DNA from: Tubiluchus corallicola | Lineage: Eukaryota > Animalia > Priapulida | Length of the DNA: 64,000 nt | Assembly: GCA_030141605.1 (NCBI GenBank) | Contig: JAQGDQ010000519.1 | Span: forward strand, 1 to 64,000 | Direction of reading: 5' to 3' | Shown here: positions 1 through 64,000 of the stretch, piece by piece | Position numbering within the stretch: the first letter of the stretch is position 1 | Layout of the letters: each line of letters opens with the position of its first letter | Program-made: the position numbers and the translations under genes | The notes under the pieces: generated by a model | Seen by the model: the letters and a program-made list of their open reading frames with translations, nothing else | What the model was told of the DNA's origin: nothing | Database searches by the model: none

Positions 1-605
1 GGACCAAGTTATTCCCGCATACACAGGAAAGCTGTGTTTAGTTCCACAAGCAAGCTGTTTCTGACTCAGAACACTGTTATTAATAACTTGCTGTACAATA
101 CTGATACAACTTTTAGATACAATATACTTAGTTTTTCATGCATACGTAGCAAGGCTGTAGATACAATGTACTTAGTTTTTCATGCATACGTAGCAAGGAT
201 GTATTTAGTTTCAGAAGTTGGCTGTTTTTCAGTCAGAATACTGTTATTAATAACTTGCTGTGAAATACTGATTCAATTTTAAGATCGAATATTTTTAAGC
301 GGGTGGCAGAGAATTTTATTTACCCATTCTAACGAATCCTTTCTTGTATATAAGCTGACTATGTGAGTGAACATCGTCTAAAATAAAATGAATAAATGCT
401 GCTACATCACATCTTTAGACTAGCATATTTAACATTGAGTGAAAGTTCAGCTTCTGGCCACCGTATGCTCGTCAACATACAAACTCGCTCGATCAGTACG
501 TTTATCCTGGAACTGTATTAACTTTATGAAATTGCTAATAAGCAGCATAACGCATTAATTATTCACTAGCCAAACCCCACAAAAAGAATTTTGTGCACAA
601 ATCAA

Positions 606-1197
606 CACACAACCCACACCACACCACTCCACCTCATCACACCACACTGCACCACACCACTCCACCTCATCACACCACACTGCACCACACCATACCACTC
701 CACCTCATCGGACCACACCATACCACCTACACACCATACCACCTACACACCACACCACCCACACCATACCACTCCACCACATCACACCACACTGCACCAC
801 ACCATACCACTGCACCACCCACACACCACACCACACCACCCACACCATAATACTCCACCACATCACACCGCACAGCACCACACCATAACACCACACTGCA
901 CACCCACCTACACACCACACCACCCACACCATACCACTCCACCACATCACACCACACCGCACCACACCATACCACTGCAGCACACCGCACCATCCACACA
1001 CCACACCACCCACACCATACGACTCCACCACATCACACCACACTGCACCACACCATATCACTGCACCGCACCACCCACACACCACACCACACCACTAACA
1101 CCATAATACTCCACCACATCACACCCCACACACCCTATCACCCCACCACACCATCTATATAGCACAACACACAAAGCACACCACCACCACACCACAT
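606..1197 (+). repeat. (CACCA)n-rich degenerate satellite; mirror at about 14030-14625
   Basis: Degenerate cacca/cacac pentamers with longer recurring blocks such as ccataccactccaccacatcacaccacactgcaccaca. Confidence 0.9.
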
Positions 1198-1359
1198 CAA
1201 ATCCACCACCTCACGTGGTGATCATGATGTTGATGATGATGATGATGATTCTGGCAACGATGACGACACCTATAGCACAAGCACCAACAGCACAGCATTA
1301 CAACAAAACCATTCCAAACATTTTTCACAAAGTTGAAACTATGTGCTATAATATAATAA

Positions 1360-1860
1360 ATAGCAAAGGCCCCGCAAAAGATTTTGCGTAAAAAACCACG
1401 TGTAATCAATAATACGCGAACATCCTACCTAGTCCTCATTTATAACACAAAGCCCGTAACATCATGCCTACTGTTTGTTTAACTAACGCAAAGCCTGCAG
1501 CTTTTTGCTGAATTAAAGTTATAAGCAGAGTATAATGGATTACGTCACAACAATGGCATTGCGTCTGCAATTTTCTAAGCGAAAATTGCCGAAAATAGAA
1601 CTCCTAATTAACTGGTCGGTACTTCTCTCGGTGGACCTGCCCTAACATATAGCCCACATCATCGTGTAGCACCATTCTTCCTCTTTGTAAAGAGCCCCAT
1701 ATCTCCTTCCTAGAGTCCCACCGGGCGACGCTAGAACGTTTTTCCCGCAGGCTGTTTGGTCAAAATTTCGAAAAAATCGCGAGTTGGGTCCGGGAAAGCG
1801 TCCGTTACGGGACGCCGTGGCCCTCTCGCGAATTCTAAATATGTAGTATAGTATAGTATG
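1360..1860 (-). mobile_element. Non-autonomous Helitron-like element (mirror at about 13375-13867 +)
   Basis: On the minus strand it begins in a ctatactata run and ends with hairpin cgcaaaa-tc-ttttgcg followed by gggcctttgcta. The related copy at 15300 ends in canonical CTAG|T. Confidence 0.6.
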
Positions 1861-2191
1861 GTATGGTATGGTATGGTATGGCATGGCATGGCATGGCATG
1901 GCATGGCATGGTATGGTATGGTATGGTATGGTATGGTATGGTATGGTATGGTATAGTATAGTATAGTATAGTATAGTATAGTATAGTATAGTATAGTATA
2001 GTATAGTATAGTAGAGTAGAGTAGAGTAGAGTATAGGCTTAGGCATAAAAAATTGCAATCGGCCAGTCGGTCATTGCACTCAGTCAATCAGTCAGTCAGT
2101 CGGTCGGTCGGTCGGTCGATCGGTCTGTCTGTCTGTCTGTCTGTCTGCCTGTCTGTCTGTCAGTTAGTCAGTCAGTCAGTCAGTCAGTCAG
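1846..2191. repeat. Compound microsatellites (tagta/tggta/tggca/tagag; gtca/gtcg/gtct); mirror about 13023-13383
   Basis: Directly visible pentamer and tetramer runs. Confidence 0.95.
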
Positions 2192-2287
2192 TGTTAAATA
2201 ATGTACTATATAATCGTAATTCTACTTCAATTGTTTGAAATTGCTCTATGCATTCAAACAGAATCAAATTGCCTAACTTGTCTCCTG

Positions 2288-2423
2288 AGTGTGACCCGTT
2301 GGGGAGATAAGAAACGCTGTTTGGAGAGCATTAGTGTGACCTGTTGGGGAAATAAGAAACGCTCTTTGGAGAGCATTAGTGTGACCCGTTGGGGAAATAA
2401 GAAACGCTGTTTGGATAGCATTA
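2288..2423. repeat. 46-bp tandem repeat x3 (mirror about 12792-12927)
   Basis: agtgtgacccgttgggga(g/a)ataagaaacgctgtttggagagcatt repeated three times. Confidence 0.9.
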
Positions 2424-3054
2424 TTATGAGACTGTTGGAGATAAAAATACACATAAAACAAAACTGTCTGGATCCTGAATTCGGTGTCACGTAAAAACGT
2501 GATAACGGCAAAGAAGCGTGAGAGACCGTCACCTGTGCAGCATGAGAACTAAACCAAGAAAACACGTGTATTTACAAAGGTCACACTTGTTTTTTGCAAG
2601 AAGTTGTCAAAAATTGCTGTTAATAATAGATCCCATGAGCGTATAAAATACCTATCAACTGTAACCATTTTTCAAGTTTGCAAACTTTGCACATTGTCAT
2701 GCGTTGCTAAAACCTTTTTTGCTGGAAAATGTCGGCCATGTGATAAGTGAAACTCTTTCAATTAGGAAATTGTAATTACAACAAGTAATGACTATTTTTA
2801 GGAATTAACAACCAAAAAAATCACGTAAAGTTAATTTAAGCAGGAGCTTTTTTGCTCTAAACACCCTTTTTTAACAAGTATGTCAAAGAAGGCATGAAAT
2901 TTTTAGCATAATATTTTCATTAAATTTTTTTAGAAGATTATTCTCTAATTATTTTAAGTTTGAATCTCGAAAGAAGCTTTTTAAGATTTTCCTTTTAGAT
3001 TTAGCCGAGCAGTTAGTTGGTTTCAGACTTAGAAAAACTGCGCATATTATTACA

Positions 3055-4512
3055 CTTACTTAAATGAAAAAATGATTATAGTTATGCATGCTTCTGTAGA
3101 TAACTTAATGTAAATAAGGATGAAGTAAATGATGTAATAATTTGAGTAGTGCGAGGTGAGTGTACGACCATACGGTCATTAACACACTCACCTTACTTAA
3201 ATGAAAAAATGATTATAGTTATGCATGCTTCTGTAGATAACTTAATGTAAATAAGGATGAAGTAAATGATGTAATAATTTGAGTAGTGCGAGGTGAGTGT
3301 ACGGCCATACGGTCATTAACACACTCACCTTACTTAAATGAAAAAATGATTATAGTTATGCATGCTTCTGTAGATAACTTAATGTAAATAAGGATGAAGT
3401 AAATGATGTAATAATTTGAGTAGTGCGAGGTGAGTGTACGACCATACGGTCATTAACACACTCACCTTACTTAATGAAAAAATGATTATAGTTATGCATG
3501 CTTCTGTAGATAACTTAATGTAAATAAGGATGAAGTAAATGATGTAATAATTTGAGTAGTGCGAGGTGAGTGTACGACCATACGGTCATTAACACACTCA
3601 CCTTACTTAAATGAAAAAATGATTATAGTTATGCATGCTTCTGTAGATAACTTAATGTAAATAAGGATGAAGTAAATGATGTAATAATTTGAGAAGTGCG
3701 AGGTGAGTGTACGACCATACGGTCATTAACACATTCACCTTACATAAATGAAAAAATGATTATAGTTATGCATGCTTCTGTAGATAACTTAGTGTAAATA
3801 AGGATGAAGTAAATGATGTAATAATTTGAGTAGTGCGAGGTGAGTGTACGACCAAACGGTCATTAACACACTCACCTTACTTAAATGAAAAAATGATTAT
3901 AGTTATGCATGCTTCTGTAGATAACTTAATGTAAATAAGGATGAAGTAAATGATGTAATAATTTGAGTAGTGCGAGGTGAGTGTACGACCATACGGTCAT
4001 TAACACACTCACCTTACTTAAATGAAAAAATGATTATAGTTATGCATGCTTCTGTAGATAACTTAATGTAAATAAGGATGAAGTAAATGATGTAATAATT
4101 TGAGTAGTGTGAGGTGAGTGTACGACCATACGGTCATTAACACACTCACCTTACTTAAATGAAAAAATGATTATAGTTATGCATGCTTCTGTAGATAACT
4201 TAATGTAAATAAGGATGAAGTAAATGATGTAATAATTTGAGTAGTGCGAGGTGAGTGTACGACCATACTGTCATTAACACACTCACCTTACTTAAATGAA
4301 AAAAATGATTATAGTTATGCATGCTTCTGTAGATAACTTAATGTAAATAAGGATGAAGTAAATGATGTAATAATTTGAGTAGTGCGAGGTGAGTGTACGA
4401 CCAAACTGTCATTAACACACTCACCTTACTTAAATGAAAAAATGATTATAGTTATGCATGCTTCTGTAGATAAGTTAATGTAAATAAGGATGAAGTAAAT
4501 GATGTAATAATA
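3055..4512 (+). repeat. 137-bp tandem array (~10.6 units) with internal hairpin
   Basis: Unit starts ttacttaaatgaaaaaatg at 3056, 3193, 3330 and so on. Each unit contains aggtgagtgt-ac-gacc-atac-ggtc-attaac-acactcacct. Confidence 0.97.
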
Positions 4513-4984
4513 GCAATGGTATAAGAGCAATAAACCTGAAAGTTGAGAAAGGAAAACATAATATGTAATTACGACTTTGAGTGAGCCTTAAAGAGTGAAA
4601 ACATTTTTTTTTAAATAGTTACGAATGTGAATTATGTGATTATCTGTCAATGTACTTTTTGTTTCTCTCTTGTTTGTTTTGTTATTTTCCTCTAGCGACC
4701 TTGCTCCGTGAACCTCTAATAAGTATATTCATTTCGATATGAATTGACCAAAAATAAAAGAATTGACCATGATTTGTGGACTAGGATCAATACGTGATGA
4801 TGAATATTGAGATCCATTCTTGCTGCAATCATGAGTTATGTAAAATGTTTAGAAAACGCTCCATGGTTTGCTCTATCAAGAGAAACTTTTCTGAAATTGA
4901 AAGGTATAACTGATAGCTTGACCTATCCACCCCAGCAGTTGAAGATAGACCATTTCATCAGGCGGAGGAATATATATATATTTT

Positions 4985-5064
4985 TCTCTCTCTCTCTCTC
5001 TCTCTCTCGCTCTCTCTCTCTCTCTGTCTCTCTCTCTCTCACTCTCTCTCTCTCTCTCTCTGTC

Positions 5065-5119
<55 letters not shown>

Positions 5120-5175
5120 TCCTTTCTCCCTCGCTTATCTCTTTCTTTCTTTCTCTCCTATTTCTGTCTCTCTCT
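4985..5175. repeat. (CT)n microsatellite (mirror (AG)n about 10060-10232)
   Basis: Direct observation. Confidence 0.95.
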
Positions 5176-5214
5176 TTATTGTGTTCTTAATTTTTACATT
5201 GTTGTTATCACAGA

Positions 5215-5261
5215 TAACTCCGCCATAGCCGGTCCCAAGCCCGGTTGAGAGAGGAGGAGGG
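5215..5261 (+). ncRNA. Twister self-cleaving ribozyme core at RTE 5' end
   Basis: UAA-CUCC-GCC-AUA-GCCGG-UCCCAAGC-CCGG-UUGAGAGA-GGAG-GAGGG matches the P1-type twister consensus (compare rice twister UAACACUGCCAAUGCCGGUCCCAAGCCCGGAUAAAAGUGGAGGG). P2 CUCC/GGAG, P4 CCGG/CCGG and pseudoknot CCC/GGG are present. Confidence 0.9.
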
Positions 5262-8200
5262 TTGGGCTTAGGGTTAGCACCCCTATCCTGTAAAAGTTCT
5301 AAATTGCTACAGAAACAGACAGAAACAAATCTACTGACACAAATCGGCACAAAGCAGAAAGTTCGACCCATGTTATGACGATGCTAGGTCAAAGCCGAGA
5401 GGAAGCCCAGCATCCGATGAAGAACTCTATACTGAGTGCCACAAAGGTGACAAAAATTGGCACCTGGAATGTAAGAACAATGTTCCAAACAGGAAAAATG
5501 GCCCAAGTTATCCGGGAATTCAACAACTATCAACTCAGTATCTTAGGCGTAACGGAAGTGAGATGGACAGGAAGCGGAAACATCAAGAGTGGAGAAACAA
5601 CCTTTCTGTATTCAGGACCAGAGGAGGATCACCAGAGAGGTGTTGGTCTGATGCTGAACAAAGAGGCAGCAAAGACACTAATAGGATGGAACCCAGTCAG
5701 TGAGAGGATAATAACTGCCCGAATACAGTCAAGGCATGCGAAAACAACAATTGTTTGCATTTACGCACCAACTGAAGATACAGATGAACAAGTTAAAGAT
5801 GATTTCTACCAACAATGTCAAGATGTGCTGAATGACATCCCCAGCCATGACATCATTCTCCTCATGGGTGATATGAATGCAAAGATTGACAACAACAGAC
5901 ACGGACTGGAGCATGTAATCGGGCCACATGGATCAGCTCAAGAAACAAACAACAATGGTGAACGGCTCCTGATGTTGTGCAATTTAAATGGACTGTGTAT
6001 TGGAAATACTTATTTTGCCCACAAAACCATCCACAAGAAGACATGGAGGTCACCAGATGGAAATACACAGAACGAAATCGACTACATCTGTATCAGCAAG
6101 AGATGGAGATCAGCACTGAAAGATGTGAAAGTATGTCGTGGAGCTGATGTGGGCTCTGACCACCACCTAGTTCAAGGAAAAGTGCAGCTCAAACTGAAAA
6201 AGATACAAAAGCCAAAAATCACAAGACCTTTTGCGGTTGAAAACCTGAAAGACCAACAAAAAGCAAGAAGTTTTGAACTTGCACTTAGCAACAAATTTGA
6301 ACCACTACTACAAGCCAACGATATTGAAGAACAGTGGAAAATATTCAAAGAAGCAGTAACAGCAGTTGCAGATGAACAGATCGGCAGAAGAAGGGGTAAC
6401 AGAAAAGAAATGTGGATACAAGAAAAAACTTGGGAATTAATTGATGAAAGAAAGAAGACTAAGCAAATGAGAGACCAAGCAAAAACACCAGAAAGCAGGA
6501 GCCAAGCCAATGAGCAGTACCAACTGGCAGATAGAGCAGTAAAAAGACGTTGCAGGAGGGACAAGAACGAATGGTTTGAAAAGAAGGGTGAAGAAGCACA
6601 GTTAGCAGCCAGCCATAATGATACCAAGACTCTCTACAGAATTGTTAAAGATCTAACGGGAACAGGAGGCACCCCAGCTGTGCCAGTCAAGAACAAAAGT
6701 GGTGTGACTCTCACAACAACAGAACAGCAAAACGCACGATGGGTGGAACACTTCAAGGAAGTTCTCAACCAGCCAAACCCAACAACATTATTCAATTTTG
6801 AGAACGAAATTGGACAACAACAGCTAGATGTAAGATTGGACAACATCAGTGAACTGGAAGTCGAAACTGCCATCAAAAAACTAAAGAACAACAAAGCAGC
6901 TGGAGAGGAGCAAATAACAGCTGAGCTCCTGAAACACGGTAATAAAGGGATAACACGATCAATGACAAAGCTCCTGAACAGCTGCTGGGAACAATAAAAG
7001 GTCCCCGAAGATTGGAGAAATGGAGTCATCGTGAAGTTGCCTAAAAAAGGGAACCTGACAGATTGCAACAATTGGAGAGGAATAACTCTGATGTCAATAC
7101 CTGGAAAAGTCCTGAGTATAGTGCTGCTAGATCGGTTGAGAGATGCTGTTGATATAAGACTAAGAGAACAACAAGCTGGATTTAGAAAAGGAAGATCATG
7201 CTGTGAACAGATATTCACTCTCCGAAACATCATTGAGCAATGTATGGAATTCCAACAGCCCTTATTAATCAATTTTATTGATTTCAAGAAGGCTTTTGAC
7301 TCTGTTCACAGGCAGTCTCTATGGAAAATAGCTTCTCTGTATGGTTTCCCACAGAAATTCATTTCAACCATCCAGAACTTTTACCAAAACAGCGGCTGTT
7401 GTATAAGAACACAAGAGGGAAACACCGTGTATTTCACCATCGAAACTGGAGTTAAGGAAGGTTGCATTATGTCGCCATTCCTGTTCCTACTGACGATTGA
7501 TTTCATCATGAACAAGGCGGTTGATGGTAAAGATCTAGGAATGCAATGGAAACAACAACAACGATTGGCAGATCTGGACTTTGCTGACGATATAGCTCTT
7601 CTGGAAACATCAAAAGAAAGCCTGCAACAACTGACCACAAGTATGGAAGAAGTAGCGGGAAAAATTGGATTGAGAATTAGTCAAGAAAAGACCAAAGTTT
7701 TGAAAGTGTGGACAAACCAACAGAATGATGTACATATAACAGTGGGAGGCCAAATGGTTAAGAACGTTACCAGTTTTTCATATCTGGGCAGTGTGATGAC
7801 CTGTAATGGAGGTACAGAAAATGACATCAGGGGGAGAATTGGCAAAGCAACAGCAGTATTTAGGAAGATGGGAAAAATCTGGACAAGCAAGAAAATTGAC
7901 ATGAAAATCAAACTTCGTCTGTACAACGCCATTGTGCTGCCAACGGCTCTCTATGCCAGCAAAACCTGGAAAGTCACAGCGGAGTTATCAAAGAAACTGA
8001 ACGTCTTCCACCAAAAATGCCTTCGAAAGATACTAAAAATCTCCTACCGCGACCATGTCACCAATGTAGAAGTTCTTCAACGAGCGCAGTCATTGCGGTT
8101 ACAAGATATAGTTACAGAGAGAAGAATGAAACTGGCTGGACATATTCTCCGTCTATCAGAAAGTCGCTACGCCAAAACAGCAGTACAGTGGGAACCACCT

Positions 8201-8381
8201 GGTGGGAAACGAAAAAGAGGTCGGCCAAAAACAACGTGGCGCAGATCCTTCAAAGAAGACCTTCGAGCTGTCAACAGACGTTGGGAAAACGTAGAGAACG
8301 AAGCCGCCGATAGAACTCAGTGGAAAATGCTGTCTGCCCAATGTGCATCAATGCGCAGGAAGGACTAAGGTCTAAGGTAAG
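5216..8381 (+). mobile_element. Full-length RTE-clade non-LTR retrotransposon (~3.17 kb)
   Basis: TSD gttatcacagata at 5204-5216 and 8382-8394; (c)taagg tail repeats at 8365-8382; single APE-RT reading frame; twister-containing 5' UTR. Confidence 0.95.
5375..8368 (+). pseudogene. RTE APE endonuclease / reverse transcriptase ORF with one in-frame stop (TAA 6995-6997)
   Basis: APE motifs IGTWNVRT, GDMNAK, IDYI, SDHH; RT motifs QAGFRKGRSC, FIDFKKAFDSV, FADD, YLGS; C-terminal RGRPKTTW. ORFs 5375-6997 and 7031-8368 are in the same frame (WEQ*KVPEDWR). Confidence 0.93.
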
Positions 8382-8436
8382 GTTATCACAGATATAGTGA
8401 TTGAAGCCAAAGCGAGATGTTATTATTATTTTTTTG

Positions 8437-10018
8437 TAATGTTGTTTTGTTTGGCTGGTTGAGCACTTCCTTGAAGTGTTCCACCCATCGTGCGTTTTGC
8501 TGTTCTGTTGTTGTTAGGGAAGTCACACCACTTGTTCTTGACTTGCTTTGCCCAGCTGGGGTGCCTCCTGTTCCCGTTAGATCTTTAACAATTCTGTAGA
8601 AAGTCTTTGGTATCATTATGGCTGGCTGCTAACTGTGCTTCTTCACCCTTCTTTTCAAACCATTCGTTCTTGTCCCTCCTGCAACGTCTTTTTACTGCTC
8701 TATCTGCCAGTTGGTACTGCTCATTGGCTTGGCTCCTGCTTTCTGGTGTTTTTGCTTGGTCTCTCATTTGCTTAGTCTTCTTTCTTTCATCAATTAATTC
8801 CCAAGTTTTTTCTTGTATCCACATTTCTTTTCTGTTACCCCTTCTTCTGCCGATCTGTTCATCTGCAACTGCTGTTACTGCTTCTTTGAATATTTTCCAC
8901 TGTTCTTCAATATCGTTGGCTTGTAGTAGTGGTTCAAATTTGTTGCTAAGTGCAAGTTCAAAACTTCTTGCTTTTTGTTGGTCTTTCAGGTTTTCAACCG
9001 CAAAAGGTCTTGTGATTTTTGGCTTTTGTATCTTTTTCAGTTTGAGCTGCACTTTTCCTTGAACTAGGTGGTGGTCAGAGCCCACATCAGCTCCACGACA
9101 TACTTTCACATCTTTCAGTGCTGATCTCCATCTCTTGCTGATACAGATGTAGTCGATTTCGTTCTGTGTATTTCCATCTGGTGACCTCCATGTCTTCTTG
9201 TGGATGGTTTTGTGGGCAAAATAAGTATTTCCAATACACAGTCCATTTAAATTGCACAACATCAGGAGCCGTTCACCATTGCTGTTTGTTTCTTGAGCTG
9301 ATCCATGTGGCCCGATTACATGCTCCAATCCGTGTCTGTTGTTGTCAATCTTTGCATTCATATCACCCATGAGGAGAATGATGTCATGGCTGGGGATGTC
9401 ATTCAGCACATCTTGACATTGTTGGTAGAAATCATCTTTAACTTGTTCATCTGTATCTTCAGTTGGTGCGTAAATGCAAACAATAGTTGTTTTCGCATGC
9501 CTTGACTGTATTCGGGCAGTTATTATCCTCTCACTGACTGGGTTCCATCCTATTAGTGTCTTTGCTGCCTCTTTGTTCAGCATCAGACCAACACCTCTCT
9601 GGTGATCCTCCTCTGGTCCTGAATACAGAAAGGTTGTTTCTCCACTCTTGATGTTTCCGCTTCCTGTCCATCTCACTTCCGTTACGCCTAAGATACTGAG
9701 TTGATAGTTGTTGAATTCCCGGATAACTTGGGCCATTTTTCCTGTTTGGAACATTGTTCTTACATTCCAGGTGCCAATTTTTGTCACCTTTGTGGCACTC
9801 AGTATAGAGTTCTTCATCGGATGCTGGGCTTCCTCTCGGCTTTGACCTAGCATCGTCATAACATGGGTCGAACTTTCTGCTTTGTGCCGATTTGTGTCAG
9901 TAGATTTGTTTCTGTCTGTTTCTGTAGCAATTTAGAACTTTTACAGGATAGGGGTGCTAACCCTAAGCCCAACCCTCCTCCTCTCTCAACCGGGCTTGGG
10001 ACCGGCTATGGCGGAGTT
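8437..10018 (-). mobile_element. Inverted 3'-truncated copy of the same RTE insertion (5' UTR + APE domain)
   Basis: ORF 8585-9859(-) is nearly identical to 5375 onward. It has the same 5' flank/TSD sequence at 10018-10030. Frameshifts cluster at about 8500-8610. Confidence 0.95.
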
Positions 10019-10019
10019 A
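9973..10019 (-). ncRNA. Twister ribozyme core (mirror copy)
   Basis: Exact reverse complement of 5215-5261. Confidence 0.88.
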
Positions 10020-10114
10020 TCTGTGATAACAACAATGTAAAAATTAAGAACACAATAAAGAGAGAGACAGAAATAGGAGAGAAAGAAAGAAAGAGATAAG
10101 CGAGGGAGAAAGGA

Positions 10115-10237
<123 letters not shown>

Positions 10238-10702
10238 AATATATATATTCCTCCGCCTGATGAAATGGTCTATCTTCAACTGCTGGGGTGGATAGGTCAA
10301 GCTATCAGTTATACCTTTCAATTTCAGAAAAGTTTCTCTTGATAGAGCAAACCATGGAGCGTTTTCTAAACATTTTACATAACTCATGATTGCAGCAAGA
10401 ATGGATCTCAATATTCATCATCACGTATTGATCCTAGTCCACAAATCATGGTCAATTCTTTTATTTTTGGTCAATTCATATCAAAATGAATATACTTATT
10501 AGAGGTTCACGGAGCAAGGTCGCTAGAGGAAAATAACAAAACAAACAAGAGAGAAACAAAAAGTACATTGACAGATAATCACATAATTCACATTCGTAAC
10601 TATTTAAAAAAAAATTTCACTCTTTAAGGCTCACTCAAAGTCGTAATTACATATTATGTTTTCCTTTCTCAACTTTCAGGTTTATTGCTCTTATACCATT
10701 GC

Positions 10703-12159
10703 TATTATTACATCATTTACTTCATCCTTATTTACATTAAGTTATCTACAGAAGCATGCATAACTATAATCATTTTTTCATTTAAGTAAGGTGAGTGTGT
10801 TAATGACAGTTTGGTCGTACACTCACCTCGCACTACTCAAATTATTACATCATTTACTTCATCCTTATTTACATTAAGTTATCTACAGAAGCATGCATAA
10901 CTATAATCATTTTTTCATTTAAGTAAGGTGAGTGTGTTAATGACAGTTTGGTCGTACACTCACCTCGCACTACTCAAATTATTACATCATTTACTTCATC
11001 CTTATTTACATTAAGTTATCTACAGAAGCATGCATAACTATAATCATTTTTTCATTTAAGTAAGGTGAGTGTGTTAATGACCGTATGGTCGTACACTCAC
11101 CTCACACTACTCAAATTATTACATCATTTACTTCATCCTTATTTACATTAAGTTATCTACAGAAGCACGCGTAATTATAATCATTTTTTCATTTAAGTAA
11201 GGTGAGTGTGTTAATGACCGTATGGTCGTACACTCACCTCGCACTACTCAAATTATTACATCATTTACTTCATCCTTATTTACATTAAGTTATCTACAGA
11301 AGCATGCATAACTATAATCATTTTTTCATTTAAGTAAGGTGAGTGTGTTAATGACCGTATGGTCGTACACTCACCTCGCACTACTCAAATTATTACATCA
11401 TTTACTTCATCCTTATTTACACTAAGTTATCTACAGAAGCATGCATAACTATAATCATTTTTTCATTTATGTAAGGTGAATGTGTTAATGACCGTATGGT
11501 CGTACACTCACCTCGCACTTCTCAAATTATTACATCATTTACTTCATCCTTATTTACTTTGAGTTATCTACAGAAGCATGCATAACTATAATCATTTTTT
11601 CATTTAAGTAAGGTGAGTGTGTTAATGACCGTATGGTCGTACACTCACCTCGCACTACTCAAATTATTACATCATTTACTTCATCCTTATTTAGATTAAG
11701 TTATCTACAGAAGCATGCATAACTATAATCATTTTTTCATTAAGTAACGTGAGCGTGTTAATGACCGTATGGTCGTGCACTCACCTCGCACTACTCAAAT
11801 TATTACATCATTTACTTCATTCTTATTTACATTAAGTTATCTACAGAAGCATGCATAATTATAATCATTTTTTCATTTAAGTAAGGTGAGTGTGTTAATG
11901 ACCGTATGGTCGTACACTCACCTCGCACTACTCAAATTATTACATCATTTACTTCATCCTTATTTACATTAAGTTATCTACAAAAGCATGCATAACTATA
12001 ATCATTTTTTCATTTAAGTAAGGTGAGTGTGTTAATGACCGAATGGTCGTACACTCACCTCGCACTACTCAAATTATTACATCATTTACTTCATCCTTAT
12101 TTACATTAAGTTATCTACAGAAGCATGCGTAACTATAATCATTTTTTCATTTAAGTAAG
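10703..12159 (-). repeat. 137-bp tandem array, mirror copy
   Basis: Reverse complement of 3055-4512 with scattered private variants. Confidence 0.97.
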
Positions 12160-13067
12160 TGTAATAATATGCGCAGTTTTTCTAAGTCTGAAACCAACTA
12201 ACTGCTCGGCTAAATCTAAAAGGAAAATCTTAAAAAGCTTCTTTCGAGATTCAAACTTAAAATAATTAGAGAATAATCTTCTAAAAAAATTTAATGAAAA
12301 TATTATGCTAAAAATTTCATGCCTTCTTTGACATACTTGTTAAAAAAGGGTGTTTAGAGCAAAAAAGCTCCTGCTTAAATTAACTTTACGTGATTTTTTT
12401 GGTTGTTAATTCCTAAAAATAGTCATTACTTGTTGTAATTACAATTTCCTAATTGAAAGAGTTTCACTTATCACATGGCCGACATTTTCCAGCAAAAAAG
12501 GTTTTAGCAACGCATGACAATGTGCAAAGTTTGCAAACTTGAAAAATGGTTACAGTTGATAGGTATTTTATACGCTCATGGGATCTATTATTAACAGCAA
12601 TTTTTGACAACTTCTTGCAAAAAACAAGTGTGACCTTTGTAAATACACGTGTTTTCTTGGTTTAGTTCTCATGCTGCACAGGTGACGGTCTCTCACGCTT
12701 CTTTGCCGTTATCACGTTTTTACGTGACACCGAATTCAGGATCCAGACAGTTTTGTTTTATGTGTATTTTTATCTCCAACAGTCTCATAATAATGCTATC
12801 CAAACAGCGTTTCTTTTTTCCCCAACGGGTCACACTAATGCTCTCCAAACAGCGTTTCTTATTTCCCCAACAGGTCACACTAATGCTCTCCAAACAGCGT
12901 TTCTTATCTCCCCAACGGGTCACACTCAGGAGACAAGTTAGGCAATTTGATTCTGTTTGAATGCATAGAGCAATTTCAAACAATTGAAGTAGAATTACGA
13001 TTATATAGTACATTATTTAACACTGACTGACTGACTGACTGACTGACTAACTGACAGACAGACAGGC

Positions 13068-13099
<32 letters not shown>

Positions 13100-15299
13100 C
13101 GATCGACCGACCGACCGACCGACCGACTGACTGACTGATTGACTGAGTGCAATGACCGACTGGCCGATTGCAATTTTTTATGCCTAAGCCTATACTCTAC
13201 TCTACTCTACTATACTATACTATACTATACTATACTATACTATACTATACTATACTATACTATACTATACTATACTATACTATACTATACTATACCATGC
13301 CATGCCATGCCATGCCATGCCATGCCATGCCATGCCATGCCATACCATACCATACCATACCATACCATACTATACTATACTACATATTTAGAATTCGCGA
13401 GAGGGCCACGGCGTCCCGTAACGGACGCTTTCCCGGACCCAACTCGCGATTTTTTCGAAATTTTGACCAAACAGCCTGCGGGAAAAACGTTCTAGCGTCG
13501 CCCGGTGGGACTCTAGGAAGGAGATATGGGGCTCTTTACAAAGAGGAAGAATGGTGCTACACGATGATGTGGGCTATATGTTAGGGCAGGTCCACCGAGA
13601 GAAGTACCGACCAGTTAATTAGGAGTTCTATTTTCGGCAATTTTCGCTTAGAAAATTGCAGACGCAATGCCATTGTTGTGACGTAATCCATTATACTCTG
13701 CTTATAACTTTAATTCAGCAAAAAGCTGCAGGCTTTGCGTTAGTTAAACAAACAGTAGGCATGATGTTACGGGCTTTGTGTTATAAATGAGGACTAGGTA
13801 GGATGTTCGCGTATTATTGATTACACGTGGTTTTTTACGCAAAATCTTGTGCGGGGCCTTTGCTATTTATTATATTATAGCACATAGTTTCAACTTTGTG
13901 AAAAATGTTTGGAATGGTTTTGTTGTAATGCTGTGCTGTTGGTGCTTGTGCTATAGGTGTCGTCATCGTTGCCAGAATCATCATCATCATCATCAACATC
14001 ATGATCACCACGTGAGGTGGTGGATTTGATGTGGTGTGGTGGTGGTGTGCTTTGTGTGTTGTGCTATATAGATGGTGTGGTGGGGTGATAGGGTGTGTGG
14101 GGTGTGATGTGGTGGAGTATTATGGTGTTAGTGGTGTGGTGTGGTGTGTGGGTGGTGCGGTGCAGTGATATGGTGTGGTGCAGTGTGGTGTGATGTGGTG
14201 GAGTCGTATGGTGTGGGTGGTGTGGTGTGGTGTGTGGGTGGTGCAGTGTGCTGCAGTGGTATGGTGTGGTGCAGTGTGGTGTGATGTGGTGGAGTGGTAT
14301 GGTGTGGGTGGTGTGGTGTGTAGGTGGGTGTGTGGTGTGGTGTTATGGTGTGGTGCTGTGCGGTGTGATGTGGTGGAGTATTATGGTGTGGGTGGTGTGG
14401 TGTGGTGTGTGGGTGGTGCAGTGGTATGGTGTGGTGCAGTGTGGTGTGATGTGGTGGAGTGGTATGGTGTGGGTGGTGTGGTGTGTAGGTGGTATGGTGT
14501 GTAGGTGGTATGGTGTGGTCCGATGAGGTGGAGTGGTATGGTGTGGTGCAGTGAGGTGTGATGAGGTGGAGTGGTGTGGTGCAGTGTGGTGTGATGAGGT
14601 GGAGTGGTGTGGTGTGGGTTGTGTGTTGATTTGTGCACAAAATTCTTTTTGTGGGGTTTGGCTAGTGAATAATTAATGCGTTATGATGCTTATTAGCAAT
14701 TTCATAAAGTTAATACAGTTCCAGGATAAACGTACTGATCGAGCGAGTTAGTATGTTGACGAGCATACGGTGGCCAGAAGCTGAACTTTCACTCAATGTT
14801 AAATATGCTAGTCTAAAGATGTGATGTAGCAGCATTTATTCATTTTATTTTAGACGTTGTTCACTCACATAGTCAGCTTATATACAAGAAAGGATTCGTT
14901 AGAATGGGTAAATAAAATTCTCTGCCACCCGCTTAAAAATATTCGATCTTAAAATTGAATCAGTATTTCACAGCAAGTTATTAATAACAGTATTCTGACT
15001 CAAAAACAGCTTACTTCTGAAACTAAATACAGCCTTGCTACGTATGCATGAAAAACTAAGTACATTGTATCTACAGCCTTGCTACGTATGCATGAAAAAC
15101 TAAGTATATTGTATCTAAAACTTGTATCAGTATTGTACAGCAAGTTATTAATAACAGTGTTCTGAGTCAGAAACAGCTTGCTTGTGGAACTAAACACAGC
15201 TTTCCTGTGTATGCGGGAATAACTTGGTCCATCGTAGCTAACGTACATTTAGCTTGCGTCTAGGAAAATTAAAGAATCCTCTAATAGCATTATTATAGA

Positions 15300-15683
15300 C
15301 TAGCAAAGGCCCCGCAAAAAATTTTGCGTATAAACACACGTATAATCAATAATACGCGAACATCCTACCTAGTGTTTGTTTACTTACCTAGCACAAAGCC
15401 AGAAGCTTTTACTGAATTAAAGTTATAAACAGAGTATAATGGATGACGTCAGAACAATGGCTTTGCGTCAGCAGTTTTCCAAGCGAAAATTGCCAAAAAT
15501 AAAACATGTAATTAACTCCTCGGTACTCCTCTTGGTGGACGTGTCCTAAAATATAGGCGACATCATCCTGTAGCCCTGTTCCTCCTCTTTCTAAAGAGCC
15601 GTATATCTCCTTCCGAGAGTCCCACCAGGTGCGGCTATAACGTTTTTTCCGCATGCTGTTTGGTCAAAATTTGGAAAAAAATC
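15300..15683 (-). mobile_element. 5'-truncated Helitron-like element, diverged relative of 1360-1780
   Basis: Co-oriented similarity to 1361-1780 (tagcaaaggccccgcaaaa ... gctgtttggtcaaaattt). Minus strand ends hairpin cgcaaaa-tt-ttttgcg + gggcctttgCTAG|T. Confidence 0.65.
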
Positions 15684-15838
15684 ACTGATAATATTTGTTA
15701 TTTTAGTGTTTCATGGGAGTGGTAAAGTACGTTATAATTGCTGTGGAATGTATAAAAGTTAAATAACAGTTATATTATATGAAAATATAATGGTAAATAA
15801 CCAAATTTAATATTAAATACATTTTGTTTTTAATAAAG

Positions 15839-16064
15839 CTGATGAGCATTTTTGGATTGGTTTAACCGACATACACGAGGAGGGTGACTGGAGGTGGTCT
15901 GCAACAGGTCGACCTGCCCTTTTTACTTCTTGGGACGTATAGCAGATGGCCAAGCAGATAATTACGGCGATGGCGAATGTTGCGCCATCCTGCGGGCAAA
16001 TGGGAACACGTGGAATGACTTCTCGTGTGATACAGCAAAACTGCCGTATATTTGTGAATCCTAG
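15839..16064 (+). pseudogene. C-type lectin domain terminal exon, frameshifted
   Basis: After acceptor-like ttttaataaag: DEHFWIGLTDIHEEGDWRWSATGRPALFTSW, then a stop and shift, then ADGQADNYGDGECCAILRANGNTWNDFSCDTAKLPYICES*. WIGL, QxD, WND and the Cys pattern are CTLD hallmarks. Confidence 0.85.
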
Positions 16065-16419
16065 GCGACAAGCTAGATTGCTTATCACGGAAATCCGAAT
16101 TTTTGTCCATTTTTAAGTCGTTCACCTCCGTTCTTGAAAAAGTAAAAAAAAATCGAATCGATATAAGGTAATATTAAACATGTTTGTATACTGTTGTTAC
16201 CGATTTGCATACTGATTATTAATGTGTATACTGACTAAACTTAGTGTGGATTTTACTGGTATTTGAGGACAATTTATACGCATTAGTACATGTTCCTATG
16301 TAGCAAGTTTGCAATTCTTGTACATGACGAGCAGGTGCTTATACGCGATTACGGCGTTGAAGATACCGGTTGTTCAAAACAGGTTGATGACACTGGTTCT
16401 CCTCTGATCACCGATCACC

Positions 16420-16608
<189 letters not shown>

Positions 16609-17344
16609 ATTTTGTGAATTGATTTCTATTGCTTTTTTGCAACTTATAAGTGTCTAATTATCTTTATTGAACTGCTTTATACAATTAGGGCTATTTCGCT
16701 GTTATTTTTTGGAGTAATTATAGACGAAAATCACGTAACCTAATTTAGTAATTTACCTTTATCAAACTTATGTTTTTCGCTAAAAACTTATTGCTGTAAT
16801 TTATTATTACAGATAAAACGACAATTGCTGCATATTAAACATATTTGGTGTTCTGGAGTTTAAATATAGTACAATGGGAACAAGTAAATATTGAAACAAA
16901 GAATTTTGAAGTGAATTTTTACATGTCATATCGGTTTTACCACCCGTCACTGGCGCAATACCTAATGCATTTAATTCCATATATTTATTGTACTATTCCA
17001 TATGACCGAATTACCCTATTGATTTCACAGAGTATTGTGTGTTTTCTTAAGATTTTGTCGCTAGATGGCGCCGGTCACTTATATTTCTCCTATAACCTTT
17101 GCGTTTATTGCGTGTCTAGAATTAGGTTACCTGGAACTTGAATACTAAATGGCTTGGGGCTGTTTTCACTTAGCTCACTGCACGGGTTTTGCGTTATAGT
17201 TACAGAGGCAAAAGTTTGCTGGTCAATTCACGCTCTGACTGCGTTTGGGGTGGAACTGTCTTCAATGGTACTCGTATGGAGTGAAATTGTCTGTACTGAA
17301 CTGTACAGCGGTTGCCACATAACCGTAAATCTATTTCTAGTCAG

Positions 17345-17523
17345 TTGATAGTTAGTTTGTTAGTTAGTTAGTTAGTTAGTTAGTCTGTCAGTCAGTCAGT
17401 CAGTCAATCAGTCAGTCAGTCAGTCAGTCAGTCAGTCAGTCAGTCAGTGAGTGAGTGAGTGAGTGAGTGAGTGAGTGAGTGAGTGAGTGAGTGAGTGAGT
17501 GAGTGAGTGAGTGAGTGAGTGAG
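17345..17523. repeat. (GTTA)/(GTCA)/(GTGA) compound microsatellite
   Basis: Direct observation. Confidence 0.95.
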
Positions 17524-17943
17524 CTATGTTGGTTCTACAGAAAGGCACAATGTATTGATTATATCTTGTATTATGTCTCTTAGATGTCAATTTGACAGGA
17601 ATTGCAAAAAACTTAGGAAGACCTTGTCAAGCACCTTCAAAGAACAAATGTTCTCTCTTGCACCATTTTCAAGTTAAAGTGCGTATAAAATTATTTGCTC
17701 CTGAATCTGATTCTTAAGCATCAACCAAAGCGAAGTATGAATTTTTGACTAGAAGGTCCCAGAACGATGGGTCCTTTTGGACCTTTTCAAGATTTTTGAA
17801 CAGTTTCGAAACTAACCAAGACGTCAATGTACCAACTGACGAGAATAGATATTGTATCTATAGGTTACTATATTTATATATATATATATATCATTGTATG
17901 TACAAGTAAGCAATATGGTGCATTGTAATACAAGTAAGTGGTG

Positions 17944-18468
17944 CATTGACAGATAATCACATAATTCATATTTAACTATTTAAAAAAAAATTTTTTCACT
18001 CTTTAAGGCTCACTCAAAATCGTAATTACATATTATGTTTTCCTTTCTCAACTTTCAGGTTTATTGCTCTTATACCATTGCTATTATTACATCATTTACT
18101 TCATCCTTATTTACATTAACTTATCTACAGAAGCATGCATAACTATAATCATTTTTCATTTAAGTAAGGTGAGTGTGTTAATGACAGTTTGGTCGTACAC
18201 TCACCTCGCACTACTCAAATTTTTACATCATTTACTTCATCCTTATTTACATTAAGTTATCTACAGAAACATGCATAACCATAATCATTTTTCATTTAAG
18301 TAAGGTGAGTGTGTTAATGACCGTATGGTCGTACACTCACCTCGCTCTACTCAAATTATTACATCATTTACTTCATCCTTATTTACACTAAGTTGTCTAC
18401 AGAAGCATGCATAACTATGATCATTTTTTCATTTAAGTAAGGTGACACTCACCTCGCACTACTCAAAT
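17944..18468 (-). repeat. Third copy of the 137-bp array (~3 units) with its unique flank
   Basis: Matches 10566 onward (cattgacagataatcacataattca...ttataccattgctattattacatc), followed by array units. Confidence 0.92.
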
Positions 18469-18513
18469 CATTTTATTTAAAGTTTATTAATGTGTTTGAT
18501 ATTGTATTTTGAT

Positions 18514-19353
<840 letters not shown>

Positions 19354-19482
19354 TGTGTATATGTGTATGTGTACGTGTACGTGTACGTGTACGTGTACGT
19401 GTACGTGTACGTGTACGTGTACGTGTACGTGTACGTGTACGTGTACGTGTACGTGTACGTGTACGTGTACGTGTACATGTAC

Positions 19483-19528
<46 letters not shown>

Positions 19529-19588
19529 GTGTGTGCGTGTGCGTGTGCGTGTGCGTGTGCGTGTGCATGTGCATGTATATGTATATGT
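19354..19588. repeat. Compound hexamer microsatellite (gtgtac/gtatat/gtgcgt/gtgcat)
   Basis: Direct observation. Confidence 0.95.
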
Positions 19589-19899
19589 AACCTATTAACT
19601 CTATGATATAATCAAAGCGCAGACCAATAACTTAGAATTATTTGGCGTGACCTCTGATTCAAGGACATTATACAATGTGGATAGCTGGTGATTTAGTAGC
19701 ATCTTAACATCAATGTGACCAGTCAATATCGGTTCAGCGTGGGCTTCTTTCTACAATAGACCGATCGTAGACTTTTACATGACACCATGAAATCTCCAAA
19801 CATCACCTGGTTCATTGAGTCGTACGCTAATGATTTATATAGTTTCGCCTCGCATGCAGGTCTACGCTCAACTAACACAAGTGTTTTTCCTTTGGAAAC

Positions 19900-20242
19900 T
19901 TCCTTTGGTTACTTTGCCGCCGCGTCTTACATCCGCCCTCTCCTGTCACGTCAGATTTGCTATTGATCTCCGGCTAGGAAGAGGCGATCGATAACACAAG
20001 GAGGCGATTCGCCGCCACTGTACTACTGCCATGCAGTCAAAACCACGTTAAATCTAGCATTTAGCGCGTGTAAAGAACAGCTCCCCCAGAGGTGCAGGTG
20101 TACGATTTCACATCGACGAGTGTTGATTACAGGTGTGTAAAGGTGAGAGATTATACTCGTAAAACCAGTAGTGTGGCAGGCTTCCAGACTGAGTCGAATG
20201 ATCTTTTGTAGGCGCATTTTGACGTAAAATGACATGTCACTG
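19900..20242 (+). other. Candidate non-coding first exon / promoter of the KIAA0513-like gene
   Basis: Locally CpG-richer sequence ending in a strong donor ctg|gtaagt at 20242/20243. The first coding exon has an acceptor at 23506-23507, so an upstream exon is required. Confidence 0.35.
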
Positions 20243-20879
20243 GTAAGTTTTATGCCACTTATTGTATTTATTACACACTAACATGGTTACGTTCTGCATG
20301 TTTATGGTACTTTATCGTAAACAAATTCATAAATAACGTGAAATTAATTTGAGTTGGTTAATGCACATTACTTCATTTCACAAACCACCGAATGGTTCCG
20401 TTCTTGATGTACACATTGTTAATACGTGTGAGAATGAATGATGTTTATATTATGTTAATACTACAGCTGCTTGAGTTTAGCAAATAGTAAAACGTTAATA
20501 AACGAAATGAGCAAGATGAATTGAAAAACTAAAGTCAAAACGTCTTCGGGACGTAAATTTGAGCAGGTCAGGTTGTCCCTCATGTTGGACAGTAGATTTT
20601 GAAAATCTATTTTGAAAAAGGATTTTGAAGATTTTCGATAGTAGCCCTGATTTAAAATTTACGTCCTTGAGTGTAGCCTGTGTAGGTCATTCTCATCTTT
20701 AAATTATTTGATGTTTGGTATAGTTCAAACTTTGAATTAATGTGAACCATGCTTTAGCAGTTCACAATAAGCCTTTTTCGCAGTTCCAGTGATTGATGAT
20801 GATCGTGAAAAGGTCACAAAGGTTAAGTGTTTATTTGTACATCCTTAACAACGCCTCGCAGCCCATGCTATTGCAATGG

Positions 20880-21315
20880 TTTTTTTGGTTGGCATTCTTC
20901 TGTCTCGGAAGACAATGGAGTGTGCGCCAAGAGAGTCAGTTATTGATCACATTGATGGAGCTGCAGCGTCGACTGTGGCTGAGCAGTGCGATCCTTGAAC
21001 GTCTCCAGGGCGCACACCTGGGCAAGGTGTATGGAGATCCTGAGTTGCCCAAACCGCAGGAACCCCCTCTCTTCCTCTCTGGTGCAGTCCAAAGGAAAGC
21101 GGAGCGATACGTTTGGCACCAGGTTGGCTGCAGGAGCTGCCGAAGTCAGTGAGCATGCTGCACTGGTCCGCCTTCGGGGCTCCACTCCTGATTTGGAAGG
21201 TTTACTCCTCTACACATGGCCGTTGGGTCACTTGACCTCCTCCGCCCTCTAGTCGTTGGCTGCTTGTGCAGCTCCTCCGCCTAGTGTCGAGATGCAGTGT
21301 GGGCATTGCCATACC
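20880..21315 (-). mobile_element. RTE-related bipartite SINE-like element, copy 1
   Basis: Highly similar to 49221-49669. Minus-strand 3' end gcgcacactccattgtcttccgagacagaagaatgccaac resembles RTE 3' termini. Candidate TSD gctattgcaat at 20867-20877 and 21316-21326. Confidence 0.75.
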
Positions 21316-21473
21316 GCTATTGCAATAGCAATTAAGAAAAGGGACGACTGCTAGCTATAGAACTTTACCTATTTCATTATTCCCAAGCAAGATCCCGCTC
21401 ATACTAATGCATTATATAGTAAAGTCCACGAAAACAACTGAAGTTATTGAACTGGGCTTTGCTCTACGCACAT

Positions 21474-21548
21474 GTCACGTGACGCTTGTAGCTAAAACTC
21501 GTTGCTGTGGTACACTTAACCTTTGACCTACAGCAGCTGCGCATGCGC
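21474..21548. promoter_or_regulatory. E-box/CLEAR palindrome GTCACGTGAC and NRF1-type TGCGCATGCGC motif pair
   Basis: gtcacgtgac at 21474-21483 and tgcgcatgcgc at 21538-21548, about 2 kb upstream of the first coding exon. Motif match only. Confidence 0.35.
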
Positions 21549-22929
21549 GCAATGACGCGAAACTGTGAAAAGTTATTGTTTCCAGTTAGAAATTTAAATC
21601 ATACACGTTTATAATTTTTTGTGAAGTACGTGCATTGGATTGATAACACATAAAAATAATATTCACCTACTTATAAATTTTAACTTTTTAGATATAAGTG
21701 TTATTAAACTTGTTACTTCATAGTATGTATTATGAAAACGTGCATGTAATGCTATATTGGTACATGTTCTTGTCGGCTTAGTTACTCATAAGGTTGGTTA
21801 GTCATAAACGTTTTGACAGGCGTTTAGACATTCACGCAATCTGCAAGTGACAGGCACGTAATACAAGCATTTTCTGCTCTGATTTTTACTTACCAAGTAA
21901 ATGTTAATCTTGCTACTCGAATAGACAACGCTTGTAGGTGTGGTTTTTGTAGCGTAATGTTAGGCCTACCGTGCTGCCATCTACATGGACATGCCACAGA
22001 GCCTGTCACACCATGCACGACAATGTATCCATTATGTTTACTCGTACTAAAATGTTTGCAAAAACACACATTAATACACTGCACAGTCAACAAACACGGT
22101 TAGTAAACAATAAACATACAAATACTGAATTTATAACGAAAGTTAACATAGTAACATAGTCAAGTATATGGCTGTATATCCATAAATTCGTTATTGTAAC
22201 ATAAACGTATAACAGTAAGTACCTTCAAGACACATTAGAAATTCTCGTATAATACTTGCACGTATGAAGTCATCCTACGTCAACAACAGATAATTCTAAT
22301 TTGCAATAGTCTGTCTAACCGCAATTGACTACACTACAATTTATTATGACTAAATATGTTGTCTAGAGACTAAAAAATGAGATTGACATTAGTCCAAATG
22401 ATGTTTCTTGCATCGCCATTGACATTATTTTATAGTCAGAAATTTGACCATTCTTTTCTCAGATTCTAAGCACAGTTAGTAATGTCTTTGACATATTAGA
22501 ATGATAACCGTCACACTTTCTGGAATAGCTGAAAAGTGGTGCAAACGAACATTTTTCATCTGTAAGTCTTTAGTGTATGGTAGTATCAAATTATCAACCA
22601 TGTAGTTTCACTTGTGCAAATATTATGAATGGTGAGCAACGTGTTACTGCAGTGGAAGCGCTTATGTAGGGTTGAGGCAATTCTTGTTGCCTGTTGCACT
22701 TTAAACCAATCAAAATAGGTGTTTGTTTGTGGTAGCTAACAGTCAGCGGGCTCTTATACTTCCGGTAATAGGTACAAATTATTTGACTACATGCATATAT
22801 TTTCAACCATGAGGATAAACCCAACCTGAAGACCAAAAAAGGCCCTCCTTATTGCTTATCAGTAGAAAGAAATTAACTACAAATTATATATTACTATATA
22901 TTTATAATCTATGTAAAATATAATTATAA

Positions 22930-23192
22930 TATGATATGATATGATATGATATGATATGATATGATATGATATGATATGATACGATACGATACGATACGAT
23001 ACGATACGATACGATACGGTGCGGTGCGGTGCGGTGCGGTGCGGTGCGGTGCGGTGCAGTGCGGTGCGGTACGGTACGGTGCGGTATAATGTAATGTGAT
23101 GTGATGTGATGTGATGTGATGTGATGTGATGTGATGTGATGTGATGTGATGTGATGTGATGTGATGTGATGTGATGTGATGTGATATGATAT
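22930..23192. repeat. Compound pentamer microsatellite (atatg/atacg/gtgcg/atgtg)
   Basis: Direct observation. Confidence 0.95.
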
Positions 23193-23534
23193 AATATAAT
23201 AATGCAATTGCAATATATAATCTTTCATAAAACACAAAAGTTCAAAATTGTACGGATTCGTTAACACATGGAAATCCGCAAGTTGCAAAAATAATTTTAG
23301 ACTTCATAGCCTCATATTAAATGAGTTAGATAATAAGTTGTTTGCAGTTGAACGACCGTGTCACATATGTGAGTTTTGTCAATTTATGTGTAGTGGATCA
23401 GAGAGAGGAGTTTTGCGTATATATTACTACCAAATAATACCTACTAAGTAAGTAAAGCTTCATGCAAAATAGAAATTAAGTTAATATGCACAATTTGTTG
23501 TTTTTAGATGTGAGAAACAAAAGAGCATAACAAA

Positions 23535-24301
23535 ATGGATGTGCAACAACCTGATGCAGATCAGTTGCCCTCAGTTGATAACAATCCTGCACCCGTGGAC
23601 TCTCAAAAATCGCGTCCTCCCGATGTGAACACAAACAGGAAACCCGGATTTCTTAGTCGAACGCTGAGCGACGGCACACAGCGGTTTCTGGATTCCATGT
23701 CGTCGAAAAAAAGTGGCTTATTGACTAACATTTCATCAACAATGGACAGTGTAACTGGAAGCATTGGAGGCACTTTGGGTACTGTTTCCGGTTCCGTGCA
23801 GACTGCTGTTGGAGCAGTAGGTGGATCGGTACATTCAGCTGTGGATGTCGTAGGTGGAACAGTCCATTCGGCGTATGATGTTGTTGGGGGCACTGTCCAC
23901 TCCGCATACGACGTGGTTGGGGGCACTGTCCACTCAGCATACGATGCAGTCGGTGGAACCGTAACACAAACCCTCGACACCATCACCGGGAAGAGGTCTG
24001 ATAGTCAAGACATCAACGACGGAAAGGGGGAATACTCAACTGATGGAGAAGAGATTCTACGGACAAGACCGAAGGACCGCGATTCCGCCTCTTTGTCCAA
24101 CTACTACAATCCAGATGACCCTGAAGGATCACGCCGAAGAAAAAGCTCAGGATCTTCTGATGATGAACCTTTTGGCGGGGAAATGATTGAGAGATCAGAA
24201 TCCATGCAGTCTTGGGATAGTCAGGAGGAACAACCCGATGAGTTCCACAGGGAATGTGTAGAATTTATGCGAGTTTTCGTTCAACAGGTTTTCAAGGAAA
24301 G
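23535..24301 (+). CDS. KIAA0513: KIAA0513-like protein, coding exon 1
   Basis: 256-aa ORF ending ECVEFMRVFVQQVFKE; acceptor at 23506-23507; donor ag|gtgaga (phase 2). Confidence 0.88.
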
Positions 24302-24589
24302 GTGAGATCACGTGTATTCACATTTGACTAATTAAATTAATCAACCCGAATATAATTAACCTATGACTGTTTTAATCAAGAAAAAATTAACGCACAGTAA
24401 AATATTTGCATCTTGGCGGGCACATGTGTGCCTCGCGTGCATTGATTTTACCTTGTCCTGTTTTTTGTTGTACATCTTTTATTCTACATAATACTACATA
24501 GTGGATATTTGAATGTTTGAATGAAATAAAAAACATATAAAGAAGATTAGATTTCTTTTATATGACCATGAAATACCAGATAAAGACTT

Positions 24590-25140
24590 CTACACAATCC
24601 TGTTTTATATAAATACATCAACAATATTAACACGCCCTTCATCAAAAATAAGCTTCAACTCCTCTTGGAGCCAACATTAAATCCAAGAACACACAATATT
24701 AAACAAACACGCACTAATAACAAATACGGCAACAATTCTATCACTAAACAAGGAGTTCAACTTTGGAATGCCCTGCCATCAAATTTAGAACAAATCAAGT
24801 CTTTCGACGAATTCAAATCAAAATTAAAAATACATACATTAAATCGTTTTGAAAACCCAACATACGTAAACGATAATATATATTCATCCGCAAATTTTAT
24901 TTACCCACGTCCATTTTAAATTATATGTATATATTGTATATAGTCTATTATAATTTGCGTGTAACATTATAATGTATATTTTGTTTTAAATTTTTGACAC
25001 AGTAGTTTTTAGTTTGTACTGGACGCATTTGCCTTTAACAGTTGTGTGAATTTTATTCTAATGTTGCGATGTTCTTTTATGCATTTATAGTTATGAATAT
25101 CATTTTTTTATGGCAAATAAAGATTATTATATATATTATA
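24590..25140 (+). mobile_element. 3' remnant of CR1/L2-group LINE
   Basis: Peptide RTNNKYGNNSITKQGVQLWNALPSNLEQIKSFDEFKSKLK, typical of LINE ORF2 ends, followed by aataaagattattat tail. Confidence 0.6.
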
Positions 25141-25352
25141 TATATAAAAACATTTACACCAAACTATAATAAAATACTAGCGACACTAAAATACTGCGAC
25201 TCTTAGAATGCATACAGTAAATATGAATTAGTACTTAATTTATAGAAAATCAAGATAATCAAAATAAAAATGTAGCTGCTGTTATATTTCACGATTATGA
25301 TTATAATTGTCTTAAAACTATTTTCATCAACAGTCTGTCATTTTGATTGCAG

Positions 25353-25401
25353 TGATGATATTCCTCAAGAGATGAAAGCACACTTTGGGGAATTGTGTCA
25401 G
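25353..25401 (+). CDS. KIAA0513: KIAA0513-like coding exon 2 ((S)DDIPQEMKAHFGELCQ)
   Basis: ttgcag| ... cag|gtaggt; phase-compatible with neighbouring exons; resembles the EKARFGEYC segment. Confidence 0.85.
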
Positions 25402-25656
25402 GTAGGTTATTATATCACATTCGCTATTGACCTGATTCATATGGCCTAACGGCAAGTATAAGAAGGCTACGAAAGTAAGATTGTGACCTCCGTAGTGCAG
25501 CCATGAGTCAGGATCATGATTAAGCTGCATTTTTAACCACATCATCAAGGAAATCGATCCTAGCATGAAAATTGTTGCTATTTCACAGATTATGCTTATG
25601 CTTAGTACTAGCTACAACTATAAAATATGAGGCTTTGGAGCCACAGCGAACTTTAC

Positions 25657-26252
25657 TTAAAGCAAACCCGGACCCAGTCTTAAACTGTAGGTCAAAACAA
25701 TCTACTCTTTAAAATATTGAAAGGAAACATAGTATTTTTTTCAAAAAATGACTTGCGTGAAAGAATTATTATCACACAAAGACAATTTCACGTTGGCCAC
25801 ACTCGTTCTTCGCTGTTACATGCATTTCGTTATTCGCTAGTTAGACGGGCACAAGCGCCTGCATTTCGGAGAGGCATTGCACAAAAACCAGGCGCTGCAC
25901 CTCTCAGTTCAGATGTTTTAGTTTGTGACGAAATACACACTTTCACGCACGAGCTGTAAATTTGAAATTTGACTTTTTATCTTAAAACTTGCCTAATTTT
26001 ACTTCAACACATTGAATATCTGACAGTAGTACTGTACTTCGCTTTTGCTTTCGCGTGCTAAACGCTCGCTGAATTTTTTCTTGCTGTTGAAAATTATGTT
26101 ACTTTATGATGTCATCAATAATTGGGCTCGCCCGTCGTTAATTAAGTTTTTAATCTACTACGTTTTTGCATTATTAATTCTGTTCAAATGAATACTTTTT
26201 GTCGTGCTTGGAAATAGGGTAGTATATGAAAAATCATCCTGTCTTCCTTTAA
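25657..26252 (+). mobile_element. TTAA-flanked non-autonomous DNA transposon (Kolobok-like), copy 1
   Basis: Ends ttaaagc... and ...tcctttaa; co-oriented homolog at 33157-33784. Confidence 0.65.
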
Positions 26253-27264
26253 CGCCCCATGACACATCAATCGAAACAAGTCTTATTTGTGCTTACTCAC
26301 GAAGCCTGCTAAGTATTAGACCTAGTCTTCTTCAGTCAAGTAGGAGTCTGTTAGTTCTACGGCTTATGATTACAAAACAGAAACAATCATGTTGGGATAA
26401 AGTTTACAAAAAAGGTGTTGTCGATGACGTTCATCACATTAAACTTTTAGATTTTTTCGAGTCCTCAAATGCAGGTAATAGAATCACAAGACACAAATTG
26501 AATCAACTAGAATTCACAATGGGACAAAATCTGTGTTGATTCCATGCGCGATACTTGTATTATTGGGACTGGAGGATGGTTGATTTGGTAAATTTTAGCC
26601 TGGTGATCAGCGCATTGTTGTTGTTCAGTGTACAGGTTAGACAGTAAGCATTAATATTAGCTTTATCACATATTTTATGAGTTTTATACGTTGAGCAAAC
26701 AACAGGCAGCGTGCTAGTGGATAGTTTACAAGAGTGGGGGGATAGCCAACCTTCCACAAAGCGTCGAATGAACTGATTCTGCCTCCTGCCTAAAACCAAA
26801 AATTCGTTTGGAAGGACCTCTTGGGAAATGGCCTCATGAACTGCTAGGTGTCATGTGGCTGTAGGAAGAACTATATTACGGGTGTCGTAATTACGTTTTG
26901 GCAGTTTCGCTTTTTGTCTTAGTGAAATGAAGCACAACATTATTACTTCCGTTCGACAAAATGAAGGTCTAATGATCCTAACACAGCTGAAATGTTGCCT
27001 CTACTGCCGCAGCGCGTCGAAATGAATGAATAAATTGGCATTGATCTTACATCTGACATGCTTCGGAATTCGTGTCAACTAACTGCACAAGCCAATACAG
27101 CATTAATCCGCTGCAGCTACAGGGCGACCGGTAACAAAGTCACAGGAAATAATTCACGATTAATTTATGGTGGCCATATAAAGTCAAAATTTGATTAGGA
27201 AAGAAAGTCAGGTAATCAAACAAAAATATTCAGATCAGTCAAAGATTATTTTAAGCACAAAACT

Positions 27265-27306
<42 letters not shown>

Positions 27307-27727
27307 TACATGTAATGTATACGCTCAAACCAAAGTTGCGTTCCCATATCTATGTTAGTTTATTCTGCAAAATACAAATTTTCTGTAGTCTACAATTACT
27401 ACCTCTACAAAACTACTGAAATAAGTGCTAGAAAATAAGTGCTACAGATTACTGCATTACACTAAAAAGCTAAAATGCAAACATACATTGTTGGTCCAAT
27501 ATTGAGTCGAGAAAAAGCCAGAATGTCAGTAAAAGGTAGCAGTATAATTATAAGTCAAATTTTAAATGTAACAGAGACATGTGTACATAACAAGTTCCAC
27601 CTATACAATGTCAGAGTAGAAAAAGTAGTCTAGCTTGTTGAACTACAGTCTAATATATTGTGGCTTCTAATGCATATACTACCTTGAGAAGGGGTAATGG
27701 ACCAAAACATTTGTACCTGCAACATGT

Positions 27728-27728
<1 letters not shown>

Positions 27729-27817
<89 letters not shown>
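27729..27817. repeat. (CA)n microsatellite
   Basis: Direct observation. Confidence 0.95.
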
Positions 27818-27819
<2 letters not shown>

Positions 27820-28264
27820 GAATATAAATGTAGGAAAGTGTAGTACAGGTAAATTTGGTACTATCATATTAAGGTACGAGGACGTTTTGGTACCAGGAAA
27901 ATGGAAAGCTTTGGGAATAAACGAAAAAGAGAGCATTTCTATTTCTCTGTACAAAAAAATTGTTTCAATTAGAAAATAAAGAAGTTTTTCAGCAGGGAGG
28001 AAATATGATGCTAGGAAAGTTTGATTGTTAAAAAGTTCATAAAATATTATATTGTAATTAATAGTACATGGCAGGTGAAATATGCATCCATGAAGGTACA
28101 TTTGGGATTTGTTTCAGGAAAAAAGTGAAAGGTCTCAAACTCTCGGCGCAAATTTTCCAAAAAGCTTGGTAAATTTGGTTTTTTTTCACGAAATGATCAC
28201 TTTCTTTGTTTTTTACAAAAATTATCAAAGTGAGATAAGAACATGGCAGCGATGGCTAATGATA

Positions 28265-28587
28265 TCTGTACTTCTTGATGATGATGGTGATGGTGATGGT
28301 GATGATGATGATAATGATAATGACGACCATAATGATATCACTGGACAGAAAGGTCCTGCATAAGCACAGCTTGGTTTCCCGTGAGGGCCACACAGTACAC
28401 AGTGCAGAGTGAGAACTGTACTTCTTGATGATGATGGTGATGATGACGATGATGATGATGCTGATGATGACGACGCCCATAATGATATCACTGGACAGAA
28501 AGGTCCTGCATAAGCACAGCTTGGTTTCCCGTGAGGGCCACACAGTACACAGTACAGAGTGAGAACTGTACTTCTAGATGATGATGG

Positions 28588-28619
<32 letters not shown>
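28265..28619. repeat. ~150-bp tandem repeat with embedded (GAT)n, running into the gap
   Basis: ctgtacttcttgatgatgatggtgatg...cataatgatatcactggacagaaagg...gagtgagaa occurs twice plus a partial third copy. Confidence 0.85.
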
Positions 28620-28990
28620 NNNNNNNNNNNNNNNNNNNNNNNNNNNNNNNNNNNNNNNNNNNNNNNNNNNNNNNNNNNNNNNNNNNNNNNNNNNNNNNNN
28701 NNNNNNNNNNNNNNNNNNNNNNNNNNNNNNNNNNNNNNNNNNNNNNNNNNNNNNNNNNNNNNNNNNNNNNNNNNNNNNNNNNNNNNNNNNNNNNNNNNNN
28801 NNNNNNNNNNNNNNNNNNNNNNNNNNNNNNNNNNNNNNNNNNNNNNNNNNNNNNNNNNNNNNNNNNNNNNNNNNNNNNNNNNNNNNNNNNNNNNNNNNNN
28901 NNNNNNNNNNNNNNNNNNNNNNNNNNNNNNNNNNNNNNNNNNNNNNNNNNNNNNNNNNNNNNNNNNNNNNNNNNNNNNNNNNNNNNNNNN
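28620..28990. other. Assembly gap (N run)
   Basis: 371 N. Confidence 1.
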
Positions 28991-29883
28991 AAGTTTGCCA
29001 AATTTGAAAAGTGCGTCTAATTTGTTCCCACTAGCTAAGTCCTGTAAAAATTTTTTCATAAAATCGGAACTGAATTTAAATCATAGGAATTATCAAAACT
29101 CCCGCAAATTTGCCACAATAGTGCAAGCTGTAACTACTGTACTGTCATTCTGGCTTTTGCTACACCTGTCATAATCATTGTCACAGTCAACATCATCATC
29201 AGTGTCATCTTTGCCATAATTATCACTGTTATCATCAGCGTCGTTATTATCGTGATAATGTCATCACTAGCATCATCATTGTCATCATCAATATTAGTGC
29301 CATCACTTACTGTAATCACTCGACGTTATTTATTGACAGCAGCAACAGTAACAGTGGTGATGGCGATGATAATTATTATGATCACTGCTAACAATATTAA
29401 CAGCAGTAACAACAATAACAACAGCAACAGCAACAACACGATGACAGCAATAATGATGATGATGGTGGTGGTGGTAGTAGTAATCCCAACAGAAGAGCGA
29501 GCAAGAAACAGACAAACAAAAAAGAGGAAGCGAACAAAAAACAAACAAATACAAACAACAATATAAGCCTTTATAACTTATTCAAGTAGGTTATATAAAA
29601 TATGTTTTTGTTGTACAAACTTTCCTTGTACGAAACTTTCTCTGTACCGAATTTTCCTACTATCAAAAAAGCTTTCCGAGTACTAAATTTTCCTAGTACC
29701 AAACTTGTTCCGTACCATTTTTAACTTGTACTATATTTACTTGTACCAAAAATGTCTGACAAAACTTCGTTAGTACCATATTTACTAGCATCATATTTTC
29801 CCTGTACCAATTTTTCTCAGTACCAAAATTACCGCGTACCAAAATTCTTAGTACTGTAGATTTTCACGGTAGCAAAATTTCTT

Positions 29884-31532
29884 TGTACCAAAATACCGGT
29901 TCCAAACTTACCTGTACCAAATTTACTTGTACCAAACTTACCTGTACCAACTTTACTTGTACCATACTTACCTGTACCAAATTTACTTGTACCAAACTTA
30001 CCTGTACCAACTTTACTTGTACCATACTTACCTGTACCAAATTTACTTGTACCAAACTTACCTGTACCAAATTTACTTGTACCAAACTTACCTGTACCAA
30101 ATTTACTTGTACCATACTTACCTGTACCAAATTTACTTGTACCAAACTTACCTGTACCAAATTTACTTGTACCAAACTTACCTGTACCAACTTTACTTGT
30201 ACCATACTTACCTGTACCAAATTTACTTGTACCAAACTTACCTGTACCAAATTTACTTGTACCAAACTTACCTGTACCAAACTTACTTGTACTAAATTTA
30301 TTTATACCAAACTTACCTGTACCAAATTTACTCGTAGCAAACTTACTTGTACCAAATTTACTTGTACCAAACTTACTTGTACCAAATTTACTTGTACCAA
30401 ACTTACCAATACCAAATTTACTTGTACCATACTTACCTGTACCAAATTTACTTGTACCAAACTTACCTGTACCAAATTTACTTGTACCAAACTTACCTGT
30501 ACCAAATTTACTTGTACCAAACTTACCTGTACCAAATTTACTTGTACCAAACTTACCTGTACCAAATTTACTTGTACCAAACTCACCTGTACCAAATTTA
30601 CTTGTACAAAACTTACCTGTACCAAATTTACTTGTACCAAACTTACCTGTACCAAATTTACTTGTACCAAACTCACCTGTACCAAACTTACCTGTACCAA
30701 ATTTACTTGTACCAAACTTACCTATACCAAATTTACTTGTACCAAACTTACCTGTACCAAATTTACTTGTACCAAACTTACCTGTACCAAATTTACTTGT
30801 ACCAAACTTACCTGTACCAAATTTACTTGTACCAAACTTACCTGTACCAAATTTACTTGTACCAAACTTACCTGTACCAAATTTACTTGTACAAAACTTA
30901 CCTGTACCAAATTTACTTGTACCAAACTTACCTGTACCAAATTTACTTGTACAAAACTTACCTGTACCAAATTTACTTGTACCAAACTTACCAATACCAA
31001 ATTTACTTGTACCATACTTACCTATACCAAATTTACTTGTACCATACTTACCTGTACCAAATTTACTTGTACCAAACTTACCTGTACCAAACCTACCTGT
31101 ACCAAACTTACCTGTACCAAATTTACTTGTACAAAACTTACCTGTACCAAATTTACTTATACCAAACTTACCTGTACTAAATTTACTTGTACCAAACTTA
31201 CCTGTACCAAATTTACTTGTACCAAACTTACCTGTACCAAACCTACCTGTACCAAACTTACCTGTACCAAATTTACTTGTACAAAACTTACCTGTACCAA
31301 ATTTACTTATACCAAACTTACCTGTACTAAATTTACTTGTACCAAACTTACTTGTACCAAATTTACTTGTACCAAACTTACCAATACCAAATTTACTTGT
31401 ACCATACTTACCTATACCAAATTTACTTGTACCATACTTACCTGTACCAAATTTACTTGTACCAAACTTACCTGTACCAAACCTACCTGTACCAAACTTA
31501 CCTGTACCAAATTTACTTGTACCAAACTTACC
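29884..31532 (+). repeat. 15-bp minisatellite (tgtaccaaaYttacY) with 30-bp dimer higher order
   Basis: Alternating tgtaccaaacttacc / tgtaccaaatttact; degenerate units extend left to about 29610. Confidence 0.97.
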
Positions 31533-32310
31533 GCGAACCTACACGTGACTTGTACATTTTGACAACACCGTTTATATGTGATGGAATTACACTATGTAAA
31601 CAATAGCGTTTTGTTTAATAGCTTAGGATTAGGATTAGGGTTTTTTCCTCTGAGAATTTCTACGACTTTATTACCTGGCGTGTGCTACAGTTAATCCGTA
31701 TTACGACAGGCCCTGATGTATAACTCGATTCTATCGCCTCTTGCGCGAGTAAGAGCCGTCAAAATGTCAGGGAGTGACTTCACTGAGTGATCTCGTGTGA
31801 TAATGATATCATAGGAACTGCAGCTCAGCATTATTACACGACAAAACTGTCTAAACCGCGTTAAACGAGATCACATGCTTTCTGACGTAAGTCGCTAAAA
31901 TGTCTACAGCTTTCTACGGGCTTTTAGAACTTTTTACAGCTTTGAATCCATTTGCGTTTTGGCTGAATACTGCTGCAGTGCTTCTCTACTGATGAACAAG
32001 CAGAAATCCTGGAAAATGGCTTTGCTGAGTTCATTCATAATTCAACAACAAGCAGCGAGTGTGTTGTGATCATGGCTCAAGGTTTCAGTGTGGCCATATT
32101 GTCTCTGTGTGATCTTTCAGAAGCTTAGCTAATCAATCTGCTGCTAAGTTCTAAGTAATTACAGCAACGAGACGCCAAGGAAGCCAGTTTAATCTTCTCC
32201 GATGGTCTTCTCAGGGGACACGTTAATGTCAAAAGCATGATTTGTTTCAGCAAAAAGTTTGGCTGTCATCAGCTGTGTGCGTTTCGTATTCAAATTTAGT
32301 GAACAATCGG

Positions 32311-32715
32311 TAGTGACATTGTTTGCTTAACAAACAGTTGAGCGCTTGATCATCACAGAGCATGCGCTATAATACCTATATTAAGGCCAGTGTGAACCTG
32401 ACTTAATAAATTTTAATTTTGTAGCCAAGGTGGCTCCATCTAGCTAGTGACATTGTTTGCGTAACAAACAGTTGAGTGCTTGATCTTCACAGAGCATGCG
32501 CTATAATACCTATATTAAGGCCAGTGTGAACCTGACTTAATAAATTTAAATTTTGTAGCCAAGGTGGCTCCATCTAGCTAGTGACATTGTTTGCGTAACA
32601 AACAGTTGAGTGCTTGATCATCACAGAGCATGCGCTATAATACCTATATTAAGGCCAGTGTGAACCTGACTTAATAAATTTTAATTTTGTAGCCATGGTG
32701 GCTCCATCTAGCTAG
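32311..32715. repeat. 134-bp tandem repeat x3
   Basis: tagtgacattgtttgc starts at 32311, 32445 and 32579. Confidence 0.93.
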
Positions 32716-33156
32716 AACGTTTAAAGTGTGGGCATTGACCTACTTATGTTTTCATTATGCTGTTCTGTAGTATGAGGGAACATGTGTCTTGTGCAAGCTA
32801 GCGAAACTTTTCATTAGTTGTATGTCGCAACGATGTACGTTTATTTCTATTAATTTTTAAATATTGCAGAAATAAAGATCAGTCATTTAGAATGAAATTC
32901 AACTGAGACTTTTGAAGTTGTCATAAATACCTCTCAGAGACACTAACAACTTACATTGATTAACAAAACTTCTTTAATAATTCATAATATTATAGCATAT
33001 AATATATAATAATGCATATTTAATAAAGCATTTGTAACAATTCATGTAGTCGAAATGTTTTTAGATGTTGACTTATTTTGAGAAATTTTTCTCTCACATT
33101 ATTTCCTGCTCGGCGCATCAAATCCCTGTTATAAGTACATGCTGCGCCAGTACAAT

Positions 33157-33784
33157 CTAAAGCAAAACCAGACCCAGTCTTAGACTGTAGGTCAAAACAA
33201 TCTACTCTTCAAAATATTGAAAGGAAACATACTATTTTTTTCAAAAATGAATTACGTGAAAGAATTATTACCACACAAACACAATTTCACGTTTGCACCA
33301 CTAATTTTTCTCTGTTAACACGCATTTCGCCATTCGCTAGTTAGATGGACACTAGCGCCTGCATTTCAGAAACGCATTGTATAAAAAAACAGGTGCTGTA
33401 CATCTCAGTTTCGATGTGTTAGTTTGTGACGAACTACACACGTTCGACAGCTCTTGCGTGAGCACAGCGCTAAATTTGAAATTTGAATTTTTATCTTAGA
33501 ACTTGTCTAGTTTTAGCACAACACACAGAATATCTTACAGTAGCGCAGTACTTCAATTTTCGCTTTCGCAAACACGTGCAACACGCTCAGGGAATATTTT
33601 TGCTGTTGAAAATTATGTTAGTTTGTGATGGCATCAATAGTTGGGCTAATCCACCGCTAATTAAGTTTTTAATCTATTATTTGATTATCAGAAACACCTT
33701 TGCAGTATTAATTCTGTTAAAATGTATACTTTGTATCGGACTTGAAAATGGGGTAGTATGAAAAATCATCCTGTCTTCCTTTGA
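33157..33784 (+). mobile_element. TTAA-type non-autonomous DNA transposon, copy 2
   Basis: Homologous end-to-end with 25657-26252. Confidence 0.65.
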
Positions 33785-33830
33785 GCTATAATATTTGTTT
33801 TATTTTAAGCAGATTTTCTTTTCGGAACTG

Positions 33831-34640
33831 TAAGAGTTCAAGTCACAATCACGTTTAATTGTATAGACTATGTATATTCATAGGCGTAGCCAGGTTTTAA
33901 AGTTAGGGGGAGCAAGCAGATAAGAGTTCAAGTCACTATCACGTTTAATTGTATAGACTGTGTATATTCATGGGCGTAGCCAGGTTCTAAAGTTAGGGGG
34001 AGCAAGCAGGTGAGAGTTCAAGTCACAATCAAGTTTAATTGCATAGACTATGTATATTCATGGGCGTAGCCAGGTTCTAAAGTTAGGGGGAGCAAGCAGG
34101 TGAGAGTTCAAGTCACAATCAAGTTTAATTGTATAGACTGTGTATATTTATGGGCGTAGCCAGGTTCTAAAGTTAGGGGGAGCAAGCAGGTGAGAGTTCA
34201 AGTCACAATCAAGTTTAATTGCATAGACTATGTATATTCATAGGCGTAGCCAGGTTTTAAAGTTAGGGGGAGCAAGCAGATAAGAGTTCAAGTCACTATC
34301 ACGTTTAATTGTATAGACTGTGTATATTCATGGGCGTAGCCAGGTTCTAAAGTTAGGGGGAGCAAGCAGGTGAGAGTTCAAGTCACAATCAAGTTTAATT
34401 GCATAGACTATGTATATTCATGGGCGTAGCCAGGTTCTAAAGTTAGGGGGAGCAAGCAGGTGAGAGTTCAAGTCACAATCAAGTTTAATTGCATAGACTA
34501 TGTATATTCATGGGCGTAGCCAGGTTCTAAAGTTAGGGGGAGCAAGCAGGTGAGAGTTCAAGTCACAATCAAGTTTAATTGTATAGACTGTGTATATTCA
34601 TGGGCGTAGCCAGGTTTTAAAGTTAGGGGGAGCAAGCACA
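33831..34640. repeat. 90-bp tandem repeat x9 containing a MITE left end
   Basis: agagttcaagtcac...catgggcgtagccaggttctaaagttagggggagcaagcag with period 90. Confidence 0.95.
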
Positions 34641-35756
34641 TAAAAAAGGCGACGTAACAAATATAAAACAATTTTTAACGCATTGATTATACATTTTAAT
34701 TTTGTGTTTAAAATCAAAGCACGAGGAAGAAACAGTTTTAAAGGAAGTACAAAATTGTTATTTTCTATTTAAAATTAAAGCTCAATAAAGCTTTTATAAT
34801 AAGCCCATAAATTCCGAGACATAATAAAAACACGTGTGTTGAAAACGTACCAATTTTGAAAAATGTGCTCAAGGGGAGCAGTTATCTCCCCTTCCTCCCC
34901 TATTCGTTACCCCACTGCCTATGTGTTAGGACATCAGACTTTTGCTCATTCAAAATGCGTTATCAGTTGACACTTGAAACTTGTACTCGTCATCATGTGC
35001 CTGGTTGTGTCATCGCAGTAATCATAATCATCATCGCCTTCGTCGTCATCGTCATCATCACAATCACCATCATCACCATCACGTCATCATGATGTTGGTC
35101 TAGACTTAGTCGCAATCCCGTCATCACCATCATCACCATCGTCATCGCCATCATACTATGAAATTTTGCTGTAGTAATTTAGTTTTCATGTATCTATATA
35201 TTGTTATGAGTTGGAATTGGTTACACAAAACATGTTGAATAAACGGAGATGCATTTTAAACATTACTTCATTTTTATTGCCAGTAAACACAAGAATAACA
35301 AAAACAAAACATCAGGGCTGTCGTCCTGAGCAGCCGACATTACTTCCACCTCAATAACAACTCCCCCTAGCTAGGTCAAAAGCAAGTACAGAACACATGT
35401 GAGAAGCCAACCTGGCGCTTAAATTAAAATCGGCAGGTGGGTCATAACATCATATATATATATATATATATATATTAATTCTTTATTTGTCATTAAAATG
35501 GTTCACTCATTATAATAAAATTGAGTAAGCCTCAGCGTAATGTTAAAATAACAACACTGTTTAAGACAAATGCGTCAGGGGCGGGGGTAGATGAAAGTTG
35601 AGTCTGTGTAATTAGTATCAGATGCACAATGTGGAAGTCGAAACCTGTTATATTGAAACGTGTTATGTGGATCTAGACTTGGCTGCATTCTCTCGAAATA
35701 ATTTCAAAGCAGCAAAATTTTAGAAGCTGCAACCACCGCCAACCAGAGCAGTTGTA

Positions 35757-36302
35757 CAGGTTTTACATGTCAAATGTAGATTTAGGTAATTCAAATGTGT
35801 CCTGGTAACTCAAATGTAGACTTAGGTAGTTCAAATGTGTTAACAATGGTTTTCAAGAAATCTTACGCGTTTTTGGTAAGTCAAATGTAGACACATGTCA
35901 AGTCAAATGTGACATTGGTATCTCAAATGTGGATAGGTGTCAAAATAATAACTTTATAGGTCTACTAATGGTTCACTAATATTCTGTAAACTTTACATAC
36001 CATTGGAACTGTTAGAGAAAACAATACATTCTTAAAATAAACAATGCTTCTTGAGAGAAACTAATTCATTAATGCAGTGCTAATGCATTACTTAAAAAAC
36101 TAATTAGTGATTCACTGTTCATTGGGAAGTGATGCTGCCGATAGCACCATGACCATAAAATATAACTTTCATTTCGTTTTGCTTTTCGTAATTTGCACTT
36201 AAATGAGTTAATTACCGATTTATTCAAAGTACCGCATCTACATTTGACTTACCTAAGTCACATTTGAACTTTCCTGAGTCTACATTTGACGTGTAAAACC
36301 TA
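35757..36302. mobile_element. MITE with TIR AGGTTTTACAYGTCAAATGTAGA and subterminal TCAAATGT repeats
   Basis: aggtttttacatgtcaaatgtaga at about 35758 vs tctacatttgacgtgtaaaacct at about 36279-36301; TA adjacent on both sides. Confidence 0.75.
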
Positions 36303-36554
36303 TAGTTACTGTAAAGCAATTTCTCCACGTTTGTAACTTTCATTACTGCCAAGGGCGTTTTAGCAACGACATTATACAGTATTCATTCGTTCATTCGTTG
36401 TTTATCGATCACAGCATATATATATATACTAGCAGCACGTAAAATTGATCATTGAAAAGTTTCATCGACCGTCTTATCGTTTTTCTACTACAGCAATCAC
36501 TGGAAACTGTAGCCATTACGCCTGGGCATAAACCGATGTTCAAGCGATTAATTT

Positions 36555-36965
36555 TCTTTTACTCTGTTTACTGCCTTGTTGCTCAAATTGAGAACTAGTC
36601 TGGAATGCGAAGCATTGGGTGACTAGCTTATTAGGTTTTCCCGCTCATTTATTGTTGACGTGGAATCCATTTTGTGAATATATTATTTAATGACAAAAGT
36701 CTTTGTCTTTTTGTCTTTTTAATTAAGTTTTACTCTGTTGTTGTTGAAATTGAGGACTAGTCCGGAATGCGAAGCATTGGGTGACTAGCTTATTAGGTTT
36801 TCCCGCTCATTTATTGCTGTCGTAAATCCATTTTGTGAATATATTATTTAAAGACAAAAGTCTTTGTCTTTTTGTCTTTTTAATTAACTTTTACTCTGTT
36901 TACTGCCTTGTTGCTCAAATTGAGAACTAGTCTGGAATGCGAAGCATTCGGTTACTAGCTTAATA
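36555..36965. repeat. Imperfect tandem repeat (~2.5 units, 160-180 bp)
   Basis: aaattgag(a/g)actagt(c)tggaatgcgaagcatt occurs three times. Confidence 0.8.
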
Positions 36966-37914
36966 ATTTTTTACTAGCTTAATTTTGGTCATTTAAGTAC
37001 ACTCACTGACCACTCGGCTAAACATCTCGCTCATCGCGAAGCCCACTAACGTGGAATGTTGACACAATTTTATGACTAGAAAGGTTTGTGAAGCCAACGG
37101 GTTGAGGCACATTTACTTATTCACTTTTGGCTTCCTAGCTATTATCAGTCTAATAAACCATTCCGTGCGCTCGACACACATTGAGTAGCAGCACTCGTTA
37201 GCATGAACGACATGACTACGCTAATATAGCTTAGAGTTAATTAATTCTGTAGGGGTTATAGGCGTACGAGTCAGGGGGGTGCAGCTCCTTGGAGTCGTGC
37301 AATCACCAAATTTTTCGCGCACCAATAATGAAAAAATAAAATAGTGTTTTTCATAAAAGGAAATTTCCAAATTTGTCCAATGACGTCAAATAAAGTGCTC
37401 GAAATCCGGACATTTTCTGATCATGGGGGGGGGGGTGAGGCAATTCCTGACTCGCAGTTGACTTTTTCAGGTTGGCGCTGTATTTTTGGGCAATAGTGGT
37501 TCAGTTCTCCTACTCCCCCCCCCCCCCCACAGGAATCCCTATGCCAAGAGCGTGGGATGAAAGTCAAGTTGTTATTGGTTACAAAGTTAAGCAACACTGA
37601 TTCTAGTTAGTAACTGGTAGGCGACATTGGGAAAAGTCGCTTTTGCCGCGTCCATTTGCCATACCGCCTCCGCCCGTCTCTTTCGTTGAGAGCAAAACCG
37701 CGAAGTCGCTAAAACCACTCTGTTTGTTCAGCGCTTCCCTTTAAGACATTGTCCTTGAAACTTAGCTGAGTTTCCTTTCTGCTACAATTGCTCCATTACA
37801 CCCCCCACCCCCACCCCCCAATAGCTCTTGTTGAACTCCAGATGGCAGACTGCAGTGTGCCAAATAAAGTGAAAGTAGCAAACTAATAAGCCATCGTATT
37901 TCACTCAGGCTCCT

Positions 37915-38566
37915 CCTCCTGGATCTGCCACGATGCTGCTGCGTGATACTAAGCTTTTCCTGGATCTGCCACAATGCTGCTGCGTGATGCTAAGCTTTTC
38001 CTGGATCTGCCACAATGCTGCTGCGTGATACTAAGCTTTTCCTCCTGGATCTGCCACAATGCTGCTGCGTGATACTAAGCTTTTCCTGGATCTGCCACGA
38101 TGCTGCTGCGTGATACTAAGCTTTTCCTGGATCTGCCACAATGCTGCTGCGTGATACTAAGCTTTTCCTGGATCTGTTACAATGCTGCTGCGTGATACTA
38201 AGCTTTTCCTGGATCTGCCACAATGCTGCTGCGTGATACTAAGCTTTTCCTGGATCTGCCACAATGCTGCTGCGTGATACTAAGCTTTTCCTGGATCTGC
38301 CACGATGCTGCTGCGTGATACTAGGCTCCTCCTCCTGGATCTGCCACGATGCTGCTGCGTGATACTAGGTTTTGTTGAATGCTGCTGCGTGATACTAAGC
38401 TTTTCCTGGATCTGCCACAATGCTGCTGCGTGATACTAAGCTTTTCCTGGATCTGCCACGATGCTGCTGCGTGATACTAGGCTCCTCCTCCTGGATCTGC
38501 CACAATGCTGCTGCGTGATACTAGGCTTCTCCTGCATCTGCCACGATGCTGCTGCGTGATACTAAT
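37915..38566. repeat. 41-bp minisatellite (~16 units) abutting exon 3 acceptor
   Basis: ctggatctgccacaatgctgctgcgtgatactaagcttttc repeated. Confidence 0.95.
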
Positions 38567-38590
38567 GAGGTGTTCGTTAATTTTTTACAG

Positions 38591-38635
38591 AGTCAGACGG
38601 GAAGATTGTGGTTCGCAAGATTTATTAGCAGGCAG
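38591..38635 (+). CDS. KIAA0513: KIAA0513-like coding exon 3 (SQTGRLWFARFISRQ)
   Basis: ttttttacag| ... cag|gtaag; resembles GREWFARYVSAQ. Confidence 0.88.
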
Positions 38636-39833
38636 GTAAGAACGAAAAGGCAGCGGTAATGACTAAAGATGGCGGTAGATTCATCTATTTGGATTTTCCT
38701 CCATATAGTACAGATAACAAAGTTTGTAAGAAATGGTTGATAGATCACCAATTAAATCTGCACTAATTATGAGATATTATCTTCTTAATTTTACCGTGGA
38801 AATTTCTCCAAAGATGCTTAAGGCGCAATATAATTACTGTAATGTTACAATACGAATTTTCCACTAAATTTCAGCAAATGGGGCCTGGTAATTTATCTAT
38901 GTCTAAAATAAACAAATCTTTAATATTTTACATTACCGTGCGAATATGCAAATCTTGTCGTAAATATTCTAAATTTTGTTAGTTCAACAATAATTTTAAC
39001 AGATGGCAATACCAATGATGTAAATAGGACTAGATGTGGTGTCCATTACTTACAATATAGTGACATCTATTGACAAGAGATGAGAAGTATTATAAGCAGA
39101 AGCAGATTTAAACTCTTCAGATTAGAGCTACACTAAAAATACTGAAACCAATGCTAAAATTATATTTTAATAGATAACATCAGTACTGAATATAAAATGA
39201 ATCATTGTAAAAAATTGTCATAGAAAAAAATCTTATAATATATATATTACGCGAATATGCAAATCTTGTCGTAAATATTCGTAAACGCTCCAGTTATTTT
39301 AATTACAGCTAAGCAAACTCGGGACGTTTGTTATAGCGGATATACCTAGCAAACCAACCTAATATGAGTTTAAAATACCTAGCAAATCCAAATGATTCTA
39401 TTAAAACTTCGAGGGTGTGCCAAACTACTGCAGTGCACTTCGTCTATAGCTTCCAGAAAAAGCTAAAAATGGCTTGATTGGTTCTCACTTTGAATATTGA
39501 GCCTCTCATATTTAAACTAACATCATTTCCCAGCCAATGTTTGTATTTGATTAGCAAACCAACTTAAAATACCTATAAAACATCGATTTAAAATAGACGG
39601 CAGCTAATAAATTTATTGTACTAAACTGCTAAACTATCATAATTTCCCGCCTACGCTGCAGGACAGCATTAACTAGTACATACCTAGTGACTTCGGGGCT
39701 GAACAACTTCAGCTTTCCGAAGTAAGTCGAAATTGTTTCTTTTTAACATTACCTGAATAATAGTAATGCGCTTCTAGTGTTCCAATGTACTCGTGGTTAT
39801 GTACATGTATAATTAGAATCAGTATACTGAACA

Positions 39834-40036
<203 letters not shown>

Positions 40037-40477
40037 TTTTTAAAAACAATGTACAGAATACATCCCCTCTATTTGTAGGGATATGTTAAAAATTCTCAAA
40101 GTATTTACAACGTATTAAACCTATTCACATACATATATATATAATTTAGAATCTAACGCATGAGACACATTGAACGACAACGATCATATACAATAGACAT
40201 ACTTACAAATTATAATCCAACACTACATACACACACACATAATAAAAGATAACGAACACATTTTAATACTTAGTAACAAAAATTTACTCACATTATTCAC
40301 AATGAAAAACAGCGAGTACAATTATAATAAACATAAGTACCAATTCTAATGTAAATTCACATAATCATAAATAAAAACAAAACAGCATATGGAAAACACG
40401 ACGAGAGTTGTAAAATTTCATCACCAACAGACTGTTTATATATACTGAACAATGTAATACACTGTTTTTTGTTGCAG

Positions 40478-40622
40478 AGAGTGAATAGTCAAAAAGTAAC
40501 AGAGAGTACATTTTTCTCCCTGGTTCAGTATTTTGCTGTTGTTCTGTTTGAGTGCAACGAGGCAGAGGACTACACCCCAGCTAAGACCCTGATGAACATG
40601 TGCTTTACTTTCTATCACGAAG
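40478..40622 (+). CDS. KIAA0513: KIAA0513-like coding exon 4
   Basis: [48 protein letters not shown]; ttgcag| and g|gtatca. Confidence 0.92.
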
Positions 40623-40983
40623 GTATCACGTGTGATATCGTTGTCTGTCACGCATGCGCTTATGGGTTTTGTTATAGGTTTCGTTGTTTCGATCATTAGC
40701 ATTAGAAATAAACTGAGATTAGAATAAGCATTAGAATAACATTATTTTGCATGAATCCTCCATCCGCTCTGAGCGTCAAATGATCAGTTTTGTAAGATTT
40801 TATTTAATCTTTTCGTGATTATATGCGCATGTAAGCTCATTACAAATCCGCTGGTTGGAAACACTGGAAACCTTTGTATCCCGAGAAATTTGCACTCAAG
40901 TAAAAATATCAGACAGTACGGCATGCTACTAAAAATGTCAGCGGACTGTTGCTGATGAAGTTGCTCTTGACGTCTTTCATTAC

Positions 40984-41376
40984 TGGGGCGAGCATTCTCT
41001 ACCAGAAAGCAAATTCGAATCGAATTTGTGACTTTCGAATTCGAATCGAACTGAACTTTAGTATTTCGAATTCGAATCGAATTGAGATTGAAAGCTTTTC
41101 GAGCAAGTTTTCGAACTACTAGTAAAAATTAGTTTTACAAAGATCATGCATATTACTCGATTTTGTTCTGCAGTTAAACCAACAATAATTTGTTTAAAAT
41201 TGTGCACAGATATCACAGCTAAATTATGCTAATTGCATGATGTTTTGATCGTATTAATACAAAGAACGTATGTGATTGAAGTGCTGAATTATTCGAATCT
41301 ATAGTTTTGGGGTCGAATCGAACTCGAACTAAAAAACTCGTTCGAATCGAAGTCGAACGTGCGATGCTCACACCTA
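40984..41376. mobile_element. Degenerate MITE with (TTCGAATCGAA) subterminal repeats, hAT-like
   Basis: Imperfect TIR tggggcgagcat / atgctcacaccta; clusters of tcgaatcgaa at both ends; imperfect 8-bp flanks ttcattac / ctgattac. Confidence 0.5.
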
Positions 41377-41597
41377 CTGATTACTTGTAAAAAGGCCTGT
41401 TTTATGTAGGCTTTGTGTGATTGAGTAATTGCTTTCTCGCATTCAGCCATGTGAATCATTTTTCACAATTTTGCACGCCTTTGTACAGTTTTACTAAGGA
41501 TGAAGGTAAGGATAAGCAATAAGTTTTCATCAACTCATCAACATGGTTGGCCTGAACAGTATTAGAGAACCACGAATGGTGCTATCAGTGTACGAAT

Positions 41598-41866
<269 letters not shown>

Positions 41867-42089
41867 TATCGACTATAATTCTACATTATTCGAGACAAAT
41901 ACACTATAACATTGGGTAACCAGAAAAAAATATAGTCCAAAAAGACGTTACCAAAATGACACATCGAGAACAACAAAGATATCACAACTTCACAAATTTA
42001 TTTATTGTGGTGCCACCTATTACCAACTTATGAAAATTACAACATAACTAAAGACATTAATAACAAAGTCAATTTTAAGGTGGCATTAC

Positions 42090-42231
42090 CTGACATGAGC
42101 ATGATTGACATATACCAGGTTGCCATATTTCCCCGTTCCTTTTGGCAGAGCCTTTCCAAACACAACTTTTGCTGCATTCACAACCAGATATTGTATACCA
42201 GGGCTTGTATACGTTCTGCTAATGTTTCCAT
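42090..42231 (-). pseudogene. Orphan frameshifted exon resembling NELL coiled-coil/VWC junction
   Basis: Minus strand: tattgcag|METLAERIQAL / frameshift / SGCECSKSCVWKGSAKRNGEIWQPGICQSCSCQ|gtaatg; VWC-type C..G....NGE.W....C..C.C pattern. Confidence 0.55.
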
Positions 42232-43635
42232 CTGCAATACTTATAGACGCAATTCATTTATAAAGGGAAAGTAATAAAAACGTAATACAATTAATTTTTT
42301 ACATACCAACTGCTTTGTAGAGAAATACTTGTCTAGTCTCTTGTCTGGATTTTTAATTTTGTTATGACTGTTCGACGAGTGTTCGTAATTATCACTTGGA
42401 TAAGTGGATTTTTGAAAAGCGAATTGTCTAGTTCCAATTATATTAGTAAAAGGGGTTATTAAAGAAATTGTATTGTATCTATAACCGTGCAAAAAAGGTC
42501 TTTTTTAAATTACTGTAAACTATTTTTTTTTAAATTACAATTTTAAACAACTGTTTAACTCAGTGACAGACTTCGGAAGTGCTCTACAATTTGTTACTAA
42601 AATTTTCAAACATTTAGGAAGGGAAAAATTTTGTATAAATAAAATTTTTACACCTTGTTGGGTGAGGGAGAATGTTCTTAGAAAGGCTAATAGAGTCTTT
42701 ATGGAATTAAGAAAATTATCCCTCAGATAAGTTATGGAATTAAGCGGTTAATTTTAGTGTTCACATAAACAGATCAGATATCCTTACATTTCATTTGAAA
42801 TGGGCAGTTACACTTAAGTTCTCTCTTCAGGAAAAGAGCCTAACTTTGTTTGACTTCAACACCCTTTTTCAACGTCATCTGACTTCACCACCCTTTTTCA
42901 ACGTCAACAGCTTTCAATAGCTGCCTAATCATCTGAACCTTCGACAAAACGCCTTTCTCGGTCTTTTCTCAGCCTTTCTTCAAGCATTGTGTCTTATCGA
43001 CGAAATTTACCAACGTGCATTCATCAACTGCGATAAAGAGGATTGAAGAAATTCTCTCATCGCAAGACAAAGACCTGCTATAATGGAAACCTAAAATATA
43101 AACGCAACTGTAAATTATTCATAAAGACATCAGCGCGGGTGTAAAAACAGGAAACATACAATTCAGGTCTTAGCCTTAAATCTATATATTTTTTGATAGT
43201 GTAAGAGCATTCTTGCTAAAGCAGTTTTCGACAAACCTTTCTTAAAACCCCCCAAAAATCACAAGCATTTTCCTTTTCTTCACAACATCTTTCTCTAAAG
43301 CATTAGTTTGAAATGTCACCATCATCATATGCCCGTCACGTCTATTGTAGACATTGGGCAGGCAGAATTCTAAAATAAAAGAAATCTGCCTTCAGACAGG
43401 TAAACGCAGCAGTAATCCAGCAAAAAAACTAGACACTGCTACGCCAGTGGCTTGTCAGCACCACTTCCGTTATATAGTTTGAAATGAATCAATTATGAAG
43501 GCAGCTGCCGGAAAATCATTTTCATTTTATCCTATCCCAGCGTTTGCCTTCCAATCGCATGTACTATGTCCTTAAACGATGACTATGCAACTATCACTGA
43601 TCACCATGCTTAGATTTTCAGCTGAGCCAAAACGA

Positions 43636-44539
43636 CTGACTTTGAGTTGAGGTAATAATGAATGACTTTGAGTTGAGGCAATAATGAATAACTTTGAGTT
43701 GAGGCAATAATGAATGACTTTGAGTTGAGGCAATAACGAATGACTTTGAGTTGAGGCAATAATGAATGACTTTGAGTTGAGGCAATAACGAATGACTTTG
43801 AGTTGAGGCAATAATGAATGACTTTGAGTTGAGGCAATAACGAATGACTTTGAGTTGAGGCAATAATGAATGACTTTGAGTTGAGACAAAACAAATGACT
43901 TTGAGTTGAGGCAATAATGAATGACTTTGAGTTGAGACAAAACAAATGACTTTGAGTTGAGGCAATAATGAATGACTTTGAGTTGAGACAAAACAAATGA
44001 CTTTGAGTTGAGGCAATAATGAATGACTTTGAGTTGAGGCAATAATGAATGACTTTGAGTTGAGGCAATAATGAATGACTTTGAGTTGAGCCAAAACGAA
44101 CGACTTTGAGTTGAGGCAATAACGAATGACTTTGAGTTGAGGCAATAATGAATGACTTTGAGTTGAGGCAAAACGAATGACTTTGAGTTGAGGCAATAAT
44201 GAATGACTTTGAGTTGAGGCAATAATGAATGACTTTGAGTTGAGGCAATAATGAACGACTTTGAGTTGAGGCAAAACGAATGACTTTGAGTTGAGGCAAT
44301 AATGAATGACTTTGAGTTGAGGCAATAATGAATGACTTTGAGTTGAGGCAAAACGAATGACTTTGAGTTGAGGCAATAATGAATGACTTTGAGTTGAGGC
44401 AATAATGAACGACTTTGAGTTGAGGCAAAACGAATGACTTTGAGTTGAGGCAATAATGAACGACTTTGAGTTGAGGCAAAACGAATGACTTTGAGTTGAG
44501 GCAATAATGAATGACTTTGAGTTGAGGCAATAATGAATG
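43636..44539. repeat. 25/26-bp minisatellite (tgactttgagttgaggcaataatgaa and variants)
   Basis: Direct observation; accounts for the repetitive ORFs on the minus strand. Confidence 0.97.
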
Positions 44540-45152
44540 CTTAAGGTTTATACCAGCTCTTCTTTTCCCCCATTTTCATTTGCATTTTTGTTTACATTCT
44601 ATTCTTTACTTTAGCTTGGTTAGTGACTGTAAATGTCAACAATTTCTGGCGAGAAACGTGTTGATTTACCTGTAAATCTCATTATTTCTTTGTTTCTTTG
44701 GTGCAAACCTTTTCAGGAAATTACCGTGGCTCATTTCCTGAGTAGATGACATAATTATTACTGATGATTATTGATAGTGTAGGCTTAATAATGGCTTCGC
44801 AGGTCTACCTAGTACCTCCTTTAATTTACTATATTTAGACGTGCGGCATTAGACGATCTATACATTATAAATTTATCAAGTATTGCAATGCTTTGCAAAG
44901 GATTCTTGCGCGTTACATCCGCAAGAACATTTTTCAAGGAAACTAGTGCAAGATAAGAACAGGCAGTGCTTATCTTTGTTCTACAAGTGTTGTAATAAAT
45001 TGTGTCAGCCACAGGCACACAGCAGCTTAGAGACTTAGAGTTTAAAGCACAAGAAAACCCTTCATAAACATAAAACTTAAAAAATTCGTTTTGAAATTTT
45101 ATATCACTTACATACTGCCTTTTTGTGTGCAGGACTTCAATTGGCAGTCACC

Positions 45153-45685
45153 CTGTATAAAACATGTAAATTTAAACTCCCGCGATGACCGTTGGACGCA
45201 GCCATTTTCACGACAGGTCGTTTGAAACAAGTTTAGGTAACATTTTGTAAACTTTGAAAGCACAAGTCGCTAACTAAATAAAATTTAAAATTACTGTATC
45301 TTGTCAGTAAGATTAAAAATACGTTCTTTGGTTAGTGAGTGGTGCACCCTGGAGGGTGAGTCAGCGACATTTTACGAATTGGTAAAAACATTTTAAATAA
45401 TTAATAATTTTCTTTTCTAGTTACATAAGTTTCTAGCTGGTTAGCGAAAATCCAAGTAATATAGATTTGCACGGAAAGTCTTTTGAGACATAATTTAGCA
45501 TTGCTTTCTCTTCTCTTCATTTACGTTTGGTGCATGACGTCATGTAATGGCGACTTCGGAACAGTATTGCGGGAGATTTAAAATGAGAACAAATTAAATT
45601 CCTTTCAGTGCGAGTAAGATAAAATTGCTATAAACTAATATAATTTTTTAAGGCGATTTTTCCGAAACCTACTTCAGGTGCCCAT
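45153..45685 (+). mobile_element. Dispersed repeat, inverted homolog of 63437-64000
   Basis: ctgtataaaacatgtaaatttaaactcccgcgatgaccgtt... is the reverse complement of the window end; similarity continues to acctacttcaggt. Confidence 0.8.
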
Positions 45686-45917
45686 TTTCTTGTTACAAAT
45701 TCAGTCAGCAGTGAATGTTCCCTCCCCATGAGAGATCGTGTGATGTCATACGTCTCGGTTTTTAGTCTTACTGATGATGGTGTGCTTTTTCTTAATATTA
45801 GTCCGTCATTGATATCATCTAACGTGTCCTCCGCTGTCTTCCCCTAGCTGTTCTCCTTTTATACCCCCCACCCCCACCCCCAGCAATCTCTGTATTAGCA
45901 TGCTATGCCTTAAGACA

Positions 45918-46229
45918 TGTTCATAGCATTGTTTTCCTCTTCTTGTTCATAGCATTGTTTCCTCTTCTTGTCCATAGCATTGTTTTCCTCTTCTTGTCCA
46001 TAGCATTGTTTTCCTCTTCTTGTTCATAGCATTGTTTTCCTCTTCTTGTCCATAGCATTGTTTTCCTCTTCTTGTTCATAGCATTGTTTTCCTCTTCTTG
46101 TCCATAGCATTGTTTTCCTCTTCTTGTTCATAGCATTGTTTTCCTCTTCTTGTCCATAGCATTGTTTTCCTCTTCTTGTTCATAGCATTGTTTCCTCTTC
46201 TTGTCCATAGCATTGTTTTCCTCTTCTTG
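45918..46229. repeat. 26-bp minisatellite (~12 units)
   Basis: catagcattgttttcctcttcttgt(t/c) repeated. Confidence 0.95.
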
Positions 46230-46821
46230 CTGACATACATCATCATCAGCTGCCGTTGCCTTTTCTAAAACTTTCTTGTTCGTAATTTTTCTTTTCCGGC
46301 TGATGTTCACCATGTGGTCTATAACACCATTTTTCAAAGGCTTGCAGTCGCTTTCCTTGTGCCTGCATTCAGTTTCGACGCTTCCACCCCTAACGGCAAA
46401 ATTCGCCAAACACATCAACAAACTATCACTCTTTTCCTGATATATACACTAATTTTTGCATTCAACAGAAATTTCCGTAAACTGTCTTTGCTTTCCCACT
46501 TCTGCATTCTATTACCTTGTCAAACCTGCCGTCTTTCATTATCCCTGCTCCCCAGATAATAAAAGTAGTCTACCTGTTCAGTCTTCGCTCCGACTGCACT
46601 TAATTTTCATTGTTTCTCCTTTTCTTCTACTGATAGCAACAATTCTGTTGAGTTTTTATTCACAATCATCACCTTTGCCTTTCCTGTGTTTAGCTTCAGG
46701 CCGTAACCATCACTGACGTTTTTAATTCTTTAATTCGCTTTCTGCGAGCAACGCTGTATTGCTAGCATATTTGATGTTATTCTCTTTTTTCACCGATAGT
46801 TATTCCCGTCTCACCTATAGC

Positions 46822-47171
46822 CAGGGCCTATTTCAGGGGGGGGGGGGATACTTCCCCGGGGCCTCGCGCCAAGGTAACATTTTTTTGCTTTATGCGAGCA
46901 TACTGCCTCCTCTCTCCCTTTCTCTTGCCGCATGCCAGTACTGACAAGTATTAAGGACTGGTCTTGAGAATAAAGCAATTTTTCTTTCAATTGTTCTTTC
47001 CTTTAACAACTGTATAACTCCATATTTTCTCTTCGAAAATGCTTCTCCGGCGTTCTAGCAATTCAAAAATTTTCTGGGCGCCAACCATGGTGGCGACCAG
47101 CGAACCCCCCCCCCATGGGGCCTCACACGCCCCAATTCCCCGGCTATCGTCTTAGGCTGAAATAGGCCCTT
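46822..47171 (+). mobile_element. hAT-type MITE copy 1
   Basis: TIR cagggcctatttcag / ctgaaataggccct; near-perfect 8-bp TSD cctatagc / catatagc. Confidence 0.82.
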
Positions 47172-47634
47172 CATATAGCCGTTTCCTGTTATTGTCACAT
47201 TTTGTGAACTTGAATAATCTCGGTGACAGCACCCATCCTTGTCTAAAACAAATTGGTTCGTCGTTAAATGAGAATATGTCTTAATAAGACGTCTATAAGA
47301 CCTCTAGAATAACATTTCTGCATATTTTGTTTTGCGTTATGTATTATAACTATAAATGGGTGGATGTCCATGGGTCAGAAAAACTACTGCTAGTGGTTGC
47401 CACAGCCTGTTTTATATGCACACTATATATACACTTCAACGTTTCTGCCTGTTCAGAGTTACATCTTAGAGGATTATAATTTCTTTGTTAGCTAAGAAAC
47501 AAGCAGTGCCTTATAAATCAGAAGACAGAAACATTCGCTAAAATATATATTAAAAGACTCCACCTCAGTTAAGCGACCAATTAACCGGGTAAACACTGAG
47601 TGGGTGGCATTATCACAAACTGAAGTATTGAGAG

Positions 47635-47829
47635 CAGGGCGTATTTCAGCCTGAGCTAGGCCCGGGGAAGTGGGGCATGTGAGGCCCCTTCGCCACCACG
47701 GTTGACGCCCAGAAAATTTTTGAACTGCTAGAACACCGGAGAAGCATTTTCGAAGAGAAAATATGGAGTTATACAGTTGTTAAAGGAAAGAACAATTGAA
47801 AGAAAAACTGCTTTACGGCGCGCATGCGG

Positions 47830-47909
<80 letters not shown>

Positions 47910-48023
47910 GAGGCAGGCAGTATGTTCGCATAAAGTAAAAAAAGTTACCTTGGCACGAGGCCCCCCTGGAGGTTGAGGCCCCGGGGAAGTGTCCCCACTT
48001 CCCCCCCTCTGAAATAGGCCCTG
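47635..48023 (-). mobile_element. hAT-type MITE copy 2 (opposite orientation, expanded (AG)n)
   Basis: TIR cagggcgtatttcag / ctgaaataggccctg; perfect 8-bp TSD attgagag at 47627-47634 and 48024-48031. Confidence 0.88.
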
Positions 48024-48202
48024 ATTGAGAGTAGTGATAGTTAGTGTATACATTGAATTTCATAGTAACGCTGACGTTTAGAGCTAGTTTTACACGTTGA
48101 TGCACCTGTTTCTGTACTTGGTAGGGAACACTGTCGCCCCCTACATGCACCCACAACCAAGCATGCTGTTGTTTTAGTTATAATTTTTCTGTTTATTTCC
48201 AG

Positions 48203-48265
48203 GACATCCCGCACATCGCGTCCTGCCCGAGTTCGTCATTAATGGCCGCCCTCCTAGTCCTGGAG
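48203..48265 (+). CDS. KIAA0513: KIAA0513-like coding exon 5 (GHPAHRVLPEFVINGRPPSPG)
   Basis: tttatttccag| ... gag|gttaga; phase 1-1 fits flanking exons; poorly conserved linker. Confidence 0.7.
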
Positions 48266-48675
48266 GTTAGAGTCTTTTCATCTCGCTAGATGTCACTAGT
48301 TGCACATTTTCAGTTGAACACCTTGCCCAGTAGTTAGCAGGTATTTAGAACTGTGATGCATGGCAAAGTTGCATGGCGACAATGTAATAGTAATTTTTCA
48401 CCTGCAAAAGTTCAGCTAACACAGACTTTTATTGTATAATCTTTTTAATAAAATATGTAAATATATAGGCCTACATAATTTACGTAGTTTAAATCTTAAC
48501 CCGAAAGAACAAAAATTTATGGCGTTAGATTGTCAGTGACCTGTCTTCGTTCTTTGTTTCTTAGAAAATCTTTGTCCCACTGGAAAAGTTTACACAGAAA
48601 GACCAACAGACGGTAATATTTATAACTCCAGGAACGTTTGTAACTATATCTACCCCATTAATGTATCTCTTGCAG

Positions 48676-48823
48676 TTCAGTCTACAAGCTCTGGAGTTCC
48701 ACATAAGGTTTTTCTCTATAGTTACTTGAAGAACCAACCGATATGGCAGTCCCTTCGATTCTGGAACGCTGCGTTCTTTGATGCTGTTCAGAACGAGAGA
48801 ATGCATCGGCCTTCCACTACTAG
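48676..48823 (+). CDS. KIAA0513: KIAA0513-like coding exon 6 (SBF2-like domain)
   Basis: [49 protein letters not shown]; canonical splice sites. Confidence 0.92.
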
Positions 48824-49076
48824 GTAAATTTGGCTTCTTGGTTTTCATTGTTCAAAGGCTTGCAGCGGATAAGGAGTTTATGAATTCAGGAACGCACCAA
48901 AATGCATATGGGTTAAGGTATTTAACAATAGAATGTTCATTAAGTCTTGTATACATGGCTTGCAATCAGCAGTGGCTACGGCTTGGCATTGTTGTTATCT
49001 ATTGATGATGCTGTTCAGTTTTGTCCCGTGTTAGTCTGTGCAGTTTTCTTTAAAGTTTCCTGTTTTGTCTATGCAG

Positions 49077-49157
49077 GGATGAATGGAAGAAGTTCAATCG
49101 GGATGAAGCTGGAGATGAGAAAGCATACCAGGAAAACGTCACATTTGGACAGCTAGG
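49077..49157 (+). CDS. KIAA0513: KIAA0513-like coding exon 7
   Basis: DEWKKFNRDEAGDEKAYQENVTFGQLG (compare ENITFGQLG); canonical splice sites. Confidence 0.9.
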
Positions 49158-49220
49158 GTAGGCAAAAGTGCACCATTTAACAGATAGAGAGAAACGTGAT
49201 TTTCACGTTTTTTATGTTTT

Positions 49221-49669
49221 GTTGTTGTTGTTGTTGGTTGTTGGCATCCTTCTGTCTCGGAAGACAATGGAGTGTGCGCCAAGAGAGTCAGTTATTGATC
49301 ACATTGATGGAGCTGCAGCGTCGACTGTGGCTGAGCAGTCCGATCCTTGAGCCACTGGAATGGCCTCTCCAGGGCACACGCCTGGGCAAGGTGTATGGAG
49401 ATTCTGAGTTGCCCAGACAACAGGAACCCCTCTCTTCCTCCCTGGTGTAGTCCAAAGGAAAGCGGAGCGATACGTTTGGCACCAGGTTGGCTGCAGGAGC
49501 TGCCGGAGTCAGTGAACATGCTGCACTGGTCCGCCTTCGGGGCTCCACTCCTGATTAGGAAGGTTTACTACTCTACACATGGTCGTTGGGTCACATGACC
49601 TCCTCCGTCCTCTAGCCATTGGCTGCTTGTGCAGCTCCTCCGCCTAGTGTCGAGATACAGTGTGGGCAT
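49221..49669 (-). mobile_element. RTE-related bipartite SINE-like element, copy 2
   Basis: (CAA)n tail on the minus strand; encodes an RTE-like ORF end SRIGLLSHSRRCS; homologous to 20880-21306. Confidence 0.78.
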
Positions 49670-49811
49670 CCCGCACTGTTTTGTACAATGTGCAAAAGTA
49701 CGTAGCAGTGTACCCTGTAAAGGTAATATTGGACTGTACATGTTATCAATTATATAGACATCAAGATATCGGTGGCGAGTTGTGGCAGAGAGGATAAAGG
49801 GCTTGCATCCT

Positions 49812-49903
49812 ATGGGTGCGGGGCTGTGGGTGCGGGGCTATGGGTGCGGGGCTGTGGGTGCGGGGCTGTAGGTGCGGGGCTATGGGTGCGGGGCTGTGGG
49901 TGC
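49812..49903 (+). repeat. 14-bp G-rich repeat (tgggtgcggggctR), G-quadruplex potential
   Basis: About 6.5 units, each with GGG and GGGG runs. Confidence 0.85.
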
Positions 49904-50108
49904 CATTTGAACAATGTCTGCTTAAGGTAGTATACTTTTAGGTACTTTGTGGCATGCAATGTGACAAACTGTATAAAAAATGAAGCTGAAAATTACCTTT
50001 TTAATCATTTTGTTTGTGATAAGTACCGTAGTGAACTGATACTGTAGTGTCAAAAGTTTCGAATGTAATTATTGATCACTAAAAACTGATTTCAGTATTT
50101 CTTTTTAG

Positions 50109-50203
50109 CACATTTACGTGTAACATGAGAGCGTTTGGCCTACCAAAAGAACTCTGCATGGAATTCTTGCGAAAACAATGCACCATTGCTAATCTCAAGG
50201 AAG
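50109..50203 (+). CDS. KIAA0513: KIAA0513-like coding exon 8
   Basis: TFTCNMRAFGLPKELCMEFLRKQCTIANLKE; ctttttag| and g|gtaagc. Confidence 0.92.
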
Positions 50204-50525
50204 GTAAGCACCATGACAAAGGTAATTTTCAAGACACCTCACCACATACCTTTCATAACCACATGACGCATTATTAGTAAGAAAAATAACAGAGTTGTCA
50301 CATCTGACAGAGTGTCTTTAGGTAGAAAGTTAAGCAACACTAGTCATTGTTAATAAATTGATGAGTGACTGCTTTTCTGCTGCTTATACTTCAGTTGTTT
50401 CTCTCATTAAGTGATAGTGTATAACGTACAAGCAACTGAACTTGGCTTAGACAACTCTGCTGCTGGTTCAGAATCACATCTCGCTGGACTAACCCTGATA
50501 ATCAGTAAACTTCCAGTCCTGCCAC

Positions 50526-51150
50526 ATGCAGCAGTTTACTTTTGGGTCTGTTGTTTTGCAGTGTAAAAGTTTTGTACCTAGCAAAAAGGAAAAATATCTA
50601 GGTCATATTTTATCAGAAGACAATAGAGATGATTTAGATATATTACGACAATGTTCAATTTACTATGGCAGAGCAAATAAATTACTCATGAAATTTACTC
50701 ACTGTTCAGTTAGCTTGAAGAGACAATTGTTTAATGCTTACTGCACTACGTTTTATTGTATGTCTACTTGGAGACATTTTTATTCTTACAATCTTAGCAA
50801 ACTCAAGGTTGCATATAATGTATCAACACGGAAGCTGTTTAACTTTTCATATGATACGAGCGCAATATATATTTCTACTAGACTTAATCTTATTTATTTT
50901 GATGTTATTCACAGAAAATGTGTATACAGTTTACACGTCAGGCTGAATAAGAGTGAAAATTTTATATGCAAGAACATTTAAACCGTGATGCAAACTTTAC
51001 TTCTGTAATTAGATGTCATTGGCGCAGTTTGTTATATCGTTAATTGTTATTTGTGTTATTGTTGTGTGTCATGATTTATTGTATTAATTTGTGATGTGTA
51101 TATAAACTTTGTAAAGTTTGAAATAAAATATTAAATCAATGAAATCAATT
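50526..51150 (+). mobile_element. 3' fragment of a CR1/L2-group LINE (RT C-terminus + tail)
   Basis: KYLGHILSED..DDLDILRQ..YYGRANKLL.KF..CS...KRQLFNAYC; aataaa followed by aatcaat repeats. Confidence 0.75.
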
Positions 51151-51965
51151 TGCCCAAATTGACAGTTAGAATATAACTTGCACAGAACCGAACTGTATAA
51201 AAATGCACAGTGTGTGATCGCAGAGCTCAATTTCCGGCTGTCGTTAATGCTGCAAAGGGTTAATTTGTGAACAGAATGGAAGTAGTAAAGTGGGAATTTT
51301 CCTGCTATAAATTAGATTAGTTTGCTCTTCAGTTGCTTCACGAGTTTGACTAACTGAGTAACGACTCATAACAGCGAGTCCAAAGCTCTTATGTTGGTTG
51401 TCTCACCGTGAAACGACACAGGGAGTACTGAGCCCCAACATCACTTTTTTGCATGTTCAAGTGTTTACTTTTTTGTCTTAAAAAGAAGATGTGATACATG
51501 TGACCAAAGAAAATACAGTGACCATATTTTCTCGGCCCATACAAGGATCGAGTAGGAATGAATGCATTCTTTTGACCAATGATTATGATCAGCAATATTT
51601 TGCAAAATTCACAATGTATTTGACTTTTTTAGATTTTTACCTATAACAAAAATGTAAATTTTGAACATTATCATAGTCTTTACTGTACAGTGTTTTTCAT
51701 AGTTAAGCAACCATAGTGTATGATAAGTTTATGCCAATATTATTCAGTCACTGTGGATCTTCTGTACACACATTGCACTGAATGCTACTAGCAAAATATT
51801 TTAGACTTTTAACGCTGTAACTAGTAAAGCACCCAGTAAGTGAAAATTTCGTTTTAACTTTCTTGTGTGGGCAACATTGTTTGAAGTCGATATTCTTACT
51901 AAGTTGCACATACTATGAGATGGACATGTGCGTTTTAAAATGCTTAATTTCTTGATTATTTTCAG

Positions 51966-52006
51966 AGCAAATTCAGATGTTAAAGGAAAACATTGAAATG
52001 ATGTGA
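51966..52006 (+). CDS. KIAA0513: KIAA0513-like terminal coding exon (EQIQMLKENIEMM*)
   Basis: attttcag| acceptor, phase 1; resembles EQYKLLSDHIEQM; stop TGA at 52004-52006. Confidence 0.82.
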
Positions 52007-55000
52007 TGTTGCTGACAGGCAGGTCCATGGGCGTGTTAACCTAAAAACGTAGAGCATAATGTTGACGTCTAAGGAGATATACTTACACATCTGCAAAATA
52101 CGATATTCGAAGAGAAAAATGGTTGCTGATTTTAACAATATCTGCATTAAACATTTATACGGAAACATTAGGAAACAGGCTGCACTCAGCGAATGATTTT
52201 CATTTTTATCAAAATAGTTGCATCAGGTTTTAAAAGGCAGTGTATGATTATGAGATCTGTCACAGCAAGCTTAAACTAGCAGGAAATTGAGCTAAAAAGC
52301 ATGCTAGTCAATTAAGCAACCAAAATGCAAACTTGACGTTTTCTGAGCCTTCGTTTAAGACTTCAGGTTTTGGCATAAATGCATTTAGTTTACTGTAGGT
52401 GATCTATACACGCACAGGGATTCATGTATCTATATAATAATTCTAGTGCTCCCTTGTGGTAGTAGATAGTTAGTATTATAGTGTACATATTAACGTAATG
52501 TTGCCAGTAGTTTAGAGTTTTCTAAATTACAGCAAGAATAGAAAGCTTATCCCACCACACTGTTAGGAAATTCTAAATGCGTGCTTGCTTATCAAAACCA
52601 TCCATAAGTTGGCATTTAAGCTTTTCCGGTAATTCTCAATTTCATGAGGATCATTTTGGTACCAAGCTCATCGCTTCTTGTTATTAGTGAGAGTTGCAGG
52701 TGTAGGCTATGCACTGAAAAACATAATCTTGAGAAAATCGCTGTTGAAGTTTGCCATTGTTTTTTTTGTTACGTTTCTGCAAAACACTTAGCAACCGCAC
52801 AAATGTTGGTTGTTACGGACTTTGCTAAGACACAATGAAGTTATGTTTAAATCCAGTAGATGGCTCTTCCTGACGAAGATCTGGGCTTGGCAACAGAAAA
52901 AACCCTAAGCAAAATGACTGCTTCCATGAGCTACTACCGAAGTCTGAAAATACAAGTTTTTCACAATAGTAGCACGAGTTTCTCACTAGAAAAGTATAGG
53001 GTTATAACATTACACTTTTAGTATTTTTTAAACATTTTCTTGATAATTTGATGTTAGAATATAAAAGTCCAATATATTTAGCATTTGTTTTTATGAAAAA
53101 AAACAAAAAATTGACAATTGACCAAATTTTTGGCGCACTCTACTTTGAAGCATCATAACGTAGTTTTAAGTGCCGACTTGTGGACGATTTTGGTTTGCAA
53201 GCACACAAACGTAGTTGAACTGATTCAACTGTGGACGTTTCAAATGCTCAATTAGTGTGATTATTAATTTGTGTAATTAAAGGAAATTAGCGTGATTAGA
53301 TCAGTTTGAAGGGAACAGGTCACATTTATATTCTAGTCGTTTGTGGTGTCTGCCTACTTGGTCAGAGTTGCCAGACTAGTGAGACTATACTTATTACATC
53401 ATGGTGTTTGGCGAATTAGAAAAATGATGTTCTTAATAAATTAAAATAGGGAATTGACGCTTATAGCTATATAGACTACTTAAAATGTAATCACAAGGCT
53501 TTCTTAATGGAGATTGCCATGGCTACCCAAAACAGAAAGTATCACGTGAGTTGCTTACTTAAGCTTAAAATAACGTAATTAATGCTGCTCTAGTTGAGCG
53601 TAAGTATAACGTTGGACCTATTCTGTTGTAAGAATGTCACATGTGAAATATTTTGTAGAAAAACATATGGGAAAAATATTTCGTTATCCGGGAACATACT
53701 GTTAGCAACGCTGTAACCAGAGATTATTTGGAATGAGCTCATTTTTACTGATAATTTTTATGGTGTAATTTAAAATTACGTTTTCGGAGTTGGCGCTATT
53801 AGTGGATAGATGGCACCACCTTTCAGTAAACACAAAGTTAATGACTTGTGGTAAGACTTTTTACGGTGAAACATCAAAAGAATACGCACGGTTTTGCATT
53901 GTAATTGATATAGAGCCATATAAAATTATTGGTTTTACTTTCTTCTATTATTATTATCTGACAAAAATTCTGCTGTTTGCATTCAAAATGAATCTGTTGT
54001 TAAATTTTAAAAAGACCTTTAAAAATACTGTAATGTACTAGTGTTTTAGAGAAAATAGCAAAATATTGTAAGACAAATTTCTAACAAATTCTCTGACTTT
54101 TTGCATTCTTAAACACAGATGAACAAAATTGCCCTATAATAGCAAAAAATTAGATAGAACAGCCATGCAGAATATATATAGAATGTTAAATACCGGTGGA
54201 TATACTTGTGTGAGATAGACAATATAAGAATAAACTGAAAATAATAATGCACTTTTAAATTGTTTATTTTGAAACATTGTTTACTTTTAAATTGTGGTTT
54301 TCACGGTTTACAATAGATAGATAGATAGATATTTTATTTCTGAAAATCAAATTTCCAACACGAAAATTACAAACTCGACGCATACCCGATGGTTTTATCA
54401 GCAGGCAGAGCTCGGGTAATGATTTCCAGATCATACTAACAATTTGACTCAACAGAGCTGCACAAGGTATATACACAGATATACAAATTTAGTTGTAAAC
54501 TCCATGAAGCGAAAAAACTATTTACTAAGCATTTGTACACATTTCATAAACAAATATTTTACCTATATGATAATCACAGTGATGCGGTTATGTGTCCACT
54601 AACAAAGCTATACTATTTAATTAAAAAATCTATGCATACAGTCGTAAATGAAATTTCCAATTGTCATTAATTCTCCATCAAATAAATTTGCAATATTGCT
54701 ATAATTTAACGCGTACAGTGATCTATAAAATGCATTTTCATGGCACAATAGCAATAAAGAAATCGTTTTACGACAAATAATTATTTACAGACAGAATCCT
54801 ACATTTTAGAAATGCTCATACACGGCAATATACCCAATTATGTATAACAGTCAGGGCAAAGCTAGCATCACATGAATTAACCTGTAAAAATTAAAAATAA
54901 AATTTTCTACCTTCTGTTCAACTGACTACTGATGTTGAATACTAGAGCACAGCTGAAATGTAGCTTGATTGTAAAAAGTATAAAAAATTAATTTATTAAT

Positions 55001-56548
55001 TAACTTACACATACAAAAAAACAAAATGTCACTAACTATTTTACACTTTATAACACAACTTTATAATTTTTACAGGGTTTAATAGGTCCCTTGCATTACA
55101 AATGAAAAATTTCAAAAAGGAAGAAAATAGTATGTAGTCCCATGGGATGAAGATGAAGAAATTAGTATTTAGTCCCATGAAATTTTGTGTTTGTTTACTC
55201 TTATTTTTCATTGGTATGAAGATGAAGCATCGCTGTCTTCTGAAACATTTTTATTATTTCTTCATCGTGGGTTTTTTTAGCTAAGTAAAATACGTTGGAA
55301 TTATTAAATAAACAATAATTTATAATAAACAAACATTTGAACCAAAAAACCTTGTAATTTATTTGTAATTTGTTATCACTTCCGCATGTATTTTTACATT
55401 ACAATTTGCATCATTATCTTTAACTATTATGCCCTATAACTAGAAAATGAAATACAGTTACAATAATTGTAACAGAACTACATTAGTATACTATAGCATG
55501 ATATAGTTAGGGAAAAAATTCAAAATATAATTACAAAAATTTAACAGAAGTGTACTAACATAGTTACTAAACTACATAATAGTTTGTCAACAAGAAATAG
55601 ATGCTGCATGGTGGTTAAAAAGCAAAGCTTGTAAGACCACCATGAAAGGTGAAAAAAACGACTTAATTTACAAGAGAGAGAATTATAGAAAAACAGGGAG
55701 TAGTTAAGATAAAATAATAGACAGAGATAGAGAAAAAGAGAAAAGAAATGAATTAGAAAGAAGTTCAGATGACGTTACATGACGTGTGATTATTGCTTAA
55801 TGTGGACTCGTAGCAATTGTAGACAAAAAGCGTCAACTTCTCACACAACTATAAACAAAAACATAATGAATGTATGTACATATATTATTAAGTAAAGATT
55901 TCTTTGACAATTCCAGCATATTCTAATTAACTACAAAAATTCCGACGAACAAATACTGAAAACGATATAATATAAAACTTCACGCAAAATGCAGAAACAT
56001 GCAGCGCTAGCTAAACAACATTTTTAGGTGATTAAAAGTCAATTAAAACAGAAAAATGAGGGCCGACTATTCATTAATAAAGATGCCCATGTTGCATATC
56101 ACACAATTATTACACGTGTTTTAGTCGTCTTAAAATTTTCATTTGTTATACTCAACTGTTGATTTGGTTACTGTTACGAGAAAGTTCAATTTGTTGACAA
56201 ATTTGCATATAATTTGATCTGGAAAACCGATTACCAATTCAAAAAGTAAATAAATAAAAAAATGAGGAAACACATGCAACTGAAGTAAAAATGTAACGTT
56301 AGAAATTATAGCTGCTACATGTGCAGTGCAGTATTTAAAAAAGTTTTGAAGTTGTTGATTTCACAGTTTTCAAAAACATTTTGACTCATTTCAATTACTT
56401 TTCACAAAACTATCAATGAAATAAAATTTAAATTTAAAAAAAAGAAATCCTTGACATTCAAAGACAAACAGATCACAGAAAGAAGCGAAATTCAACTTAC
56501 CAGCGTTGAATATGAAAGCGCAACTTGAATAAATTGAAGAAAAGAAAC

Positions 56549-57096
56549 TCACGATAGACCACTTTTCAACAAATCTGTGTCATTCAATATGAACTTCTGC
56601 AAAAGTTTATCGATGCGGCTAGCGGACAAAGCCGTCTGTTTCTCCATGCTGATGCGAAAATCCTCGCTGACATTTCGGTTCACTCCCCTCGTGACGGTCC
56701 GATTCCCGACTATTGCCGAAGTGCTCAGCGGCATCAGATCTAGCGTCACTGTCGTTTGGTGGCGGCGAATGTAAGCGAATTCCTCCAACATGTCAATGTT
56801 CACAACGTACGTGAAGAAACTGTTGTAGGTGAAGATTTTCTTCTTCGTAATTTTGTCGATTACTCTGCGGAAAGATTCTTCTCCTTTCGGCCAATCGTAC
56901 TGCAGGAAAACGAGCAAGTTTCCTAGCAACTGATCGGATTCTACACCACTACCCAGTCTCTTCTTCATACAAGTGAGCAACAGCAGGAAACAGTAGTGGA
57001 TGATATTTTGTTGACTAGCAATTAATAAATGGAGATGGCGTCGCAGGCCTGGTTGTATAATATTCTCATCAGTAGGTTGCTCTGATTCTCCTTCAG
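56549..57096 (-). CDS. INTS10: Integrator complex subunit 10, last coding exon
   Basis: LQYDWPKGE, FFTYVVNIDMLEEFAY and RTVTRGVN..EDFR..MEKQ are INTS10 C-terminal signatures; acceptor ttctgtag|ctgaag. Confidence 0.92.
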
Positions 57097-57407
57097 CTAC
57101 AGAAATAAACACAGTGTATACTGCTACTTCCTTCAGCTACAAAAATAAAAACTGGGTATACTACTACTTCCTTCAGCTACAAAAATAAAAACTGGGTATA
57201 CTACTACTTCCTTCAGCTACAAAAATAAAAACTGGGTATACTACTACTTCCTTCAGCTACAAAAATAAAAACTGGGTATACTACTACTTCCTTCAGCTAC
57301 AAAAATAAAAACTGGATATACTACTACTTCCTTCAGCTACAAAAATAAACACAGTGTATACTACTACTTCCTTCAGCTACAAAAATAAACACAGTGTATA
57401 CTGCTAC
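57089..57407 (-). repeat. 40-bp tandem repeat comprising the INTS10 terminal splice acceptor (7 extra copies)
   Basis: Units at 57121, 57161 ... 57361; minus-strand unit tatacccagtttttatttttgtag|ctgaaggaagtagtag. Confidence 0.93.
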
Positions 57408-58335
57408 AGACAACAAGACCAAAACATTCACTTAAGTTCGACTTAAGAAGTTGTTGTGGAGATCGCTGGCATCTATTAGAAATAAATAGAACATTGTAGA
57501 ATGTTCCGTTAGAATAATCGTCTTACCTTGTAGAATGTTCTGGAGTGGAACTTCTAGAAGCTTCTCGGGCGCTCTATATAAGGCGAAGCAGGCCGCTGAG
57601 AAACACACACACACAGATTCACACAGACGCCAATTGCACATTCTCTTGCATACTTGTATTTTCAGATACACGCAAACGTTTTCCAGATTTTCACATTTAC
57701 TGTAAACATTTCGCGTTCCTTCATACTTTTGCGTTGTAGAATTCTCGCTTAATAAACTAGTTTAATTTGATGACGTGTTTTCTGGTTTTCTCTACGAGCC
57801 TTCCGAGAGAAATAAAACACAACAGAAATAAACAAAATAAACCAGGACATAAGGTGAACCATCTACTTACAACCTGATTTTGCTCACTTTTAGAAAACAA
57901 CATGGCTAAGCTATTGAGATCCAATAACAGAAAAACCATTTACTACGTTTATTCTTTTGAATTTTTAAAATTTGCAAGAAATTTGCAGTAACGCAGTAGT
58001 CAAATATATGTCAAGAAAATTACTAGGTAGTCGTCGACTTACAACCACAATCAGGATTGGTCGTAAGACGAATTGGACAAAGATTGGACCCGTATGTTCT
58101 AGAGGTGTACTCCTACAAGGAAGATATTGTGTGTGCGCAATATAGCGGCTAGTACGATTAATTGATCAAAACGGGTGGTGATTTAAAGTTAATTCTTTCA
58201 GAAAATAGACAGAAATATGAGTTATATACTCATATCTCGGTTTACCGGATCTCACTTTTACAGATATCAGAAGAATCAGACAAAATCTTGACCATTACGA
58301 AATGGCGCATACTACCGACATAGTCCGTTGTTTTG

Positions 58336-58512
58336 AGCTGACCGCTAGTTGGCGGGTCGTCACTTTGTTTATATCATTACGTCAATGTAACCACGTGTAT
58401 ATCTATATATATATATATAGGGTCAATCATGCGGAGTTATTTGAGTCAGTTGCCAACAGTTTTTATGTTTGCATAGGAGCGGCCTCCACTAGGCATTTTT
58501 GAGACAATTAGG
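58336..58512 (+). repeat. Dispersed repeat, inverted homolog at about 61537-61720
   Basis: agctgaccgctagttggc...aggcatttttgagacaattagg vs cctaattgtctcaaaaatgcct...gccaactagcggtcagct. Confidence 0.8.
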
Positions 58513-58778
58513 CAATTGATTCTACATTATCGTGAGTCTAATACACGGCGCCCACTGTATTAGCTTAGCATCTGTAATTATGCACAATCAGCAAATTTGG
58601 ATCGACGTCTCGCCTCTTTCGTCCGGCAAACCGACACATGAGTGAAGTTGATCTTATATAATTAATTAATTAAGTTTGGGTTGAGTTGTAATTTCCCGTA
58701 AAGTCAAACAGCTATAAGTCTCAGAGGTCGTATGTTGACAACTACCATTACACGGTTGATAGTCCACAGCATTTAAAC

Positions 58779-59267
58779 CAGGGGTGTGCAAATTGCGGCC
58801 CGCCGAGAGAATTTGTGCGGCCCGCAAAGAGATTTGTCAACCTAGTGAAAGTGCGGCCCGGGCGATTAATTGAGTGTATTCAGCTGAAGTCCCTGCCACG
58901 ATCCCAAAGATAGTGCGGGTAGTTTTTTCTACTAGATCGGATGCCATTAACCCTTACAAGACGGTTGTAGCTTAATGTCGCTGTACTACACAAACTGCGT
59001 GATACACATTACTAATATGCATTGTAATGAAATTACCACTATCTGTCCCGAAAGTAGAAATATATGGTTTGTAATATAAATTTTAATAACTTCTAAAATA
59101 GTTTCTTGAGTGTAGTAGTAATAATGTACGCAGGTCGGATGCAAAGAAAATCATTATTAGGCCTTTCTGTACTTGGCTCCTTGATCTTGATCAAACTGCC
59201 TGTGGCCCGCAGGAATTGCGGGAAAGTTTAATGTGGCCCGGCTTGTCAGATAATTTGCACACCTCTG
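58779..59267. mobile_element. hAT (Charlie-like) MITE
   Basis: TIR caggggtgtgcaaatt / aatttgcacacctctg; perfect 8-bp TSD atttaaac; internal gcggccc motifs. Confidence 0.9.
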
Positions 59268-59308
59268 ATTTAAACCCTCAACGCATGAACAAACCAAGAG
59301 ATTCCTAC

Positions 59309-59418
59309 CTCGTGTATCTTCCGATGAGTTCAGGACATTGATAACAGCTACAATTAAGTCGCAGGATTGCATGTAGTTACCCAGCATGTACAGGCAGCTG
59401 ATTTTCTGTAGCAAATAC
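59309..59418 (-). CDS. INTS10: INTS10 exon (YLLQKISCLYMLGNYMQSCDLIVAVINVLNSSEDTR)
   Basis: ttgcgtag| ... gag|gtagga; phases 2 and 1 join the neighbouring exons in frame. Confidence 0.82.
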
Positions 59419-61028
59419 CTACGCAAAATGTCAATGGACATATAACACTACTTAAAACAGAGTCTATACTGAGCATCAGTACTGAGATCAGTAAGTGTTG
59501 ATAAGCCAATCGCAAAATTTCAAAAATATTGAAAATACGAAGAGTGGGTCAGAGTTTAATGATGCAAATGACTTAAACTATTAACGATTTTATACAGTGA
59601 GTATAAAATAATAGTCTTTCTATCTTTTATATCATCTCATATGTGAGCTTCATTCATTACATCATTCCATTTTAAGCACTAATGTTTTTTTTATCACACG
59701 ATTCACTTTAAATTTTCAGATTATTTCTATTATTACTTTTTTTTCTATCACTGTGTGGGACAATCTAGCAAGCCCTCTTTTTGATTGCCCGCAACACATT
59801 TACATTCGTATATAGGTGAACAGTGTTTGAGGCTTTTCCTGTGCAGTATTTCTTATTTGCATTACATTCATTGTAGGCCCTTTCACTAGATACGAAACTA
59901 TTGTAAATGTGTAATGTGAAATAAATGACTTATGAGGACCAGGGGACGGATCCACAAAGCCTCTTACAAATTGTTTTATTAACAAGATCATTCGTAAGAA
60001 CATTCCTAGGTTTACAATGGAATTCACAGAGGTTTTGTAACATGACATGAGAAGGTTGTTAAATGCAATCGTAACTTCATGAAAACAAAAAAATTCCTAC
60101 AAAGTTCTTACGCCAACTCTTACGTAATTTGTTAGTGAATGCGACCCATGGTCTACAATTTATGAAGATCGCTGTGATCCAAAGCCACACCTAGGTATCA
60201 ATTCTAAAGATTAACGCACTTAGAACTGGTCAGGCAGGTGTTTGGAAATGTAATAGCTATTGCACAGAACATAATTTCTGCTTTCCATCACATAGTCCTT
60301 GTAGAAATTTGCAATCATTTTATTGTGAAACGTAGACACTGTTCACTTGAGTAACAAACTACTGAACAAACAGTCATAAAAGTTAGCAATATGATACTGT
60401 AGAAATTTTGTACTCTTTAACATTACTTTAACAGTAGAAAATTTGATCTAGTATACTACTGATATACTAGTAGTCTCTAGATCAACTGAAACTTGCATGC
60501 CTGAGAGAATAAAGCTGTAATCACATGACCAGAGATTCAAGTTCCTATTGGAAGGTACATCACATTCATGCATACAAACCATAAATGGAAAGGTCACCTA
60601 TACTCTACAGACTACTAGTTAAACCAAAATCAAAGTCTACTTGGCTTCTTTGAAAGCAGAATAAAGATTATTTGTTTACAGAAAGCTTTGTTGTAATTTT
60701 TCTCTATTTAAACTTGAATAAGAGAGTTAGAACCAGAATTAAAGCATGAAATTAACAATCTAATTACTCTGATTAATGAATATCTATAAAAGCAAAAGGA
60801 AACAATATTTAGAAACAAAAATCAATCTCTGACAAACTTTGTACAATCATAGTAAAACAACGACTGCAGATGGCAGCATAGACTAATTCAGTACTTTAGT
60901 GTAGTAGACGGACAATTAAATGGGTCACATAATACTACAATCGCGTACTCGGTACAATAAGCGACAGTCCTACTTCCATGCCAGCAAGAAAACAGAGTAA
61001 ACAGAACATATTGAGAATACTCAGTTAC

Positions 61029-61111
61029 CTGATTTTCCATAGATTTTGCTCATCTTGCTGTAATTTCTTTAGTGCTTCTTTAAACATATGTTCATACAAA
61101 AGAAAATCTAT
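61029..61111 (-). CDS. INTS10: INTS10 exon (IDFLLYEHMFKEALKKLQQDEQNLWKI)
   Basis: ttttcgtag| ... cag|gtaact; phases 0 and 2; resembles DMIIYQGQYKKAI. Confidence 0.82.
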
Positions 61112-62492
61112 CTACGAAAACAAATGAAATTACAAATGTATATTAGTAGTGGTATTTTGCACTTCTTACTTTATGCAATTCGTGTAAGAGGCTGGCTCTA
61201 GCTTCATCAGAAAAGGTAAATATACTTCATAAATATATGTATATGGAATTACTTCATAAGATAACAATAACAGAAGAAACAGCATTGCTGCCGCTGTTTC
61301 AAAATGACTTTTAATAGAACAGTTATTACAAATGCCAGTTAGAAAAACAGATATTAATCTCAAAAGTGTGAATTCCAGGGATCAGAACGACAAATTGCAA
61401 AAAACTCTGAAACAGGCTGTAGGCAGCAACAAATTGCAATTTTGTGACCATAGAGAGCCTCTAAGTGGACCTAAAATATCAGTTACCTTGTTTCATGCAT
61501 AATTTAAAATACCCTACTATCAAAGATACATGATACCTAATTGTCTCAAAAATGCCTAAGTACTGGCTGCTCCTATGCAAAAGTATATAAAAACTGTCTG
61601 CAATTGACTCAAATAACTCCACACAATTGATTCTATATTTTTATACATAGAGATATACACGTGGTCACACTGATGTACGTGATGTAAACAAAGTGACGGC
61701 CTGCCAACTAGCGGTCAGCTTGTGAAATTAATGTACTGGGTCCGTAAAAACTTTCTCAACGAATTTATGCGATTTACACAACTGGCACTACTGGTCTTCC
61801 AAAAACTCGGAATTCCGCGTATCAGCGGAAAATTATCATCCCTGGAATTCTAAAGCTTTTTCCAAAATCACTTTGGCTGTTGTTCAATCAGATACTTGTT
61901 TTTCCTTCTTCAGTGACACTTGTTTTTCCTTCTTTTCCTCCTACTTGACACTAGTTGCATCTTATTTACAATACACACTCACTGATATCTATTGATACTT
62001 TAGCTTCAACTTGAAATTTTATTAAGTGAAGCAAAACACGAACAATTGCTTCAATTGTCTACTGTATCACATAAGTATTTCAGTGACCGGATTAGGAATG
62101 TTTGTCAGGGTAAGGAAAAAGTGTGGTTCGAAACTCCAAACTTAAACTCCAGTTTTTTGTTTAAAATTTGTTCCACTGTTCAGAAATTTCTCTATAGCCA
62201 TTTTGAAAGAAACAAAGCTAATATGTAGTTGTAATATTGTTAACAACTCTTGTATCTTACTGTTGGTTCAAATGAAGCAGAATTCACAGCTGCTTCTCAA
62301 AAAGTAAATATCTATTATTTATTCGTAAACCTTGTACTGCTTATAATGCCACATTTTAGTCAACATAAATAGATTTGGCCTTATATAACACATTTTTTGG
62401 GAACATAACATTTATTGTTCAAAATAGCGAATCTGAGAATTGCTATAGATACTAATGCTACCGTACAATTGAAGCAAAGTCTTCGCTTAATC

Positions 62493-62946
<454 letters not shown>

Positions 62947-63036
62947 GTTTACATAAATTAGTAATTTAAGTTCAATAAATATACTAATCTCAAATGATAA
63001 AAACAACGAATAAAGAAATATTTTAAATATTTTCAC

Positions 63037-63159
63037 CTGAAATGACTGTAGCCATTCCCACTTGTCTGTCTTCCAAAGCTGGCAGATTCGTGAGAAATCT
63101 TTCTGCAGATACTCGTTACCGTGAAGCAGTTCCCAACACTTGACAGCAGTTGTAAAACA
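63037..63159 (-). CDS. INTS10: INTS10 exon (CFTTAVKCWELLHGNEYLQKDFSRICQLWKTDKWEWLQSFQ)
   Basis: Matches the INTS10 WELL..EF.RIC..WKTD.W.WL pattern; ttgcacag| ... cag|gtgaaa. Gene continues beyond the window. Confidence 0.87.
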
Positions 63160-63436
63160 CTGTGCAACAAACAATCATTCTCAGCACAGCTGTTATGAAA
63201 TAGGAAGATCTTGGGTTCAACACCCAGCGGAGGTGCGAAATTTTTCAGACATTCTAATTTAGGGCTGATTTGTGAATTCATGTAATTCATACTATTCCGC
63301 AAGTACAAAATATTCACATTGGATTATCATGGCAACAGAAGTTTAAAAGAAACTGAAGGTTTTCTGTAAGTGAATCTAAACAATTACAAGAAGTTATCTA
63401 TCTTAGCTGGGCATCAGACTTAAAGAACAAGAAAAG

Positions 63437-64000
63437 GGATACCTGAAGTAGGTTTCAGAAAAATCGCCTTAAAAAATTATATTACTTTATAGCAATTTTA
63501 TGCGTATATCTTACTCGCACTGAAAGGAATTTTAGTTTGTTCTCATTTTAAATCTCCCGCAATACTGTTCCGAAGTCGATATTACATGACGTCATGTACC
63601 AAATGTAAATCAGGGGAAGAAAAGGCAATGTTAAATTATGTCTCGAAACACTTTCCGTGCAAATCTATATTACTTAGATTTTTGCTTACCTGCTAGAAAG
63701 ATTTATGTAACTAGAAAAGAAAATTATTAATTATTTAAAATGTTTTCACAAACTGATAAAATGTCGCTGACTCACCCTCCAGAGTGCACCACTCACTAAC
63801 CAAAAAATGTATTTTTAATCTTATTGACAAGATACAGTAATTTTAAATTTTATTTAGTTAGTGACGTGTGCGCTACAAATGCTCTGATTATTTTTTCAAA
63901 CTTTACAAAATGTTATCTAAACTTGTTTCAATTGACCTGTCCTGAAAATGGCTGCGTCTAACGGTCATCGCGGGAGTTTAAATTTACATGTTTTATACAG
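63437..64000 (-). mobile_element. Dispersed repeat, inverted homolog of 45153-45685
   Basis: Reverse-complement similarity through the window end. Confidence 0.8.

What the first reader, a model, noticed from the sequence alone, without database searches (positions are those of the whole stretch)
5204..5290. RTE 5' end falls exactly at a twister ribozyme cleavage site, with the scissile U supplied by host target DNA
Seen: the TSD gttatcacagat(a) ends at 5215/5216 and the element starts aactccgccatagccggtcccaagcccgg. Established: twister cleaves between U and A of the L1 UAA, and twister variants process RTE-clade elements (Perere-3) in Schistosoma. Inference: the integrated cDNA derives from the self-cleaved RNA. 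The 5' P1 strand is lost (cacaga pairs poorly with uugggc), but the target's terminal T recreates U|AA, so a P1-less mini-twister may be regenerated by target choice.
Basis: partly seen in the sequence, partly recalled or inferred. Interest (0 to 1): 0.75.

Follow-up and report, generated by a model that had tools for sequence, protein, structure and literature searches.

The report
Twister ribozyme heading an RTE retrotransposon
This 3.2-kb jumping gene begins, to within one base, where a predicted self-cutting "twister" RNA at its head would cut, so it likely frees its RNA from longer host transcripts as already published for a blood-fluke element; the T in front of the cut is host DNA, but related elements show no preference for it.

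Summary
Confirmed: a full-length RTE-type LINE (endonuclease + RT; one in-frame stop) at 5216/5217-8381 with a 12-13 bp TSD. Its first ~46 bases are a type-P1 twister core (Rfam RF03160, 46.9 bits, E 1.4e-9, below the 67.2 gathering score). T5215 stands in both TSD copies, so it is host DNA; A5216 is ambiguous by one base. In public runs, six other junction flanks of the family all join at 5214-5217. Not supported: that target choice must restore a U. Published assays show any base works there, and T precedes AA in 16 of 46 related junctions (35% against 32% background). Within this family the share is about half, inconclusive at ~10 copies. P1 is weak rather than absent (3 of 4 model pairs). 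The arrangement, including host DNA supplying the 5' side, is published for Perere-3 (PMC8501958), and this scan noted it before in other genomes. Extras: a moderately covarying hairpin just 3' of the core overlaps the P1 3' strand, and a host-made hairpin is predicted to cover this copy's cut site. Cleavage was not tested. New member of a known kind.

The parts
5191..5195 (+). T5 stretch 9-13 bases upstream of the TSD; fits the RTE insertion signature (T stretch near P-10)
   Evidence: sequence; PMC6007223 abstract and passages; a single case in an AT-rich flank, so weak
5204..5215 (+). 5' target-site duplication (12 bp; 13 with A5216); its last base T5215 is the -1 base of the ribozyme cut site
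5204..5218 (+). Copy-specific predicted hairpin GUUAUC-ACA-GAUAAC made of TSD plus the first element bases; would cover the scissile U-A
   Evidence: pair probabilities 0.56-0.87, -2.5 kcal/mol, model without pseudoknots
5215..5261 (+). Twister core: U|AA 5215-5217 (predicted cut 5215/5216), P2 5218-5221/5253-5256, P4 5229-5232/5241-5244, loop UCCCAAGC 5233-5240, pseudoknot partners GC 5222-5223/GC 5239-5240 and CCC 5234-5236/GGG 5259-5261, predicted general base G5257, general acid A5216; no P3
   Evidence: Rfam alignment 5211-5265; roles assigned from PMC5408937 and PMC11662667 passages and from the recalled twister consensus
5263..5290 (+). Predicted hairpin directly 3' of the core, followed by UAAAA; uses the bases that would be the P1 3' strand
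   Evidence: 19 sequences, 92% of 189 cells paired, 5 of 10 pairs with double changes; weak in this copy alone (z 0.44; probability 0.07-0.67)
5375..8368 (+). Single ORF from the first in-frame ATG: APE-type endonuclease (PF03372) then RT (PF00078, FADD); broken by in-frame TAA at 6995-6997
8366..8381 (+). 3' tail of short TAAG(G) repeats starting at the stop codon; G8382 could be tail or TSD
8382..8393 (+). 3' target-site duplication (to 8394 if 13 bp)
8437..10030 (-). Mirror copy of the 5' TSD and first 1.6 kb of the element, part of a 6.8-kb inverted duplication; not an independent insertion

Best explanation
This is a full-length, now mutated RTE-type LINE whose first bases match a type-P1 twister ribozyme, and its 5' end likely marks the site where that ribozyme cut the parent RNA out of a longer transcript. 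Shown: anatomy, TSD, host origin of T5215, twister match, family junctions at 5214-5217. Inferred: a parent copy was transcribed by read-through; the RNA cut itself 5' of the AA; the product was reverse transcribed at a new site to its last base; second-strand joining used the target end, here with one ambiguous A, and the result is a TSD abutting AA. Whatever base the target puts at -1 gives a cleavable N|AA, so no choice of target is needed. The ribozyme is likely close to P1-independent, with the P1 3' strand predicted to sit in an element-encoded hairpin. This copy is probably a poor source: in-frame stop, and a predicted hairpin over the cut site.
For: Rfam match with all core positions present. 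TSD abuts AA. Six other distinct flanks in runs X1-X3 join at 5214 (1), 5215 (1), 5216 (3), 5217 (1); word depth in X2 rises 290, 850, 1600, 1971 for words starting at 5214, 5215, 5216, 5217 against 154 for the window's own flank. In two tight families from metagenome contigs (12 and 11 distinct flanks) the commonest base holds 30-39% of copies at -1 to -10 and 96-100% at the two As, which were not in the search pattern. Locus L022 is a 3.7-kb EN+RT element whose 13-bp TSD ends exactly at |AA. Same anatomy with in vitro and reporter cleavage for Perere-3. P1 dispensable, -1 base free.
Against: Cleavage and expression were not tested. The score is below the Rfam gathering cut-off. Depth of contigs is a rough proxy, 17 of the pieces were not shown, X2 and X3 are one sample, and a run may be the source of the assembly. 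About a fifth of family depth starts at 5217 or later, not at AA. T share within this family (~50%) is above the 31.5% background though not significantly (p 0.06-0.18 for 5-6 of 10-11; 0.04 if the family had twice as many copies). The downstream hairpin passes the weaker shuffle measures (0/500) but not the two stricter ones (38/500 and 395/500).
Confidence: 0.85

Rival explanations
1. One reading: this family prefers targets that leave T at -1 (for example because its endonuclease nicks the second strand at T|A), so a canonical U|AA is rebuilt more often than by chance.
For: T at -1 in ~53% (X2) and ~48% (X3, same sample) of AA-starting depth, and in 3 of 6 AA-starting junctions seen. The empty site here reads T|A; in 3 of 4 copies with a clear TSD (window, L070, L089; not L022) the base after the -1 position is A. 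U is slightly better than A or G in a large assay (0.76 for perfect ribozymes against 0.72 and 0.68).
Against: Only ~10 copies; p 0.06-0.18. No T excess in 46 related junctions (16, p=0.41) or in 22 from two tight families (7, p=0.59). U is not needed for cleavage.
Confidence: 0.15
2. Liu et al. model in its strong form: the host TSD rebuilds P1, and P1 quality decides which copies stay active.
For: 3 of 4 model pairs here; rates differ among T-variants; model stated in PMC8501958 section 21.
Against: Host flanks pair with the P1 3' strand no better than random flank 4-mers: 1.57 against 1.66 +/- 0.13 of 4, full P1 in 3 of 46; P1 pair probability 0.0 here (no pseudoknots); P1 imperfections do not lower cleavage. 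Caveat: a junction survey tests insertion, not which copies later become parents.
Confidence: 0.2
3. The twister is an inherited relic, or serves only translation, and the 5' end is set by something else (an internal promoter start or the end of reverse transcription) that falls at the same place.
For: No activity data; sub-threshold Rfam score; some copies start at 5217.
Against: Core, both pseudoknot pairings and catalytic positions are intact; boundary at AA across unrelated families; activity shown for the same layout in Schistosoma.
Confidence: 0.08

Closest known systems
T-variant twister ribozymes at the 5' end of Perere-3, Schistosoma mansoni (Liu et al. 2021, PMC8501958; read: abstract, Results parts 1-2 of 4, sections 19, 21, 22, two supplement passages)
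   Same: Twister at the head of a single-ORF APE+RT element, TSD next to the AA, host TSD forming the -1 base and 5' P1 side, variable number of As, GTAA-like 3' repeats, identical CUCC-GC, CCGGUCCCAAGCCCGG and GGAGGAGGGUUGG blocks; Schistosoma supplement entries continue GGGTTGGGCATGGGG like the 5' arm of the hairpin here.
   Different: No P3 stem-loop here (5-nt linker); another host and family (best RT hit over the full query 65% identical; no direct comparison with Perere-3 protein was run); exact head sequence not in their supplement (0 hits); the 3' hairpin is not discussed in the sections read.
Truncated twisters at the 5' end of RTE-superfamily retrotransposons (de la Pena and Cervera review, PMC7761336; three passages read)
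   Same: States that truncated but catalytically competent twisters are conserved at RTE 5' ends and likely process the RNA from upstream transcripts.
   Different: Cited there as 'in preparation'; the full study was not found in searches.
Mini-twister lacking P1 (as reviewed in PMC5408937; passages read)
   Same: A twister without P1 cleaves a single 5' nucleotide at near wild-type rate.
   Different: Engineered; here P1 is weak and host-dependent, with a natural 3' hairpin.
HDV-like ribozymes of R2 (PMC3774820; abstract only)
   Same: Self-cleavage defines the 5' end; where the cut is at the element's end, junctions vary and are thought to be primed by chance microhomology.
   Different: Different ribozyme class, site-specific insertion, different endonuclease.

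Membership tests
Twister ribozyme, type P1 (Rfam RF03160) | Covariance-model match over the whole model | tested here: inconclusive
   46.9 bits, E 1.4e-9, model 1-68/68, but below gathering 67.2; the copy lacks P3 and has a weak P1
Twister ribozyme, type P1 (Rfam RF03160) | P2, P4, loop L4 and two pseudoknot pairings possible | tested here: met
   alignment; CUCC/GGAG, CCGG/CCGG, CCC/GGG, GC/GC read from the sequence
Twister ribozyme, type P1 (Rfam RF03160) | Conserved N|AA at the cut and G of GAGGG | tested here: met
   U5215 A5216 A5217 and G5257
Twister ribozyme, type P1 (Rfam RF03160) | P1 stem | tested here: inconclusive
   3 of 4 model pairs, predicted probability 0.0; dispensable
Twister ribozyme, type P1 (Rfam RF03160) | Site-specific self-cleavage | not testable with these tools
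   needs an in vitro assay; the supplement of PMC11662667, which may list a near-identical tested ribozyme, could not be read
RTE-clade LINE | Single ORF with APE endonuclease then RT | tested here: met
   one in-frame stop at 6995-6997
RTE-clade LINE | Very short 3' UTR with short tandem repeats; TSD of 7-15 bp | tested here: met
   range from PMC6007223 passage
RTE-clade LINE | RT groups with reference RTE elements in a tree | not tested
   no named RTE references were fetched; homologs are ~1000-aa EN+RT proteins of animals, one named CFDP2-like (its link to RTE is recalled); R2 and L1 are distant
Perere-3-like T-variant element | TSD directly next to the AA of the cut site | tested here: met
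   (within one base)
Perere-3-like T-variant element | Heterogeneous targets, variable number of As | tested here: met
   six other flanks, starts at 5214-5217
Perere-3-like T-variant element | Co-transcription of ribozyme and ORF | tested here: inconclusive
   no RNA holder listed; a blank is no evidence

The most novel reading that the evidence does not exclude
RTE-type twisters across animals are natural P1-less ribozymes by design: the strand that would be the 3' half of P1 is captured by a conserved, covarying hairpin plus UAAAA (5263-5295) that stays on the cleaved RNA, making cleavage independent of target sequence (against the published idea that the TSD rebuilds P1) and offering a candidate signal for cap-free translation or for the RT finishing at the 5' end. 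Host flanks would matter only negatively, as in this copy where the TSD folds back over the cut site.
Probability: 0.4. Interest if true: 0.42.

Novelty: new member of a known kind. Interest (0 to 1): 0.2.

Why it matters
It extends a mechanism shown in one blood-fluke element to another animal RTE family and gives a clean, young example (both TSDs perfect, about a dozen copies). It does not add a new principle. The testable side result is that target sequence appears unselected at -1 and for P1 pairing, and that a 3' hairpin may replace P1; this would refine the published model of how insertion site affects a copy's activity.

Tried and rejected
Whole-genome search: no genome is held for this window, so the genome-wide family alignment could not be made; public-run contigs were used instead. 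Rfam gathering scan: 0 hits. No RNA holder listed; run X6 laid 0 contigs; X4 had no cover over the head. The mirror copy at 9989-10018 was rejected as a second insertion. Clusters 1, 4 and 5 mix families, so the boundary profile used clusters 2 and 3 only. Viral contigs gave 2 loci, neither of this type. Single-strand folding gave no significant z-scores (-0.82 to 0.44), as expected for a pseudoknotted RNA. NCBIfam added only generic RT hits. Searches for a paper on RTE twisters beyond Liu 2021 found only the 'in preparation' note.

Full report
Observation. The 12-mer GTTATCACAGAT stands on the + strand only at 5204-5215 and 8382-8393, and both copies are followed by A. Between them lies a 3.16-kb element with one reading frame (first in-frame ATG 5375, stop 8366-8368, an in-frame TAA at 6995-6997) coding for an APE-type endonuclease (PF03372, E 4e-8) and an RT (PF00078, E 5e-33), ending in TAAG(G) repeats. 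Homologs are ~1000-residue EN+RT proteins of animals, up to 65% identical over the RT half. This is RTE-type anatomy; a tree against named RTE references was not run. The element starts at 5216 (12-bp TSD) or 5217 (13-bp TSD); the sequence cannot decide. T5215 is in both TSD copies and is host DNA. The second copy of this head at 9989-10018 (minus) belongs to an inverted duplication that includes the flank and gives no independent evidence.

The ribozyme. Rfam twister-P1 matches 5211-5265 end to end at 46.9 bits, E 1.4e-9 in a 301-base search, below the gathering score of 67.2 (0 hits). P2, P4, the loop UCCCAAGC, both pseudoknot pairings, A5216, A5217 and G5257 are all present; P3 is absent. 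The model pairs CAGA with UUGG at 3 of 4 positions, so P1 is weak rather than missing, although partition-function folding without pseudoknots gives it probability 0.0. The predicted cut is 5215/5216. Cleavage could not be tested.

Do family copies start there? No genome is held. Four DNA-type runs from 2 studies hold the element. Laying their contigs shows six other distinct flanks joining at 5214 (one flank, seen in X1 and X2), 5215 (one), 5216 (three) and 5217 (one), and none sharing sequence further 5' (the window's own flank contig appears only, and 17 pieces were not shown). In X2 the 31-letter words starting at 5214, 5215, 5216 and 5217 have depth 290, 850, 1600 and 1971, the core 2039, the window's flank 154: roughly 13 copies, about 10 starting with AA, about 5.5 of them after T. 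X3, the same sample, gives 24, 50, 60. Depth is a rough proxy only. T at -1 in 5-6 of 10-11 copies against 31.5% T gives p 0.06-0.18 (0.04 if the copy number were double).

Related elements. Of 119 matches 93 had the twister 3' half; 72 distinct junctions remained, 67 ending in AA. Many have EN/RT 150-400 bases downstream. Five clusters with several flanks gave 49 junctions, 46 with AA; the -1 base was T 16, A 15, C 9, G 6 against flank frequencies 0.32, 0.32, 0.19, 0.18 (T p=0.41), and pairing with the P1 3' strand was 1.57 of 4 against 1.66 +/- 0.13 for random flank, full in 3 of 46. In the two tight families the commonest base holds 30-39% of 23 copies at -1 to -10 and 96-100% at the two As; T at -1 in 7 of 22. 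Against this, the unfiltered set has T in 33 of 67 (49%), which includes singletons with their own P1. L022 is a full-length element with a 13-bp TSD ending exactly at |AA.

Two extra features. (1) Directly 3' of the core, 19 aligned sequences support a hairpin at 5263-5290 followed by UAAAA: 92% of 189 cells paired, 16 cells and 5 of 10 pairs with double changes; 0/500 shuffles reach the paired share, the double-change cells or the covariation score, but 38/500 reach the number of such pairs and 395/500 the pair types; slid partners give 45-65%. The structure was drawn from this alignment and the sequences are related, so support is moderate; RNAalifold predicts 7 of the same pairs. The hairpin uses U5263-G5266, which overlap the P1 3' strand. 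In this copy alone it is weak. (2) The TSD and the first element bases form GUUAUC-ACA-GAUAAC, predicted at 0.56-0.87 but only -2.5 kcal/mol, which would cover the scissile bond in a read-through transcript of this copy.

Mechanism. Most likely (0.85): read-through transcript, self-cleavage 5' of AA, target-primed reverse transcription to the last base, joining to the target end, TSD abutting AA. Anatomy and boundaries are shown; transcription, cleavage and joining are inferred. The host supplies the -1 base by necessity, but it need not be U: C|AA, G|AA and A|AA cleave (PMC8501958 section 19), all four bases are tolerated among ~1900 natural twisters and P1 defects have no effect (PMC11662667 passages and section 32 part 2), and P1-less twisters cleave at near wild-type rate (PMC5408937 passages). 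One-base overlaps at ribozyme-defined 5' ends fit the microhomology priming proposed for R2 (PMC3774820 abstract). A family-specific T|A preference remains possible (0.15).

What is known. Liu et al. 2021 report twister variants upstream of all 113 full-length Perere-3, TSDs next to the AA, the TSD forming the 5' P1 strand, and activity in vitro and in reporters. A 2020 review says truncated, active twisters are conserved at RTE 5' ends ('in preparation'). PMC13725137 and PMC6765202 (passages) added nothing specific. The 3' hairpin was not found described in the sections read or in searches; supplements and subscription papers not seen may hold it. Four earlier, unreviewed notes of this scan describe twister-headed RTE derivatives in other genomes; they agree with the reading stated before the look-up and are not counted as evidence.

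Verdict. Real, correctly seen, and a new member of a known kind. Interest 0.2; 0.42 if the hairpin-replaces-P1 reading (probability 0.4) holds.

Noticed in passing
window 1-6790 and 8437-15230: 6.8-kb (or longer; it reaches the window start) inverted duplication, 98.5% identical with indels, folding back 43 bases after the 3' TSD. Flank depth in X2 and X3 (154, 7.2) is like that of other single junction contigs (112-167; 4.7-9.2), so it may be an assembly artefact or joined haplotypes.
   Followed up: partly
   Followed up: no
window 56549-57098, minus strand: Last coding exon of an Integrator subunit 10 gene (PF21045, E 3.5e-36), preceded by a tandem array of ~40-60-bp units (seen to 57400) that each repeat the splice acceptor and first exon bases.
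   Followed up: partly
window 3055-4511 (mirror 10704-12159), 29749-31560, 28620-28990: 137-bp and 15-bp tandem arrays, and a 371-base N gap.
   Followed up: no
L003, L026, L038, L062, L072, L074, L088, L090, L093, L105, L112: A twister-headed family with 11 different flanks and no EN/RT match downstream in the DNA held; 7 of 11 have extra As before the AA. Candidate non-autonomous element.
   Followed up: partly
L070, L089: Short (~570 and ~105 bp) twister-headed inserts with 12-14 bp TSDs ending one base into the AA: likely internally deleted RTE derivatives.
   Followed up: partly
L002/L031/L064 and L032/L054/L077/L104: Two groups share TTGTATTTAA before the core although they differ downstream; possible shared target or element-borne 5' extension; L064 has EN+RT downstream.
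   Followed up: no
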